Source: Octopus vulgaris (lineage: Eukaryota). From it: a stretch of DNA of 64,000 nucleotides. The stretch spans positions 14,756,001 to 14,820,000 of the forward strand of contig OX597818.1 of NCBI GenBank assembly GCA_951406725.2, read 5' to 3'. Both the position numbers and the translations under genes were made by a program. Below are positions 1 through 64,000 of this stretch, one piece after another. The notes below the pieces were generated by a model, which was not told where the DNA came from, ran no database searches, and saw nothing but the letters and a program-made list of their open reading frames with translations. Position 1 is the first letter of the stretch. The number at the start of each line of letters is the position of its first letter.

Positions 1-1196
1 GGCATGATTTCTACAGCTGGAAACCTATCCTAATGCCAACCACTTTACACAGGAGTTTTTTGTGACACCGGCATTATTGAATTTGGCATTCAGCTAACAA
101 GTCTACAAAACCCAGTGGACTGTGGGTGCATCCTTATGTTAAATAGGGGTTAGGGTATGAGAGAAAACGTTCGCGTAAAAAAAGATTCTTGCTGTAGAAA
201 GTTGGGGAATGAATTGATGGCATATCCATGAAAGTAAAATAGTGATGAGGTGTTTGCCAACCTTCATCTGACTCCACTCAAGGTAATATTTTCTTTGACC
301 AAACATGGAAGATTGAAAATGAACAACATCGCTTGTAGGACGGTGGCGCTCGTTTACAACCATTGTGTGATGTCATGACAACGAGACATACACACACACG
401 CACACACATATTTATATATAGAGAGATGTTAGTCCGGACAGAGGCAATGTGGTTGATGCCAGTGTCCCATAACTGGCACCCGTGCCGGTGGCACATAAAA
501 GCACCCGTTACACTCTTGGAGTGGTTGGCGTCAGGAAGGGCATCCAGCCATAGAAACTGTGCGGAATCAAGTGGAATTTGGTGCAGTTCCTCAGATTACT
601 AGCCCTGGTCAAACCATCCAACCCATGTCAGCATGGACAACGGACGTTAACTGATGATGATGATACATTATACAAAGGGCTTCTTTCAGTTTCCACTTGT
701 GTGTGTGTGCGCACGCACACTTTTGTTAAGTCTCATCTGAATCAAAAGTCCTTTTTCAATAATTTGGTCTCCTTGACCAAATTTTTAAAATCCTGTATAT
801 CTAAAGATTGTTTTCTTGCTTGACCTCAAATCGGCTTTGATTCAGCAGACCTCTGATAGAGGTTTTCAAGTTACAACCAGTCACAATAATGTATCGAAGA
901 TAAATATAGCTCTTTTTGTTTTGTTCTTTTAAGATGGTTGGGTGCTGTCTGAGAAAGATTTGGCTACTATTTCTAGCAGAATGTGTGATTGTATAGAGAG
1001 TCCCATTCTGACTCAGAGGAATTTAAGTAGGTGCACTAGGTGGGGATTGCACACAGGTTGCTAGTTCACAGAAACAAGAACCATTGTAGTGAATGACTGC
1101 AACATATTCGTAACTGAAAGTTTCATTTGTCTGGTTTTCTTATACATATGAACCAACAAAGTTAGTAGCAACGCTGACTACAAGAATATTGGTAAA

Positions 1197-1430
1197 AAGG
1201 CGGCGAGCTGGCAGAAACGTTAGCATGTCGGGCAAAATGCTTAGTGGTATTTCGTCTGCCGTTACGTTCTGGATTCAAATTCTGCCGAGGTCGACTTTGC
1301 CTTTCATTCTTTCGGGGTCAATAAATTAAGTACCAGTTACGCACTGGGTTTGATGTAATCGACTTAATCTGTTTGTCTGTCCTTGTTTGTCCCCTCTGTG
1401 TTAAGCCCCTTGTGGGTAGTAAAGAAATAT
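1197..1430 (+). mobile_element. tRNA-derived SINE, family B (AAGGCGGCGAGCTGGCAGAA... head; GCCTTTCATCCTTTCGGGGTCGATAAA central domain)
   Basis: A-box-like TGGCAGAAAC and B-box-like ATTCAAATTC; the same sequence recurs about 20 times in the window. Confidence 0.85.
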
Positions 1431-2842
1431 ATAAGAATATTGGCAAACAGTTTTTATGTTTTTTTTTCATTTCAAATGTGTTGCGAGGCTACCACCATCC
1501 AAGTACGGGTGTCAGTGTACATCAGCAAGGGAGTCAAAATATCAAAACATCCATCTACCTTCAGAATTCTACTGTCAAGAAAGTAATACAGCCAGTCACT
1601 TAAACTAACATACCAGAATGCTCTAAATGTTTCAAGCATATATGAAGATATGGAAGCCTCTATCTTCAGGTTTGTATATGTTAAAGAGACAATTTTATTA
1701 AACAATATTTTGTTTCAAATAGCGTTCAGACTGATAAATCAGTTTTGAAATAGGTAATTTTTGACTGTCCAGAAAATAAAAGCCAACAAATATTTTAGTT
1801 ATAAGATTTTAATTTATGAGACCTTTTTTAAAGAATATTTTAATGTGCATATTTATGTAAATATTTTGTAGTTAATTTTTGATATTTTACATAAATTCTG
1901 CGGTTATTTTTCATGTTTTTTGAATTTATAGAGAATGTTTTCAATAAATCATCTTAATTATATTTACTTCCTATATATATTTGCTTATGTCTAACAGCAT
2001 GACTTTTGAATGGGAATAATTTACAGCAAATTTTACATCAATAAGTTTTTTGTCTCAGTACATTCCACTTATGATTAATAAGATTGTTTCTCTCGCAAAA
2101 GTTTTAATGGCAAATACTGTATTTTCTGTTATACAAGGTGAACAAGTATATAGTGTAAACATTCAAACATCATCACCTTCTTACCAAATCGTTCTGCATT
2201 TCACATGGAATTTTTAGTCCTCCAAAATCCTCTTGGTGAATAAGCCAACCTACCAGTAACTATTTTGGCTATAAATTTTGGTCTGAAAACTTCGATTTGT
2301 ATGCCAGAAAATACCATAACAGTAACGAGATCTTTTCTAGGATGTAATTGGGAATTATATGCTTACAACTCAGAAAATTACTTCTAACATATTTCACAAT
2401 GATAATTTTTTTCCCAGTCAGTATTCAACCGTGTATTACATGTGAAGACTTAGTTTACACTGAATTATTTCACACGCATTTAAAATTGATATAATTTGTT
2501 TAGGTTTTGGGGTCACCCCAAACACACACCAGTGTGTATTCATATGGCAATTTCTAGTTTATAATTCACATATAAGGATTCTCATAAATATTTTAGTGAA
2601 AGGTGTAATGTATGATCGAATATAAAGGGAACAACTTTAGCTAACACCAGCAGATTTCCTGTGAATGCTGGGATAACATGACATTTTAAATTGATGGCAG
2701 AAGAAAAGTAAGCAAAATGCCCTGTTGTTGTTGTCATCTCTGCCCACCCAGTTACTTGTGTTTCCTTGTACCCCAGGTTAGTGTTGCCTTGATTCTGTAT
2801 ATATATTCTATTGCATAATACAATTTGTATCTACCCCAGCAA

Positions 2843-2869
<27 letters not shown>

Positions 2870-2875
<6 letters not shown>

Positions 2876-3560
2876 CATGCATGCATACATACATATATGG
2901 GTACAGGACGTCACCAATGATGCAAATAACATGAAATATGTAAACAAACGCGAGGAAAACGGGTGAAGTACGGAAAAAATGGAAAACAGCACAAGTTAAC
3001 ACAGAGAAAGGACTCTTCATCAGTTGTCGGCTGTCTATCTACTCCTCATTTCGAGTATTTAACGACAATATGAGTCTCCAAAGATAGTTGCTCCCATGAA
3101 TTCTAAAATAAGATTTAGGATTTATGGAGGGTCAAAGCTGGGAACAGAAAAATGACAGTGGAGACATACAGGGAAACCGAACGAAAGCAAACATGGAGGG
3201 TCGTTAGACCAGAACGAGAGGAAAATAGCGAACACTGCGAGAGAAGAGAGAGAGAGGAAAACACGTCCGTCCATTTAAACGTCCATGCAGGAAATGAAAG
3301 ATGGTCACGTAAAGAAAAGTAAGATGGACGATGGTCACGTGTGAGCAATGAGAGAGAGAGAAAGAGAGAAAAAGAGAAAGAGGGAAGAGAGAGACAGATA
3401 GCAAAACAGTGAAGGAGGGGGGGGGAGAAAAGGGAAATACAGAAGGATGGAGGAAGAAAACAGTATAGAGTTGAGAGTGGCTTCAAATAGGCGAAGATAA
3501 ACTTACTTGGAAATGGATGCGTCGCGTTGAATTAAATAATAAATAATAGGTAATGTATAA
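2870..3560 (-). mobile_element. Penelope-like/retrozyme-like non-coding element fragment in a (TA)n tract, carrying a permuted hammerhead
   Basis: 2890-3077 is repeated at 3625-3797; flanked by (TA)n; hammerhead core CTGATGA and GAAA on the minus strand. Confidence 0.6.
3012..3087 (-). ncRNA. Candidate non-circularly permuted (pseudoknotted) hammerhead ribozyme
   Basis: Minus strand CTATCT..CTCAT A TTGTCG ttaaat ACTC GAA ATGAG gagt AGATAG acagc CGACAA CTGATGA A GAGT; all three stems pair and the core is intact. Confidence 0.7.
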
Positions 3561-3563
3561 TAT

Positions 3564-3569
<6 letters not shown>

Positions 3570-3623
<54 letters not shown>

Positions 3624-3797
3624 GCATACATGCATTTATGGGTACAGGACATCACCAGCGATGCAAATAACATGAAATACGTAAACAACGAGGAAAAAGG
3701 GAAAACAGGACAAGTTAACACAGAGAAAGGACCCTTCATTAGTTGTCGGCTGTCTATCTACTCCTCATTTCTAGCATTCAACGACAATATGAGTCTT
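3570..3797 (-). mobile_element. Second, 5'-truncated copy of the 2870-3560 element, with a mutated permuted hammerhead
   Basis: Direct repeat of 2890-3077; core reads CTAATGA; bounded by (TA)n. Confidence 0.65.
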
Positions 3798-4039
3798 ATA
3801 TATATAGATACATTTTTCTCAAATGAGTCTTTTACATATATATATATATATATTATTCTCCCGCAGGAATGTTGGTGACAATGACTTAGCTGGTTGAAAC
3901 TTTAAGTCACTGTCAACAAGATTAATAAATTTGTACCCTTCAAAAGTATTGATTAACCCATCAGATTAATGTAAAACTGTTTTTATTTTAATTGAACATA
4001 GAAACAAACATCAATATATATGTATATATATAACTAAGC

Positions 4040-4352
4040 CTCCGTCGGTTACAACGACGAGGGTTCCAGTTGATCCGATCAACGGAAAAGCTTACTCGTG
4101 AAATTAATATGCAAGTGGCTGAGCACTCCACAGACACATGTACCCTTAAAGAGTTCTCAGGGAGATTCAGTGTGACACAGAATGTGACAAGGCCGGCCTT
4201 TGAAATACAGCTACTACTCATCGTTGCCAGCTGAGTGAACTGGAGTAACGTGAAATAAAGTGCCTTGCTCAAGGGTCACAATGCAACGCCGGGAATTGAA
4301 TTCACGACCCTATGATCGTGTGGCGAATACCCTAACCCCTAAGCAACGCGCC
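4040..4352 (-). mobile_element. tRNA-derived CORE-type SINE (family C)
   Basis: Minus strand GGCGCGTTGCTTAGGGGTTAGGG head, GAATTCAATTCCC B-box, CCTTGAGCAAGGCACTT CORE-like motif. Confidence 0.8.
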
Positions 4353-4395
4353 TTTACATATATACGTATATATGGTTAGTATATTTGTAGAAAGT

Positions 4396-4655
4396 GGAGG
4401 CGCGTGGCTTAGTGGTTAGGGTGTCAGCACCATGATCGTAAGATTGTGGTTTCGATTCCTGGACCGGGCGACGCGTTGTGTTCTTGAGAAAAACACTTCA
4501 TTTCACGTTGCTCCAGTCCCCTCAGCTGGCAAAAATGAGTAACGCTGCGATGGACTGGCGTCTCGTCCAGCTGGGGAACACATACGCCATAGAAACCGGG
4601 AAACCGGGCCCATGAGCTTGGCTAGGATTTAAAAGGGCGCATTTATTTATTTTAT
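4396..4655 (+). mobile_element. tRNA-derived CORE-type SINE (family C variant), head-to-head with the previous copy
   Basis: TGGCTTAGTGGTTAG A-box, GGTTTCGATTCC B-box, TTCTTGAGAAAAACACTT CORE-like motif, TTTA tail. Confidence 0.8.
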
Positions 4656-5534
4656 TATATTTGTAGAAAATTCAGTTGCGATGTATAAATATCAAAAATA
4701 GCATCCACTTCTTTGCAGAGTGTAGTTTCAATCTAAGGATTGCAATGTACAATTCTGTTCAACAAGTGATTAAGCAAGATATAGGCTACAATTTCTTATA
4801 TTGTCCATTCTGGGTTACATTACTTCTGTTACATCATCCATTATTTGTTATGGGATTGTTTCAAATGAGTAAAATATTGTAACTACATGATGCATGCTCT
4901 GTTGAGTTTTCATGAGTTAAATTTGACAAACCACAAATACACAGATTTATGCGTACAAATTTTCCTGGATATTTCTTCATTTGCCATTTTCAGATCACCC
5001 TAGAAGCAAATGAAGTCTATAAACGTTTCCCTAGTTTGTAGATGACGAGAAGAGAATTAAAAAGATGAATGAATTCTGTAGTGAGAATATTCAGCATTTA
5101 CCCGAATATCGCAATTTGCTGTAGTGTTACTCACATGATGAGAGAATCTGACCAATCGCAACATCACTTGGAAAAGATCCAGTGATGAACGGGATCTGAT
5201 CAATCACGATTTACATGGACAAATATCAAGTTTTGGCGTCTTCCTTCATGAGCCTGTAGAAGAGACGATATGGCAGACAAACGTGGGCAGCTCCTGAATC
5301 GAGCTAACATCACTTTGATAAACTACTGACAGCAACACAGAGCTGGCTTTCAATATAACAAACTATCCCCAGCAACTCAATGACTAGCAGTGACTTTTCT
5401 AATACTATTTCAATTACAATAACATACAAACCCTCACACAAGAAATAAAGTTTATTCGTAAAGAACTGAACATATTTCATCATTTTCTTCTATGTACGTC
5501 TTGTCACCACTTGTAAATATTGTTTAATTTTCTA

Positions 5535-5840
5535 TTATCAAGGGGATAGTTTCACAAGAGCGATACCAGAATACACAACAGCTGAAGGACGTTGTTTCGG
5601 CAGCCTTTGCAACAATCACCAAAGCACAGCTTTGTAAAAAATCACACAGGTAATGACACAGCATCATTTTGTACCACGAAAATTACGGTGTTCATACAGA
5701 CCTTCTAGATGTGTGACATTGTCAGTGCCAATGAAAGTGAATATACTAAAACCAGTACATGTGTTTGATATTATTATATTGTTCCTTTATTGTTCTTATT
5801 AATTTTCGGTAGGGCTGACAAGACTTTAGGACCACCCTAT
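5535..5840 (+). pseudogene. Decayed Tc1/mariner transposase C-terminus with terminal inverted repeat
   Basis: Translates IKGIVSQERYQNTQQLKDVVSAAFATIT...ENYGVHTDLLDV*; ends GACTTTAGGACCACCCTA+TA, resembling a CAGGGTGGTCC-type TIR. Confidence 0.5.
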
Positions 5841-6437
5841 ACAATATTGACTTCCGACGCTAGATATAACAGCCAGCACCCAACAGCCATCAGTCAGCCC
5901 CCAACATCAGCAGTTAACAAATCAGCTCAAGCAGAAGTAGCACTCACATATAACAGCCACAATTCTAACATATTTCATAATAAATATCCTCTAATGTGTA
6001 CTTGTAGATGGACTATACAAGTTAAGGTTTTCAATAAATATTTTTCATTGTTAAAAAGCTTGTCTGTAACGTGTGCTTGTGTGACTTTTAGTAATTGTTA
6101 GTGATAAATTATTTCCCACATATATAACAGCGTTAAGGTGTGTATGTTTTGCGCACAACAAGATAGGAATTACGTGAGAAATGTTTCCCACATATTTCAC
6201 ATTCATAGGGTTTTTCTGCAGTAAAATATTTTATCTGCATAACTGTATTTGTTTAAATCATTATTATAAAAACATATATAATTTCCCACTGATTTGACAA
6301 TAATAAGGTTTCTCTCCACTATATGTTCTTTTGTGTCTGTTTAAACACCTATTATCAGTATATGATTTGTAGCATGTTTCACGATGAAAGGGGATTTCTC
6401 CAGTATTTATACTTTTGTGCTATATTAAATTAATGAA

Positions 6438-7095
6438 AGAGGTGGCGAGCTAGCAGAATCGTTAGCATGCCATGCAAAAATTCTTAGTAGCATTTTATCC
6501 GCTTTTACATTCTTGAGTTCAAATTCTATTGAGGTTGACTTTGCCTTTCATCCATTTGGGGTTGGTAAAATATGAGGGGGTGCTGAAAAGTTCCTGGTTC
6601 TGGATGAAAGAAGATAGAGGAGGATCAATTAATTATGATTTTATCCAACTCAGATTCACCTCGCCCCACCGCCTCAGATTCATACACTTATAAACAGCGG
6701 TCCTTCAGTTTTTCTAAGCCATGTAAAAGAACTAAGATGTTTGGGACTCCAGCCAGGCCTTTCGCGATACCCTTAAAACCGGGAACTTTTCATCACTCAC
6801 TCGTAAGTAACAGTTGAACACTGGGATTGATCTAATTGACTTGCTTCCTCTCCCGAAATTACTGGCCCTGTGAAACTAATATTTAATTGAACTAAGGTGG
6901 CAAGATGGCAGAAATGCTAGCACACCGGGAAAATGCTTAGCGGCATTTCGTCCGTTTTTACGCTCTCAGTTCAAATTCCGCTGAGGTCGACTTTATCTTT
7001 CATCCTTTCGGTAAAATAAGTACCAGCTGAACACTTCAGTCGACCTAATTGACCTCACCCAAAATTACTGGCCTTGTACTAAAATTTGAAACCAA
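6438..7095 (+). mobile_element. Two tandem family B SINEs, the first interrupted by a mariner MITE
   Basis: Match to the 1197-1430 sequence. Confidence 0.8.
6573..6803 (-). mobile_element. Non-autonomous mariner element
   Basis: TA TSD; TIR TGAGGGGGTGCTGAAAAGTTCCTGG / CCGGGAACTTTTCATCACTCACTCG; inverse copy at 47772-47989. Confidence 0.85.
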
Positions 7096-7619
7096 TAGAA
7101 GCGATAAAATATTTTCTATGAATTTGGTAGACAGAAACTGAAAAAAGCCCATCGTGTGTGTGTGTGTCTGTGTGTCTGTGTGCGCGCGCGCTTTCTTTTG
7201 TCCTGATTTCACATGATAGTTGTCAAGTGAGTGTCACTATCATACAAACAGTGACCTTCATTTCCCATCTTCTGTGAAAACATATCTAGCCACAGGGAAA
7301 ATGCGGCTTTGCTTATAAACAGGCGAAGGATAGTTACACGTGAGGCATCCATTGAAAATCAACCTGGAATTCCATCTAACCCATGCAAGCAGGAAAAAGT
7401 GGATGTTTAGATGATGATGATATTTTACAGAGATATTGTTCTCCCTTTCCTACAAAACTCAATAATATTCAGGAATATTTCTGTGAGATACCTAAATACT
7501 AAGTCTATATCCATCGCTACGCTGCCGGTAAAGATCTTTGTTAGTCATGCATATACCTTCTTTTAAATTAGATTATTGTATAATGAAATCTCGTTAGTTA
7601 CTATGATGACAACACTTTA

Positions 7620-7810
7620 CCTATCTCTATCTTTCACACACACATACTCGCTTTCTGTCTCTCTTTCCCGCTCTCTCACTCTCTCTCTCTCTCTCTTTCT
7701 ACCTCTTATTCTCTCTCTCTCTATCTCTCTCTCTCTTTCTACCTCTTATTCTCTCTCTCTCTCTTTGCCTTCTCTCTCTCTCTACCTCTCTCTCTCTCTA
7801 TTTCTCTCAC
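7620..7810. repeat. Degenerate (CT)n microsatellite
   Basis: Direct reading. Confidence 0.9.
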
Positions 7811-8675
7811 TGAATTCCTCTCACATGAACAACAGCAGTAACTGCCTGTCATAATAGTGAAAGTCTTTTGTAGAATCTGTGTTGTGTTGTCTCTGTTGCA
7901 ACACAAACAGCTAAAAAACAAACAATATTATTATATAGTGAAAGTCTTTTTCATTTATTTTTTAAAGCTTGCATGGCATTATGTTGACAAACTAGCACTT
8001 AAAATTCACGTATTTTTATCACAACTTGTTCGCAGAAATATGGTGATAACACTACCTATCTATCTATCTTTCACAAACACCCTTTCTATATTATTGTATT
8101 TCTCTCTCGGCGACAACAACTTTCTCCTCCCCTTTTCCTTCCTTCATATATATCTTGTGGCGGACAGACAAATGGAAATCAGCTTCGGGATAGCTACATC
8201 TCAGTCTACATTTGCTCTACATAGACATATTATACCTTTTGGGAAACGGTATGAACCCAGGATTGAAAATCTGTCCTTCGTTTGGTTCTTGAACGTCCAG
8301 CATTGGGATCAGGTCTGGATGAGGATTTGTTATATGCCAACAGTTGAAAATTCAAATTCTAAAAGAACTCCCAAAATTTGTGAACTTACAAATTTTTCAT
8401 TTAAAATGAATTTAAAGTAATACCATATTGGTATGGTAGTAATAAATGCCTTATTATTATTGCTTTCTTTAGTTTTGGGTTGCAGGCCCAATTAGCCCTC
8501 CATAGGAGTTAGCTTAAAATTACGGCTTTTAAACTAGTAGAATGTAAGGAGATGATGTTGTCCGGGTTAATAGGATATTGGTTAAATATCTGTTAGGGCT
8601 TCATTCGAGACATTTTGCTGGATATTTTGTTTACAACTGTTCATGACATTGTAAGCAGAGCATCTCTCATCTCAC

Positions 8676-8679
<4 letters not shown>

Positions 8680-8747
<68 letters not shown>

Positions 8748-8750
8748 TCT
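8680..8750. repeat. (CT)n microsatellite
   Basis: Direct reading. Confidence 0.95.
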
Positions 8751-9439
8751 CAGTTAAATCTGTAATTCATAGGTTAAGCCTCGTCACATAGTATCATGTT
8801 GATTCGACTTGAGAGGTGCGTTGAATATTCGTTTGTATGTGAAATGCTCAGCCACTTGCTTTGCAAGTTAGTCGAACATCTAAATTCCTTTTAGAGATTG
8901 ACATCCACCGTCGAGACCGACGGAGAACAACCACTCTCTTGGGGTTTATTGGTGCTAAACAAAAATGGTGGTAAATATTATATGTAAGATACTGTATTGT
9001 ATATGATATCAATACTGTGCAAATAAACTGATCTGTAAACATATGATATGATAGGGTTGGTATAACATGTGACAGCTATACAGGATGTGTCTTATTGTTA
9101 ATTTTGTAGTTATCACCGACTAAAATGAGGTCAATGTCTGTAGTTAGTATAAAGGAACTACACATGCACGCACACATGCAGACACAAACACACACACACA
9201 CTTAAAGGAATATTTACATTTGTATATGCTAGTGTATGTAAACAAGTAAAATTGAGCGATTTAGAAGTTTGCTTGCAATTACAAGGCTCCAGCTTCGATC
9301 TCACTGCACAGCTCCATGAGCAAGTAACTTCGTATCATAGCCTCGGGTTGATCTATTGGTAAAAACAACGCAGAAGTCCATTGCGCGCGCACACACGCAC
9401 ACACGCACACACATATAGTCAATTCAAATAACAAACATT

Positions 9440-9715
9440 AAAGAATCAGAGAAAAAGAAAAGAAAATAAACGTACGTGAGAACGTGCACAAGAAATATAT
9501 TAATTTGACGCTTGGTGAAAGGAGAAAGTTGTTAACATTTCGAGTATAGCTCTTCGTCGGAAAGAGAAGAGTCCAAGGAGATAAGAAGGAAAAATAAGGA
9601 AAAACGACATTAAAGCCACATGCGGTTACATTTCTGAAGTGACCGGAAATGAAAGGAGAACAAGAAAGTGGTTTCTGGCATATGAGAATGAGAAGATGGT
9701 CAGTGTTTGTGCGTG
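9440..9715 (-). mobile_element. Penelope-like terminal fragment with a degenerate minimal hammerhead (about 9532-9564)
   Basis: Minus strand CTTT CCGACGA A GAG CTATA CTC GAAA TGTT; shares TTGACGCTTGG..GAAA context with 20075-20200. Confidence 0.5.
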
Positions 9716-9717
9716 TC

Positions 9718-9749
<32 letters not shown>

Positions 9750-9972
9750 TGTGTGTGTGTGGTAGCGTATCTGCGTGTGTGTGTTCCCTGTTGTACTCTT
9801 TCGCCCCCAACTTTCTCTCAGTCTTTCTTCTTGTTTCTTGAGTAACGCTGCGATAGACTTGCGTCCCGTCCAGCTGCGGGGAACACATACGACACAGAAA
9901 CCGGGAAATCGGGCCAATGAGCCTGGCTAAGCTTGAAAAAGGGTGCATGAATAAAATAAATGATAATATACA

Positions 9973-10032
<60 letters not shown>

Positions 10033-10902
10033 TAATTTTAAAATAATACAATCGTATGCTTAATCTTTCAATAAGATAATCATGAGCTCCCAGACTAATG
10101 AGATTAGTGAGGGTGGTATTCAATGCGAATAAGCCAGTATTAGAAGAAGAATTGTAAGCCAGGGAGAAATTCCAAACAGAGATAACTTGGAGAAAGAATT
10201 CGGCAAAATGTTTAGTGCTGAGTCTGAGAGTTATGACCAAAACAAAAAATATAAAATAGCGTGACAGAATGTCGAATGGGTGGAATGAGTGGCCTTGGAT
10301 TAAAAGAGTAAGTACAAGCATACCTCAACATACGTCGTTTAGGGTTATGTCATCTTCGACCTTACGTCGTTATTTTTTTTAAAGAAATAAATGGAAAAAT
10401 ATAAAACTCAACTTCATTCAATTTATCCGGCTTTACGTTGATTTCAGTGAACACATTTAAAAGCATAAACATTAAAGTAAAAAAGAAAACAGCCAAAAAA
10501 ATCAATACATACGAGGAAAATTATATAAAATACATGTGAAAATATATACACCTCATTTATTAAAGCAGATGTGAGCTAATGAAGTTTTAAAATGTCTTTT
10601 TCGTGTTACAACGTTTTCGAGTTAAGTCACATTACTTGAAACCACTTACCGATTTAAGTTGAGGTATGTCTATACTTAATTCACGCGAGCAGAAGCTATT
10701 GGAATGTGGATTTCAAATTTTGGTACAAGGCCAGCGATCATGGGGGAAGGAGTAAGTCGATTACATCGAGCCAAGTACTGAAGTGGTACTTATTTCATCG
10801 ACATTGGGAGGATGAAATGCAAAGTCGAACTCGGCAGAATTTGAACTCAGGACGTGAAGACCACTAAGCATTTTGCCTGGCGTGCTAACGTAATAAAAAA
10901 AA

Positions 10903-10967
<65 letters not shown>

Positions 10968-10968
<1 letters not shown>

Positions 10969-11545
10969 CACTTCAAAATCAGCACTCCTGCTCTCCTGCT
11001 TACTGGTATGAACATCACACTACAAAATCAACACTCCTGCTTATTGATATGAACATCATCCTGAGCCAGGCGTTGAAAGTAAAAATGTCACTATCCTCTG
11101 AGATTCTCCAGTCAACGCTGACAGAACGATCCAGGCTAATCGACCAGACATAATTATTAAAGACAGGGAAGTAAATACGTGTAGGCTAATAAAATATACC
11201 TGGAAATTGAAATACAAAAGATGCGGCATCTTAAAACGAGAACTGTTCCTGTTAATGTAGGTGCCCTAGGCGTGGTAAAAAAAAAAATGGGATGTCAGAA
11301 ACATCTAGATAAGATCCCAGAAGAACTATGTCTCAGAAAAATCCATACAGATTGTACTGACAAGTACTGCCCACATCGTTAGAAAAACCCTATCCATTGT
11401 TGTATTACATGAAGATATTTCGCTACTTCCCTTCCTCGAGCTTTCAGTTGTACTGTAACATCTCTTATCCTTCATTCACCCCAGGACAATGGGTGTCTCG
11501 GTAGGTGACTGCAACAAATATGCAGATTAATAGTAAACAACAATA
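10968..11545 (+). mobile_element. 5'-truncated R4/Dong-clade non-LTR retrotransposon (restriction-like endonuclease end plus 3' UTR) within (AAT)n
   Basis: Translates YEHHPEPGVESKNVTIL*DSPVNADRTIQANRPDIIIKD...VPVNVGALGV...TSTAHIVRKTLSI; (AAT)n on both sides. Confidence 0.85.
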
Positions 11546-11559
11546 ATAATAATAATAAT

Positions 11560-11750
11560 CCTTTCTACTAAAGGCACAAGGCCTGCAATTTGGGGGTACG
11601 GGACTAGTCGAGTGCATCGGCCCCAGTGTTTCACTGGTACTTGTTTCATCAACCCTGAAAGGATAAAAAAGAAAGTCGACCTCGGCGAAATTTGAAATGT
11701 CGCTAAGCATTTTGCCCGGCATGCCAACGATTCTGCAAGCTCGCTGCCTC
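11560..11750 (-). mobile_element. Family B SINE with (ATT)n tail
   Basis: Match to family B copies. Confidence 0.8.
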
Positions 11751-11751
11751 A

Positions 11752-11752
11752 A

Positions 11753-11797
<45 letters not shown>

Positions 11798-11815
11798 AAT
11801 TACTACTACTACAAT

Positions 11816-11860
<45 letters not shown>

Positions 11861-11880
11861 AAATAATAATAATAATAATA
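11752..11880. repeat. (ACT)n/(AAT)n compound microsatellite
   Basis: Direct reading. Confidence 0.95.
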
Positions 11881-12430
11881 AATGCCCTGATACAGTACCA
11901 GGCCGTGGCTCCCATTGCTTCTGATCTTAACTGATTGGAAGTGTTATCATGTACATTGTTTTGTCTTGGTATAAAAGATGGGCTACAGCAAATATTCTGC
12001 TCAATACCACAGATTTGCTTGTCAGTTTCTTGACCTTAACCAGTCGAGCATGTCCCTTACTGGCTGACGATATGTGCACCTCTGATCACGAGCAGAAGTA
12101 GTCGGGGAGCATCATAGCCATGTGTTGAAAGAGATTCTTTGAGGTTTGAATAATTCACCTCTGGAAACATGGGTGTTTCGTTCAACATTCTTAAACAATC
12201 CTTATTCAGGGACCTTTTGAGCGGGATGAGTTACTCGACCAGAAGAAAATTCTAACTGGGCCCCACCTGCAAGGTCATGTGCTGTGTATCTTGCTATGAG
12301 ATCACCGTGTCATTGTGATGCATGTGCCTAGTGTACCCTTATCAGATGGGTAGTCATGATGGGTATACTGGGCTTCATATATTTTACCCCATTGTCATTT
12401 TGATGGCATGCACTGCTCTCTCACTCAATA
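11880..12430 (+). mobile_element. About 550-bp non-coding element flanked by (AAT)n, copy 1
   Basis: AAATGCCCTGAT...CACTGCTCTCTCACTC(AAT)n; further copies at 46577, 47735 and 61055. Confidence 0.8.
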
Positions 12431-13904
12431 ATAATAACAATAGCAATAATAATAATTAATCCATAACTGTGCGCTTACAAAGTTCAATAACGTCAACTGC
12501 AGTAAAAAAATGAAGAATCTAACGTTTCGAAACGTTGTTCTTCATCTAAAAGGGAGGAGAAGTAAGGGAGAAAATTATATTTTCACAACGCATCTGCGTT
12601 GGTCAGAATAGCTGGTGAGAGTTAAACAACGAATCTCTTTCTATAAACAGCCTATTGTCAATGATATTCCCTTGGCTTTTAGTTGTAGCAATCATAACAT
12701 TTCAATAGAAATATCCCTGTGCAGATTTTATAGAAAATATGAAAATAATAGCAATAATGGAAAGCTGTAAAATACCCTATTGATGTGGGTTATGATTCAG
12801 TCTAACTTCTCAGAAAATACAACTGTCACATGTGAACAAGCATATAGAAGCGAAAATATGAATATAATTGAGAATAAAATTTGTCCGGCCATGCAGAAGA
12901 GATGCTATTGTTCGATATTAAAATAGCTATTTAGCAGGCTGTGGCCACCACGAGGTAATAATTTCACTTTTCCGACATCACACCAAATAATTATTTATTA
13001 TCTACGAATTATGAAAAGACATGAAAGTAGGTTCAAAAATTGTTCTGCTTGGCAGCCTCTAATCAATGACCCTTATATGGGGGAAAGGATACATGAATAG
13101 AATGTCACTTGTTGGTGCAAATAAAGCCTTCCTTTTCTCATTTTCACATCCACTGCCTCACTATTTTCTTTTCTCTTTTCATCCCCTTCAAATTTTTTCT
13201 CTGCTTACCTTTCCTTTTCTCTCCCATCCGCGCTCATATTAATTAATGTAATATAAGTTAGAAAACAGCAAATCCATAGAAGACCCTAACTTAAATGCGG
13301 GATACTTATAATTCCACCTAGGTCAGTGGTTTTCAAGAACTTTTTACCTATGGACACCTTTGATTAGTATTTTATTCAGAGGCGGTGCGAGATGTTTAAG
13401 TAGTAATTATTGTAGAGAAGATATGAAATACAGATGTAAGTGAATGATTGAAAATGTATATATATATAGGAGAGAAAGGCAGCTTCCATGATCCTTTGTT
13501 TTTCATAGCCTCGGAGTCTAGTGGTAGGAATGGAATAAGTTCCCCTAAAACCGGAAACCTGACCCAAATGTATACAATAGAGTGAACTCTGCTGAAATCA
13601 CCGAAGAACCAGGTGGTGATCTTAGAGAGAGAAAGATTAAATTTATCATTTCAAAAACTCAGAACGCAAAAAGCTGAAATAAATACCTACTACAAGGCAT
13701 CCAATGCTCTAAATACCTATCATCCAATGCTCTAAAAACTTTGCCACTCTACTGCTGTGGACACATATTTTATTTTCGTCGACCCTGAAGGGATGACAGG
13801 CAAAGAGGACCTCAGAGGAATTTGAACTCAAAGCTCAGAGAAACGGAACAAAATAGCGCAAGATATTTTGTCCAACACATTCTGATATTTCACGGCCTTC
13901 TGTA

Positions 13905-14017
13905 GCAGCTGGTGTTGCCCTTGCTGTAACAGCTGCCCGCACTGCTGCCCGTACTGCTGCCCATACTGCTGCTGCTGCTGCTGCTGATGATGATGATGAC
14001 GATGATGATGATGATGA
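13905..14017. repeat. (CTG)n/(GAT)n trinucleotide repeat
   Basis: Direct reading. Confidence 0.9.
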
Positions 14018-14932
14018 AACGTGTTCCAAATGTGACCACTTCGCCTTATACGATTATGCAAGAACACATTAAATAATTTCCTTAAGGTGATGGAGAGTGA
14101 TTTGAAAGTAATTTGGCTGCTGTTTCTAACAGATCGAGTGGCCATGCAGAATCTTGCTTAGGTTGTTTTTGTTGTTTGTTAAATCTTAGAACAGCTTGCA
14201 TCGAAGAGATTTATGATCAAAAGCCGTGACCATCACGACTTGATAAAAGGATCTTGGACTATAGTATCTTAGTTATTCCTTGCTCTTGCAGACGGTACGG
14301 TATGATCTGAGGAAGATTTGGCTGCAATTTTTAGCATATTGGATGGTTACGGTATTATTGTTGTTTAGCCCAAGATCAATTCTAATTCATTAATTAGACA
14401 TGTGTTCAAAGACATTCCAACCGTGATAATTCCGTCATTTAGTCACATGGAGGTATGTCTGGGATCAAATTATTCACTGACACATTCTTACTTTAAAGAC
14501 AGTTAGATGTGTTTTGAGGAAAATTTGGTTGCTATTTCTTTGAGAGCGAGTGACTACGTTAAGGCTCCCTCATTGATTCAGTGAAGCTGCTGCTACTGCC
14601 ATTGTAGTTGTTGCTACTATTCTGATAGTTGATAAGCCACAGATCAACTTTGGTTGAACAGTTCTGCTTCCAAGATATTTCAACTATGACCATCTTATTT
14701 TAATTTTTAATCATTTTTTTTCATCTTTATTTAAATTCCTGTGCAACCAGAACTACATTGCCTAATGATGTAGCAAGAGTGTGTGCCGCCCGGGGAAGCA
14801 TTTGGGTTTGCCGGTCCTCTAAGCCTATAAATGCTTATACAGTAAACTCGAAAGTGCGTACCTCATAAGTGTCGCCCAAAGCCGATCATACCCTCACCCC
14901 CATCCCCATTCCAGCTATGTTATTGCCTAATG

Positions 14933-15548
14933 CAGTGGTTTTCAACTGGGGTCCATTTAAGATTTTGTTGTTAAAATTTATATGTAATAAATTGGTCATA
15001 TTTCTACAATGCACAAAATATTTTTTTCAATTATACAATGTAGATGCGGGCGTGGCTCTGTGGTATGAAGCTTGCTTCCCAACCACATGGTTCGGGGTTC
15101 AGTTCCACTGCGTGGCACCTTGGGTGTCTTCTGCTGTAGCCTCGGACCGAACAATCCCTTATGAGTGGATTTGGTAGACGGAAACTAAAAGAAGCTTGTC
15201 GTATATGTGTGTCTGTCTGTCTGTCTGTGTCCTTCCACCGCTGCTTGACAAATATTGTTGGTATGTTTACATCCCCGTGACTTAGCAGTTCGGCAAAAGT
15301 GCCGATAGAATAAGTACCAGGCTTTTAAAACATAAGTACTAGAGTTGATGCATTCGATTAAAAATCCTTCAAGGCGTTGCCCCAACATGGCCGCAATCTA
15401 ATGACTGAAACTTGTAAAAGATAAAAGATAAAATTCTTGATATTTGATTATAAAAAGATACTAGGATGATTTTTTGCACAATGGAATGGCTTTGGAGGTC
15501 ACCCGAGTAAAATTAGAATCTAAGGTAATAAATGGTCGAGAACAACTG
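14933..15548. mobile_element. hAT (Charlie-like) MITE with a nested SINE
   Basis: TIR CAGTGGTTTTCAAC / GTCGAGAACAACTG; exact 8-bp TSD GCCTAATG (14925-14932, 15549-15556). Confidence 0.9.
15045..15430 (+). mobile_element. tRNA-derived SINE, family A (internal TG/TA microsatellite, AAAAGAT tail)
   Basis: TGGCTCTGTGGT A-box, GGTTCAGTTCC B-box; matches the full copies at 29468 and 38098. Confidence 0.85.
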
Positions 15549-15760
15549 GCCTAATGTGTCCTTCTGTGGATCTTTTTTGTTTTCTTCAAACCACTGGTAT
15601 TTTCTCATTTTAATCCGAAAATTTTCAAATGTATTTTTAATGTAGCTTTACTTGCTGATGACAAAAGCTGCATTCATTTTCTTTTTTCCGAAAAATTAAT
15701 AATAAAGAAGTTAAAAGCTTCTAAAGATACGTGTCCACACAGTAGAAGTGGAAACTATTT

Positions 15761-15774
15761 GTTGTCATGGCAAC
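15761..15774. promoter_or_regulatory. RFX X-box motif
   Basis: GTTGTCATGGCAAC, one mismatch from the palindromic GTTGCCATGGCAAC consensus, in non-repeat DNA. Confidence 0.4.
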
Positions 15775-16531
15775 TCCAGTGTGTATCGTTGATTACCCAT
15801 ACTGCTGGCTGAAAGAATTGACAACTACTAGGTTTTGCGCGGAGGAATTAGGGATTGGCACCACAACCTGTCGGTTGTTAATTAAGGGTTTTTGACTGCT
15901 ATCGCTAGTATGTTGCGCAACTGTGTAACGTCTCTTTCGTTGACTTGTTGATGGCTGTGTTGTTAGTTGTTGCAGTTGTTCCTGTCCAAGTCATCCTAAA
16001 TTGAGCAAACCCAGGATTAAAGTTATACCAACCATAACCATCTCGTCTTTTTTGCTATGATGAAGTCTACTACAGAGTACATTATCAAAATTTGTTCTTC
16101 CTCCTCCTTTTATGACGACACAGTTTCGTGTAAGAAAAGCGTAGCTATTTCTTGCAGCTACACAACTTCGAAACGTTTCCCTCATTGTTTCGTTGCTGAT
16201 GTTGTTCTTGTCGTTCTTGTTGTCTTTTATTCTCATATCATTTAGTTAATGAAGATCTATGATCAAAAGCAATCCAGCAGTACCCATCCGTTTAACTAAT
16301 ATTTTTCCTACCTACAAAGAATACAAGATCACATTATCCAATTTGTCATTGTCTAAGAAGATGGATGTGATTTGAGGAAGATTTTACTATTATTTCTACC
16401 AGGCCAACAGGACACATAGAGCCCCACTCTGTGGATAAGGTTGGTGATGGTAGTGATAACGCTGATACGAGATCTTTTGTTGATTTCAAAAGCTTGTATT
16501 TGTTTAGAAAACATATCAAATTTCAACTGAC

Positions 16532-16576
16532 CCCAAACACCCGCAGGCCTCATTCCGCCTCTTCACACCCGGTACT
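16532..16576 (-). other. Possible 45-nt exon of an unidentified gene
   Basis: Pyrimidine-rich acceptor ...tgttttctgtattcataccag, donor gtcagt, GC-rich, one open frame VPGVKRRNEACGCL. Confidence 0.3.
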
Positions 16577-16766
16577 CTGGTATGAATACAGAAAACATAA
16601 CAAAAAAATGTAACACAATCAATTGTTAGGTGTCTGGGAAAACAAATTGATACATATATAATCAATAGAGTCCTCGTGGGACTAATTTCTCAACGTGAAA
16701 CTTCATATGTACATATGTTTGTGCGTGTGTGTGTGTGTGTGTATGTGTGAGTGTGAGTGCGTGTAC

Positions 16767-16801
<35 letters not shown>

Positions 16802-18069
16802 TGTGTGTGAGTGCGTGTGCGTGTGTGCGCGCGCGCGGATTAAATCTTATATTAGGATGCTAAAAGTGAAACTAAACTGTGAAAGATATTTGGATGTACA
16901 ATAAAAGCGAATTCGTGAACAGGATATCATTCACTGCATTAATGAATTTTTCATTTCCTTCCTGTCTTATATTGCTTTCATCACAGCCAGTCTTTTTCAC
17001 ACCGCTCACAATCTTGTTTTGGAAAATACATGTCTTCGGCAACAAAATCTCCCGCAAAGTTGGTGGATTTTTCTTTCTCTCTTTCTTTACGTTCCCTGCT
17101 ATCCATACACACGTACAATACTTAATACCACCTTAAAAAAAACAACAGAAACTCTCAAACTCTCATTCCTATATACCTTTGAAGAGCATTATTTCCAGAG
17201 CCTGCAGTCGCCTGAATGGATACTTCAAGTGTTTGTTCTTCCACCATTCTTTTTCCAACCGATAATTATATGACATTTACACGCTTCCACAATACATACA
17301 GACAATTTCAAACTCAGATCACTCACACACACACTCACACATTCTGTCTCCATTCTCTAGACACTGCTGCGCGCGCAACAACTTTGTAACAGTTAAGAGA
17401 AGGCTTGTTTTATGTTTATCAACATAATTCATTGCTACGTTAATATACATACAGTAGATGTTTATGCAATACAAGAAAAGGAATATTCAGTTGAAATAAC
17501 GTATATGATAAGTGCAGAAAGTCCTCATTAGAAATTCAATATTTGCGTTAATTCTTACACATCTATTTTTATTCTTCTTGCCGTGGTGAATCTTCTTCAA
17601 ACGTTTCAGGTTGAATATGTAGCTGTTAAAAAAATCTGTGTGGAGAGTAAACGCCACAAGAAGCCAAATTACTCTGAAGTTTTGGCACTAAATTGAACTG
17701 TATTTTTAGGTTGTATTCACGAAAGGTTCTAGTCATCCCACCAGACTATCACGTGAACAAAAGTCGTTGATTGGACAACGACTGAGTTTGCGCACCTGAT
17801 CAAATTGTGATATCTACGTGGCAAAACGTAGGATTGAATCCAAATGTTATAACTCAACGCTATTTGAATTATCAATAAACCTGATTCTACAACAGACTTC
17901 TACAACACCTATCTAACTTAAGTTATTACTTAACACGAGTGCAAAACCGATTGACGATATCGGCTGAAATAGACAATACTGTGTATAGTATAAATATTAA
18001 TACATCCACTGTATTGACAAATATATGAGTGGGTTTTTTTTTCTTACTTATGGACTCTCAGACGACGAC

Positions 18070-18350
18070 TGAACATAAGATTTGAGGAAATGTTTTGTTG
18101 CAGGCTTGCAGGTACCCAGGGAATACGATTATGGAGAAACAAGCATGGCTGCAAACGCTACATGGAAACATACGCTGATCAGGATTGGTTGAAAAGTCCT
18201 TGTTTACCTTTTTTTTTTTTTCTTGTCTGCAAGGATGGTCCTGCAAGTGTCTTCATAGGAAACTTTTGTCCAGTGGACAGGTAGACACCATGCTTCATGG
18301 TCAGCAACAAGAACAGACCACTGTTTATCGATCCTTCATAGTTCATCTGT
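18070..18350 (-). mobile_element. RTE-clade LINE 3' fragment
   Basis: DKQWSVLVADHEAWCLPVH and FPCSVCSHACFS resemble the RTE ORF C-terminus and zinc finger. Confidence 0.6.
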
Positions 18351-18469
18351 TTAGTCAAAAGAAACCACGGAGAGAAATCATAATAACAAAATACAGTACA
18401 ATCATGAAAGTCATTGAATTTTCTAAAAACTACATTTTCAATGCTACAGATATGTAACATTAATGTTTT

Positions 18470-18714
18470 TCTCTTTTACCTTTTTTTTTATCTCTTTTAC
18501 TTATTTCAGTTATTAAAATGCGGCTATGCTGGGGCACCGCCTTGAATTTTTAGTCGAATGAATAGATCCCGGTATTTATTTACTTTGTTTTACTTTGTTT
18601 TTAAGCTTGGTATTTATTCTATCGATTTCTTTTACCGGACCGCTAAGTTACGAGGACGTAAACACACCAACACCGGTTATCAAGCAATGGTGGACGACAA
18701 ACACAGACACAAAC

Positions 18715-18763
<49 letters not shown>

Positions 18764-18915
18764 CATATAACAGGCTCCTTTCAGTTTCCGTCTCACAAAT
18801 CCACTCACAAGGTCGGATCGAGGCTATGGTATATGACACTTTCCCAAGGTGTAATGCTGTGGGATTGAACCAGGAACCATGTGGTTGGGAAACAAACTTC
18901 TTACCACATAGCCAC
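18470..18915 (-). mobile_element. Family A SINE
   Basis: Match to family A copies. Confidence 0.85.
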
Positions 18916-20074
18916 GTTTATTTTATCTATTTATTTTCTTAAGTATACAATATGTTGTTGGCACGCTATGACCCAATGGTTATAGCGCCTTGGTCAAAGT
19001 CATTTTGTATAGCCTCGGATCAACCTATACTTTGTAAATGAAATTGGGTTAACTAAAACGCGTCGCGTGGATTGTATCGGTTATCCAGAATTTGGTTTTG
19101 CCCTACAATGAACACACTGATTCTGCCTGAGAATTCCGTTATCTATAATATGATTGTTAGATTTATATTTTATACGATTATATAATTTAAACTTCAAGGA
19201 CATTATGATATATGTATATTTGAAATATTACTGTTTATTTCTTTAGAAATTTCACGTCATTCGTGTTTATATCATTCTGTTATATATTATTCTGGTTACT
19301 GATCATATTTACTCAAGTTTATGACCGTAGTATGGATAATCACAAACTTTTAACTTACGTTAGGAAAACTGTAAAATCAAAACGTTCAACATATATTAAA
19401 AGAATGGCTATAAATGTCTCTCGTGGCAAACTAATAGAAATCTTATAACAGCAGGTACTTGCTGTAAACGATTTTTATTTCATGCAAAAGTTTATTTTCT
19501 ATTATCTTTTTTCTGTTGTCGTATATGTGTTAACAATTTTACATCTATACTAAAACAGCTGCCTGTTATATTGTAATAGATTCTTGTTTGTTTTGAGAAA
19601 CAGCCATTAGTCGACAAATATAAATTACACCTGAAATGTAATAAAAACTAGTTATAGGAACATGCTTACGTATGACGGACTGAATCTTGTTCGAAAAATA
19701 ATGAATTTTCGATACAAAATACAGAAATTGATATTTATTTACTATGTATTATATTACTGATATTTCTTTTCCTTACAGATAGATAATTATATTATATTTA
19801 CAAAATCTTTTTCCTAAAAAGAATGGTTCTCAACCAGAAATGAGGAAAACCCACAAGAAACACCACGTCGAGGTAATTAATAAAAATAGAATGCAGTAAG
19901 ATCTATGACGGTAGAGACCGAGAAGTGCAAAGTTCCAATGATAATCTGGGTAGAGTAATGGCAAGGTGGATAAGGAGAGGTGCCAAAGGTCTGAGAAGAT
20001 AGAAGAGACGAGGGTCCAAGAGAGGAGGAGGTTCAATCAGGCAGGATGAAACTGGGGTGACACCGTGAGCGTAT

Positions 20075-20200
20075 ATTATGGTTTAAATGTACGGAAAACG
20101 ACAGAGACAAGTGAGGGAACAACAAGTCGGTATATTAGCTTGACGCTTGGGAAAAATGGAAAAGTCTTTGACGTTTCGAGTCTACGCTCATCGATCAGGT
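20075..20200 (-). mobile_element. Penelope-like terminal fragment with a hammerhead remnant
   Basis: Minus strand CTGATCGA T GAG CGTAGA CTC GAAACGTC AAAGA. Confidence 0.5.
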
Positions 20201-20352
20201 GATTGCAACCTTCCTTTATAGCGTGATCAGGGGGTCTCACCACTGGGAGTGGCAGGGATTTATCTCCCTGCAAGTAATTTAAGCAAGAATGCATTTTGCA
20301 CCAAAAGCCAATATGAAAGTTTCTCTCATATCTACCGCAGTATAGTTGGTTC

Positions 20353-21475
20353 GGATCTTTTTGGTTATCGTCACTGAATATCAAAATCTTTAAAAAATAT
20401 TTTAATGTATCATATAGATGCAATTTTTTAGGCTAAATCTGAATTTGTTATTCATTTATTCCAGAAAAATTTTGCAAAAATGTTACAAGTGCTCAAAGTT
20501 TGATCATCTTCAGAATTTTTAGCCAATCAGAAAACAGCGCGTTCGCTGCCTCTTCCATCATCTGTCACAGTAGCGAGAAAGCGGGGAGGGGGGCACCGGC
20601 ATGTCAAAACATTAACCTAGCTGCAGTAGACAGTGAAAAACAAAAGATTCGCGAGCAAATTAAATATTTAGGAGCTACGAGCAAACTAACAGGAGTTGCT
20701 AGAAATAACAGTCAAAACATTAAAATATACACGAGCAGAGTAAACAGTGAAAACAGTGAAAAACATTAAAACATTGGCGAGTAAATGAAATATTTAATAA
20801 CTACAAGCAAACCAACTGGAGTTACTAGAGATACAAGTCAAAACATTGCTTAAAACAGACATTTATTTGCTAAAACAATTCAAGAAGGAATACAATACAC
20901 ACTAGGATTTTATAAAATAAATTATTTTTCTCATATCTCCTTCTCCACATAAATTCACGAAGATAAGAGTCAACCATGGAACGGTGTGTCCCACACCGGC
21001 GCATGTTTCTCTGCTTTAAAGATGCCCTGGTACTCTCAGTTTGATGAGTGTGAATCCCATCTTTTGAGTTTATAAATTCATTGCTATGGTTCACAGTTTA
21101 ATGTTTGAAATCATAGCCCACGATTTCTGGGATATGATTATAAGCTCGCTACATGTCACTGGAGATAGTGGTTCCATGAAGAACTAAGTGTCGTATGCAG
21201 TCCTTGTTTACACTCTCTGTGTGCATGCGCAGCATCTTTGGTTACTATGGAAACAGAGTTCTTCGTAATCAGCTGTGGAACAGGTGGTGCTTCTTTGCTT
21301 ACTATGCTAACAGAACTTCACGGTGATGAGTAAAATACTCGCTTCTGATTGGCTAAAATTCCCAAATTTTGCTAATTTTAAAGGCTAACTTTCTAATTAT
21401 GAATTTATAGGAAAAATGATTTTCATTTTCATAATTAGTATACAAAACTTAATCCATATACCAAGTTTGAAAACA
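20353..21475 (-). mobile_element. Merlin (IS1016/ISXO2-like) DNA transposon remnant
   Basis: 20870-21200 translates GTTISSDM*RAYNHI...TVNHSNEFINSKDGIHTHQTES...SYLREFMWRRR; inverted TTTTAGCCAATCAGAA / TTCTGATTGGCTAAAA; terminus GGATCTTTT shared with 23590-23842. Confidence 0.8.
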
Positions 21476-21477
21476 AC

Positions 21478-21691
21478 TTTTTTACTTGTTTCAGTCATTT
21501 GACTGTAGCCATGCTGGAGCACCACCTTTTAGTCGAGCAAATCGACCCCAGGACTTATTCTTTGTAAGCCTAGTACTTATTCTATCAGTGTCTTTTGCTG
21601 AACCGCTAAGTTACGGGGACGTAAACACACCACGATCGGTCGTCAAGCAATGGTGGGAGGACAAACACAGACACACAAACATATACACACA

Positions 21692-21745
<54 letters not shown>

Positions 21746-21925
21746 TTGAGTTTCTAAATCTCTCGTAGAGAGGTGTACGGTGGTGGAGCGATATAATGGT
21801 TGTATACTGTCAATCTAACAAGAACGTGACAGTAGGGGGTACACCACCGTTCTTGCCTCCTAGGGCTATATAACGGTGGTGTACCCCCTACTGTCACGTT
21901 CTTGTTAGATTGACAGTATACAACC

Positions 21926-21977
<52 letters not shown>

Positions 21978-22135
21978 AATATACGATGGGCTTCTTTCAG
22001 TTTCCATCTACCAAATCCACTCACAAGGCTTTAATCGACCCGAGGCTATAGTAGAAGACACTTGCCCAAGGTGCCATGCTGTGGGAATGAACCCGGAACC
22101 ATGTGGTTGGTAAGCATGCTACTTACCACACAGCC
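21478..22135 (-). mobile_element. Family A SINE with a palindromic insertion in its (TA)n tract
   Basis: SINE halves at 21478-21695 and 21975-22135. Confidence 0.85.
21791..21932. repeat. Perfect inverted repeat, 61-bp arms, 20-nt loop
   Basis: 21791-21851 is the exact reverse complement of 21872-21932. Confidence 0.95.
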
Positions 22136-22489
22136 AAAATTCTAGACAGTGCCGATAGCCACAATGATTCATTGGTTCTAATAGAAAATCCAAGTTTAAG
22201 TGGGAATAAATACTAGCTTTCAGTATTAATACAGCCTCTGTCTCTAGTATATATGTTATAAAAAAAACAGCCTTAGTTGAATAAATGGTAGTCGTTAATA
22301 TGTACGCATGTCATAGTATTGTTCGTTTTTGTCTAATGGGAGTGATGTAGAGTTCAAGACACAATTAGTGGTCAATTAAAAGAATCTATAGTTCCTACGA
22401 ACCAGTTGTAGATGTTTTATAAAATTTCTTATATATTGATATTTAGTTTTTATTAATATTTGTTTTTTATAAAAGAAATTTAAAGATGT

Positions 22490-22870
22490 GACTGTGTGGT
22501 AGGAATCATGCTTCCCAACCACATATTTCCAGGGTTCAGTCCCACTCTGAGGCACCTTCGGGAAGTGTCTACTACTATAGCATCGGGCCAACCAAAGACT
22601 TCCCTGTGAGTGGATTTGGTAGAACGAAACTGAAAAGAGCCCGTCGTATGTGTGTTTCTGTCTGTCTGTCTGTGTTTGTCTCCTACCACCGCTTGACAAC
22701 TGGTGTTGATGTGTTTATGTCCCCGTAAGCTAGCGGTTCGTCAAAGAAATCGATGGAATATGTACCATGCTTAAAATAGAAAGTACTGGGGGTCGATTCA
22801 TTCGATTAAAGATTCTTCAAGTCGGAGCCCCAGCATGGTCAGTGTCTAATGACAGAAACTAGTAAAAGGT
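22490..22870 (+). mobile_element. Family A SINE
   Basis: Match to family A copies. Confidence 0.8.
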
Positions 22871-23097
22871 ATATATTACAGTCTTTGCACAACTGTGCGG
22901 TTTTCTTTGCTTCTTAATGTGAGAAGAGCTGGGGGTTGCTTTGTCGCTTTATGCCGTATATTAAACGCGCACTATAAAATATTTTGATTTTACAGTAGAA
23001 CGGTGCAAACTGTAATAGTAGGGCAAGTTGAAGTTCACGGTCATACATACATACATACATACATACATACATACATACATACATACATACATACATA

Positions 23098-23467
23098 CCT
23101 CGTGGCACTCCGCCGGTTACGACGACGCGGGTTCCAGTTGATCCGATCAACAGAAGAGCCTGCCCGTGCAAGTGGCTGAGAACTCCACAGATACGTGTAC
23201 CCTTAACGTAGTTCTCGGGGAGATTCAGCGTAATACAGGTGTGACAAGGCTGGCCCTTTGAAATACAGGTACAACAGAAACAGGACGAAAGAGTGAGAGA
23301 AAGCTGTGGTGAAAGAGTACGGCAGGATTCGCCACCACCCCCTGCTGGAGCCTCGTGGAGCTTTAGGTGTTTTCGCTCCATAAACACTCACAGCATCCGG
23401 TTTGGAAATCGAAACCGCGATCCTACGACCGCGAGTCCGCTGCGCTAACAACCTGGCCATTGCGCCT
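23098..23467 (-). mobile_element. tRNA-derived SINE (family C-related body) between (CATA)n tracts
   Basis: Minus strand GAGGCGCAATGGCCAGGTTGTTAGCGCAGCGGACTCGCGG...GGTTTCGATTTCC; 3' half matches 4040-4210. Confidence 0.8.
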
Positions 23468-23589
23468 CAACGTACATACGTACACACACACATACATACA
23501 TACATACATACATACATACATACATACATACATACATACATACATACATACATACATACATACATACATACATGGATGGATGGACAGAT

Positions 23590-23842
23590 TAAGTACGTCA
23601 CAAAATAGCTGTTTACGTCACAGTAACATTATGCAGTTACTGAGTTCAAATGAAAACAGACAATACGATTGGTTAAAATTCGCAGATTTAAACTACGTTT
23701 AAACTTATAAAATACATTTTTGTCAAAAAAACTAGTTGAAATTATTGTTTTCTTTTGAGACACTCTACCAGTATACGAAGTTTCAAATTATTTAGTTAAC
23801 TAGAAAAATCTGACAATCAGGCCTTGAAAGTGAAAAGATCCC
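23590..23842. mobile_element. Merlin-like MITE arm
   Basis: Ends AAAAGATCC (reverse complement of GGATCTTTT at 20353); GATTGGTTAAAATT subterminal motif. Confidence 0.45.
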
Positions 23843-23843
23843 A

Positions 23844-23860
23844 GATAGATAGATAGATAA

Positions 23861-23922
<62 letters not shown>
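23844..23922. repeat. (GATA)n microsatellite
   Basis: Direct reading. Confidence 0.95.
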
Positions 23923-23923
<1 letters not shown>

Positions 23924-24549
23924 TTTTGAGTGCCTGTGTTGCTTCTGCTGTCGTTGTTATTGTTGTGCGTTAGTGCCTATGTGCATCTCAATGTAAGTGC
24001 GTACATTTGCGTTTGTATAGAGTGTTCTGTATAAGTGTGCGAGTCTTCAGTATAAATATGTGTGTGTGAGCGTGTGTTTCATGTTTCTATTCACTTCGTT
24101 ATATTTCCTCTGAAGTGGGTGCTTAACATTAAAGCATCGTGACTGGCTGGCAGCCTGCTAGCTGGCTGGTCATTTGGTGCAACTAAAGAAAATCGAACGC
24201 GCGCACGCACACAAACACACACACCCTCGCGAACAAAGCGAGGCCGTCAAATAGAAAGAAATAGAACGACACATTAGGTAAAGAAAGAAATAAAACCAAA
24301 ATATTTGCCATTTTAAGGTGGGTGTGCCTTCTTTAAAGATTAAAGATTTAAAGACCCCTCTCGCCCAAACGGTTATATTATAAGCGAATTAACACAAACT
24401 GGTCGTGGTGGCGACATCGTTCAGAAAGATATTATATAGCACAAACATAATCGATAGCGTCTTATATGTAACAATAAATAACATGTTTGTCATTGTGAAT
24501 GAAACGTATCCAAATTAAATGATTGGAATATATATAAACACACATGTAG

Positions 24550-25480
24550 TTGCAGGCGCGGCTGTGTGCTAAGAAGTTTCCTTTTCAACCACATGCTTAC
24601 GATTTAAGTCGTACTGCGTGGCACCTTCAGTTGTGTTCTACTATAGCCCCGGGCCTACCAAAGTCTTATGAGTGGATTTGGTAGGCGGAAACTAAAAGAG
24701 GCCTGTCAAATATAAATATATGTTCTTTTACTCTTTTACTTGTTTCAGTTATTTGACTGTGGCCAAGCTGGAGCACCGCCTTTAGTCGAGCAAATCGACC
24801 CCCAGGACTTATTCTCTGTAAGCCTAGTACTTATTCTACAAACACAGTCACAGAAACATATACACTCACGTTGTTTAAGAAAAGTGTCCAGTTCCTTGGT
24901 TTTGTATTTATGCTTTCGTTTCTCATTGTGTTCGACGTTTTTTTGGTGTCCTGTACCCATATATGCATGTATATATACATGTAGAAGTAGGTACGTACAT
25001 ATATGTATGTATATATGCATATATTTTATTTATTAATTTATTATATATATATACATATATACTACGGGCTTCTTTCAGTTTCCATCTACCAAATCCACTC
25101 ACAAGGCTTTGGTCGGCCCGAGGCTATAGTAGAAGACATTTGCCCAAGGTGCCACGCAGTGGGACTGGACTCGAAACCATGTGGTTGGTAAGCAAGCTAC
25201 TTACCACACAGCCACTCCTACGCCTATATACATACATATATATACACGCACACACACACACAAACGCATGCATGTATGTATATGTGTGTGTGTGTGTGTG
25301 CGTCTTTGTCCCCCACCACCGTTTGACAAGCGGTGTTGGCGTATTTATATACATATAACTTAGCGGTTCGTAAGAGACCCATGCAATATGTACAGTGGTC
25401 AATACGTTTTAGTAAAACTCTTCAAGGCAGTGCCCCAACATGGCCGTAGTCTAATGAGTGAAACAAGTAAAAGATAAAAC
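24550..25480. mobile_element. Nested family A SINEs in opposite orientations, plus a TA-targeted fragment (24850-25010)
   Basis: Plus-strand head 24550-24710 and tail 25270-25480 enclose minus-strand SINE pieces; GTCCTGTACCCATATATG tail shared with the 2870 element. Confidence 0.7.
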
Positions 25481-25509
25481 CTGAAAAAGATACGCCTAAT
25501 TAAGGTACG

Positions 25510-25569
<60 letters not shown>

Positions 25570-25625
25570 TTACTTGGAGAAATAAGAAAGTGACGCGAGG
25601 TGTTCAATCATATAATAACAATTTC

Positions 25626-25746
25626 ACAATTAAAACATATGCATACATACATACATATATGTACATACCAACATCTATATGTATATATACATGCATATAT
25701 ATATATATATATGCGTGTATATATACATATAGATGTAGCTATGTAC

Positions 25747-25779
<33 letters not shown>

Positions 25780-25818
25780 TGTATGTATGTATGTATGTAT
25801 GCATATGTTTTAATTGTT
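25626..25818. repeat. Imperfect palindrome centred on (TA)n
   Basis: ACAATTAAAACATATGCATAC...TACATGC pairs with GCGTGTA...GCATATGTTTTAATTGT; about 3 mismatches and a (CATA)n length difference. Confidence 0.85.
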
Positions 25819-25827
25819 AAATTGTTA

Positions 25828-25868
<41 letters not shown>

Positions 25869-25952
25869 TATCGTCAATGTATCCGAAAAATAAGCACATT
25901 CTAAAGCATAGAGCAGAAACGTATTTATAGGTAGTTAGGTTTATGTCCGGTC

Positions 25953-26017
25953 ATAGAGTGACCAATGGTTTCGCATCCATGAAGGCCTTGACCCGTAAAC
26001 CTCTCGTCAGACTCTAT
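25953..26017 (-). ncRNA. Type I hammerhead ribozyme with canonical core (GUC cleavage triplet)
   Basis: Minus strand ATAGAGT CTGACGA g-29nt-c GAA ACC ATT GGT C ACTCTAT; 7-bp stem I, 3-bp stem III. Confidence 0.8.
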
Positions 26018-26397
26018 AGCCGAAAACAAGTGTAACTCTTCACCTCTGGGAGGCAGGTATCCGTTACGGTCATTTGGTCAGTTAGTCACGAAAGACTAAA
26101 TAGTCCGGGGGTGTCAATGAGGACGGATTATCTTCCTTAGACCAGGTTTTGTTGTCCGGTGGTGGGAGCAAGAGATTTATCTCTTGGGCTGCTTTTGGAT
26201 GGATCGTAAGGGCCCTTCCGGCTCTAATAGGAAAACGGGGAATCCAATGCTTGCAGCGGGTAGCGTTTGGAATGGACGTAAGGGCTGTAAATTTGCTGTT
26301 ACATTTAAGACCCTAGAATAACAGCTTTGTGTAGCCGAGGGAGCAAGGATACACAAAAACTCCCTAGAAAAGGGATCACTGAACACTCGCAAGGAAA

Positions 26398-26781
26398 TCT
26401 CTCTATATATAAACGGCAGTTTGCCTGTGCGTGTTTCTGTGTGTCTGTTTGCTTGTACCCTCACCCTGACCACGGCTTTCAACCGATTCTGATGAAACTT
26501 GACACACACATAGCCCAATGTCATAATTCAAAACTAACGCAGCGAACATTTTGAAAAGTTCCCCCAGTTCTGAAAAAATCGATAAATTCGACATGGGGTC
26601 GAGAATTAGAAACACGAACCACAAACTGTCTAGGGGACGCAACTCCACCTTTTTTAAATCTCAAAAAAAAATTTACCATCATTTTTTTCCATTTTTTTGC
26701 TATTTTTTGGCTATAACTCTCTAAAAATGCTTTATAGTTATTTCCCTTACAAACCTGAGCAACGCCGGGCGATACTGCTAG
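26398..26781 (+). mobile_element. Non-autonomous Helitron
   Basis: 5' TC after A, 3' CCTGAGCAACGCCGGG hairpin-like motif then CTAG before T; no TSD. Confidence 0.85.
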
Positions 26782-26906
26782 TTTACATATATTTACGACG
26801 GCATTTGAACCCAGAGTGTAAAGACAGATGAAATGCCAGGCACTAAGTATTTTGCCACGCGTGCTAACGATTCTGCCAGCTTACCACCTTATAGCACAAA
26901 CGCACA

Positions 26907-26960
<54 letters not shown>

Positions 26961-27049
26961 TCACATTAAAAGTCATTTAAAACAAAATAGCAAACGTCAT
27001 TAAAATATATAAAAACGAAACTTTTAAACAATTATAAAATAAATATATT

Positions 27050-27198
27050 GTGCGGTAAGTAGCTTGCTTACCAACTACATGTTCCGGGTTCAGTCCCACT
27101 GCGTGGCACCTTGGGCAGGTGTCTTCTACTATAGCCTCGTGCCGACCAAAGCCTTGTGAGTGGATTCGGTAGACGGAAACTGAAAGAAGTCCGTAGTA

Positions 27199-27254
<56 letters not shown>

Positions 27255-27580
27255 TAATCCAGACAAGAAAACAAAAAAAAAAAAAAAACACAGCAACGCG
27301 AGGACGTGGAACAAATAAAGTATTATTGGACGCTCAGGAAAGAAGGGAAGAAGGATACGTATGTGTGTTTGTGTGTTTGTGCTTGTCCCCATCAACATCG
27401 CTTGACAACCGATGCTGGTGTGTTTACGTCCCCGTAGCCTAGCGGTTCGGCAAAAGAGACCGATAGAATAAGTACTAGACTTACAAAGAATAAGTCCTGG
27501 GGTCGATTTGCTCGACTAAAGTCGGTGCTCCAGCATGGCCGCCGTCAAATGTCTGAAACAAGTAAAAGATTAAAAGAGTA
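27050..27580 (+). mobile_element. Family A SINE with a Penelope-like fragment (27250-27355) in its (TA)n tract
   Basis: The insert is the reverse complement of 38870-38965. Confidence 0.8.
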
Positions 27581-28374
27581 TTATTTAACACACACACACA
27601 CGTAAAAATAGCTTATACACATACATACACAAACTTGTATGTATATGTGTAGATATACACACTACAAACACATATATACACATATATACACATACACCTA
27701 TGCATTCTTATATCCTAAATATAAGGTGAGCACAGTCATAAAATTTAAATGTAAAAAAATAACGAAACAGTTGATAATAAATATCGGTTCGGATACAAAT
27801 GAAAATCGATTCCATAGCAGAAAACTTTAATTCGTTATTAACATTGAACAATACAGAATGAAACCGAAAGAAAAGACGTTTTATATGAGGAGGTTATGTA
27901 TGTATGTATGTATGTATGTAGGTTGGTAGGTAGGTACGTACGTACGTATATATATATATACGTATGTATGTGTGTATATACGTATGTATGTATATATTTA
28001 TGTGTGTGTGTCTTTGTGTCTGTCTCCCCACCATCGCTTGACAACCGGTGTCGGTGTGTTTATCTCCCGTGCTCTAGCGGTTCGGCAAAAGTTACCAATA
28101 GAATAAGTACTAGGCTTACAAACAATAAGTCCTTGGATCGATTTCTTAGACCAAAAATCCCATTATGGCGAGGCTCCAGCATGGTCGCAGTCGACTGAAA
28201 CAATTCAAAGAATAGATATATAGCTGCATGGCCTTATTTAGTTTGTATGTTGTATATTTATTTCATTTTGTATGTATAAATATATTTGTGTCGTGTTTCA
28301 TTTTATCACTGTCCCCGTCGTTCGCTCGCTATTCCTAGCAGCTTCCAGCTGGTGATGCCACCAAAACATTCTTA

Positions 28375-28768
28375 TCTATTCAAGGCACAAAGCCCGAAAT
28401 TTTGGGGGAGGGGTCGGTCGATTAGATCGATTCCAGTACGCAACTGGTACTTAATTTATCAACTCCGAAAGGATGAAAGGCAAAGTCGACCTCGGCGGAA
28501 TTTGTACTCAGAACATAAAGACAGACAAAATACCTATTTCTTTACTGCCCACAAGGGGCTACACACAGAGGGGACAAAAAAGGACAGACAAACGGATTAA
28601 GTCGATTATATCGACCCCAGTGCGTAACTGGTACTTAATTTATCGACCCCGAAAGGATGAAAGGCAAAGTCGACCTCGGCGGAATTTGAACTCAGAACGT
28701 CGCGGCAAATGAAATACGGCTACGCATTTTGCCCAGCATGCTAACGTTTCTGCCAGCTCGCCGCCTTG
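28375..28768 (-). mobile_element. Family B SINE with internal tandem duplication
   Basis: 28415-28520 repeated at 28600-28700; CpGs retained. Confidence 0.85.
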
Positions 28769-29467
28769 ACGCCACCAAAATATTCGTTTGAATATCTTCT
28801 CGTAAACCAAGATATTTCTGTATTCCAAGATTTAGTTGTACACCAAAAGTTAATATTGCTTTTTGAAAGGTAGAATGTTAGAGAATAACTTTGTAAAACT
28901 TAATGGATGCATAGTGAGTTAGTATGTTGCTTTATGGAACTGTAAACAACAGTCGTAATGAATATCTTCTCGTTTATGAATAGGTGAGTGAAGAGATGGA
29001 TAGTTGTCCATCTTTTCAGAATAAAATAGCAATGAAATACAGGAATTTTGAATCTAGTTTTTCCAGACTTCCATATTAAAGCTATAGAGTAAGTAGAATG
29101 AGAACAACTAACTAACAAATGAAAAACCTGTTGAATCTTTTTGAGTCTTGTCTAAAACTAATAGTATTTCTGCCTTGAGCCTCTGTCATTGTCCGGCTTG
29201 AATTTACACAATGCAGCAAATAAATTCATATGCTATTTAATGTAACAATATTTGCGTTACATGAAATAGTGATATCCAACTATTCGCTGTACGAAGAAAC
29301 TTCTAATTCTCCAATCAGTCGTTCGACCAGCAAGTAATAACAGTCAAATTTCTATCAATCACTCTCTATCTTCTTAAAAAGAAGTACATATTGGATTATG
29401 TAGTTCGAGATACACCATGCTTGAAAATAGGTAGTAGAGTTGCCATATTTAGAATGCCTTTAAGCTT

Positions 29468-29866
29468 ATACTCTTTTACTAGTTTCAGTCATTTGACTGC
29501 GGCCATGCTGGAGCACCGCCTTTAATCGAGCAACTCGACCCCGGGACATATTCTTTTGTAAGCCCCGTACTTATTCTATCGGTCTCTTTTGCCGAACCGC
29601 CAAGTAACGGGGTCATAAACACACTAGCATCGGTTGTCAAGCAAACCTAGGGGGACAAACACAGACACACAAACACACACGCATATATATATATACATAT
29701 ATACGACGGGCTTCTCTCAGTTTCCGTCTACCAAATCCACTCACAAGGCTTTGGTCGGTCCGAGGCTATAGTAGAAGACACTTGCCCAAGGTGCCACGCA
29801 GTGGGACTGAACCCGGAACCATGTGGTTGTTAACCAAGCTACTTATCACACAGCCACTCCTGCGCC
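29468..29866 (-). mobile_element. Full-length family A SINE
   Basis: Minus strand GGCGCAGGAGTGGCTGTGTG...GGTTCAGTCCC...GTAAAAGAG. Confidence 0.9.
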
Positions 29867-31824
29867 TATATATACTTAGTTAAAAGTGATTTGGCACTGA
29901 ACAACATCAACAGCAACAATGGGTTGGTGTTTGTTAGAGCACCTTACTCCGTTAAACGTTTATCTGTCTTCATTATGGACTCATTAGCAATGAGGGGATA
30001 CGAATTTAAGAGCTTGACTCTCTGTCAGTTCAGTTGACCGCATTTCTCCAATTACGTCACAGAGAACCTGAATCACTGGCATTTAGTTATAACAACAGTC
30101 CATGTTTATAAACATCTGTTAATGTAGTAATAACATTAATTAATTAATTGACCTTTCATGATTATGGTAACTTGATATTGGAGAAATCGTTACTATTGAT
30201 TTTAAAATGATGAAAATTAATTCTTATATCACTAGGAAGTGATTCTATCCCTAATTTCTCCACGGATCCCGAGGAAGAGATCATAACCCCGAAATATCGA
30301 AACATTAGTTAAAACACCAATTGTTATTCTGCTTTGCCTTTTTGTAGTTCACTTTGTATTTCATTCCGCAATTGTTTCGGCCCTATCTAAAAAAAATATC
30401 TAATTTTTATATCATTTGTGCCTTTCCCAGTAGTATTAGCGGTGTAAGTGAAGTGTTTGAGACTGAAATTGAACACATGCTCACTTCAGCTTATTCATAC
30501 AAATAGCGTCAAAATGTTTGCTGTACGAAAACAGGACTAAGGTCTTTGTATGATTTCAGTTAATATGCTGTTGTATTCAACAGCCTATGGTTGGATTGAC
30601 TAATTACTTGCGACTATTCATATGCGAGGCAGACAAGCATCTTCCTGTGACCAATCTGAAATCAAATCTGCTGAACAAAGTCAGGCTTCACTATGCACAG
30701 TACGAATAATTCACATACAAATTAGTAATCAAGAAATACGTAAATTGAGGTCATACATCAGTGAGATCAATAACAGAACTTGCAGATCAGCAGCAGGCTT
30801 TAAAAGCTATGATAGAGCCTACAGCAACCACGTACTATAACTGTAGCAGTGAAACGGATGGGAACGCAATATACCAAGTGTATAATTTTAGAGAAACTGA
30901 AATTATATTCTTGGTACATCCATTATTTTCCAAAGTAGATACTGTATTAACAGCTGATAAAATCATGAAGTGATGTATGATGGCTGAAGTGAAACATTTG
31001 GATTAAAGTGGTTAAGATGTCTTTAAACATACCATGCAATCTTCTTGACAAAAATCAATTCTGTTCCAGATAGTGATTAACCACAAATGTATTATTCATT
31101 TTGACTATAACATTCTTCTTAATCGCAATCATAACCATCATCATCATCATCAACATCAGATTTCTTTATAACGTCCATTAAGTTGTTATTCATCAAAACA
31201 TGTCATTTAGCTCCAATAATTCGCATTATTTTTCAAATTTTAAATCCTGTTACAACTCAGTATTGCTGCTTCCATGAACATTTTCTTACATTCGGGGAAA
31301 ATTTGGTTTCTCCTGCATTAGTTTAGTTTCTAACGTTAAAAATTTGTAATTTTGCTAATGTGCATTTTGACCATGTTGCCAACAACTGCTTAGCGAAAGT
31401 TATTACTTAAATTTTTCTTTATATTTACACAATTTTACATTTCTTTTACTCTACTCAGAAGTATTAAATATCATAATTCTTGAATATTTTATCGATTCAA
31501 TCTTTGTATTCGAATTACGAGAGAAGCACTTCCTCAGTCGGTTAACCTTTAAAGCTAATTATTTTACACTAGAATGCAAGAAGTAAACCGTTTCTTCGGA
31601 ATTGCAACACAATATAAAGATCGTATTTTAGCAAGGTCTGAATTTATGAATTTAAAAAATCACCTGTCCAGGCTCTCCATATTTCAATTCTTTTATTTTT
31701 ATAATTCTCTCTTCTCTTTTATTCGTTATGCTTTTCTTTAATCAATAATTTGCTATTCTTTGCAATTCAATTTTTGAAGTAGAATCTCATTTGATGAAGT
31801 TACATCGTTGATGATAACAGTGAT

Positions 31825-32020
31825 TTCAAATTTTGACACAAGGTCAGCAAGTTCGAGTTAATGGCAAGTCGATTACATCGACCCAATGCTTGACTGGTTC
31901 TTATTTTATCGACTCCGAAAGGATGAAAGGCAAAATTGCCCCCGGCGGCATTTGAACTCAGAACGTAAAGACGGGCGAAATGCCGGTAAGCATTTTGTTC
32001 AGAGTGCTAATGATTCTGCC
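31825..32020 (-). mobile_element. Family B SINE
   Basis: Match to family B copies. Confidence 0.8.
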
Positions 32021-32977
32021 TTTCGTTGATGATAATATGGGATGTAGTTCATTGTGATTTAGTGGAACTTTTCACCGTTATATGTGGAAGAGTTCTTAAG
32101 ATAAATCTAGTGTGATAGATTTAAATTAAGATCAGCCTGAAAAGGAATAGAGCTATCTTGATATATTTTAATCTGATAAGGAGGTATAGTGTCCGTAACT
32201 TTTCTAGGCATCACTAAACTTGCTACTATATATGCCTCTGTCCCTCAGAGGTAACTAATCTTGCATCTCCTTTATTAGGGCACTATGGCACCTACTTGTC
32301 CTGTTGCTTTCCATCCTTGAACTTTTTTTCTAAACCTGCACTGACCATTATTCCTACTCCTTCTCCCAAACATCGTCCCTCTGGGATGTCCCTTCTCGTG
32401 TCTTTCCTACAAATGTTGAAATTCAACACTTGTAGACATCAATCTCACCAGTCTCGGAAGGCCTACAAAGTCATGGGAACAGTACTTTTCTTCAGACACA
32501 ATATGTAAAACAAAAATGATATTCCTAATATATGTATAACCGTCGAACTTAGCTTCAATTTTTTCATAAGTTCAAATGACAATGCTAAACCACATCGCTT
32601 TACGTGTGGTTGCCTAAGGTTAAATACTTCGAAGATCCGAATGTGGCTATAAATTATTCTATCGTCGGCCGATGTCTATCATATCCATTAGTGTTCAGAA
32701 CGTTGTTCAAAATAGCCTACAAAATACCTAACTGTATTGTACTTTGTAATCTGTATAATACTGCGTCTTTTGGAACGTTTCTAAAGCGATGATCGTTTCC
32801 AGAGTGTTGCTATAATAGCCTAAATTTGTTTGTATTTATTTTACTTACATTTTATGTAACAATACATACATACATACAAACACACACGCATACATACGCA
32901 CAGACAGACTCAGCTTACATATCCTTTATTAGAACGCTACAGCACCCACTTGACCTCTGTTGCTTATCACCTTTTTG

Positions 32978-33032
<55 letters not shown>

Positions 33033-33039
33033 ATATCTA

Positions 33040-33094
<55 letters not shown>

Positions 33095-33199
33095 AAATCG
33101 TATTAACTCTAGGTAAAAAGCTGGTTTATGAAATGACTTTATCCATGCCCGTTTCTTTTCCGTCCGCATAAGTGTCGTACACGTCGTTCGCCATTATTT

Positions 33200-33264
<65 letters not shown>

Positions 33265-33267
<3 letters not shown>

Positions 33268-34016
33268 TCTATTTATAAAACTGAAATGCGAAAAGTTTGT
33301 TTGTTTGTTTGTTTGTCTGGAACGGTTTAAAGGCCACTACAACCCGTCGGATTGACTCCAAAATTTACAGGGACATGTAAAATGAGGTGAGAATGTTAGT
33401 GGGCTAGGTTATAAATCCCTATCTTAAAAGGTGTCATTGCTAGGGCAAAAAACGCACTTTGACAAGTCGACTCACATTCTTTTATGTATCTGTCTTTCTC
33501 CGTCACTCACTATCTTTCCTCCCTTCCCATCACTTTCTATATATAACGTCGATAACGGCGTCTAACAGCGCTTTCACACACTCTCTCTCTCCCTACGTCT
33601 GTCTGCATTCATAGAGAGAATTATCATCGCCACCACAACCACACAATCATGAGAACAAATATTTATTGGGTTCATTTATATATGTGTGTGTGTGTGTTCT
33701 ATATATAAATATGTATATATAATGTATATATACAAAGTGTATATATCTGTATTTATGTATATTAAACTTTTTAATACTTTTTGATAGTTATATATATATT
33801 TTTTTAAATTATAAATATAAATTTATAATTTTAATTTTAAATTTAAATAATTTAAACTTTTAAATTTTATATTTTATATATTTTGTACATTATATTTTTA
33901 TTTTTCTGTTTTGGGTTATGTTTTTCACTGTTTCATTTGCCTAATAGTGGTTTTATCTGTAATTTAATTTATATATAGATATATAATTTGTATACATTTG
34001 TGTATATATAATGCGT

Positions 34017-34061
<45 letters not shown>

Positions 34062-34064
34062 GCG

Positions 34065-34098
<34 letters not shown>

Positions 34099-35303
34099 TA
34101 AGGGTAGAAATTGATATTTATCAATTAAGACCAGTGGTCTAGCATATTAAAAAAGAATCCGAAGATTAAAATATTTATATATACCAATCAAGGACTGAAC
34201 ACGAAAAGTGGACAGTCAACATGCTAGATATAGACGTCAAATCGTCATTCTCCACAAAAGATTATGTTCTCAGATCAAACTCAAGTTTGATCTGAGTTTG
34301 TTGAGTTTGATCTGAGAACATAATCTTTTGTGGAGAATGACGATTTGACGTCTATATCTAGCATGTTGACTGTCCACTTTTCGTGTTCAGTCCTTAATTG
34401 GTATATATATATATATATATAATGTGTGCATTATGTGGTCGGTTATGCTGAAAATATGCACACCTATGTTAAAAGTGCTGGCAAGTTTGCATGACAACTA
34501 TTTTTTTCCTCAAATTAAAGGCGTCACCTCTAGGACAAAATTCCTCATCTTATAAAATGTGGCCTCGAGTAGACCCGAATGAAATCGGGTTATATTAACC
34601 AAAATGTGAAAAGGGGTCTAAATGGGGCTGGAAGGTGATTAAAATTTACAGGAGCAGGTGTTTAGGAATTCTCTGTTACATGAAGCTAAAAAATTTGCGC
34701 TAGCCTTTAAATCGTTAATGTGTTGTCGTCCATGATGAAGAAGTTTTGAATGCTTGCCAAGGTGAGTCTACTGTCGTGAGAAAGTATCACTTCAAAACTT
34801 CGTGTTTAGGAATTTTCTTTTACAACATGTTCAAAATTTTACGCCAGCCGTCAAACTGCCACTACGTTGTTGTCCGTCGTTAAGAAATGCCAGCCATGGT
34901 GACTCTACTATCCTCACATTCTATCCCTTCAAACTTTGGTTTCCAATATTTTTCTTTTTTTATTCAGCTCGCAAGTTCGTCTGTCCCTTTTAAATGTTAG
35001 TGTTTTGCTGTCTGCCTTGAAGCAGACCTTTCCGTTGTCACTGCCTGATATTTATGATTGATCTTTCAAAATATTTTACTTTCTCAACTTACTCAAGATC
35101 TTTTGTTGTTTATAAATGGGAGAAAGATAGAGAAAGATAGAGAGTAAGAGAAAGCGAGGGAGAGTCCGAGAGAAAGGAAGAGTAAGAGAGTGGGAAAGTG
35201 AGAGAGAAAGGAGAGAGAAACAAAGAGGGAGAATGTGGTGATAAAAAACAGAAAGTAAGAACCACACTCTTACCCGCGGGTAGAGCGGGTCACCTTAAGC
35301 TAG
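33265..35303 (+). mobile_element. Non-autonomous Helitron (about 2 kb) with nested TA-targeted inserts
   Basis: 5' TCTCTATTTATAAAA...(GTTT)n; 3' hairpin ACCCGC-GGGTAGA-GCGGGT then CTAG (35300-35303) before T. Confidence 0.75.
34176..34409. repeat. Inverted repeat, 109-bp arms with one mismatch, 16-nt loop
   Basis: 34176-34284 is the reverse complement of 34301-34409. Confidence 0.95.
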
Positions 35304-35430
35304 TATATATATATATAAATTAAATTAGAGATAAAACCACTATTAGGTAAATCAAACAGTGACAAACATAAACCAAAACATAGAAATAAAATTAATTAAT
35401 ATAATATACAAAATATGTAAAATATAAAAT

Positions 35431-35582
35431 TTCAAAATTTAAATTATTTATATTTAAAGTTAAAAATTTAAAATTATTAATTCATATTTATAAATTTATA
35501 TATATATATATATATATAAATTTATAAATATGAATTAATAATTTTAAATTTTTAACTTTAAATATAAATAATTTAAATTTTG

Positions 35583-35584
<2 letters not shown>
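35431..35584. repeat. 154-bp perfect AT-rich palindrome centred on (TA)n
   Basis: Arms are exact reverse complements by eye. Confidence 0.9.
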
Positions 35585-35644
<60 letters not shown>

Positions 35645-35932
35645 TTTTTTAAATATATATAACTATCAAAAAGTATTAAAAAGTTTAATATAAGATAAAA
35701 AGTAAAACCACTGCGATCGTTTCATGCCCATAACTTAATTCGAATAACAATAATTTAAATTCAATTAAATATATTCAATATAAAATTGTGTGCATTTAAA
35801 CACAAGAGAAAACTACCTTTAACAGGTAATTTTTACACGCTAGAAGAAGCGGTCAAAACGGCCAAAACCACATTTAAGAGCAATTTTCGAAGGGAATCAA
35901 AAATAAAAACTTTTACCTTCTTATTTTTTTAC

Positions 35933-36001
35933 GGTTATACCTAGGTTTCAGATTTCTTTAGCAATTTAAATAATTTGCTAGGCGAATCCTCATCAGTAAC
36001 C
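35933..36001 (-). ncRNA. Type I hammerhead ribozyme (GUA triplet, palindromic stem III)
   Basis: Minus strand GGTTA CTGATGA GGATT cgcc TAGCAA attatttaaa TTGCTA aaga AATCT GAA ACCTAGGT A TAACC. Confidence 0.85.
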
Positions 36002-36161
36002 ATGTTTAAATGTACACTATTTTATATTGAGAATATGTTGTCTATTGACTTTTTATACATGCTAGGCCACTGGTGGTGAAATTTCTAAAAATATTCGCTA
36101 GCCTATATATTTACGTATATATATATATGTATGTATATGTAAATATATATATATGTGTATG

Positions 36162-36215
<54 letters not shown>

Positions 36216-36258
36216 AGGGTGGGGCGCGTATGTATATATATATATATATATATGCTGG

Positions 36259-36325
36259 CCAGATTGGAGCAATCTCGAGTATAAACAGCCAAAATTGCAA
36301 AGATAATTTGGAACTCGACTGAGGA
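36259..36325 (+). ncRNA. Candidate permuted hammerhead with a G12A mutation
   Basis: CCAGATT gga GCAAT C TCGAGT ataaacagcc AAA ATTGC aaagat AATTTGG a ACTCGA CTGAGGA. Confidence 0.55.
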
Positions 36326-37279
36326 AAGAAAATCCCAAATTACCTGTCCTTGTTTTCTTTGTATCGTCTATTTGCATGTTTTGTTGCTCCTTTTTTTTTT
36401 GTATCACCTAACTGTCTGGATGTTTTGCGTTCTGAAAGTATTATCTCACATTGCAATAGAGACGTAATACAAAAATAGTGTAAGAGATGAGATTGCTATA
36501 GGCTCGCATTAAGCAAGAAGTTGGAAATTCTTTTGGCCCATGACACTGCATGGACCTTGGCTTTTGTATTTGTCGCTTGTTGCTTTAAGTATTTTATTTC
36601 GATTTTATGTATAAATGTATGTATATATGTACATATGAGCCAATGAGGGAGACCTCTATATGGTAGCTAGACCTGATAGAAATAGCAGCCAAATTTCCTT
36701 CAAAACACCCTACTGTCTTATTCCGACAAATCTGCCTATTATGTAGCTTTTATGAGAAACTGTAACTAAAGATTAAGATTATTAGCCCCAAAATGTTACA
36801 CGTTTTAACAGCAATCAATTTTTTTCTCTTTTTTGCTTAATTAAAACGGTTGCCTTTATCTCGTACTTTCTCACGTCAGCTGTAAAGGTGAAGAGGGTTA
36901 ACTTGGATGGTGTTAAGTTGTGGAGATGTTTGGTGATTGTATGTGGTGGTTACTTTTGACTGTTTCTTTTCAATAAGGATAATTGATAGTTAACGAATCA
37001 TAACACAATATATATACAACTTCAAGTGGAATCGGACATCATAGAGAGGCAGAGAGAGGAAAGAAGAGAGACAACATGGTGACGGTTTTGGCTGACTGTC
37101 ATTCTGTACTTCCCTTGTTGCTAGTGAAATGGTATGTACCGGCTGTCTGAGCAAACTCGTTGCTTATAATGAGGGAATACACAGGACAAAAAATTACAAA
37201 AATAGCGATTCTCACTATGAAACTAACAACTATGAAAAACCTTTTAAATTGCTGGACGCCCCGCTCTCTCATGTGTCCA

Positions 37280-38034
37280 TGTTTAAAATTACAACGCGAT
37301 CGGATGAACAATACTCGAGTTATAAGCGCACAGACAAACAGACAGAACGGGATTTATATATGAGGGCTGGCCGTGATCTAGTAATCTCAAGATTAATCAG
37401 CCGAAATTGCTACGATGGTCCGGTTCTTGACTGAAGACTGAGGGTTTCGAGTGTCCTGTCCGTGTTTGTTGTGTCGTCTTCTAGGAGTTATACGTTCTTG
37501 TCCATGTTGTATTTTTCTACATACCTTAACATATATTCCAGGCGCCCCGTACCCCCCTTAACATTTATGTGAGCACATATTCTTAATAATTGGTACGACT
37601 CTCTGTTTGTCTCTCTCTCTCTCATTTTTACTTGATCTGTCCCCCTCTCTCTCTTTTCTCTCTACTCATCCTCTTTTTCTCTTCTCTTTCCTCTGATTCT
37701 TTGGTCTAGTCTTCCACTACCCTCCTATTTCTTTGTCTCGCTCTGCACTCACAGGTCATTCTTCGACACCCATCCCTTCTCCTCTCTGATTCCTTCTTTC
37801 TCTCTCTTCTCTCTTTGTTGCGTTTGTCCCTCCTCTCTCTCTTCTTCTTTGCTTCTCTTTCTTTTCTTTTCCTCTTCTCTGTCACGTGACTGTTGGCCGA
37901 AATCTGCCTTTCAGCCTCTGACCCTCGTTCTGTTAACATCGCTGTTTTTTAAAATTACAACGCGATCGGATGAACAATACTCGAGTTATAAGCGCACAGA
38001 CAAACAGACAGAACGGGATTTTATATATATCAAG

Positions 38035-38035
<1 letters not shown>
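37280..38035 (-). mobile_element. Two tandem Helitron 5' ends (about 80-bp direct repeat at 37282-37361 and 37948-38030)
   Basis: Minus strand A|TCTTGATATATATAAAATCCCGTTCTGTCTGTTTGTCTG... Confidence 0.6.
37369..37441 (+). ncRNA. Candidate non-circularly permuted hammerhead ribozyme
   Basis: TAGTAAT C TCAAGA ttaa TCAG cc GAA ATTGCTA cgatggtccggt TCTTGA CTGAAGA CTGA; core intact. Confidence 0.7.
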
Positions 38036-38097
<62 letters not shown>

Positions 38098-38099
<2 letters not shown>

Positions 38100-38308
38100 T
38101 CTTTTACTCTTTTTACTTGTTTCAGTCATTTGACTGCGGCCATGCTGGAGCACCGCCTTTAGTCGACCAAATCGACCCCGGGACTTATTCTTTGTAAGCC
38201 CAGTACTTATTCTATCGGTCTCTTTTGCCGAACCGCTAAGTGACGGGGACGTAAACACACCAGCATCGGTTGTCACGCAATGCTAGGGGGACAAACACAG
38301 ACACACAA

Positions 38309-38363
<55 letters not shown>

Positions 38364-38518
38364 TACGACAGGCTTCTTTCAGTTTCCGTCTACCAAATCC
38401 ACTCACAAGGCATTGGTCGGCCCGGGGCTATAGCAGAAGACACTTGCCCAAGATGCCACGCAGTGGGACTGAAACCGGAACCATGTGGCTTGTTAGCAAG
38501 CTACTTACCACACAGCCA

Positions 38519-38519
<1 letters not shown>
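38098..38519 (-). mobile_element. Family A SINE
   Basis: Near-identical to 29468-29866. Confidence 0.9.
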
Positions 38520-39289
<770 letters not shown>

Positions 39290-39657
39290 AATGTAGCTAT
39301 TTACAGCATGGGGGTTAGGCGAGAAATTTTAAGAGACAAATATTGTATGTACTATGTGAAAGAATCCTTCATATAGTACACAAGATATTTGTGGCATGCG
39401 ACACAGTGCATGCGAGCTTTCTTCCTCTCCTCCTCCCTCTCTCTCCCCATGTGTTTTGGGGTGGGGTGTATAAAGTTTTATAATGTGAAGATGCAAGTGT
39501 AATGCTGTGTGAAATATTATATGGTGTACAAGTTTTTAAAAAATGTGTTTTACTTCACTCATAATCTTGAAAAGAGGACATACTTGTGCAAGTTCATTCA
39601 GTACATTCCCACTAAACATACGTAGAAATATACACATACACACACAGGGTCACACAA

Positions 39658-39724
<67 letters not shown>

Positions 39725-39777
39725 TATGCACATTTATATATATATATATATACATATATATATAGATTTATATATAA

Positions 39778-39940
39778 CGAGAAGGTTTACGAAAATAAAC
39801 AAAAGACGAAGGCATTTGTATGGCGCTCAGGAATAGAAATAGAACAAGTCTTTTAAGTTTCGAGCCTACGCTCTTCGACAGAAAGATACACAGAAAAGAA
39901 ACAAGGAGAGAAAAAAATGCGTGTAGGAGCTAATGGTCCA
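39778..39940 (-). mobile_element. Penelope-like terminal fragment with a minimal hammerhead variant (39849-39886)
   Basis: Minus strand TCTTT CTGTCGA A GAGC GTAG GCTC GAAACTT A AAAGA; same family as 45120-45830; abuts (TA)n. Confidence 0.6.
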
Positions 39941-40110
39941 GGTATTGCACGATAACAACATTGTTCACGATTGTTGATGGTGCTGTGAGTCTCAACTGAA
40001 TGGCTGGCTGTAGCCTTAAAAAGCAAATAAAATTCACATTCGATCACAGCATCAACAACAGTTAAGCCTCGTGCAATGGCCATACTCGATAACGAGGGGG
40101 CAGCCATCAT

Positions 40111-40150
<40 letters not shown>

Positions 40151-40173
40151 TGAATACATACATATATAATTCT

Positions 40174-40430
40174 CACAATGCTTTTGCAGTACCAGTGCTA
40201 GTTCCAACATTTGGGATATTGGACTGGACATTCGATGAGATAACCAACATGGACATCAAAACCAGAAAGCTACTGACACCCCACTGGCAACTTCCACATT
40301 AACGGTAACAGTGATAGGATTTATGCGACGGCAGTTAAGGCATAAAGTTAGTGCAAAAGGCCTTTGAATGTTGCATTGTTTCACTCAGACAGCACCTGCT
40401 GAACATAAAAGAAAGAAATGAGTTCATTCA
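40174..40430 (+). pseudogene. R4/Dong reverse transcriptase thumb-region fragment
   Basis: HNAFAVPVLVPTFGILDWTFDEITNMDIKTRKLLT / TGNFHINGNSDRIY (frameshifted). Confidence 0.75.
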
Positions 40431-40640
40431 CACATGGTGATTGTTCCAACTTCACAGTTGATTGCCGTTTCCTTGTGCTTCCTTGAAATCAGTGACATTT
40501 TGTGAGTTTCCGTCTATGACCTCTCAGATGATTATTCAGTCGTGTTGCAAATTTGCTACCTGAAATATTATCCATTTTATTTACTGATTTTAGCGGTCAA
40601 CCTACAAACAAACTTTGCTTTTCATAAGGATACAGCTAAC

Positions 40641-40750
<110 letters not shown>

Positions 40751-41399
40751 TGTTTGTTTGGATGTATAACGTTAATAAGCTCTATTACTTGATATCTGCA
40801 CCATTAGAAGCATATTTGTAGAACATTTTATTTCAAAATACCCGTTTTCCCTACACTTACAAAAAAAAAAAAAAATTCGGTGAGGCACTCTTGTGTAGGT
40901 GTGCCATATGTGTAAAAAGCATAGGGTCAAATAAGCCGTATACCATTTGCTAGAAATACCAGCCAACACACTACCGACTCACTCATCCCCATTCCATTTT
41001 CCGAAAATAAGTGCATTTATCTGCAGAATGCTCAAATTAATTCAAATAACACCAACAACCTGAAATATTATCAATTTTATATACTGTTTTCAGCGGTTAA
41101 CCTACAAACTTTGCTTTTTATAACGCCACAGATAATAACGTATGTGGGGGTGGGCTATATCTGTAATGAGCTCTATTAGTTTATATTGCTATAAGTATTA
41201 CTTATTTTACATTCGTTTTATATTTACATCTGTAGAAGATCAGTTTTGTTTTGTCTTGTTTTTGTTTTTATTTTGTTTGCTTTTTTTCGCTACTCACTTT
41301 CAGAATAGAAAGCGTAGATCACTTTCGTTTTTCCCCTGCCTTCCTTCAGAATACAGTCTCCAGGAGCTCCTCCTCATTGCCTTCCATTAAAAATAGTCG

Positions 41400-42214
41400 C
41401 TCCAATCATGCTTCTGCACAACTCTTCTCAACCAAAGCTGTGCAATTGCACAAGACTTGTTATGAAGAAATTAATGAGAAATCCCATAGAGATCACAATA
41501 ATTTCTGACTGCAGAAAAGGCGAAGATGTTTTTATTCCTCGCTTATCTTTAATACCTTCCAATATGCCCTTCGAGTTCGAACGACTTCAATTTCCAATAC
41601 GTCTGTCTTTTGCGATGTCCATTAATAAGTCCCAAGTTCAGACTTTGAAAGTTGCTGGTTTGCAATTAGTAGAGGACTGTTTCTTACACGGTCAGTTTTA
41701 TGTTGGAACATCTAGAGTGGGGAGCAAGAACAATCTTTTCAATTTTGCCCCTACTGGTAAAATCTGAAACATGGACTATAAGGAAGTTTCTATCAAGGAG
41801 TCAACAAACTAAAATTTTGAGAATGATTAATAACTTTGAGTCAACATCTATATTCGTCTTAGAAAATCTATTGTATTTTTGTTTGTTGTAATACTTAAGT
41901 GCAATCAATTATAGTACATATGTTTTTAGTTTTCCCCGAACTTTTATTTACTTATCTTGTGCTAGACATATGCCAAAGTCTGTGCGATGTTTGCTTCATT
42001 TATAGACTGAAATACTATAGGTCATAGATCAGAAGTTTATATGCATCCATGATAATTTTGGCCAGAAGAAAACAGCTCTATCGTCTACATGAAAGTTAAC
42101 AACTTTTTTTTATATATAATCAATACAATCTAAGTGAATAACTTTCAACATTCATAGTACAATTTTGGCAGCTTTTTTCTACCCAGCCCAGTCAATGACG
42201 GGTGTTTTTGCTAA
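41400..42214 (+). mobile_element. Helitron 3' fragment encoding a PIF1-like helicase C-terminus
   Basis: ORF 41408-41767 [22 protein letters not shown]...[11 protein letters not shown]; terminal hairpin CCCAGTCA-A-TGACGGG then CTAA. Confidence 0.85.
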
Positions 42215-42824
42215 TATGTATATATATATACATATATATATACACACACACACACTTAAATAACTATATGCATACAGACGTCTGTGCGCGTGTGTGTATG
42301 TGTGTGTGTGTATGTGTACAACTTGCATATCATATATTGCATATCGCACATCATTTATTTCATGCTCTTGTCTGGATATTTGAATATAATATCTGTAAGA
42401 GCAAATACCCACGTTTTATGTATAAGTTTAACACTTCTTAACGCCTTGAACTTCTTATATATGTAATAGAAATAGATCGTATTGTCAACCAAGCAGGATG
42501 AAGCAAATGGTGTTTCATATTACGATTTGAACTTGTACATTTGCTCTCTATGTCACACAGCAACTGAACCAACTGTGTGTGTATCACATATGAAATAAAT
42601 AGATATATATTTATCCTATGCACTACAGAGATTTACTCTGTCGATTTCTGGACGTTTTACAATGAGAAGTAACCACAAATGAGTAATTAAATTTAAATGA
42701 ATTCAAAGAAAGAGTGAATTTGTAGTTTTCAAGGAAGCATTACGAAAGTAAGTAAAATAGTCATAATAAGTAATCAAATCTGTGATGGGTAATACTTTGT
42801 TTATGAGATGTTTATGACCTACAC

Positions 42825-43147
42825 AAGAGGTTCTCAACTGAGGTCTATACGACTTTTGTGGGGTTCATACAAACAAAACAGTAGAGTGGGCATCCACTTA
42901 AGTATTTTACGGGTCTTTGGGAAATTGTTGCTTTAGATGTATTTATTGCCAGAAACCGCAAGATTTCTTTCTCTGATGTTTTACATAGTTCAACCTACAC
43001 AAGGAGGTATACGATAAACAAAATAGGAATTTTTAAAGAAGTCTATAAAATTAGTTTTCAAACATGGAATGGTGATGGGGGTCCGCCAGAGTAAAATAGT
43101 AATCAAAGGGATCCATAGTTATAAAAAACAATGGCTGAGAACCACTG
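42825..43147. mobile_element. hAT (Charlie-like) MITE
   Basis: TIR AAGAGGTTCTCAAC / GCTGAGAACCACTG; exact 8-bp TSD ACCTACAC; related to 14933-15548. Confidence 0.85.
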
Positions 43148-44105
43148 ACCTACACCTTAGAGACATTCTTATCGATTTTGTAGAAATTTTACACGCGATT
43201 ACAGTTCATGCCCATTAGTTGATACCAGCATGAAGAGGGGGATTTTAGATTTTGAGCGGGGGATTTTAGATTTTGAAGAAAATTGACCCATGAGTAAAAT
43301 TAAGCACATCGACATATGAAACATCCATCATTCATATAATGTATTGGGATTTAAAATTCAATGGGATATTTTCATGTACATGGTCGCATGGATTATATTT
43401 TATGACATAACCTTAACACTTTTCTTCAGATTTTGCTGAGATTGGACACGCTGATCAATTTTGTACAGACGATGGCATTAAGGGGAGAGAAATAAACAAA
43501 CATCACTCTCAACGAGTCGAGGTACACCCAAAAGTTTGACTGCGATTTCAGATGGTCTAGTATGTAGGAATATGTCGAACATTTAACCGGGTAAAATCCC
43601 AGCTGAACCAGATATAACATCTTGATAGGTAATAGTTGGCACAGGGAACGTAGAAGATTTCAATACAAGGTCAGAGGTGGGCTTAACTTCAACACGGAAA
43701 GCACGAGCAAAGGCAGGTCCAACAGCAAGTATATAGAAGACCGGCCCGAGATCTGACATAGTACTCCACTCCCAGAATGCCAAGGAGATCCTCCTGATCG
43801 AACTCACTGTGCCTTACGAAAGCAGGATTGATGATACCCATGTCTACAAGACAGAAAAGTACGCCGACTTGGCCAGAGACTTGAGGGACGCTGGATTCAA
43901 AACCAAAGTCTTCGCAGTCGAAGTTGGCGTCAGGGGATTTGTAGGCTCGTCTGCCTACAGCCTCATGAAACAGCTGTCCATCTCTGGAAGAAGCAGAACT
44001 AGAACCTTGAGGGAAAAGCGGCGGATTAGGTCTCAAGTTGGATCTGGTCTAGGAGGAACAAAGGCCAACTTCATAAAGACTTAATTTGTCCCAATTCAAC
44101 CGAGT

Positions 44106-44176
44106 GCTAGATTGGCGTAGTCGTGTAGGCCTGCGCCTCTGGAGCCGGCGATCCAGGTTCGAATCCCGCTGGGACC
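44106..44176 (+). other. tRNA(Gln-CTG)-like sequence with Pol III A and B boxes; not a functional tRNA
   Basis: TGGCGTAGTCG A-box, CTCTGGA anticodon-loop-like, GCGATCCAGGTTCGAATCCCGCTGGGACC; stems do not pair fully. Confidence 0.6.
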
Positions 44177-44364
44177 GTGAGAAAAAAGAACCCTCGCACC
44201 TGGGTCGTCCGAACGCTCGCCAGATGAAAACGAGTACTTAGCCCTTCTCACGGCCGCAGCACACATCACAGAAGTGCTAGAAACCAGAGAGACCAATCCC
44301 ACCAAAGGCGTACTAAACAGACAGCAAGTCGACATCCGGAAGTCATGACTCGGATGTGGTCTGG

Positions 44365-44431
44365 CCTCCCTAGACTGTTAGGAGTTAAGGACCGAAACAC
44401 TTGCCTAAAGGGGGTTCCTCCTCTGAAGACC
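44365..44431 (+). ncRNA. Candidate permuted hammerhead in the RLE element 3' UTR
   Basis: CCTCCcTAGac TGT T AGGAG ttaaggacc GAA ACA cttgcCTAaaGGGGGttc CTCCT CTGAAGA; stem II poor. Confidence 0.5.
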
Positions 44432-44499
44432 ACCTGCTGTAACGCTCTCTCCGAGTTTCTTTCCACTATATATATATATTTACATAACAAACATATATA

Positions 44500-44940
44500 C
44501 ATATGCTTGCGTAATATCTCCAATATAAAACCATGTGACCATATTTATGACAGAGAGGTACTAACAAAATCAACATATCAGATATTGAAGGTATCCACAT
44601 CAAAATGCAACTTAGATGCTCAGATGATCTCTCACGTATGAGTGATATCAGAATTCTGTTTGGCCAATTCCCAACAGGAAGGTCGGTTGGAATGCCACTT
44701 TTACGCCTCAAAGACAAACCCTTTTCTACAAGGGAAAACAAAGTATCGGAACGCAGGACTTGGCGCAAATTCTGCTTCTCCTCAGTTCAAGGATTTGTGC
44801 AAAATCGACTCCAGCATCGGGACCAACTTCGTGCAAGCATGAACGCAAAACGCTGCTCCTCTAAATGAACACCTTACCCGTCATTGTGATTTGTGGCACG
44901 AAGCAAAGCAGGCCTTGCCATCCTCTCAAGAAAACATATA
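44500..44940 (+). pseudogene. RTE-clade LINE ORF C-terminal fragment
   Basis: CLRNISNIKPCDHIYDREVL / QLRCSDDLSRMSDIRILFGQFPTGRSVGMPLLRLKDK. Confidence 0.75.
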
Positions 44941-45080
44941 GTAAATGATTCACAAGCATTCAAGAAAACTGAGTCCTCAACTTCTATTTTCCAAAAGGTT
45001 TGCAAGATACCAGCACATTCGTGTCCATACAACATTATTTACTTTTTATTTTACTGAACCTTCATTTGTCGTTCACAAGA

Positions 45081-45119
<39 letters not shown>

Positions 45120-45122
<3 letters not shown>

Positions 45123-45503
45123 CGGGAAGCTTTATGAAAATAGACAAAAGACGAAGGCAGGTGGAAAACAAACGAACAATTGTATTAGTATGGCGCTCAG
45201 GAAATATAAATAAAACAAGTCTTTAACGTTTCGAGCCTACGCTCTTCAACAGAAAGATACACAGAGAGAAAAAAAACACAGAAAGAAGGAGAGAAAAAAA
45301 TGCGTGCAGTAGCTAACGAATCAACATGGCGATCTGATTTCGGCCAGAGGTCAAAGATCAAACATGAGACGCGAGAGCGAAATAAGGGGAGATAATAGGG
45401 TTGATAATAGGGTTGATAATAGGGTTGAAGGACCAGCTAATAGTGCGTAGGAGGGGTCTGGACGTGTGTATGTATAGGGTTGGTGTATGTATTAGTATGT
45501 ATA

Positions 45504-45540
<37 letters not shown>

Positions 45541-45830
45541 AGAGAGTATTAGTGCGTAGGATTGGTCTGGACGTGCGTATGTATGGGGTTGGTGTATGTA
45601 TTAGTATGTATTAGTATGTATTAGTACATATTAGTATGTATAAGTGTGTGTGTGTGTGTGTATGAGAGAGTATAAGTGCGTATGAGGGGTCTGGACGTGT
45701 GTATGTATAGGGTTGGTGTATGTATTAGTATGTATTAGTATGTATTAGTACGTATTAGTATGTATTAGTTGGTGTATGTATTAGTATGGCACATCATATA
45801 TGATGTGATGTGTAAAGTCGTGTGGTGTAG
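45120..45830 (-). mobile_element. Penelope-like terminal fragment with a minimal hammerhead (45220-45257) and internal minisatellites
   Basis: Minus strand TCTTT CTGTTGA A GAGC GTAG GCTC GAA ACGT T AAAGA; ATAATAGGGTTG x3; GTATGTATTA repeats. Confidence 0.65.
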
Positions 45831-46079
45831 TGAGGATATATATATTTACATAACAATTACATACATACATGCGTGTGTGTGTGTGTGTACGTTATGCAAT
45901 TCAATCAAATTGTGTAAATTATCACTTTAGTAACAGGTGTTATCTATTCTATTATTGCCACTGTTGACTTTGTGAGAATTTGCGAAATATTTGAGAACTC
46001 ATTTAAATAAACAACAACAAACTTTACCTTCCGTCTCCCACTAGCAAAGTCTTTGATTTAGCAATAACAATGACAATAG

Positions 46080-46316
46080 TTCTTTCTAATTTTGATTCAA
46101 GGCCGGCAATTTTGAGGAGAGGGGATGTCAATTGTATCGGCCTCAGTGTTTGACAGGTATTTTATTTTATCGACCTTGAAGGGATGTAAGGCAAAATCGA
46201 ATACGGCGGTATTTGAACTCAGAACGTAGCGATGGGCAAAATACCACTAAGCATTTCGTCTAGTGTGCTGACGATACTGCCAGCTCGCCGCCTTATTCTC
46301 CCAGCTCACCGCCTTA

Positions 46317-46318
<2 letters not shown>
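46080..46318 (-). mobile_element. Family B SINE
   Basis: Match to family B copies. Confidence 0.8.
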
Positions 46319-46366
<48 letters not shown>

Positions 46367-46572
46367 CAACAAAAACAACAACAATAATAATAATAACAAC
46401 AACAACAAAAACAATAATAATAATAATAATAATAATAATCATAAGAAGAAGGAGGAGGAAGAGGAAGGAGGAGAAGAAGAAGAAGAAGAAGAAGAAGAAG
46501 AAGAAGAAGAAGAAGAAGAAGAAGAAGAAGAAGAAGAAGAAGAAGAAGAAGAAGCAGCAGCAGCAGAAGAAT
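46318..46572. repeat. Compound (AAT)(AAC)(AAG)(AGC) microsatellite
   Basis: Direct reading. Confidence 0.95.
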
Positions 46573-46576
46573 ATTA

Positions 46577-47180
46577 AATGCCCTGATGCAGTACCAGGCA
46601 GTAGCTCTCGTGGCTTCTGATCTTAACTGATTGGAAGTGTTATCATGTACATTGCCTTGGTATAAAAGATGGGCTACAGCAAATATTCTGCTCAATACCA
46701 TAGATTTGCTTGTCAGTTCTTTGACCTCAACCAGTTGAACATGTCCATTAATGGCTGGCGATATTTGCATCTCTGATCATGAGCAGATGTAGTGGGGGAG
46801 CATTATAGCCATGTGTTGAGAGGAATTCTTTGAGGTTTGAATAATTCACCTCTGGAAACATGGGTGTTTCGTTCAACATCCTTGAACAACCCTTATTCAG
46901 GGATCTTTTGAGCGGGATGGGTTACTCGACCAGGAGAAAATTCTAACTGCGCCCCACCTGCAAGGTCATGCGCTGTTTATCTTGATATGTGATCACCATG
47001 TTGCGCTCATATGGTTGTGATGCATGTACTTAGTGTATCCTTATCAGACGGGTAGTCATGATGGATATACTGGGCTTCGTATATTTTACACCAGTGTCAC
47101 ATTGATGGCATGCACTGCTCTCTCACTCAATAATAATGATGATGATGATGATGATGATGGCATGCACTGCTCTCTCATTC
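46577..47180 (+). mobile_element. About 550-bp (AAT)n-associated element, copy 2, with duplicated 3' end
   Basis: Matches 11880-12430; TGATGGCATGCACTGCTCTCTCA occurs twice. Confidence 0.85.
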
Positions 47181-47202
47181 AATAATAATAATAATAATAA
47201 TG

Positions 47203-47243
<41 letters not shown>

Positions 47244-47729
47244 TTGTTCAGTCCTTGCCAGTATATCAACGAACACGATTGAGTCCACAGGGCATTCTGA
47301 TACTTCAGAGTTCTCAAAGTTACATAGTTTAAATATCTCGATCTTAGTACAACCCCATCCTACGCGAAGCACTTTCAATTCAATAACAAACAATTCAAAC
47401 AGCGACAATGCACTCTTTACACATACCTCACGCAATCACCACCACCCTGTAGAATAACACAATGCATACTTTTGAATAATAGACATCCGCTAATAACAAC
47501 AATGCATATTCTATACATTCACCAGACTATACTTTTTCACATAAATCTAGTCAAACACTTGAAGCGAAGCACTGAAATAACACCAGGAACAACAAAACAC
47601 ATCGCACAATAAAGCTAAACTTATGTATTACACGGATACAGTTCTATATCACCCAAAGACATTACTACACGCACTTGAGAACTATCGACGTGCACCTAGT
47701 GATCGATAGGAACTCGCCTGCAGCGGCAG

Positions 47730-48525
47730 TAGTGGCTTGTCATCTTAACTGATTGGCAGTGTCATCGTGTACGAGGCGACTCTGAAAAGTTCCTAGCCTT
47801 TAAGGTATCGCGAAAGGCCAGTATGGAGGCCCAACCCTCCGAGTTCTTTTTACAGGGCTTAGAAAAACTGAAGGACCGCTGCAATAAATGTGTGAATCTG
47901 AGAGGAGAATATACGTTAGATAAAATCATAACTGATCCTCCTGTATTTTATTTTACCCGAAACCAGGAAACTTTTTCAGCATCTCCACGTACATGTTTTT
48001 GTTGACATGTTTTGTATTAGTGTAAAATACCATACAACAGATTTGCTAGTCACTTGCTTAGCCTTAAATAGTTGAGTATGTCCCTTAGTGGTTGACGATA
48101 TATGCACCTCTGATGAGCAAGAGCAGTAGAGGAACACCATAGCCATGTGTTGAGAGTGGCTCTTTGGGGTTTGAATAATTCATTCCTGGAAACACGAATG
48201 TTTCGTTCATCATCCTTAATCAACTCTCATTCATGGACCTTTTTGAACAAGATGGGCTATTCAACGTAAAGGAGATTCTAACTGCAAGGTCAGGGGCTGT
48301 TTATTTTGATATAAGGTGACATATTATGCACATAAGGTTGTGACGCATGTGCCTGGTGTACCCTTATCAAAGGGGTACCTTGGGTTTCGTATATTTATAC
48401 CCCAGTGTCACTTTCAGTCATACTGTAACATCTCTTATCCTTCACTCGCCCCAGGATGCTGGGTGTCTCGGCAAGTGACTATAACAAACATGCAGATTAA
48501 AAGTAAATACTACAAATAATAATAA
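47730..48525 (+). mobile_element. 550-bp element copy 3 (mariner-interrupted) fused to a Dong 3' UTR
   Basis: 48415-48520 matches 11445-11545. Confidence 0.7.
47772..47989 (+). mobile_element. Non-autonomous mariner element retaining the transposase C-terminus
   Basis: TA TSD, TIRs, EAQPSEFFLQGLEKLKDRCNKCVNLRGEY. Confidence 0.9.
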
Positions 48526-49768
48526 CTAGCTGGACCCGTGAAAAATTCACGGAAGATATAAAAAATGTAAGCATCTGTAAACAGTGTACTGGTGCCATGA
48601 GAAATGTTTGCATGTTATGACCGTCTGTCTTTATGTTCAGAGTTCAAATTCTGCGAGGTCGACTTTACCTTTGGTCCTTTCGAGGTCGATAAATTAAGTA
48701 CCTGATGTGTACCGCGGTCAATCTAATCAACTGGCCCCACTCCCCACAAAAATTTCAGGCCTAGAAAAGTATATTGTGACAGTTACAGAATATAGAAAGT
48801 AATGTAACACCAATGACTATATAATCCCACCAAACTATCTCAGTTACACAAACGTATACGGAATTACGATTTAGCCTGAACACACATCGTACATATTCAA
48901 AGGACCTTCTTGGTTTAGTGGTACGGAACGTTTTTCTGGTATTCTTTTATTCTTTTACTTGTTTCAGTTATTTGACGGTGGCCATGCTGGAGCACTACCC
49001 TTTAGTCGAAGAAATTGAACCCTGGACTTATTCCCTGTAATCCTGGTGTTTATTCTATCAGTCTCTTCTGCTGAACAACTAAATTACAGGGATGCAAACG
49101 CATCAACATCGGTTTTCAAGCAATGGTGGTGATGGTAGGACACAGATACAAATACACACACACACACACACATCATACATACATACATACATACATACAT
49201 ACATACTTACCTATAGATATATATATGACGGGTTTGGAGGTAGTAGTGACGCTGGCTGGTGCGATTATGTGGTTTGCTGGTATGCGCGCCCCTAACTGGT
49301 TCCCCGATCTTAAAGGTGTAATGTGGATGTGTAATGATGGAGTGGCTGGTGTGGTGGTGATGCTAGCTGGTGCGGTGGTCTTCCTCACAGTACTTCATGG
49401 TAGACAATATTTTGTGTGTATGTCACACCACGTTTTTGGCCCTATCTGTTATCCCAATTGAATGTCATAACTTTTACTTTGATATTGTTCATAGCTCGTG
49501 CTCTTGAGAATGAGACATATAATTGGCCATGAGAAAATATCGGTTGAGACAAATGTATTCCAACTTCTTTAAATGTTTGCCTTTGACCCTTATAAATTGT
49601 CATTGAATATGCAAGTCGAAGTGGAAACTGAAGTCTGTTTAGTGTGAATGGAATATTTGCATCCCTTGGGCTAAGTTTAATTCTTGGAATTAGGACTGTA
49701 CGACTTCTGTTGGAACCTGTTACCAATGATGCCTCAACACAATATTTATGAAGTCTTTGCACTTTCAT
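48526..49768 (-). mobile_element. Helitron 3' fragment (PIF1-like helicase) with nested SINEs
   Basis: ORF 49442-49768 RLQFPLRLAYSMTIYKGQRQT...FSHGQLYVSFSRA; hairpin CCGTGAA/TTCACGG (48536-48552) and CTAG terminus at 48526. Confidence 0.85.
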
Positions 49769-49769
49769 T

Positions 49770-49975
49770 ACATAGGGATGGACCCGGTTCCTGGAAACTG
49801 AATGCGTCTTTCCTGGCGCACGAAATTTATAGAGACCCGATTACAGAACAGGTTATGCGGGAGTTGACGGGGGCAATCGTTAACAACTGATTCTAGTTTG
49901 GCCTGGAAAGAGAAGGGTTAAGAAGATTTAGTAAGGAAATAGTGCTAGAGAATTCTAGAGTAGAGTTAGAAACCT
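49770..49975 (+). pseudogene. Tx1/L1 ORF2 post-endonuclease fragment
   Basis: HRDGPGSWKLNASFL resembles the GPGYWKLNxSLL motif. Confidence 0.6.
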
Positions 49976-50094
49976 AAAAGAGGAATTACATACAATCTTA
50001 CATACATACACATGTTCAATATATTTATTTATTCACTGTCCAAGATCTTCGTCTTATTCATTTGTATAAATATATTTATGCGTACACATGCGCA

Positions 50095-50138
50095 TCTGTG
50101 TGTATACAGACACACACACACACATACATACATATATA

Positions 50139-50171
<33 letters not shown>

Positions 50172-50208
50172 ATGTGTGTGTGTGTGTGTGTGTGTTTGTG
50201 TGTGTGTT

Positions 50209-50277
<69 letters not shown>
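50095..50277. repeat. (TG)n microsatellite
   Basis: Direct reading. Confidence 0.95.
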
Positions 50278-50279
<2 letters not shown>

Positions 50280-51581
50280 CGAACATCTACAAAATACCAA
50301 AACTAAGATCCGAAAGTGAATCCACATCTTTCCATATTGTAAAACAAATCCTCGGCCTGTTGTCTTCACCAGTTCCACTGAGAGATTAATGAGAATGAAC
50401 TGATCTCTTAGACCCTTTTCATCAGTCAACCCTGATATAGAAATAGAATCCTATTGCTCTCAGTTGATCAAATCAACATGTATATATGACGGGTTTCTTT
50501 CATTTGCCGTTTACCAAATCCGCTCACAAGGATTTGGTTAGCCCGTGGCAATAGAAGACACTTGCCCAAGGGAGTGAACCCGGAACCATGTGATTGGGAA
50601 GCAAATTCGGATATTGGTAGAATAAGTAAAGTGATTACATATACATACATGCACACATGTCTGTCTTTATGCATGTATGTGTGTAATATATTTATTCAAT
50701 GTCTACATTTTGCTCAATAAAAAATAGGATGCTTGGTAAATTCAAAAGAAAATAATATTAGCATTTCTACGTTAGGGTTCAGAATGATCCTTTAGAAAAA
50801 AAACCTACCTGCTCTCCCACCTTCTTCTCAACCCATCATACACTATCTCTATCTATAACTCTTTCCTTATCTATTTAGATTATTATATGTCGGTCACTCT
50901 CAATTCAGATTTTTCAATTACTATACCCACCTTATCTACATATACCTATATCTCTATCTTTTCCTATTTCTCAACCAATGTTTTTCTTTCTATTATTCTC
51001 TTCATTTCTTCGTCGGTTCTCATTCTTTCTTTCTTTATTTCTCTCACGATGTTCGTCTGAATTTTTTTCTTCTTTGTGTATGCATATATGTATACGAATG
51101 TGCGCGCTTATTTACCTATTTACCAACCTAATCACATTCTCTCTCACTCTCATTGTGAGTGTGAGTGTATTTTCAAACGTATACGTGCATATTTATGTAC
51201 TAAATATAATATATCTTCCGATCTAACTTTGTTACAATAGAAATTTAATGGGAACTTAATAGAAAAAGAATTAAGTGTGTGATTAGTTCCCAATGTACGG
51301 ATGAACTCCAGAACCTTATCTAGACATGCTTCAAAAGGTAAGGTTGAATGTTGCTATCGTTCATAGGCTGCAGCTATAATTATATGAAGGGTTTCTTAAA
51401 TTGAACTGAAGCCCGCTCCTGACCCGTGGCCAGAGGTCAACTCTTTTAGTGTTGCCTGCTTGGTCATGAAATACAAAAGACGGGAGAGAAAAATGTAAAT
51501 AACAATGAAATAAGGACAAATAGTCTATTCATGAAATCTATTGATGTCTCCGGTAAAGAAAATTGTTGATTTCGGCAGGCA

Positions 51582-51774
<193 letters not shown>

Positions 51775-51814
51775 TCGAACTAGAAACTATCACAGAGTGA
51801 GAGAATATATGTAT

Positions 51815-51854
<40 letters not shown>

Positions 51855-52077
51855 GTGTTTACCTTCCAACGAAACCCTGTAGCGTATGTGATTCAGATAG
51901 TTGGATGACCTGGCAAACTTCTGCATTTGGCTTTGACGAAATAAGTAATCTTTCGATTTTGACATATAAAATGGATGACCAACTAATATAACAAACTGAG
52001 CTACAGAAAATTATCTTCGATATTTACTGTCGATAAAATGAACCAAAACTGGAATAAAAAGATTACTTAAGATATGA

Positions 52078-52929
52078 TCGTATACTATACATGCGTGTGT
52101 GTCTGTGAGTATGAGCGTGTATGTTTGTGTATGAGTGTATGTGTGTATGAGTGTATTTATGCGTGTGTATGAGTATGAGTATGTATGTGTATGAGTGCAT
52201 GTATGTGTGTGTATGTGTGTATGAGAGTGTGTGTGTGTATGAGTGTATGTGTGTATATGAGAGTATTTATGTGTGTGTATGAGTGTGTTTGTGTATGTCT
52301 GTGTTTCTGTCTGATGAGGAGTAGGAACACATTTTAAAATCGACAAATGTCTCCGAAGTACCATGTGTGGCTACTCGATCATTTTATGTACCTAATTCGA
52401 AAGATCACGGACGTACTGAAAGTTTTCCCCGCTTTTTTTCTTTTCCTTTTCTCAATAATTTGTTCAGACTAATATTTTCATCATTAGCGATTACGATTTT
52501 GCATTCCAGCACCACCAAAAGAAAGAAAAAGACGATTTTTATAAATTCAATTTTGTGGAGAACAGGGACCAGTTGTAAGTTTATAAGAATCTGTGAATGT
52601 GAATCGATTGAGAAAAATCGTATCTTTAATTTCCCGATTCAGTTCCATTGTGTAACACCTTGGGCGGAAACTGAAAGAAGCCCGTCGTATACTATACATG
52701 CGTGTGTGTCTGTGAGTATGAGCGTGTATGTTTGTGTATGAGTGTATGTGCGTGTATGAGTGTATTTATGCGTGTGTATGAATATGTATGTGTATGAGTG
52801 CATGTATGTGTGTGTATGTGTGTATGTGTGTATGAGAGTGTGTGTGTGTGTGTATGAGTGTATGTGTGTATATGAGAGTATTTATGTGTGTGTATGAGTG
52901 TGTTTGTGTATGTCTGTGTTTCTGTCTGT
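52078..52929 (+). repeat. About 240-bp direct duplication of a complex TG-rich tract (52078-52314, 52685-52929)
   Basis: Both start TCGTATACTATACATGCGTGTGTGTCTGTGAG and end GTGTTTCTGTCTG. Confidence 0.85.
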
Positions 52930-53649
52930 ATTTGTCCCTCACTACTGCTTGACAATCATTGTTGGTGTGTTTATATCCCTGTAACTTAGCAGTTCAGAAA
53001 TCTAGTAAGAAGAATTTTTAAAAATTGAATTTTCGAAAATTTTTCCCCCCGCTTGCCAGAATCATATTCCTCTTTTTTCTTACTACGTGAAGTACATGGA
53101 ACTCCAGAAAATAGTTTTCGTAAAAAGATGTAAAGATATAATCGATCTTCCTGGGCCCAGACAATAAGCTGGCACCCGATTGCACCTTCTACGCTTGATG
53201 CTGGCATTATTTTTTGCCATTATTTTGATTTTTGTAGTTATTTGTCTTGGCCTTGGTCCTGTGCATTTAAAATTAGATCATGTTTTCCTGCTCTTAATTT
53301 CAGAGTTTTTGAGGCATTGTTGGCTTTCACCATTAGCTTACTTCTTTGCTGTCCTGTTTTGCGAAATATCGGTCACAATGTCATTTTTCTCCCTATTTTT
53401 TGTTGAGTGCAGGTGTAAGTGTGTGCTTGTGTGTATGTGTGTGTGCGTGCGTATGTGCATATGTGTATGTATTACATTTTAGCTAAGAGGGAGAGCAGTG
53501 AACACGGCTATTCACAGGGCCTCTGTGGTTGACTGGACAAAAGAAAGAAGAAAGTATTCTCAAAAGAGAGACCTGGTACTAATGCTTGCAACAGAGTAGA
53601 CTCTGTTCAAGGCACCCAAAGAACCGAGTAGCGGTATTAAACCGAGTGA

Positions 53650-53870
53650 GGGCGCCGTGCTAACAGAATCATTAACACGCCAGACAAAATGCTTAGTGGC
53701 GTTTCGTCCGTCTTTACGTTCTGAGTTCAAATTCCGCTGAGGTCGACTTTGCCTTCCATTATTTCTGTATCGATAAAATAAGTACCAGTTGAGCACTGGG
53801 TTGATATAATCAATTTGTTCCCCTCCTCCACAAATTTCGGGATTTGTGCCAATAGAAGAAAGGATTATTA
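53650..53870 (+). mobile_element. Family B SINE
   Basis: Match to family B copies, ATT tail. Confidence 0.8.
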
Positions 53871-55744
53871 AACCAAGCGATGTATTACGTCCACCACCCA
53901 TGTAAACCCTAGTAAGATTTGAACTAAGAATGCATAGGTCCAAAATAAATACTGCTAAGCATTCAATCCACTATCTTGGACTGATACTCTTTCTTTTATC
54001 GACCTCAGAAAGGATAAAAGGCAAAGTTATCTCAAAGTGTACCTGACAACTTGCCTCCAGTTTTTAAATACTATTTTAATTTTGTCTTTTCTTTTTAAAC
54101 ATTTACTGCTCTTCTGTCCTTATCTAAATCCTTTTCTTCAGTCTCCTAAGTTTTAAATTTGTATTATACTGTTTTCTTATCTATTGAAAGAAGCTTTTAT
54201 CTTCCTTTTTTTATATTTATTTGATTTTAATTTTTTCTTCATATTTCACAATTTATCTAACTATTTTCCCTTTATTCGCTTCCAAATATTTTCCTATCGC
54301 ATTTCCTTAACTTGTGATTGTACAATTTTTAGCTGACAGTCTCTTTTTGCATACTTTCTACATTAGCTTGGTAGAGGTTTCAGAGCATTGTTTAGTAGTT
54401 CCTTAATTTTTCTAAGCTCTTTAATTCATTTAACTTGTAGTTTTATTATACTGAAGCTATAGTCTGTAGCTGAGATGGCTAGCATATTTATTCTAACATT
54501 GAGTTCATTTCTTAATATTAGTCTCACACTTCTGAAATAGTCTTTCTAATTTTCTCCGTTTTGTTCTTTTCTTAGATACTTTTGTATATTTCATCTCACA
54601 TTTTACGAAAACAATACTATTCTTTCACTTTCATTTCTATTGCTACTTTCATTTGATAAAGCTTATAATGGAATTGAAGGTTTAGATACCTGTAGAGTAT
54701 CTCCTTCTCCCATTATAATTGTTTTGTAGTTTCAAGGAGCTGGAACAGGTCGCCTATTTGTGACGTCCGTGCGAAGCGAGGTGATGAGAATGGAATGGCT
54801 CCTTAGTACATCACACGGTCGATACAATGAATATAAATAGAATAATGTATATCCGTGCCAGAGGAAAATAAGAGACTCAACCGGGTAGAATGTTTAAGAG
54901 AAGATTTATTGATATGTTAACACGTGTGATTGTGTGTGCGACATATATACAGAATAATAGACAAGCCGTCATAAGAGTAATATGTATGCGTGTTGATGTA
55001 GGCATGGATGTATGCGTGTTAAGAACATATAAGGATAGCGATGAAGAAGAGACAGTGAAAGAGTCTGTAGCCATCGAAGTGAGGAGTAAGTTCATAGACA
55101 CAAGGATGATAAATACCAGTTCGTAGTCAATTGTACACGATAGTTGAAATACTGTATCAAGAAGTTGCGGCGATGATGCAGAGCCGGTTGCGGTACATGT
55201 CGTACGTGAAGTTGTGGCTGTGATGCTGCTGCCTGGGTCACTTGGTACAGGAGTTCTTGCAGGTTGTATATTCGCTGTTGATCCATGGTGAAGTAATTCG
55301 CGAACAGTGCAGTGTTTTAACCATGGCGAGTTGCTTGTTGTGATATGTACGTAGAGAGATGTTGATGTTAGGACGAATGGTGGCGACGGAGATGGAGTTT
55401 ACCAAATGCTGTTGGACGAAGTTGGTGAGTCCCATGTGGCTGCTGCTGTGTTGTCACTGGAACTGGCATCGAGACGAGGAAAAGTTAGGCTTTTTATAAG
55501 GAGTTGTAGGGTCAGCTGAGGTAGAAAACAGACTGTCACAGTGACCTTAATTGAAGGCTGCGATTGGTTGGGTTGCATATAGGCGCGCGATAGAGCAAGA
55601 GACAAATTGCGCCAATACCAACCAATCAGAGTAGTGGACACAACAGGGTCCAAAATGCGGCCAAAGGCTAGCTGTTATCTACTAAGTTCGTATGTATGTA
55701 TATATAATAGAGAGGAGAGGAATTTCACTCAAGTGTCCGCTACA

Positions 55745-57453
55745 TCTCGCTCACATTCTTACGTGATAATTTGCTTGTGTTAACCGTGAAGGTTAGTTGT
55801 TAAATTGTTGCATGCTTATTGTTACATTGTGCTTGTTGGTTTCCCGTAAGGGAAACGTTGTTAAAATTATTGCCTGCATTTATATTATGAGCTGTTATCC
55901 TTCCCCAAAGGGGAAGGATATATAAATTGTGCTACTGCTTGCGGTTTGAACCGCATCCCCTTTTGAAACAAAAATTTTTGTATTTTTGAATATTTAAAAA
56001 ATATATATATAAATGTGTTCTTTTGAAGAACAAAATAGAAAAAGAATGAATTTTGCTGCCGCTGTTGGTGGACGTAAAACTATCACATTAAAAATGGAAG
56101 ACATACAGGCCTATTATCGAATGATTGCTGAAGAAAACGGTGATAGCAAGATAACACCACCAAGCAAAATACGGAACAAAAAAAAAGAAAAGACAATCAT
56201 ATACAAAACTTATGACGCAGAAAAGAAAAGTGAGAAACCGTCGTGCTTTGCCCCGGTTTGTGACTGACCAAGTTGGAACGGATCCATTTTCGCTTTTTGT
56301 GGAAAGGGAAAATGCCACTTGTGAGGCGCTCCATCTACTGTCAAAAATCGTTAAAAGGTGGATTGGAGATGCCTTGGTCGATGATGCGCAAGTACGCGCT
56401 GAGGCTGAGACATCTCTGGCGCTACCTGGATGGTGAGCAGGTGTGACCACCGCATGCCAAGCGACTTTTTCCACAACTGAAGTCCCTCGGGGACTTAGGT
56501 ACATGGATCAAGCGGAGACCTAGGATGGGAGAATGGTAGAGGGAGTGCAGACAAGCACTCACTCTGTTCTCTCGGGCGAGCAATAACGACAGCGGGGCTA
56601 CCACTGCGAATTTTTATAGAGTGTTGGTAGAGCATAAGTCTGACGATGTCCTGGGGGAGACTCTGGGCTTCGATGAGGAGCAAATGACCAACCTGTTCAG
56701 AGGTACATTCGAGCCGAGGTAACTGGATAACTTCCAGAAATCCGTGTGCTACCGATCGGCCTTACCGGTTCGAGACAGGTTGTCTAGACACGGTATTGAC
56801 ACTCCCCCTCACATGTCTGAGGTGCGGCAGCGCCAATGAAATTGTCGCGCACGCCTTCGTACACTGTGAGGAGTTGAGGGAGTTGATAACCTATGTCGAA
56901 CAACTGATGTCGGATGCGGAAAGAGTACGGCTCTCGACTGAGTCCATGATTAAGATCGTACCGCCTTCTTCCTTCAACAAGGAAAAGAAGGCATCGTTTT
57001 TCTACGTAGTAGACACACTGAAAGAAACGGTATGGACGACACGTGCGAAAGGTATTGTGACAGGTCACTTTATCTTCGAACGCGGATTGGTAAGCAATTT
57101 CAACTTCCACCTGTCGAGAAAGATCCGTCTGGAGAAAAAGTGTCTGTCGCAAAGTACGTTCGAGAAAAGATGGATGTCTGTAGTAAGGAAGTTGAGAATG
57201 AATGGGGCCATGCTAGCATAGCTGGTCAGGACGAAAAAAAAAACGGGTGGGTTAGATAAGGAAAACACCCGTAACATTATTTCATTAATTCTTAATTTTT
57301 ATTTGTATATATTTTTATATTCATCATTTCATTCGATATTTTTGAATATTTTGATTTTTCATGTCATCTCAACCCAAACGTTTTTGTAAAAATCTAAGTG
57401 TTCGTCCTTTGTAATGTCCCTCTATGTACACCTTTTATAGGTAAATAAAGAAA
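55745..57453 (+). mobile_element. Internally deleted Tx1/L1-clade LINE with both termini and a 14-bp TSD
   Basis: TSD AAGTGTCCGCTACA (55731-55744) / AAGTGTACGCTACA (57454-57467); ORF1 start ...NFAAAVGG; ORF2 RFLWKGKMPLVRRS...KGGLEMP, LPVRDRL, CLRC-x8-H-x4-C; AATAAA plus A tail. Confidence 0.9.
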
Positions 57454-58540
57454 AAGTGTACGCTACAAGCTTGTGTGTACCAGTAATATATTAGCATTTG
57501 ATGTTTTTCAAAACCTATATCTAGAACCACTCTAGACAATATTATTGTAGAAGGAAATGTTAATACTTTGCCAGTGCAGTGGGTGTGTATTTTGTTGCAA
57601 AATGTTTTTGTTAGTATTCCCTTTTGCGTGAATATTGAAACTCCGTGGAAATGCGTCCACCCTCAGGATAATTAAAAAAAATTTATGAGCATTACTCCTT
57701 CATATTATACATATATATGAACAACATCAGAAAAAGAAATATATATTTGACTAACAGCAAATTTTTCACCTGAGGACCAAGCATGGGCGGATTTCCAGTT
57801 CCCTGATAGTAATAAAATTTTAAAAAATATATACATTCTTTCAAGCAGTTTAAACTTAAAACCTAGGACATCAAAGAGAGGTTTGAAAACACGTCTGAAC
57901 AAGTCAGCAGTGAGTAGTAATAGTAAATGTGGATGAAAATTTTGATCGATACCTTCGACTCCAGTACTTGACTGGTATGCTATTTTATCGACCTTGAAAG
58001 GGTTTGAACTTTATTACAAGGCATTTTCGCCGATGCTCTATCGACTGTACCAGTTCACTGCCTCTAATTATTTCTATCATACACTCGACCTAAAATTTTT
58101 GGGGAAGGAATTGCTGATTAAATTGACCTCATTACTTGATTAGTATTTTACTTTATCGACCTCTGGGTGAAAGGCAATGTTGTCCTCAGCATGATTTGAA
58201 CACAGTATGTAAATAACTGATATATATGTACCACAAGGTACTTTGTTTCGCGCACTAATGATTTTGCCCTGTTACTTTTGTCAAATATAAGGTCTTTCGA
58301 TTTGCTTCAGCTACAGTTTTAATTATGTCTGATAATTCGCCTTCTGATCTCAGTTACACTACAGTTAAGGTCTATTACAGTAGAAAGGATTTCATTTTCA
58401 CTGCTGTAATATGATAACAGTGCAAAGAAAAAGTGTCAGCTGAATGTCAGGCAACAGTTACTTTCATTTTTTTTATCACTTTAATCTTTGAAGGGATCAT
58501 TTTATTTAATTCTGTTGTACAGAAAGAAAATGCATTAATT

Positions 58541-58628
58541 GCACGTCATGTGTAGTTTCTATGGTTACTGTGTAAAGAAGACGATATCATGTGATCACTG
58601 TTCTATAGATAACTATCGCCATAGCAAC
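58541..58628. promoter_or_regulatory. Cluster of RFX X-box-like motifs with a CRE-like site; candidate promoter
   Basis: GTTTCTATGGTTAC (58555), GTTCTATAGATAAC (58600), ATCGCCATAGCAAC (58615), ACGTCA (58543). Confidence 0.45.
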
Positions 58629-58869
58629 GTGTATTTCTTGACCTGGTGGAGTGATCAGTCAATTTAACTGCTTCAAATTGAGTGACTACAAAAAAAAACC
58701 CAACTTATTTAGGTGTAAAATATGAGGATACATAATTTTGTCTCTAGACCAGCAAATGAATCTAAGGGTCGCAGTGTCATTCTGGAAAATTACCGACACA
58801 ATATTTGTGTGGTGTCTTTTCAAATATTTGTTAGCACGTAAAATGTTTATTAATATATTATGCAATGTT

Positions 58870-59078
58870 TAAAGGCAGTGAGCTGACAATCGTTTTCGCG
58901 GCAGGCAAATTGCTTAGTGATATTTCGTCTGTCTTTACGTTCTGAAATTCCGCCTAGATCGACTATGCCTTTCACCTTTTCGGAGTCGATAAAATAAGTT
59001 GATCACTGGGGTCGGTCTAATCGACTTATACGTTCCTCAAAAATATTAGCCTTGGGCCAAAATTTAAAACCATCATCG

Positions 59079-59118
<40 letters not shown>

Positions 59119-59131
59119 CATCATCATAATT

Positions 59132-59226
<95 letters not shown>

Positions 59227-59432
59227 TGAAGGCGGTGAGAAGGCAGAATCGTTGGCACGCCGGGCGATATGCTTAGGGACATGTCATCCGTCTTTACGTT
59301 CTGAGTTTATATTCCGCCGAGGTTGACTTTGCCTTTCATCCCTTCAAAGTCGATTAATTAAGTACAGTGAAACATTGGAATCTATGTAATCTACTAGTCC
59401 CATCCCCCAAAAAAATTTCAGGCCTTGTACCA
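58870..59432 (+). mobile_element. Two family B SINEs separated by an (ATT)/(ATC) microsatellite
   Basis: Match to family B copies. Confidence 0.8.
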
Positions 59433-59435
59433 ATT

Positions 59436-60165
59436 TTTTGCTCTGTCAAGTCCATACTTGTTGCAAAGTGTCCAATGGACATAGTGCTTGCTCTTAGGCA
59501 GCACAGATTAGAGCCTCCGTTTCCGGTTTCAAATCACTTATAGTCATCCACAGCCATCTTTTTTCTCTGTGTCTTATCTTCAACATCCCTATGAAATTGT
59601 TTTCTTTACCCACCTATTTTCAGTTTCATTCGTTTTCAATTTCTTGTATGGTGTTTTATCTTTGCAATCTTTCATCCTTCATAAGCCTGACCTTCTTACT
59701 TCTAATAATAGCGGTTATGTGGCATTTTTTACATAACATGCTATGTAGTTTTCTTCTGCTCTAATGCTGTGTTCGCAGCCAATAAGTCCTCTTCCTCCTC
59801 TTTTTCTTGGTACATACAGTTGCTTAGTTCGTCTGCTGTCCATACGATTACCTCTGCTCCATATCTAAGGAGAGAAGCCGCCCAGGTGTTGATAACTTCG
59901 AGCCTATTCCGTCCCTTTAATTTCGATTTAAGGATCAGTCTCAGTCTGCGCAAGTACTCCACCTTAAAGTTTTCTGTCATTTCTTTCTCCATCAATTTAT
60001 CCATTTCCAAAATCCCGAAGTACTTATAGCCCATCACCTCTATCTGTTTCATAACCTCCCTTGACGGTATCATTAGCCCGTCCTTACATTTGATTTTGCC
60101 TCTCTTCAAGACTAATACACCACACTTTCTCAGTCCGAACTCCATTCTGATATCAGCACTTTCCA
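59436..60165 (-). pseudogene. R4/Dong reverse transcriptase C-terminal fragment
   Basis: SADIRMEFGLRKCGVLVLKRGK...GYKYFGILE...EYLRRLRLILKSKL...INTWAASLLRYGA; downstream DLKPETEAL and HWTLCNKYGL. Confidence 0.9.
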
Positions 60166-60795
60166 CTATAGGCACAAAACCTGGAATTTTGGTGGGAGGG
60201 GTCTAGTCAATTACATCGGCCCCATTGCTTGCCCAGCACTTATTTCATTTGCCTCAAAAGATTGAAGGGCAAAATCGACCTAGGCAATATTTGAGCTCAG
60301 AGTGTGAGAGAGATGGAAGAATTTCCATTAAGCATTTCTGCCAGCTTGCTACAATAACAATAAAAATAATGGTTTTAAATTATGGTACAAGGCCAGTAAT
60401 TCAAAAGCAGGGTATGTCAATTACACTGACCCTAGTGTTCAACTGGTACTTATATAATTGATCCCAAAAGGATGAAAGGCAAAGTCAGCCTTGGCAGAAT
60501 TCAAACTCAGAATGTAAAGACAGGTGAAATGCCTGTAAACATTTTGTCCAATGTGCTAATAATTCTGCTTGCTTGCTAACTCGATAATAATGGCAATAAT
60601 ATTATTCCAACAATTCCAAAGGAGAGGGTAAGTTGATTACACTGACCCCAGGGCTCAACTGGTACTTATTTTATCGATGCTGAAAGGACACAAGACAAAG
60701 TTGATCTCAACAATTTGAACTCACAATGTAAAGATGGATAAAATGCCACTAAGCATCTATCCCAATGTGCTAAGAATTCTGCCAGCTCACCACCC

Positions 60796-60837
<42 letters not shown>

Positions 60838-61055
60838 TAATAATAATTCTTTCTACTAAAGGCACAAGGCCTGAAATTTTGTGGGAGGGGACTAGTTAAT
60901 TACATCAACCCTAGTATTTCACTGGTACTTAATTTACTGACCCCAAAAGGTTAAAAAGTAAAGTTGACTACAGTGGAATTTGAACTCAAAACAAAGATGG
61001 AGGAAATGCTGCTAAGCACTTTACCTGGTGTGCTAACCATTCTCCCTACTCATTG
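60160..61055 (-). mobile_element. Array of about four CpG-decayed family B SINEs
   Basis: Repeated family B units separated by AAT tracts. Confidence 0.8.
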
Positions 61056-61057
61056 CT

Positions 61058-61540
61058 GGTGTAAAAGATGGGCAACAGCAAATATTCTGCTCAATACCAC
61101 AGATTTGCTTGTCAGTTGCTTGACCTTAATCAGTTGAGCAAATCTCTTTAGTGGCTGACAATATGTGCATCTCTGATCACAAGTAGATGTAGTGGAGGAA
61201 TATCATAGCCATGTGTTGAGAGGAATTCTTTGGGGTTTAAATAATTCACCTCTGGAAACATGTGAGTTTCTTTCAACATCCTTAAACAACCCTTATTTAG
61301 GGACCTTTTGAGTAGGAAGGGGCCACTCAATGCTATTCAACTTGAGGAAAATTCTAACTGGGCCCCACCTGCATGGTCATGTGCTGTTTATCTTGATATA
61401 AGACTACCATGTCACACACATATGATTATGATGCATGTGCCTAGTGTACCCTTATCAGACAGGTAGTCGTGATGGGTATATTAGGCTTCATATATTTGTA
61501 CTCCAATGTCACTTTGATGGCATGCAATGCTCTCTCACTC

Positions 61541-61545
<5 letters not shown>
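61058..61545 (+). mobile_element. 550-bp (AAT)n-associated element, copy 4 (5'-truncated, CpG-decayed)
   Basis: Matches 11970-12430. Confidence 0.85.
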
Positions 61546-61574
<29 letters not shown>

Positions 61575-61885
61575 TCATCTCAAAATACAAAGATCTGGAA
61601 ATAGAGTAACCCAAATGTGGAACCAAAAAACAGAAACAATCCCTATAATAATGGAAGCATTAAGTATAATTAAAAAACATTCAGACAAATACATAACCAA
61701 AACACTAAGACTTACGGATGTATATAACATACAGCAAATAGCACTACTAGGCACCATGCACATTCTACGTCAAGTACTTTCAATACAGTGAAAATAAGAG
61801 CACCACAACAAACCACAGCACATACCGAAGGTACAGAGAGCTGCACTCAGTAGTGCAGTGAAAGCACATGATAAAATCAAAACTA

Positions 61886-61952
<67 letters not shown>
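61575..61952 (+). mobile_element. R4/Dong 3' end within (AAT)n
   Basis: SKYKDLEIE / TQMWNQKTETIPIIMEALSIIKK...IQQIALLGTMHILRQVLSIQ*; short UTR then (AAT)n. Confidence 0.85.
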
Positions 61953-61955
<3 letters not shown>

Positions 61956-63023
61956 TCCACTAGTCATAATTTATGTTCCAGTTTATGACCATGCTGGGAA
62001 CAATTAATATTTAAGGGAATGTGCTAAAGAAGATTAACAGGAGTTAAAAATATCACCTGCACCTATCAACAACAAAACAAAGGATACTGGTCAGTTGGTC
62101 CGTAAACATGCTGAATTAATGTTTGTGTATGTGTATGTGTGTGTGTGTGTATTAAAGAGCAGCTGGTATTAAGGAATCAAGATGAGCTGCACAGTTTAAA
62201 ATTCCTTAGGGAATAAAATTCTCACAACAGAATTGTAAAATAATGTAATCTTATTTTAATCACTACACCAAATAAAAATCCACTCTATGTCTTGTCCCTT
62301 TACAGACATTGTATTCAATGTGTACTTAAATTATCCTAACAAATAGTTTGTCTTGACTGGGTCTATTAAAAATAGTTATCTCAGCTTTATCCATGTTTCA
62401 TACAACAGATTAAAAGATTAACAAAATGTTTGGTAATCTTTTAAACTGATTATATACATCTGATTCACATATTAATAATTAGAAGTACTCCATTGGGACG
62501 CTAGATAAATAAACCTCAGCTGAAAGGGCTTGTGAGATTTAAATAATGTTTAAAAAGATTATTTTGAAAATTATTGTTTGTAAGTAGCATTGCAAGAAAT
62601 ATGGTGCTTTTCTAATTGATGAAAATGTAAGATTGAGTAACTATTTCTTAGTAAAATCAATAATAACATTAACTGAAAAGGTCTGGCCTTGTAGGTAGGT
62701 TGCTTGATTCATGATCAATAGGTCATGCTTTTAATTCCTGAAATGGGTGGCACATCCTGTCTTTGAGCAAGGAATTTCATTTCACTTTGCTCCATTCTAC
62801 TTAGTTGTAATGTGTGCCAAATAGCAGATGGAGCAGCCCTTTCTCCCTTTAGGTATCATCTCATGGATATTCCACTGGATTAAATTGTGAGAGCTGAAAA
62901 GATGTCCATGTCTATGCTCATGACTATATAGGCATCTAAAACAATTAGCAAAAGAACGGTACATATCATCAAACTATACTTGCACCTGAGTGATGGCCAG
63001 CAGCACTTTAAATTATTTATTAA

Positions 63024-63626
63024 CCCTTTTGTGACTATATTGCTAATCTGTCTTTAATCTTTCACTTGTTTCAGTTATTAGACAGTAACCATGCTGGAGC
63101 ACAACTAATAACTGCATTTCTTATGTGTTTCGATTAATCTTCAGTATGACCAGGATTTAAAATTGGTAATCAAATTCATATCTCACAAAAATATACTTAT
63201 TTTATATTATTAGTCTATAATGGCATACTGCTTCCACATCTGCAATGGTACTTGTGTTACATTCATACACTCCTAACTCACTTGTCTTTCCTCCTTCCAT
63301 TACATATTCTGTGTCTTCTCCCAGTAACCAAAATGTCTTTGAGTGAGCTTGATCCATCAAGTATTCTCTTTAAAGTCTTTTATTTCATATGTATGAGTTC
63401 TTGCTTTAAATTACATGAATTTAGAATTCTAGCAATATTCATTCAAAATATTCTACACATTTTATGTTCAAACTGGCCATATGCAGCCTCTCACACCTAC
63501 CCTACTATATCATTCTAAAACTAAACAATCACCTCATTGAAATCTCAAAGCTACAAGATAATGATTAACTAAAAAACAATGTGAATAAATAAGCATAACA
63601 TTTGACAAAGTAATCTGAATAAAGGG
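63024..63626. mobile_element. piggyBac-like MITE
   Basis: TTAA|CCCTTT ... AAAGGG|ATAA termini. Confidence 0.5.
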
Positions 63627-64000
63627 ATAAAGAGATATGTGAGGAGCAGTTACCAGAGACTTTGCAGTACTTTCCAAAGTGGTGAGATTGTTATTATTAT
63701 TATTGTTGCTGTTATGAGGTCAGCCATGATTGAGCAGGTCTAGGATGGATGATATTTCAGATGTGATTGTCATTTTTTTTTGTATATCCATGACTACAAA
63801 GTCCCCCACTATTCCCAACAGACTATTGTTACATCCTATTCCTCACAGGAAGAGGTCATACTGACACCCTGCCCCCTACTAACTTTTGATTGGAATTTAG
63901 TATAAACTTGAAATTTCACATGATGGTAAGCCAATGCAAGTGCTTTTAATTTTTTGTATTGAATTGGCTACTGTCATCATCATCATCATTTAACATCCAT

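Follow-up and report, generated by a model that had tools for sequence, protein, structure and literature searches.

A predicted hammerhead ribozyme of new strand order in the 3′ UTRs of HERO-type LINEs, approached from a decayed copy in Octopus vulgaris

Results

A decayed HERO-type LINE and its tail

The window, a stretch of 64,000 nucleotides of Octopus vulgaris contig OX597818.1, contains the remains of a retrotransposon, the following parts of which lie outside the hammerhead fold described further below.

43735–44084, + strand: 3′ end of a HERO-type ORF with the RLE endonuclease domain, 5′-truncated at 43735; stop codon at 44082–44084
44106–44176, + strand: tRNA-Gln-derived unit with an A box (44113–44123) and a B box (44157–44167); cloverleaf lost
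44175–44253, + strand: middle region, closed by the long-range stem 44175–44183/44245–44253
44440–44467, + strand: 3′ terminal segment of the element and end point of most family copies; the TA repeat beyond it is flank

The ORF, which is frameshifted near 44010–44020 and whose RLE region is 38% identical to the Takifugu protein Q76IN2, ends directly upstream of the tail, as the preliminary description had stated. When the genome (2.8 Gb, 227 contigs) was searched for relatives of the element, the tail at 44090–44467 found matches at no fewer than 43 places with identities of 75–87%, 40 of the 133 candidates being scored. Forty-four distinct copies of this family, which we call family A, were gathered. 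As ORF sequence is joined to the tail in 30 of them and most end at the same 3′ point, the tail is part of the LINE. Three copies start just ahead of the tRNA unit, four near its +1 position and seven inside the UTR. The idea that 43735 is a 5′ end common to the family was rejected, as it is merely the truncation point of the window copy. The segment 43735–44467 is thus a decayed, 5′-truncated copy of an old, low-copy family of HERO-type LINEs.

Two details of the tail had been read differently before. The terminal TA repeat, listed among the parts of the tail, belongs to the insertion-site flank, and TA repeats open six of 20 family 3′ flanks. The nine-base-pair stem closing the middle region is present in the window but is perfect in this copy only, one of its pairs being private: position 44251 is C in the window versus G in 23 of 27 aligned family rows. 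The window copy also lacks 9 nt near 44224, within the middle region. Minimum free energy folding of the whole tail gave no signal (z −0.47), and no relatives were found among viral contigs. Elsewhere in the window, at 41318–41767, there is a Pif1 helicase fragment (PF21530), likely a Helitron remnant.

A hammerhead fold with a four-way junction

The 3′ part of the tail contains the blocks of a hammerhead, arranged in an unusual order.

44322–44331, + strand: helix X, 5′ strand, pairing with 44430–44439 (93% of cells paired over 28 copies; eight of ten pairs in the window)
44332–44357, + strand: hairpin Y, set between X and stem II without a gap (90% paired)
44358–44362, + strand: stem II 5′ strand, displaced upstream, pairing with 44389–44393
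44374–44384, + strand: block S, comprising the stem III 5′ strand, the NUH triplet and the stem I 5′ strand; predicted cut at 44379/44380
44389–44401, + strand: block G, comprising the stem II 3′ strand, GAAA (44394–44397) and the stem III 3′ strand
44418–44429, + strand: split block C, comprising the stem I 3′ strand (44418–44422) and the CUGANGA core (44423–44429)
44430–44439, + strand: helix X, 3′ strand, directly 3′ of the CUGANGA core

The strands therefore follow the order X5′-Y-II5′-S-G-C-X3′, with a four-base linker between stems I and II in family A, and since no spare base separates X, Y and II, the usual step from A9 to 10.1 is replaced by a four-way junction. Across 28 aligned copies of family A, 88% of cells are paired, and covariation within the family is weak. 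All core letters (CUGANGA, GAAA, NUH) are kept in the window and in 16 of the 28 aligned old copies. Loss of the tail from other copies or an unconserved core, which would have counted against the preliminary description, did not occur, as the tail is joined to the ORF in 30 of 44 copies and these 16 have an intact core. Its reading of the segment as a HERO-type LINE 3′ UTR, in which a tRNA-derived unit with A and B boxes is followed by a permuted hammerhead, is borne out. Of the hammerhead proposed there, the core and the cut predicted after 44379 stand, but the span of 44365–44431 has become 44322–44439, including the stem II strand at 44358–44362 and helices X and Y.

The window copy of the ribozyme is probably impaired. 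Two of its ten pairs in X are broken, one of them adjoining the junction, as is one of five in stem III; its cut triplet is GUU, versus a triplet ending in C in 25 of 28 family rows, and stem II has a U-A pair in place of the family C-G. With the X break beside the junction, the window copy failed the strict junction test.

Standard tools do not recognise the fold. An Rfam scan of 44060–44470 at E≤10 returned neither a tRNA nor a ribozyme, and the hammerhead types I, II and III gave no match in the window tail at E≤10 or in nine external loci at E≤0.5, the block order not being circular. Minimum free energy folding of the window ribozyme was also without signal (z 0.07); such null results for tail and ribozyme are expected, since the fold is pseudoknotted. 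Readings as an HDV-like, twister, pistol or hairpin ribozyme, judged by eye against consensus features, were dropped given the hammerhead blocks and the covariation.

The fold in other HERO-type elements

A protein search of the genome revealed further HERO families, namely family B, which has the same fold with different stems, and families C, D and E, which have decayed forms. Outside this genome, 87 loci were taken from contigs of metagenomes and of GTDB; they comprise the best 80 of 445 stretches that had been confirmed and seven further ones. The 80 of these 87 with at least 150 nt of 3′ flank were scored for the fold. The core letters in the order S, G, C occurred in 34 of these 80 loci, and the gapless X, Y, II junction, with different stem sequences, in the 3′ UTR of 27, both counts referring to this selection from the best 80 and the seven. 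The fold appeared in none of 800 shuffled and none of 80 reverse-complemented UTRs, and the junction in 151 of 3700 upstream shuffles. A descriptor made of helices only, and blind to the core letters, gave 19 matches, 16 of which contain exact CUGANGA, GAAA and GUH.

For a closer comparison, we used a non-redundant set of 23 external elements, from which the near duplicates L098 and L100, the weak L099 and L151, and L016, from the octopus genome itself, were left out. Pair types vary widely in all five helices of these elements; positions demanded by the descriptor are paired by construction. Stems I, II and III flank the core and covary, with stem II built by the upstream strand; its first pair is G-C in 21 of 23, and every one of the 23 has G-C as the pair that precedes the cut U. 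The variable hammerhead positions N7 and N17 vary as they do in hammerheads, N17 being C, A or U. The classical first pair of stem II after CUGANGA can form in just three of the 23. A sixth helix, between the II-III spacer and the III-I spacer, is found in all 23 and may correspond to the helix that links the outer sides of stems I and II in type-SGC hammerheads.

In a quick RLE tree of the octopus families, the external loci and the fish and oyster proteins, the junction is present in 26 of 36 scorable external loci of the group that holds families A to E and the fish and oyster proteins, and in one (weak) of 44 in the other group, the split being supported at 89. Families A and E share a clade with L116 and L119 (SH-aLRT 99 in the same quick tree). 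In this tree, which is without NeSL, R2 or R4 references, the octopus element groups provisionally with the Takifugu protein (Q76IN2/BAC82598.1, 38% identity), which we take to be HEROFr. We conclude that the hammerhead topology in HERO LINE tails is new, real and widespread, and probably active.

Several other structures were seen in the external loci. Four other-group RLE elements in DNA contigs (L126, L127, L164, L166) have classical-looking type-SGC hammerheads; L164, and with one extra base L126 and L127, look like classical ones. Elements of this kind are a possible source of the SGC RNAs of metatranscriptomes. A distant RLE group without the hammerhead has another conserved, covarying 3′ UTR structure, likely a pseudoknot, with double changes at ten of 25 pairs (L115 4445–4535, L130, L131, L137, L154, L156, L157, L159, L161); it has no Rfam match and is a candidate for a ribozyme of a new type or a recognition motif. 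Seven GTDB contigs labelled as bacteria or archaea (L165–L171) contain HERO-type LINEs, which are likely eukaryotic contamination of the bins.

Truncations at the predicted cut in a young family

Family B is a young HERO family with more than 500 near-identical copies and a head-to-tail unit of 3737 bp. It has a single intact ORF of 1091 amino acids, RVT_1 followed by RLE (RLE about 35% identical), and copies of the window's family match this ORF in pieces from residue 10 to residue 1083. The loci used were as follows.

L061 997–4464: family B locus
L062–L070: family B loci
L202–L235: family B loci

While 523 exact family B copies run across the predicted cut, nine start exactly at it, next to unrelated flank. 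With the same search design, control positions gave no starts at −6 and one at +8. A wider search produced 63 matches, comprising 27 true truncations and 36 internal deletions, and eight of the 27, mapped over about 47 positions, lie at +1 of the cut, with no other position having more than two. The binomial probability of this peak is 6e-8 for a position named in advance and 3e-6 over the 47 positions. Six of the eight are also among the nine cut-start copies. Cut-site starts were not found in family A, where few are to be expected and the power is low.

Because short family B copies begin exactly at the predicted cut, the HERO tail likely cuts the RNA of its own element. A reverse transcriptase stalling in a strong fold could also truncate cDNA, but its stops would hardly be expected to coincide with the scissile bond. 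We consider it very probable that the ribozyme is active in live elements. The cut-start copies amount to a few percent of family B, and cutting would accordingly be slow, reversed or bypassed, a view that also takes in the upstream tails described in the next section. L061 failed the strict junction test, having a run of five G versus six in other family B copies. This locus also has, at 600–790, an inverted duplicate of its own 3′ flank at the 5′ junction, and the 5′ UTR of L062 (4590–4730) contains five short hairpins that share one purine-rich loop. Similar hairpin repeats follow the tail in L109, L116, L118, L137, L144 and L161 and are perhaps protein-binding or translation signals.

Tandem units and a template model

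All 18 exact heads of family B are preceded by element tail and never by host flank. The tails ahead of these heads have scattered starts, 15 upstream of the cut, three downstream and none at the cut. We judged the kinship of tandem partners by counts of shared variants, as raw pair distances are confounded. In five of 13 tandem pairs, the partner is the unit with which the largest number of derived variants is shared (12 of 13 variants in L064, 28 in L227). At L229 and L231, a non-partner ties with or beats the partner in common variants, and in six young tandem pairs no variant is common to the partners, the upstream unit having zero to three. The flanks of 50 insertion ends resemble the tail-head junction in their first five letters, with matches of 56–100% versus a background of 24–30%, which could reflect the preference of the endonuclease. 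Among external loci with long flanks, six of 19 run on into the ORF of a next unit, and three contigs close on themselves. One contig of run X1, whose status as RNA is a guess, bridges the tail-head junction.

These arrangements suggest a model of the template. The cut would lie about 90–120 bases before the apparent 3′ end of the element. In active families, transcription would pass from one tail into the next head-to-tail unit; for family A, to which the window copy belongs, the promoter borne by the tail would be the A/B-box unit. Cuts at two successive ribozymes would then release an RNA of one unit length, with the cut as its start and with tail, head, ORF and UTR following in this order. 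Helices X, II and III would hold its two ends, which would either be ligated again to give a circle or be bridged by template jumping. Priming would take place inside the tail, at one fixed point, and the reverse transcriptase would copy back through the cut; by getting round into the tail again it would place part of a tail in front of every full unit, and by stalling at the nick it would produce an insert of about 120 bases that begins at the cut. We rate a conserved, non-circularly permuted hammerhead in the HERO 3′ UTR, likely cutting the element RNA, together with this scheme of unit RNA, at somewhat better than even, and the template model taken whole as an even call.

The alternative that survives best keeps the ribozyme active but gives it another task, that of a brake or a 5′-processing device on linear read-through RNA. 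Source loci arranged head to tail would yield tandem transcripts, from which copies would arise uncut, with neither a circle nor the crossing of a nick. The 15 of 18 upstream tails that pass the cut site would fit such transcripts, as would the private variants that young tandem partners do not have in common, and the ribozymes of R2 and L1Tc, in the accessible text of PMC6765202, merely free the element from a co-transcript. The same 18 tails speak against it as well: a single RNA with two uncut ribozymes would be needed, and none of the upstream tails has its start at the cut. Nor would this alternative account for the lack of heads on host flank, or for a fold in which helix X encloses the two cut ends. 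We regard this alternative as unlikely.

Less probable still is the view that the fold is a non-catalytic structure recognised by the HERO protein, at which the reverse transcriptase just stalls. The uncut fold is indeed present in most copies, and with the strand after CUGANGA sitting in helix X and the classical stem II pair possible in so few elements, a rule assumed by Eckert et al. in the part of their paper available to us (PMC10085705) is broken. On the other side, the upstream strand supplies a stem II that opens with the canonical G-C pair, the letters that do not vary coincide exactly with the catalytic ones, and the truncations peak at the scissile bond and not at the helix ends. 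A self-cutting fold remains our preferred reading.

The tRNA-derived unit

The segment with A and B boxes, likened to tRNA(Gln) in the preliminary description, is indeed identical at 40–44 of 72 letters to three tRNA-Gln genes of the genome, although ARAGORN found no tRNA in the window tail. A pattern from the 3′ half of the unit matched 22 genomic places, and the six tested that lie outside the LINE are tRNA-Gln genes. Five matches of the tRNA-Gln type are clustered within 12 kb at L305–L309 (G000:C1 153.01–153.02 Mb).

Other HERO lineages have similar units shortly before the ribozyme.

L091 2440–2610: tRNA-like A/B-box unit ahead of the ribozyme
L116 1872–1952: tRNA-like A/B-box unit ahead of the ribozyme
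L060, family E of the same genome: tRNA-like A/B-box unit ahead of the ribozyme, seen by eye

In L091, the B-box region itself seems to be paired with the strand after the hammerhead core. Family B, L119 and L102 have no such unit ahead of the ribozyme. T runs in the ORF bear on whether Pol III could read through it. The ORFs of the tRNA-bearing L091, L116 and L071 and of the window element contain no T4 run, where codon shuffles lead one to expect just 0.4–0.5 for L091 and L116; T runs are also scarce in other HERO ORFs, and L073 has four T4 runs.

The unit raises the question of a SINE. A genome-wide search with the tRNA head gave 47 candidates, and all 30 loci fetched are family A copies, which argues for the absence of a free SINE family in this genome; among these candidates and fetched loci, no amplified non-autonomous family starting at the tRNA head was found. 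Four of 44 family A copies start between −2 and +6 of the tRNA +1, versus about one expected from the density just upstream, a weak hint that they may be occasional Pol III-born copies. Of the two origins considered in the preliminary description, the fusion of a SINE to its partner LINE is not supported, and a LINE that launches a SINE from its tail receives slight support from the four starts but shows no amplification. For a tRNA SINE that bears a ribozyme and was either joined to the LINE tail or launched from it, one can cite the tRNA-Gln head with its boxes, these four starts and the pairing of a Pol III promoter with a hammerhead in SINE-like elements of Schistosoma (in the accessible text of PMC6765202). 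Such a SINE is highly improbable, and for this genome mostly refuted, given the small number of head candidates, the LINE nature of every one fetched and the ribozymes of HERO families without a tRNA unit.

Discussion

The closest relatives of the HERO fold are the type-SGC non-circularly permuted hammerheads (HRIMA-1 and variants) described by Eckert et al. in 2023 (PMC10085705). As far as the accessible part of that paper goes, the two have in common the block order S, G, C, the core letters, and a short linker between stems I and II, mostly 3–6 nt in HERO elements; each also has an extra helix outside the core, and the two helices may be equivalent. They differ in that block C of the HERO fold is interrupted between A9 and 10.1, which is assumed there to be impossible, and in that the 5′ strand of its stem II precedes S, with X and Y making a four-way junction. 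The same text knows type-SGC RNAs from metatranscriptomes only and from no genome of a known organism, whereas the HERO versions sit in chromosomal LINEs.

In their way of life, the HERO elements would resemble the Penelope-like elements, with their pLTRs, and the animal non-LTR retrozymes, which in the available text of PMC6765202 and PMC7229834 also have terminal hammerheads and tandem or partial-tandem copies. Circular RNA intermediates are proposed there for both, and RtcB ligation is shown for the retrozymes. Unlike HERO, those elements have type I hammerheads, and either the GIY-YIG machinery of Penelope-like elements or no protein at all (same sources and extent), whereas HERO elements are autonomous LINEs with RT and RLE whose 3′ UTR contains a pseudoknotted ribozyme. 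As with the 5′ HDV-like ribozymes of R2 and L1Tc, in the form in which the accessible text of PMC6765202 presents them, a self-cleaving RNA would define the 5′ end of the LINE template. The HERO ribozyme is of another class. With its place at the 3′ end of the inserted DNA, the RNA would be circularly permuted relative to the insert. The order of a Pol III promoter followed by a hammerhead, with the upstream unit driving the next, recalls Sm-alpha and Sj-alpha of Schistosoma, which are non-coding and non-autonomous in that same text; in the window's family, by contrast, the pair lies within the tail of a coding LINE and has not spread alone.

The single ORF with RT before RLE and the weak or microsatellite target preference agree with the HERO clade as presented in the accessible text of PMC3636483, PMC4640811 and PMC2790886, which makes no mention of a ribozyme, of a UTR unit derived from a tRNA or of head-to-tail junctions as an obligate feature. 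Our literature search found no description of a hammerhead in HERO or RLE retrotransposons; it covered freely readable papers, and prior notice in subscription papers or Repbase is possible.

The broadest statement that we would make is that the replication of HERO LINEs, as autonomous RT-RLE retrotransposons, runs through an RNA that is cut by the ribozyme, circularly permuted, ligated again and primed internally, with a seventh hammerhead topology on a four-way junction. In some lineages, a Pol III promoter derived from a tRNA would be added, and the 3′ UTR would thereby act as a one-sided LTR. We put this forward tentatively, as falling a little short of an even call. If true, it would add a hammerhead topology to the six permutations held to be possible, show that non-circularly permuted hammerheads reside in the chromosomes of animals and give the reason why Rfam and standard descriptors miss such hammerheads. 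It would also mean a life cycle like that of Penelope-like elements and retrozymes for an LINE of the R2 group. Target-primed reverse transcription as a rule starts at the 3′ end of the RNA, and internal priming in HERO would run against that rule. RLE elements are under development for gene insertion, and the design of templates for HERO proteins hinges on the template model. With more than 500 young family copies and dozens of natural variants at hand, each step of the model is open to direct testing.
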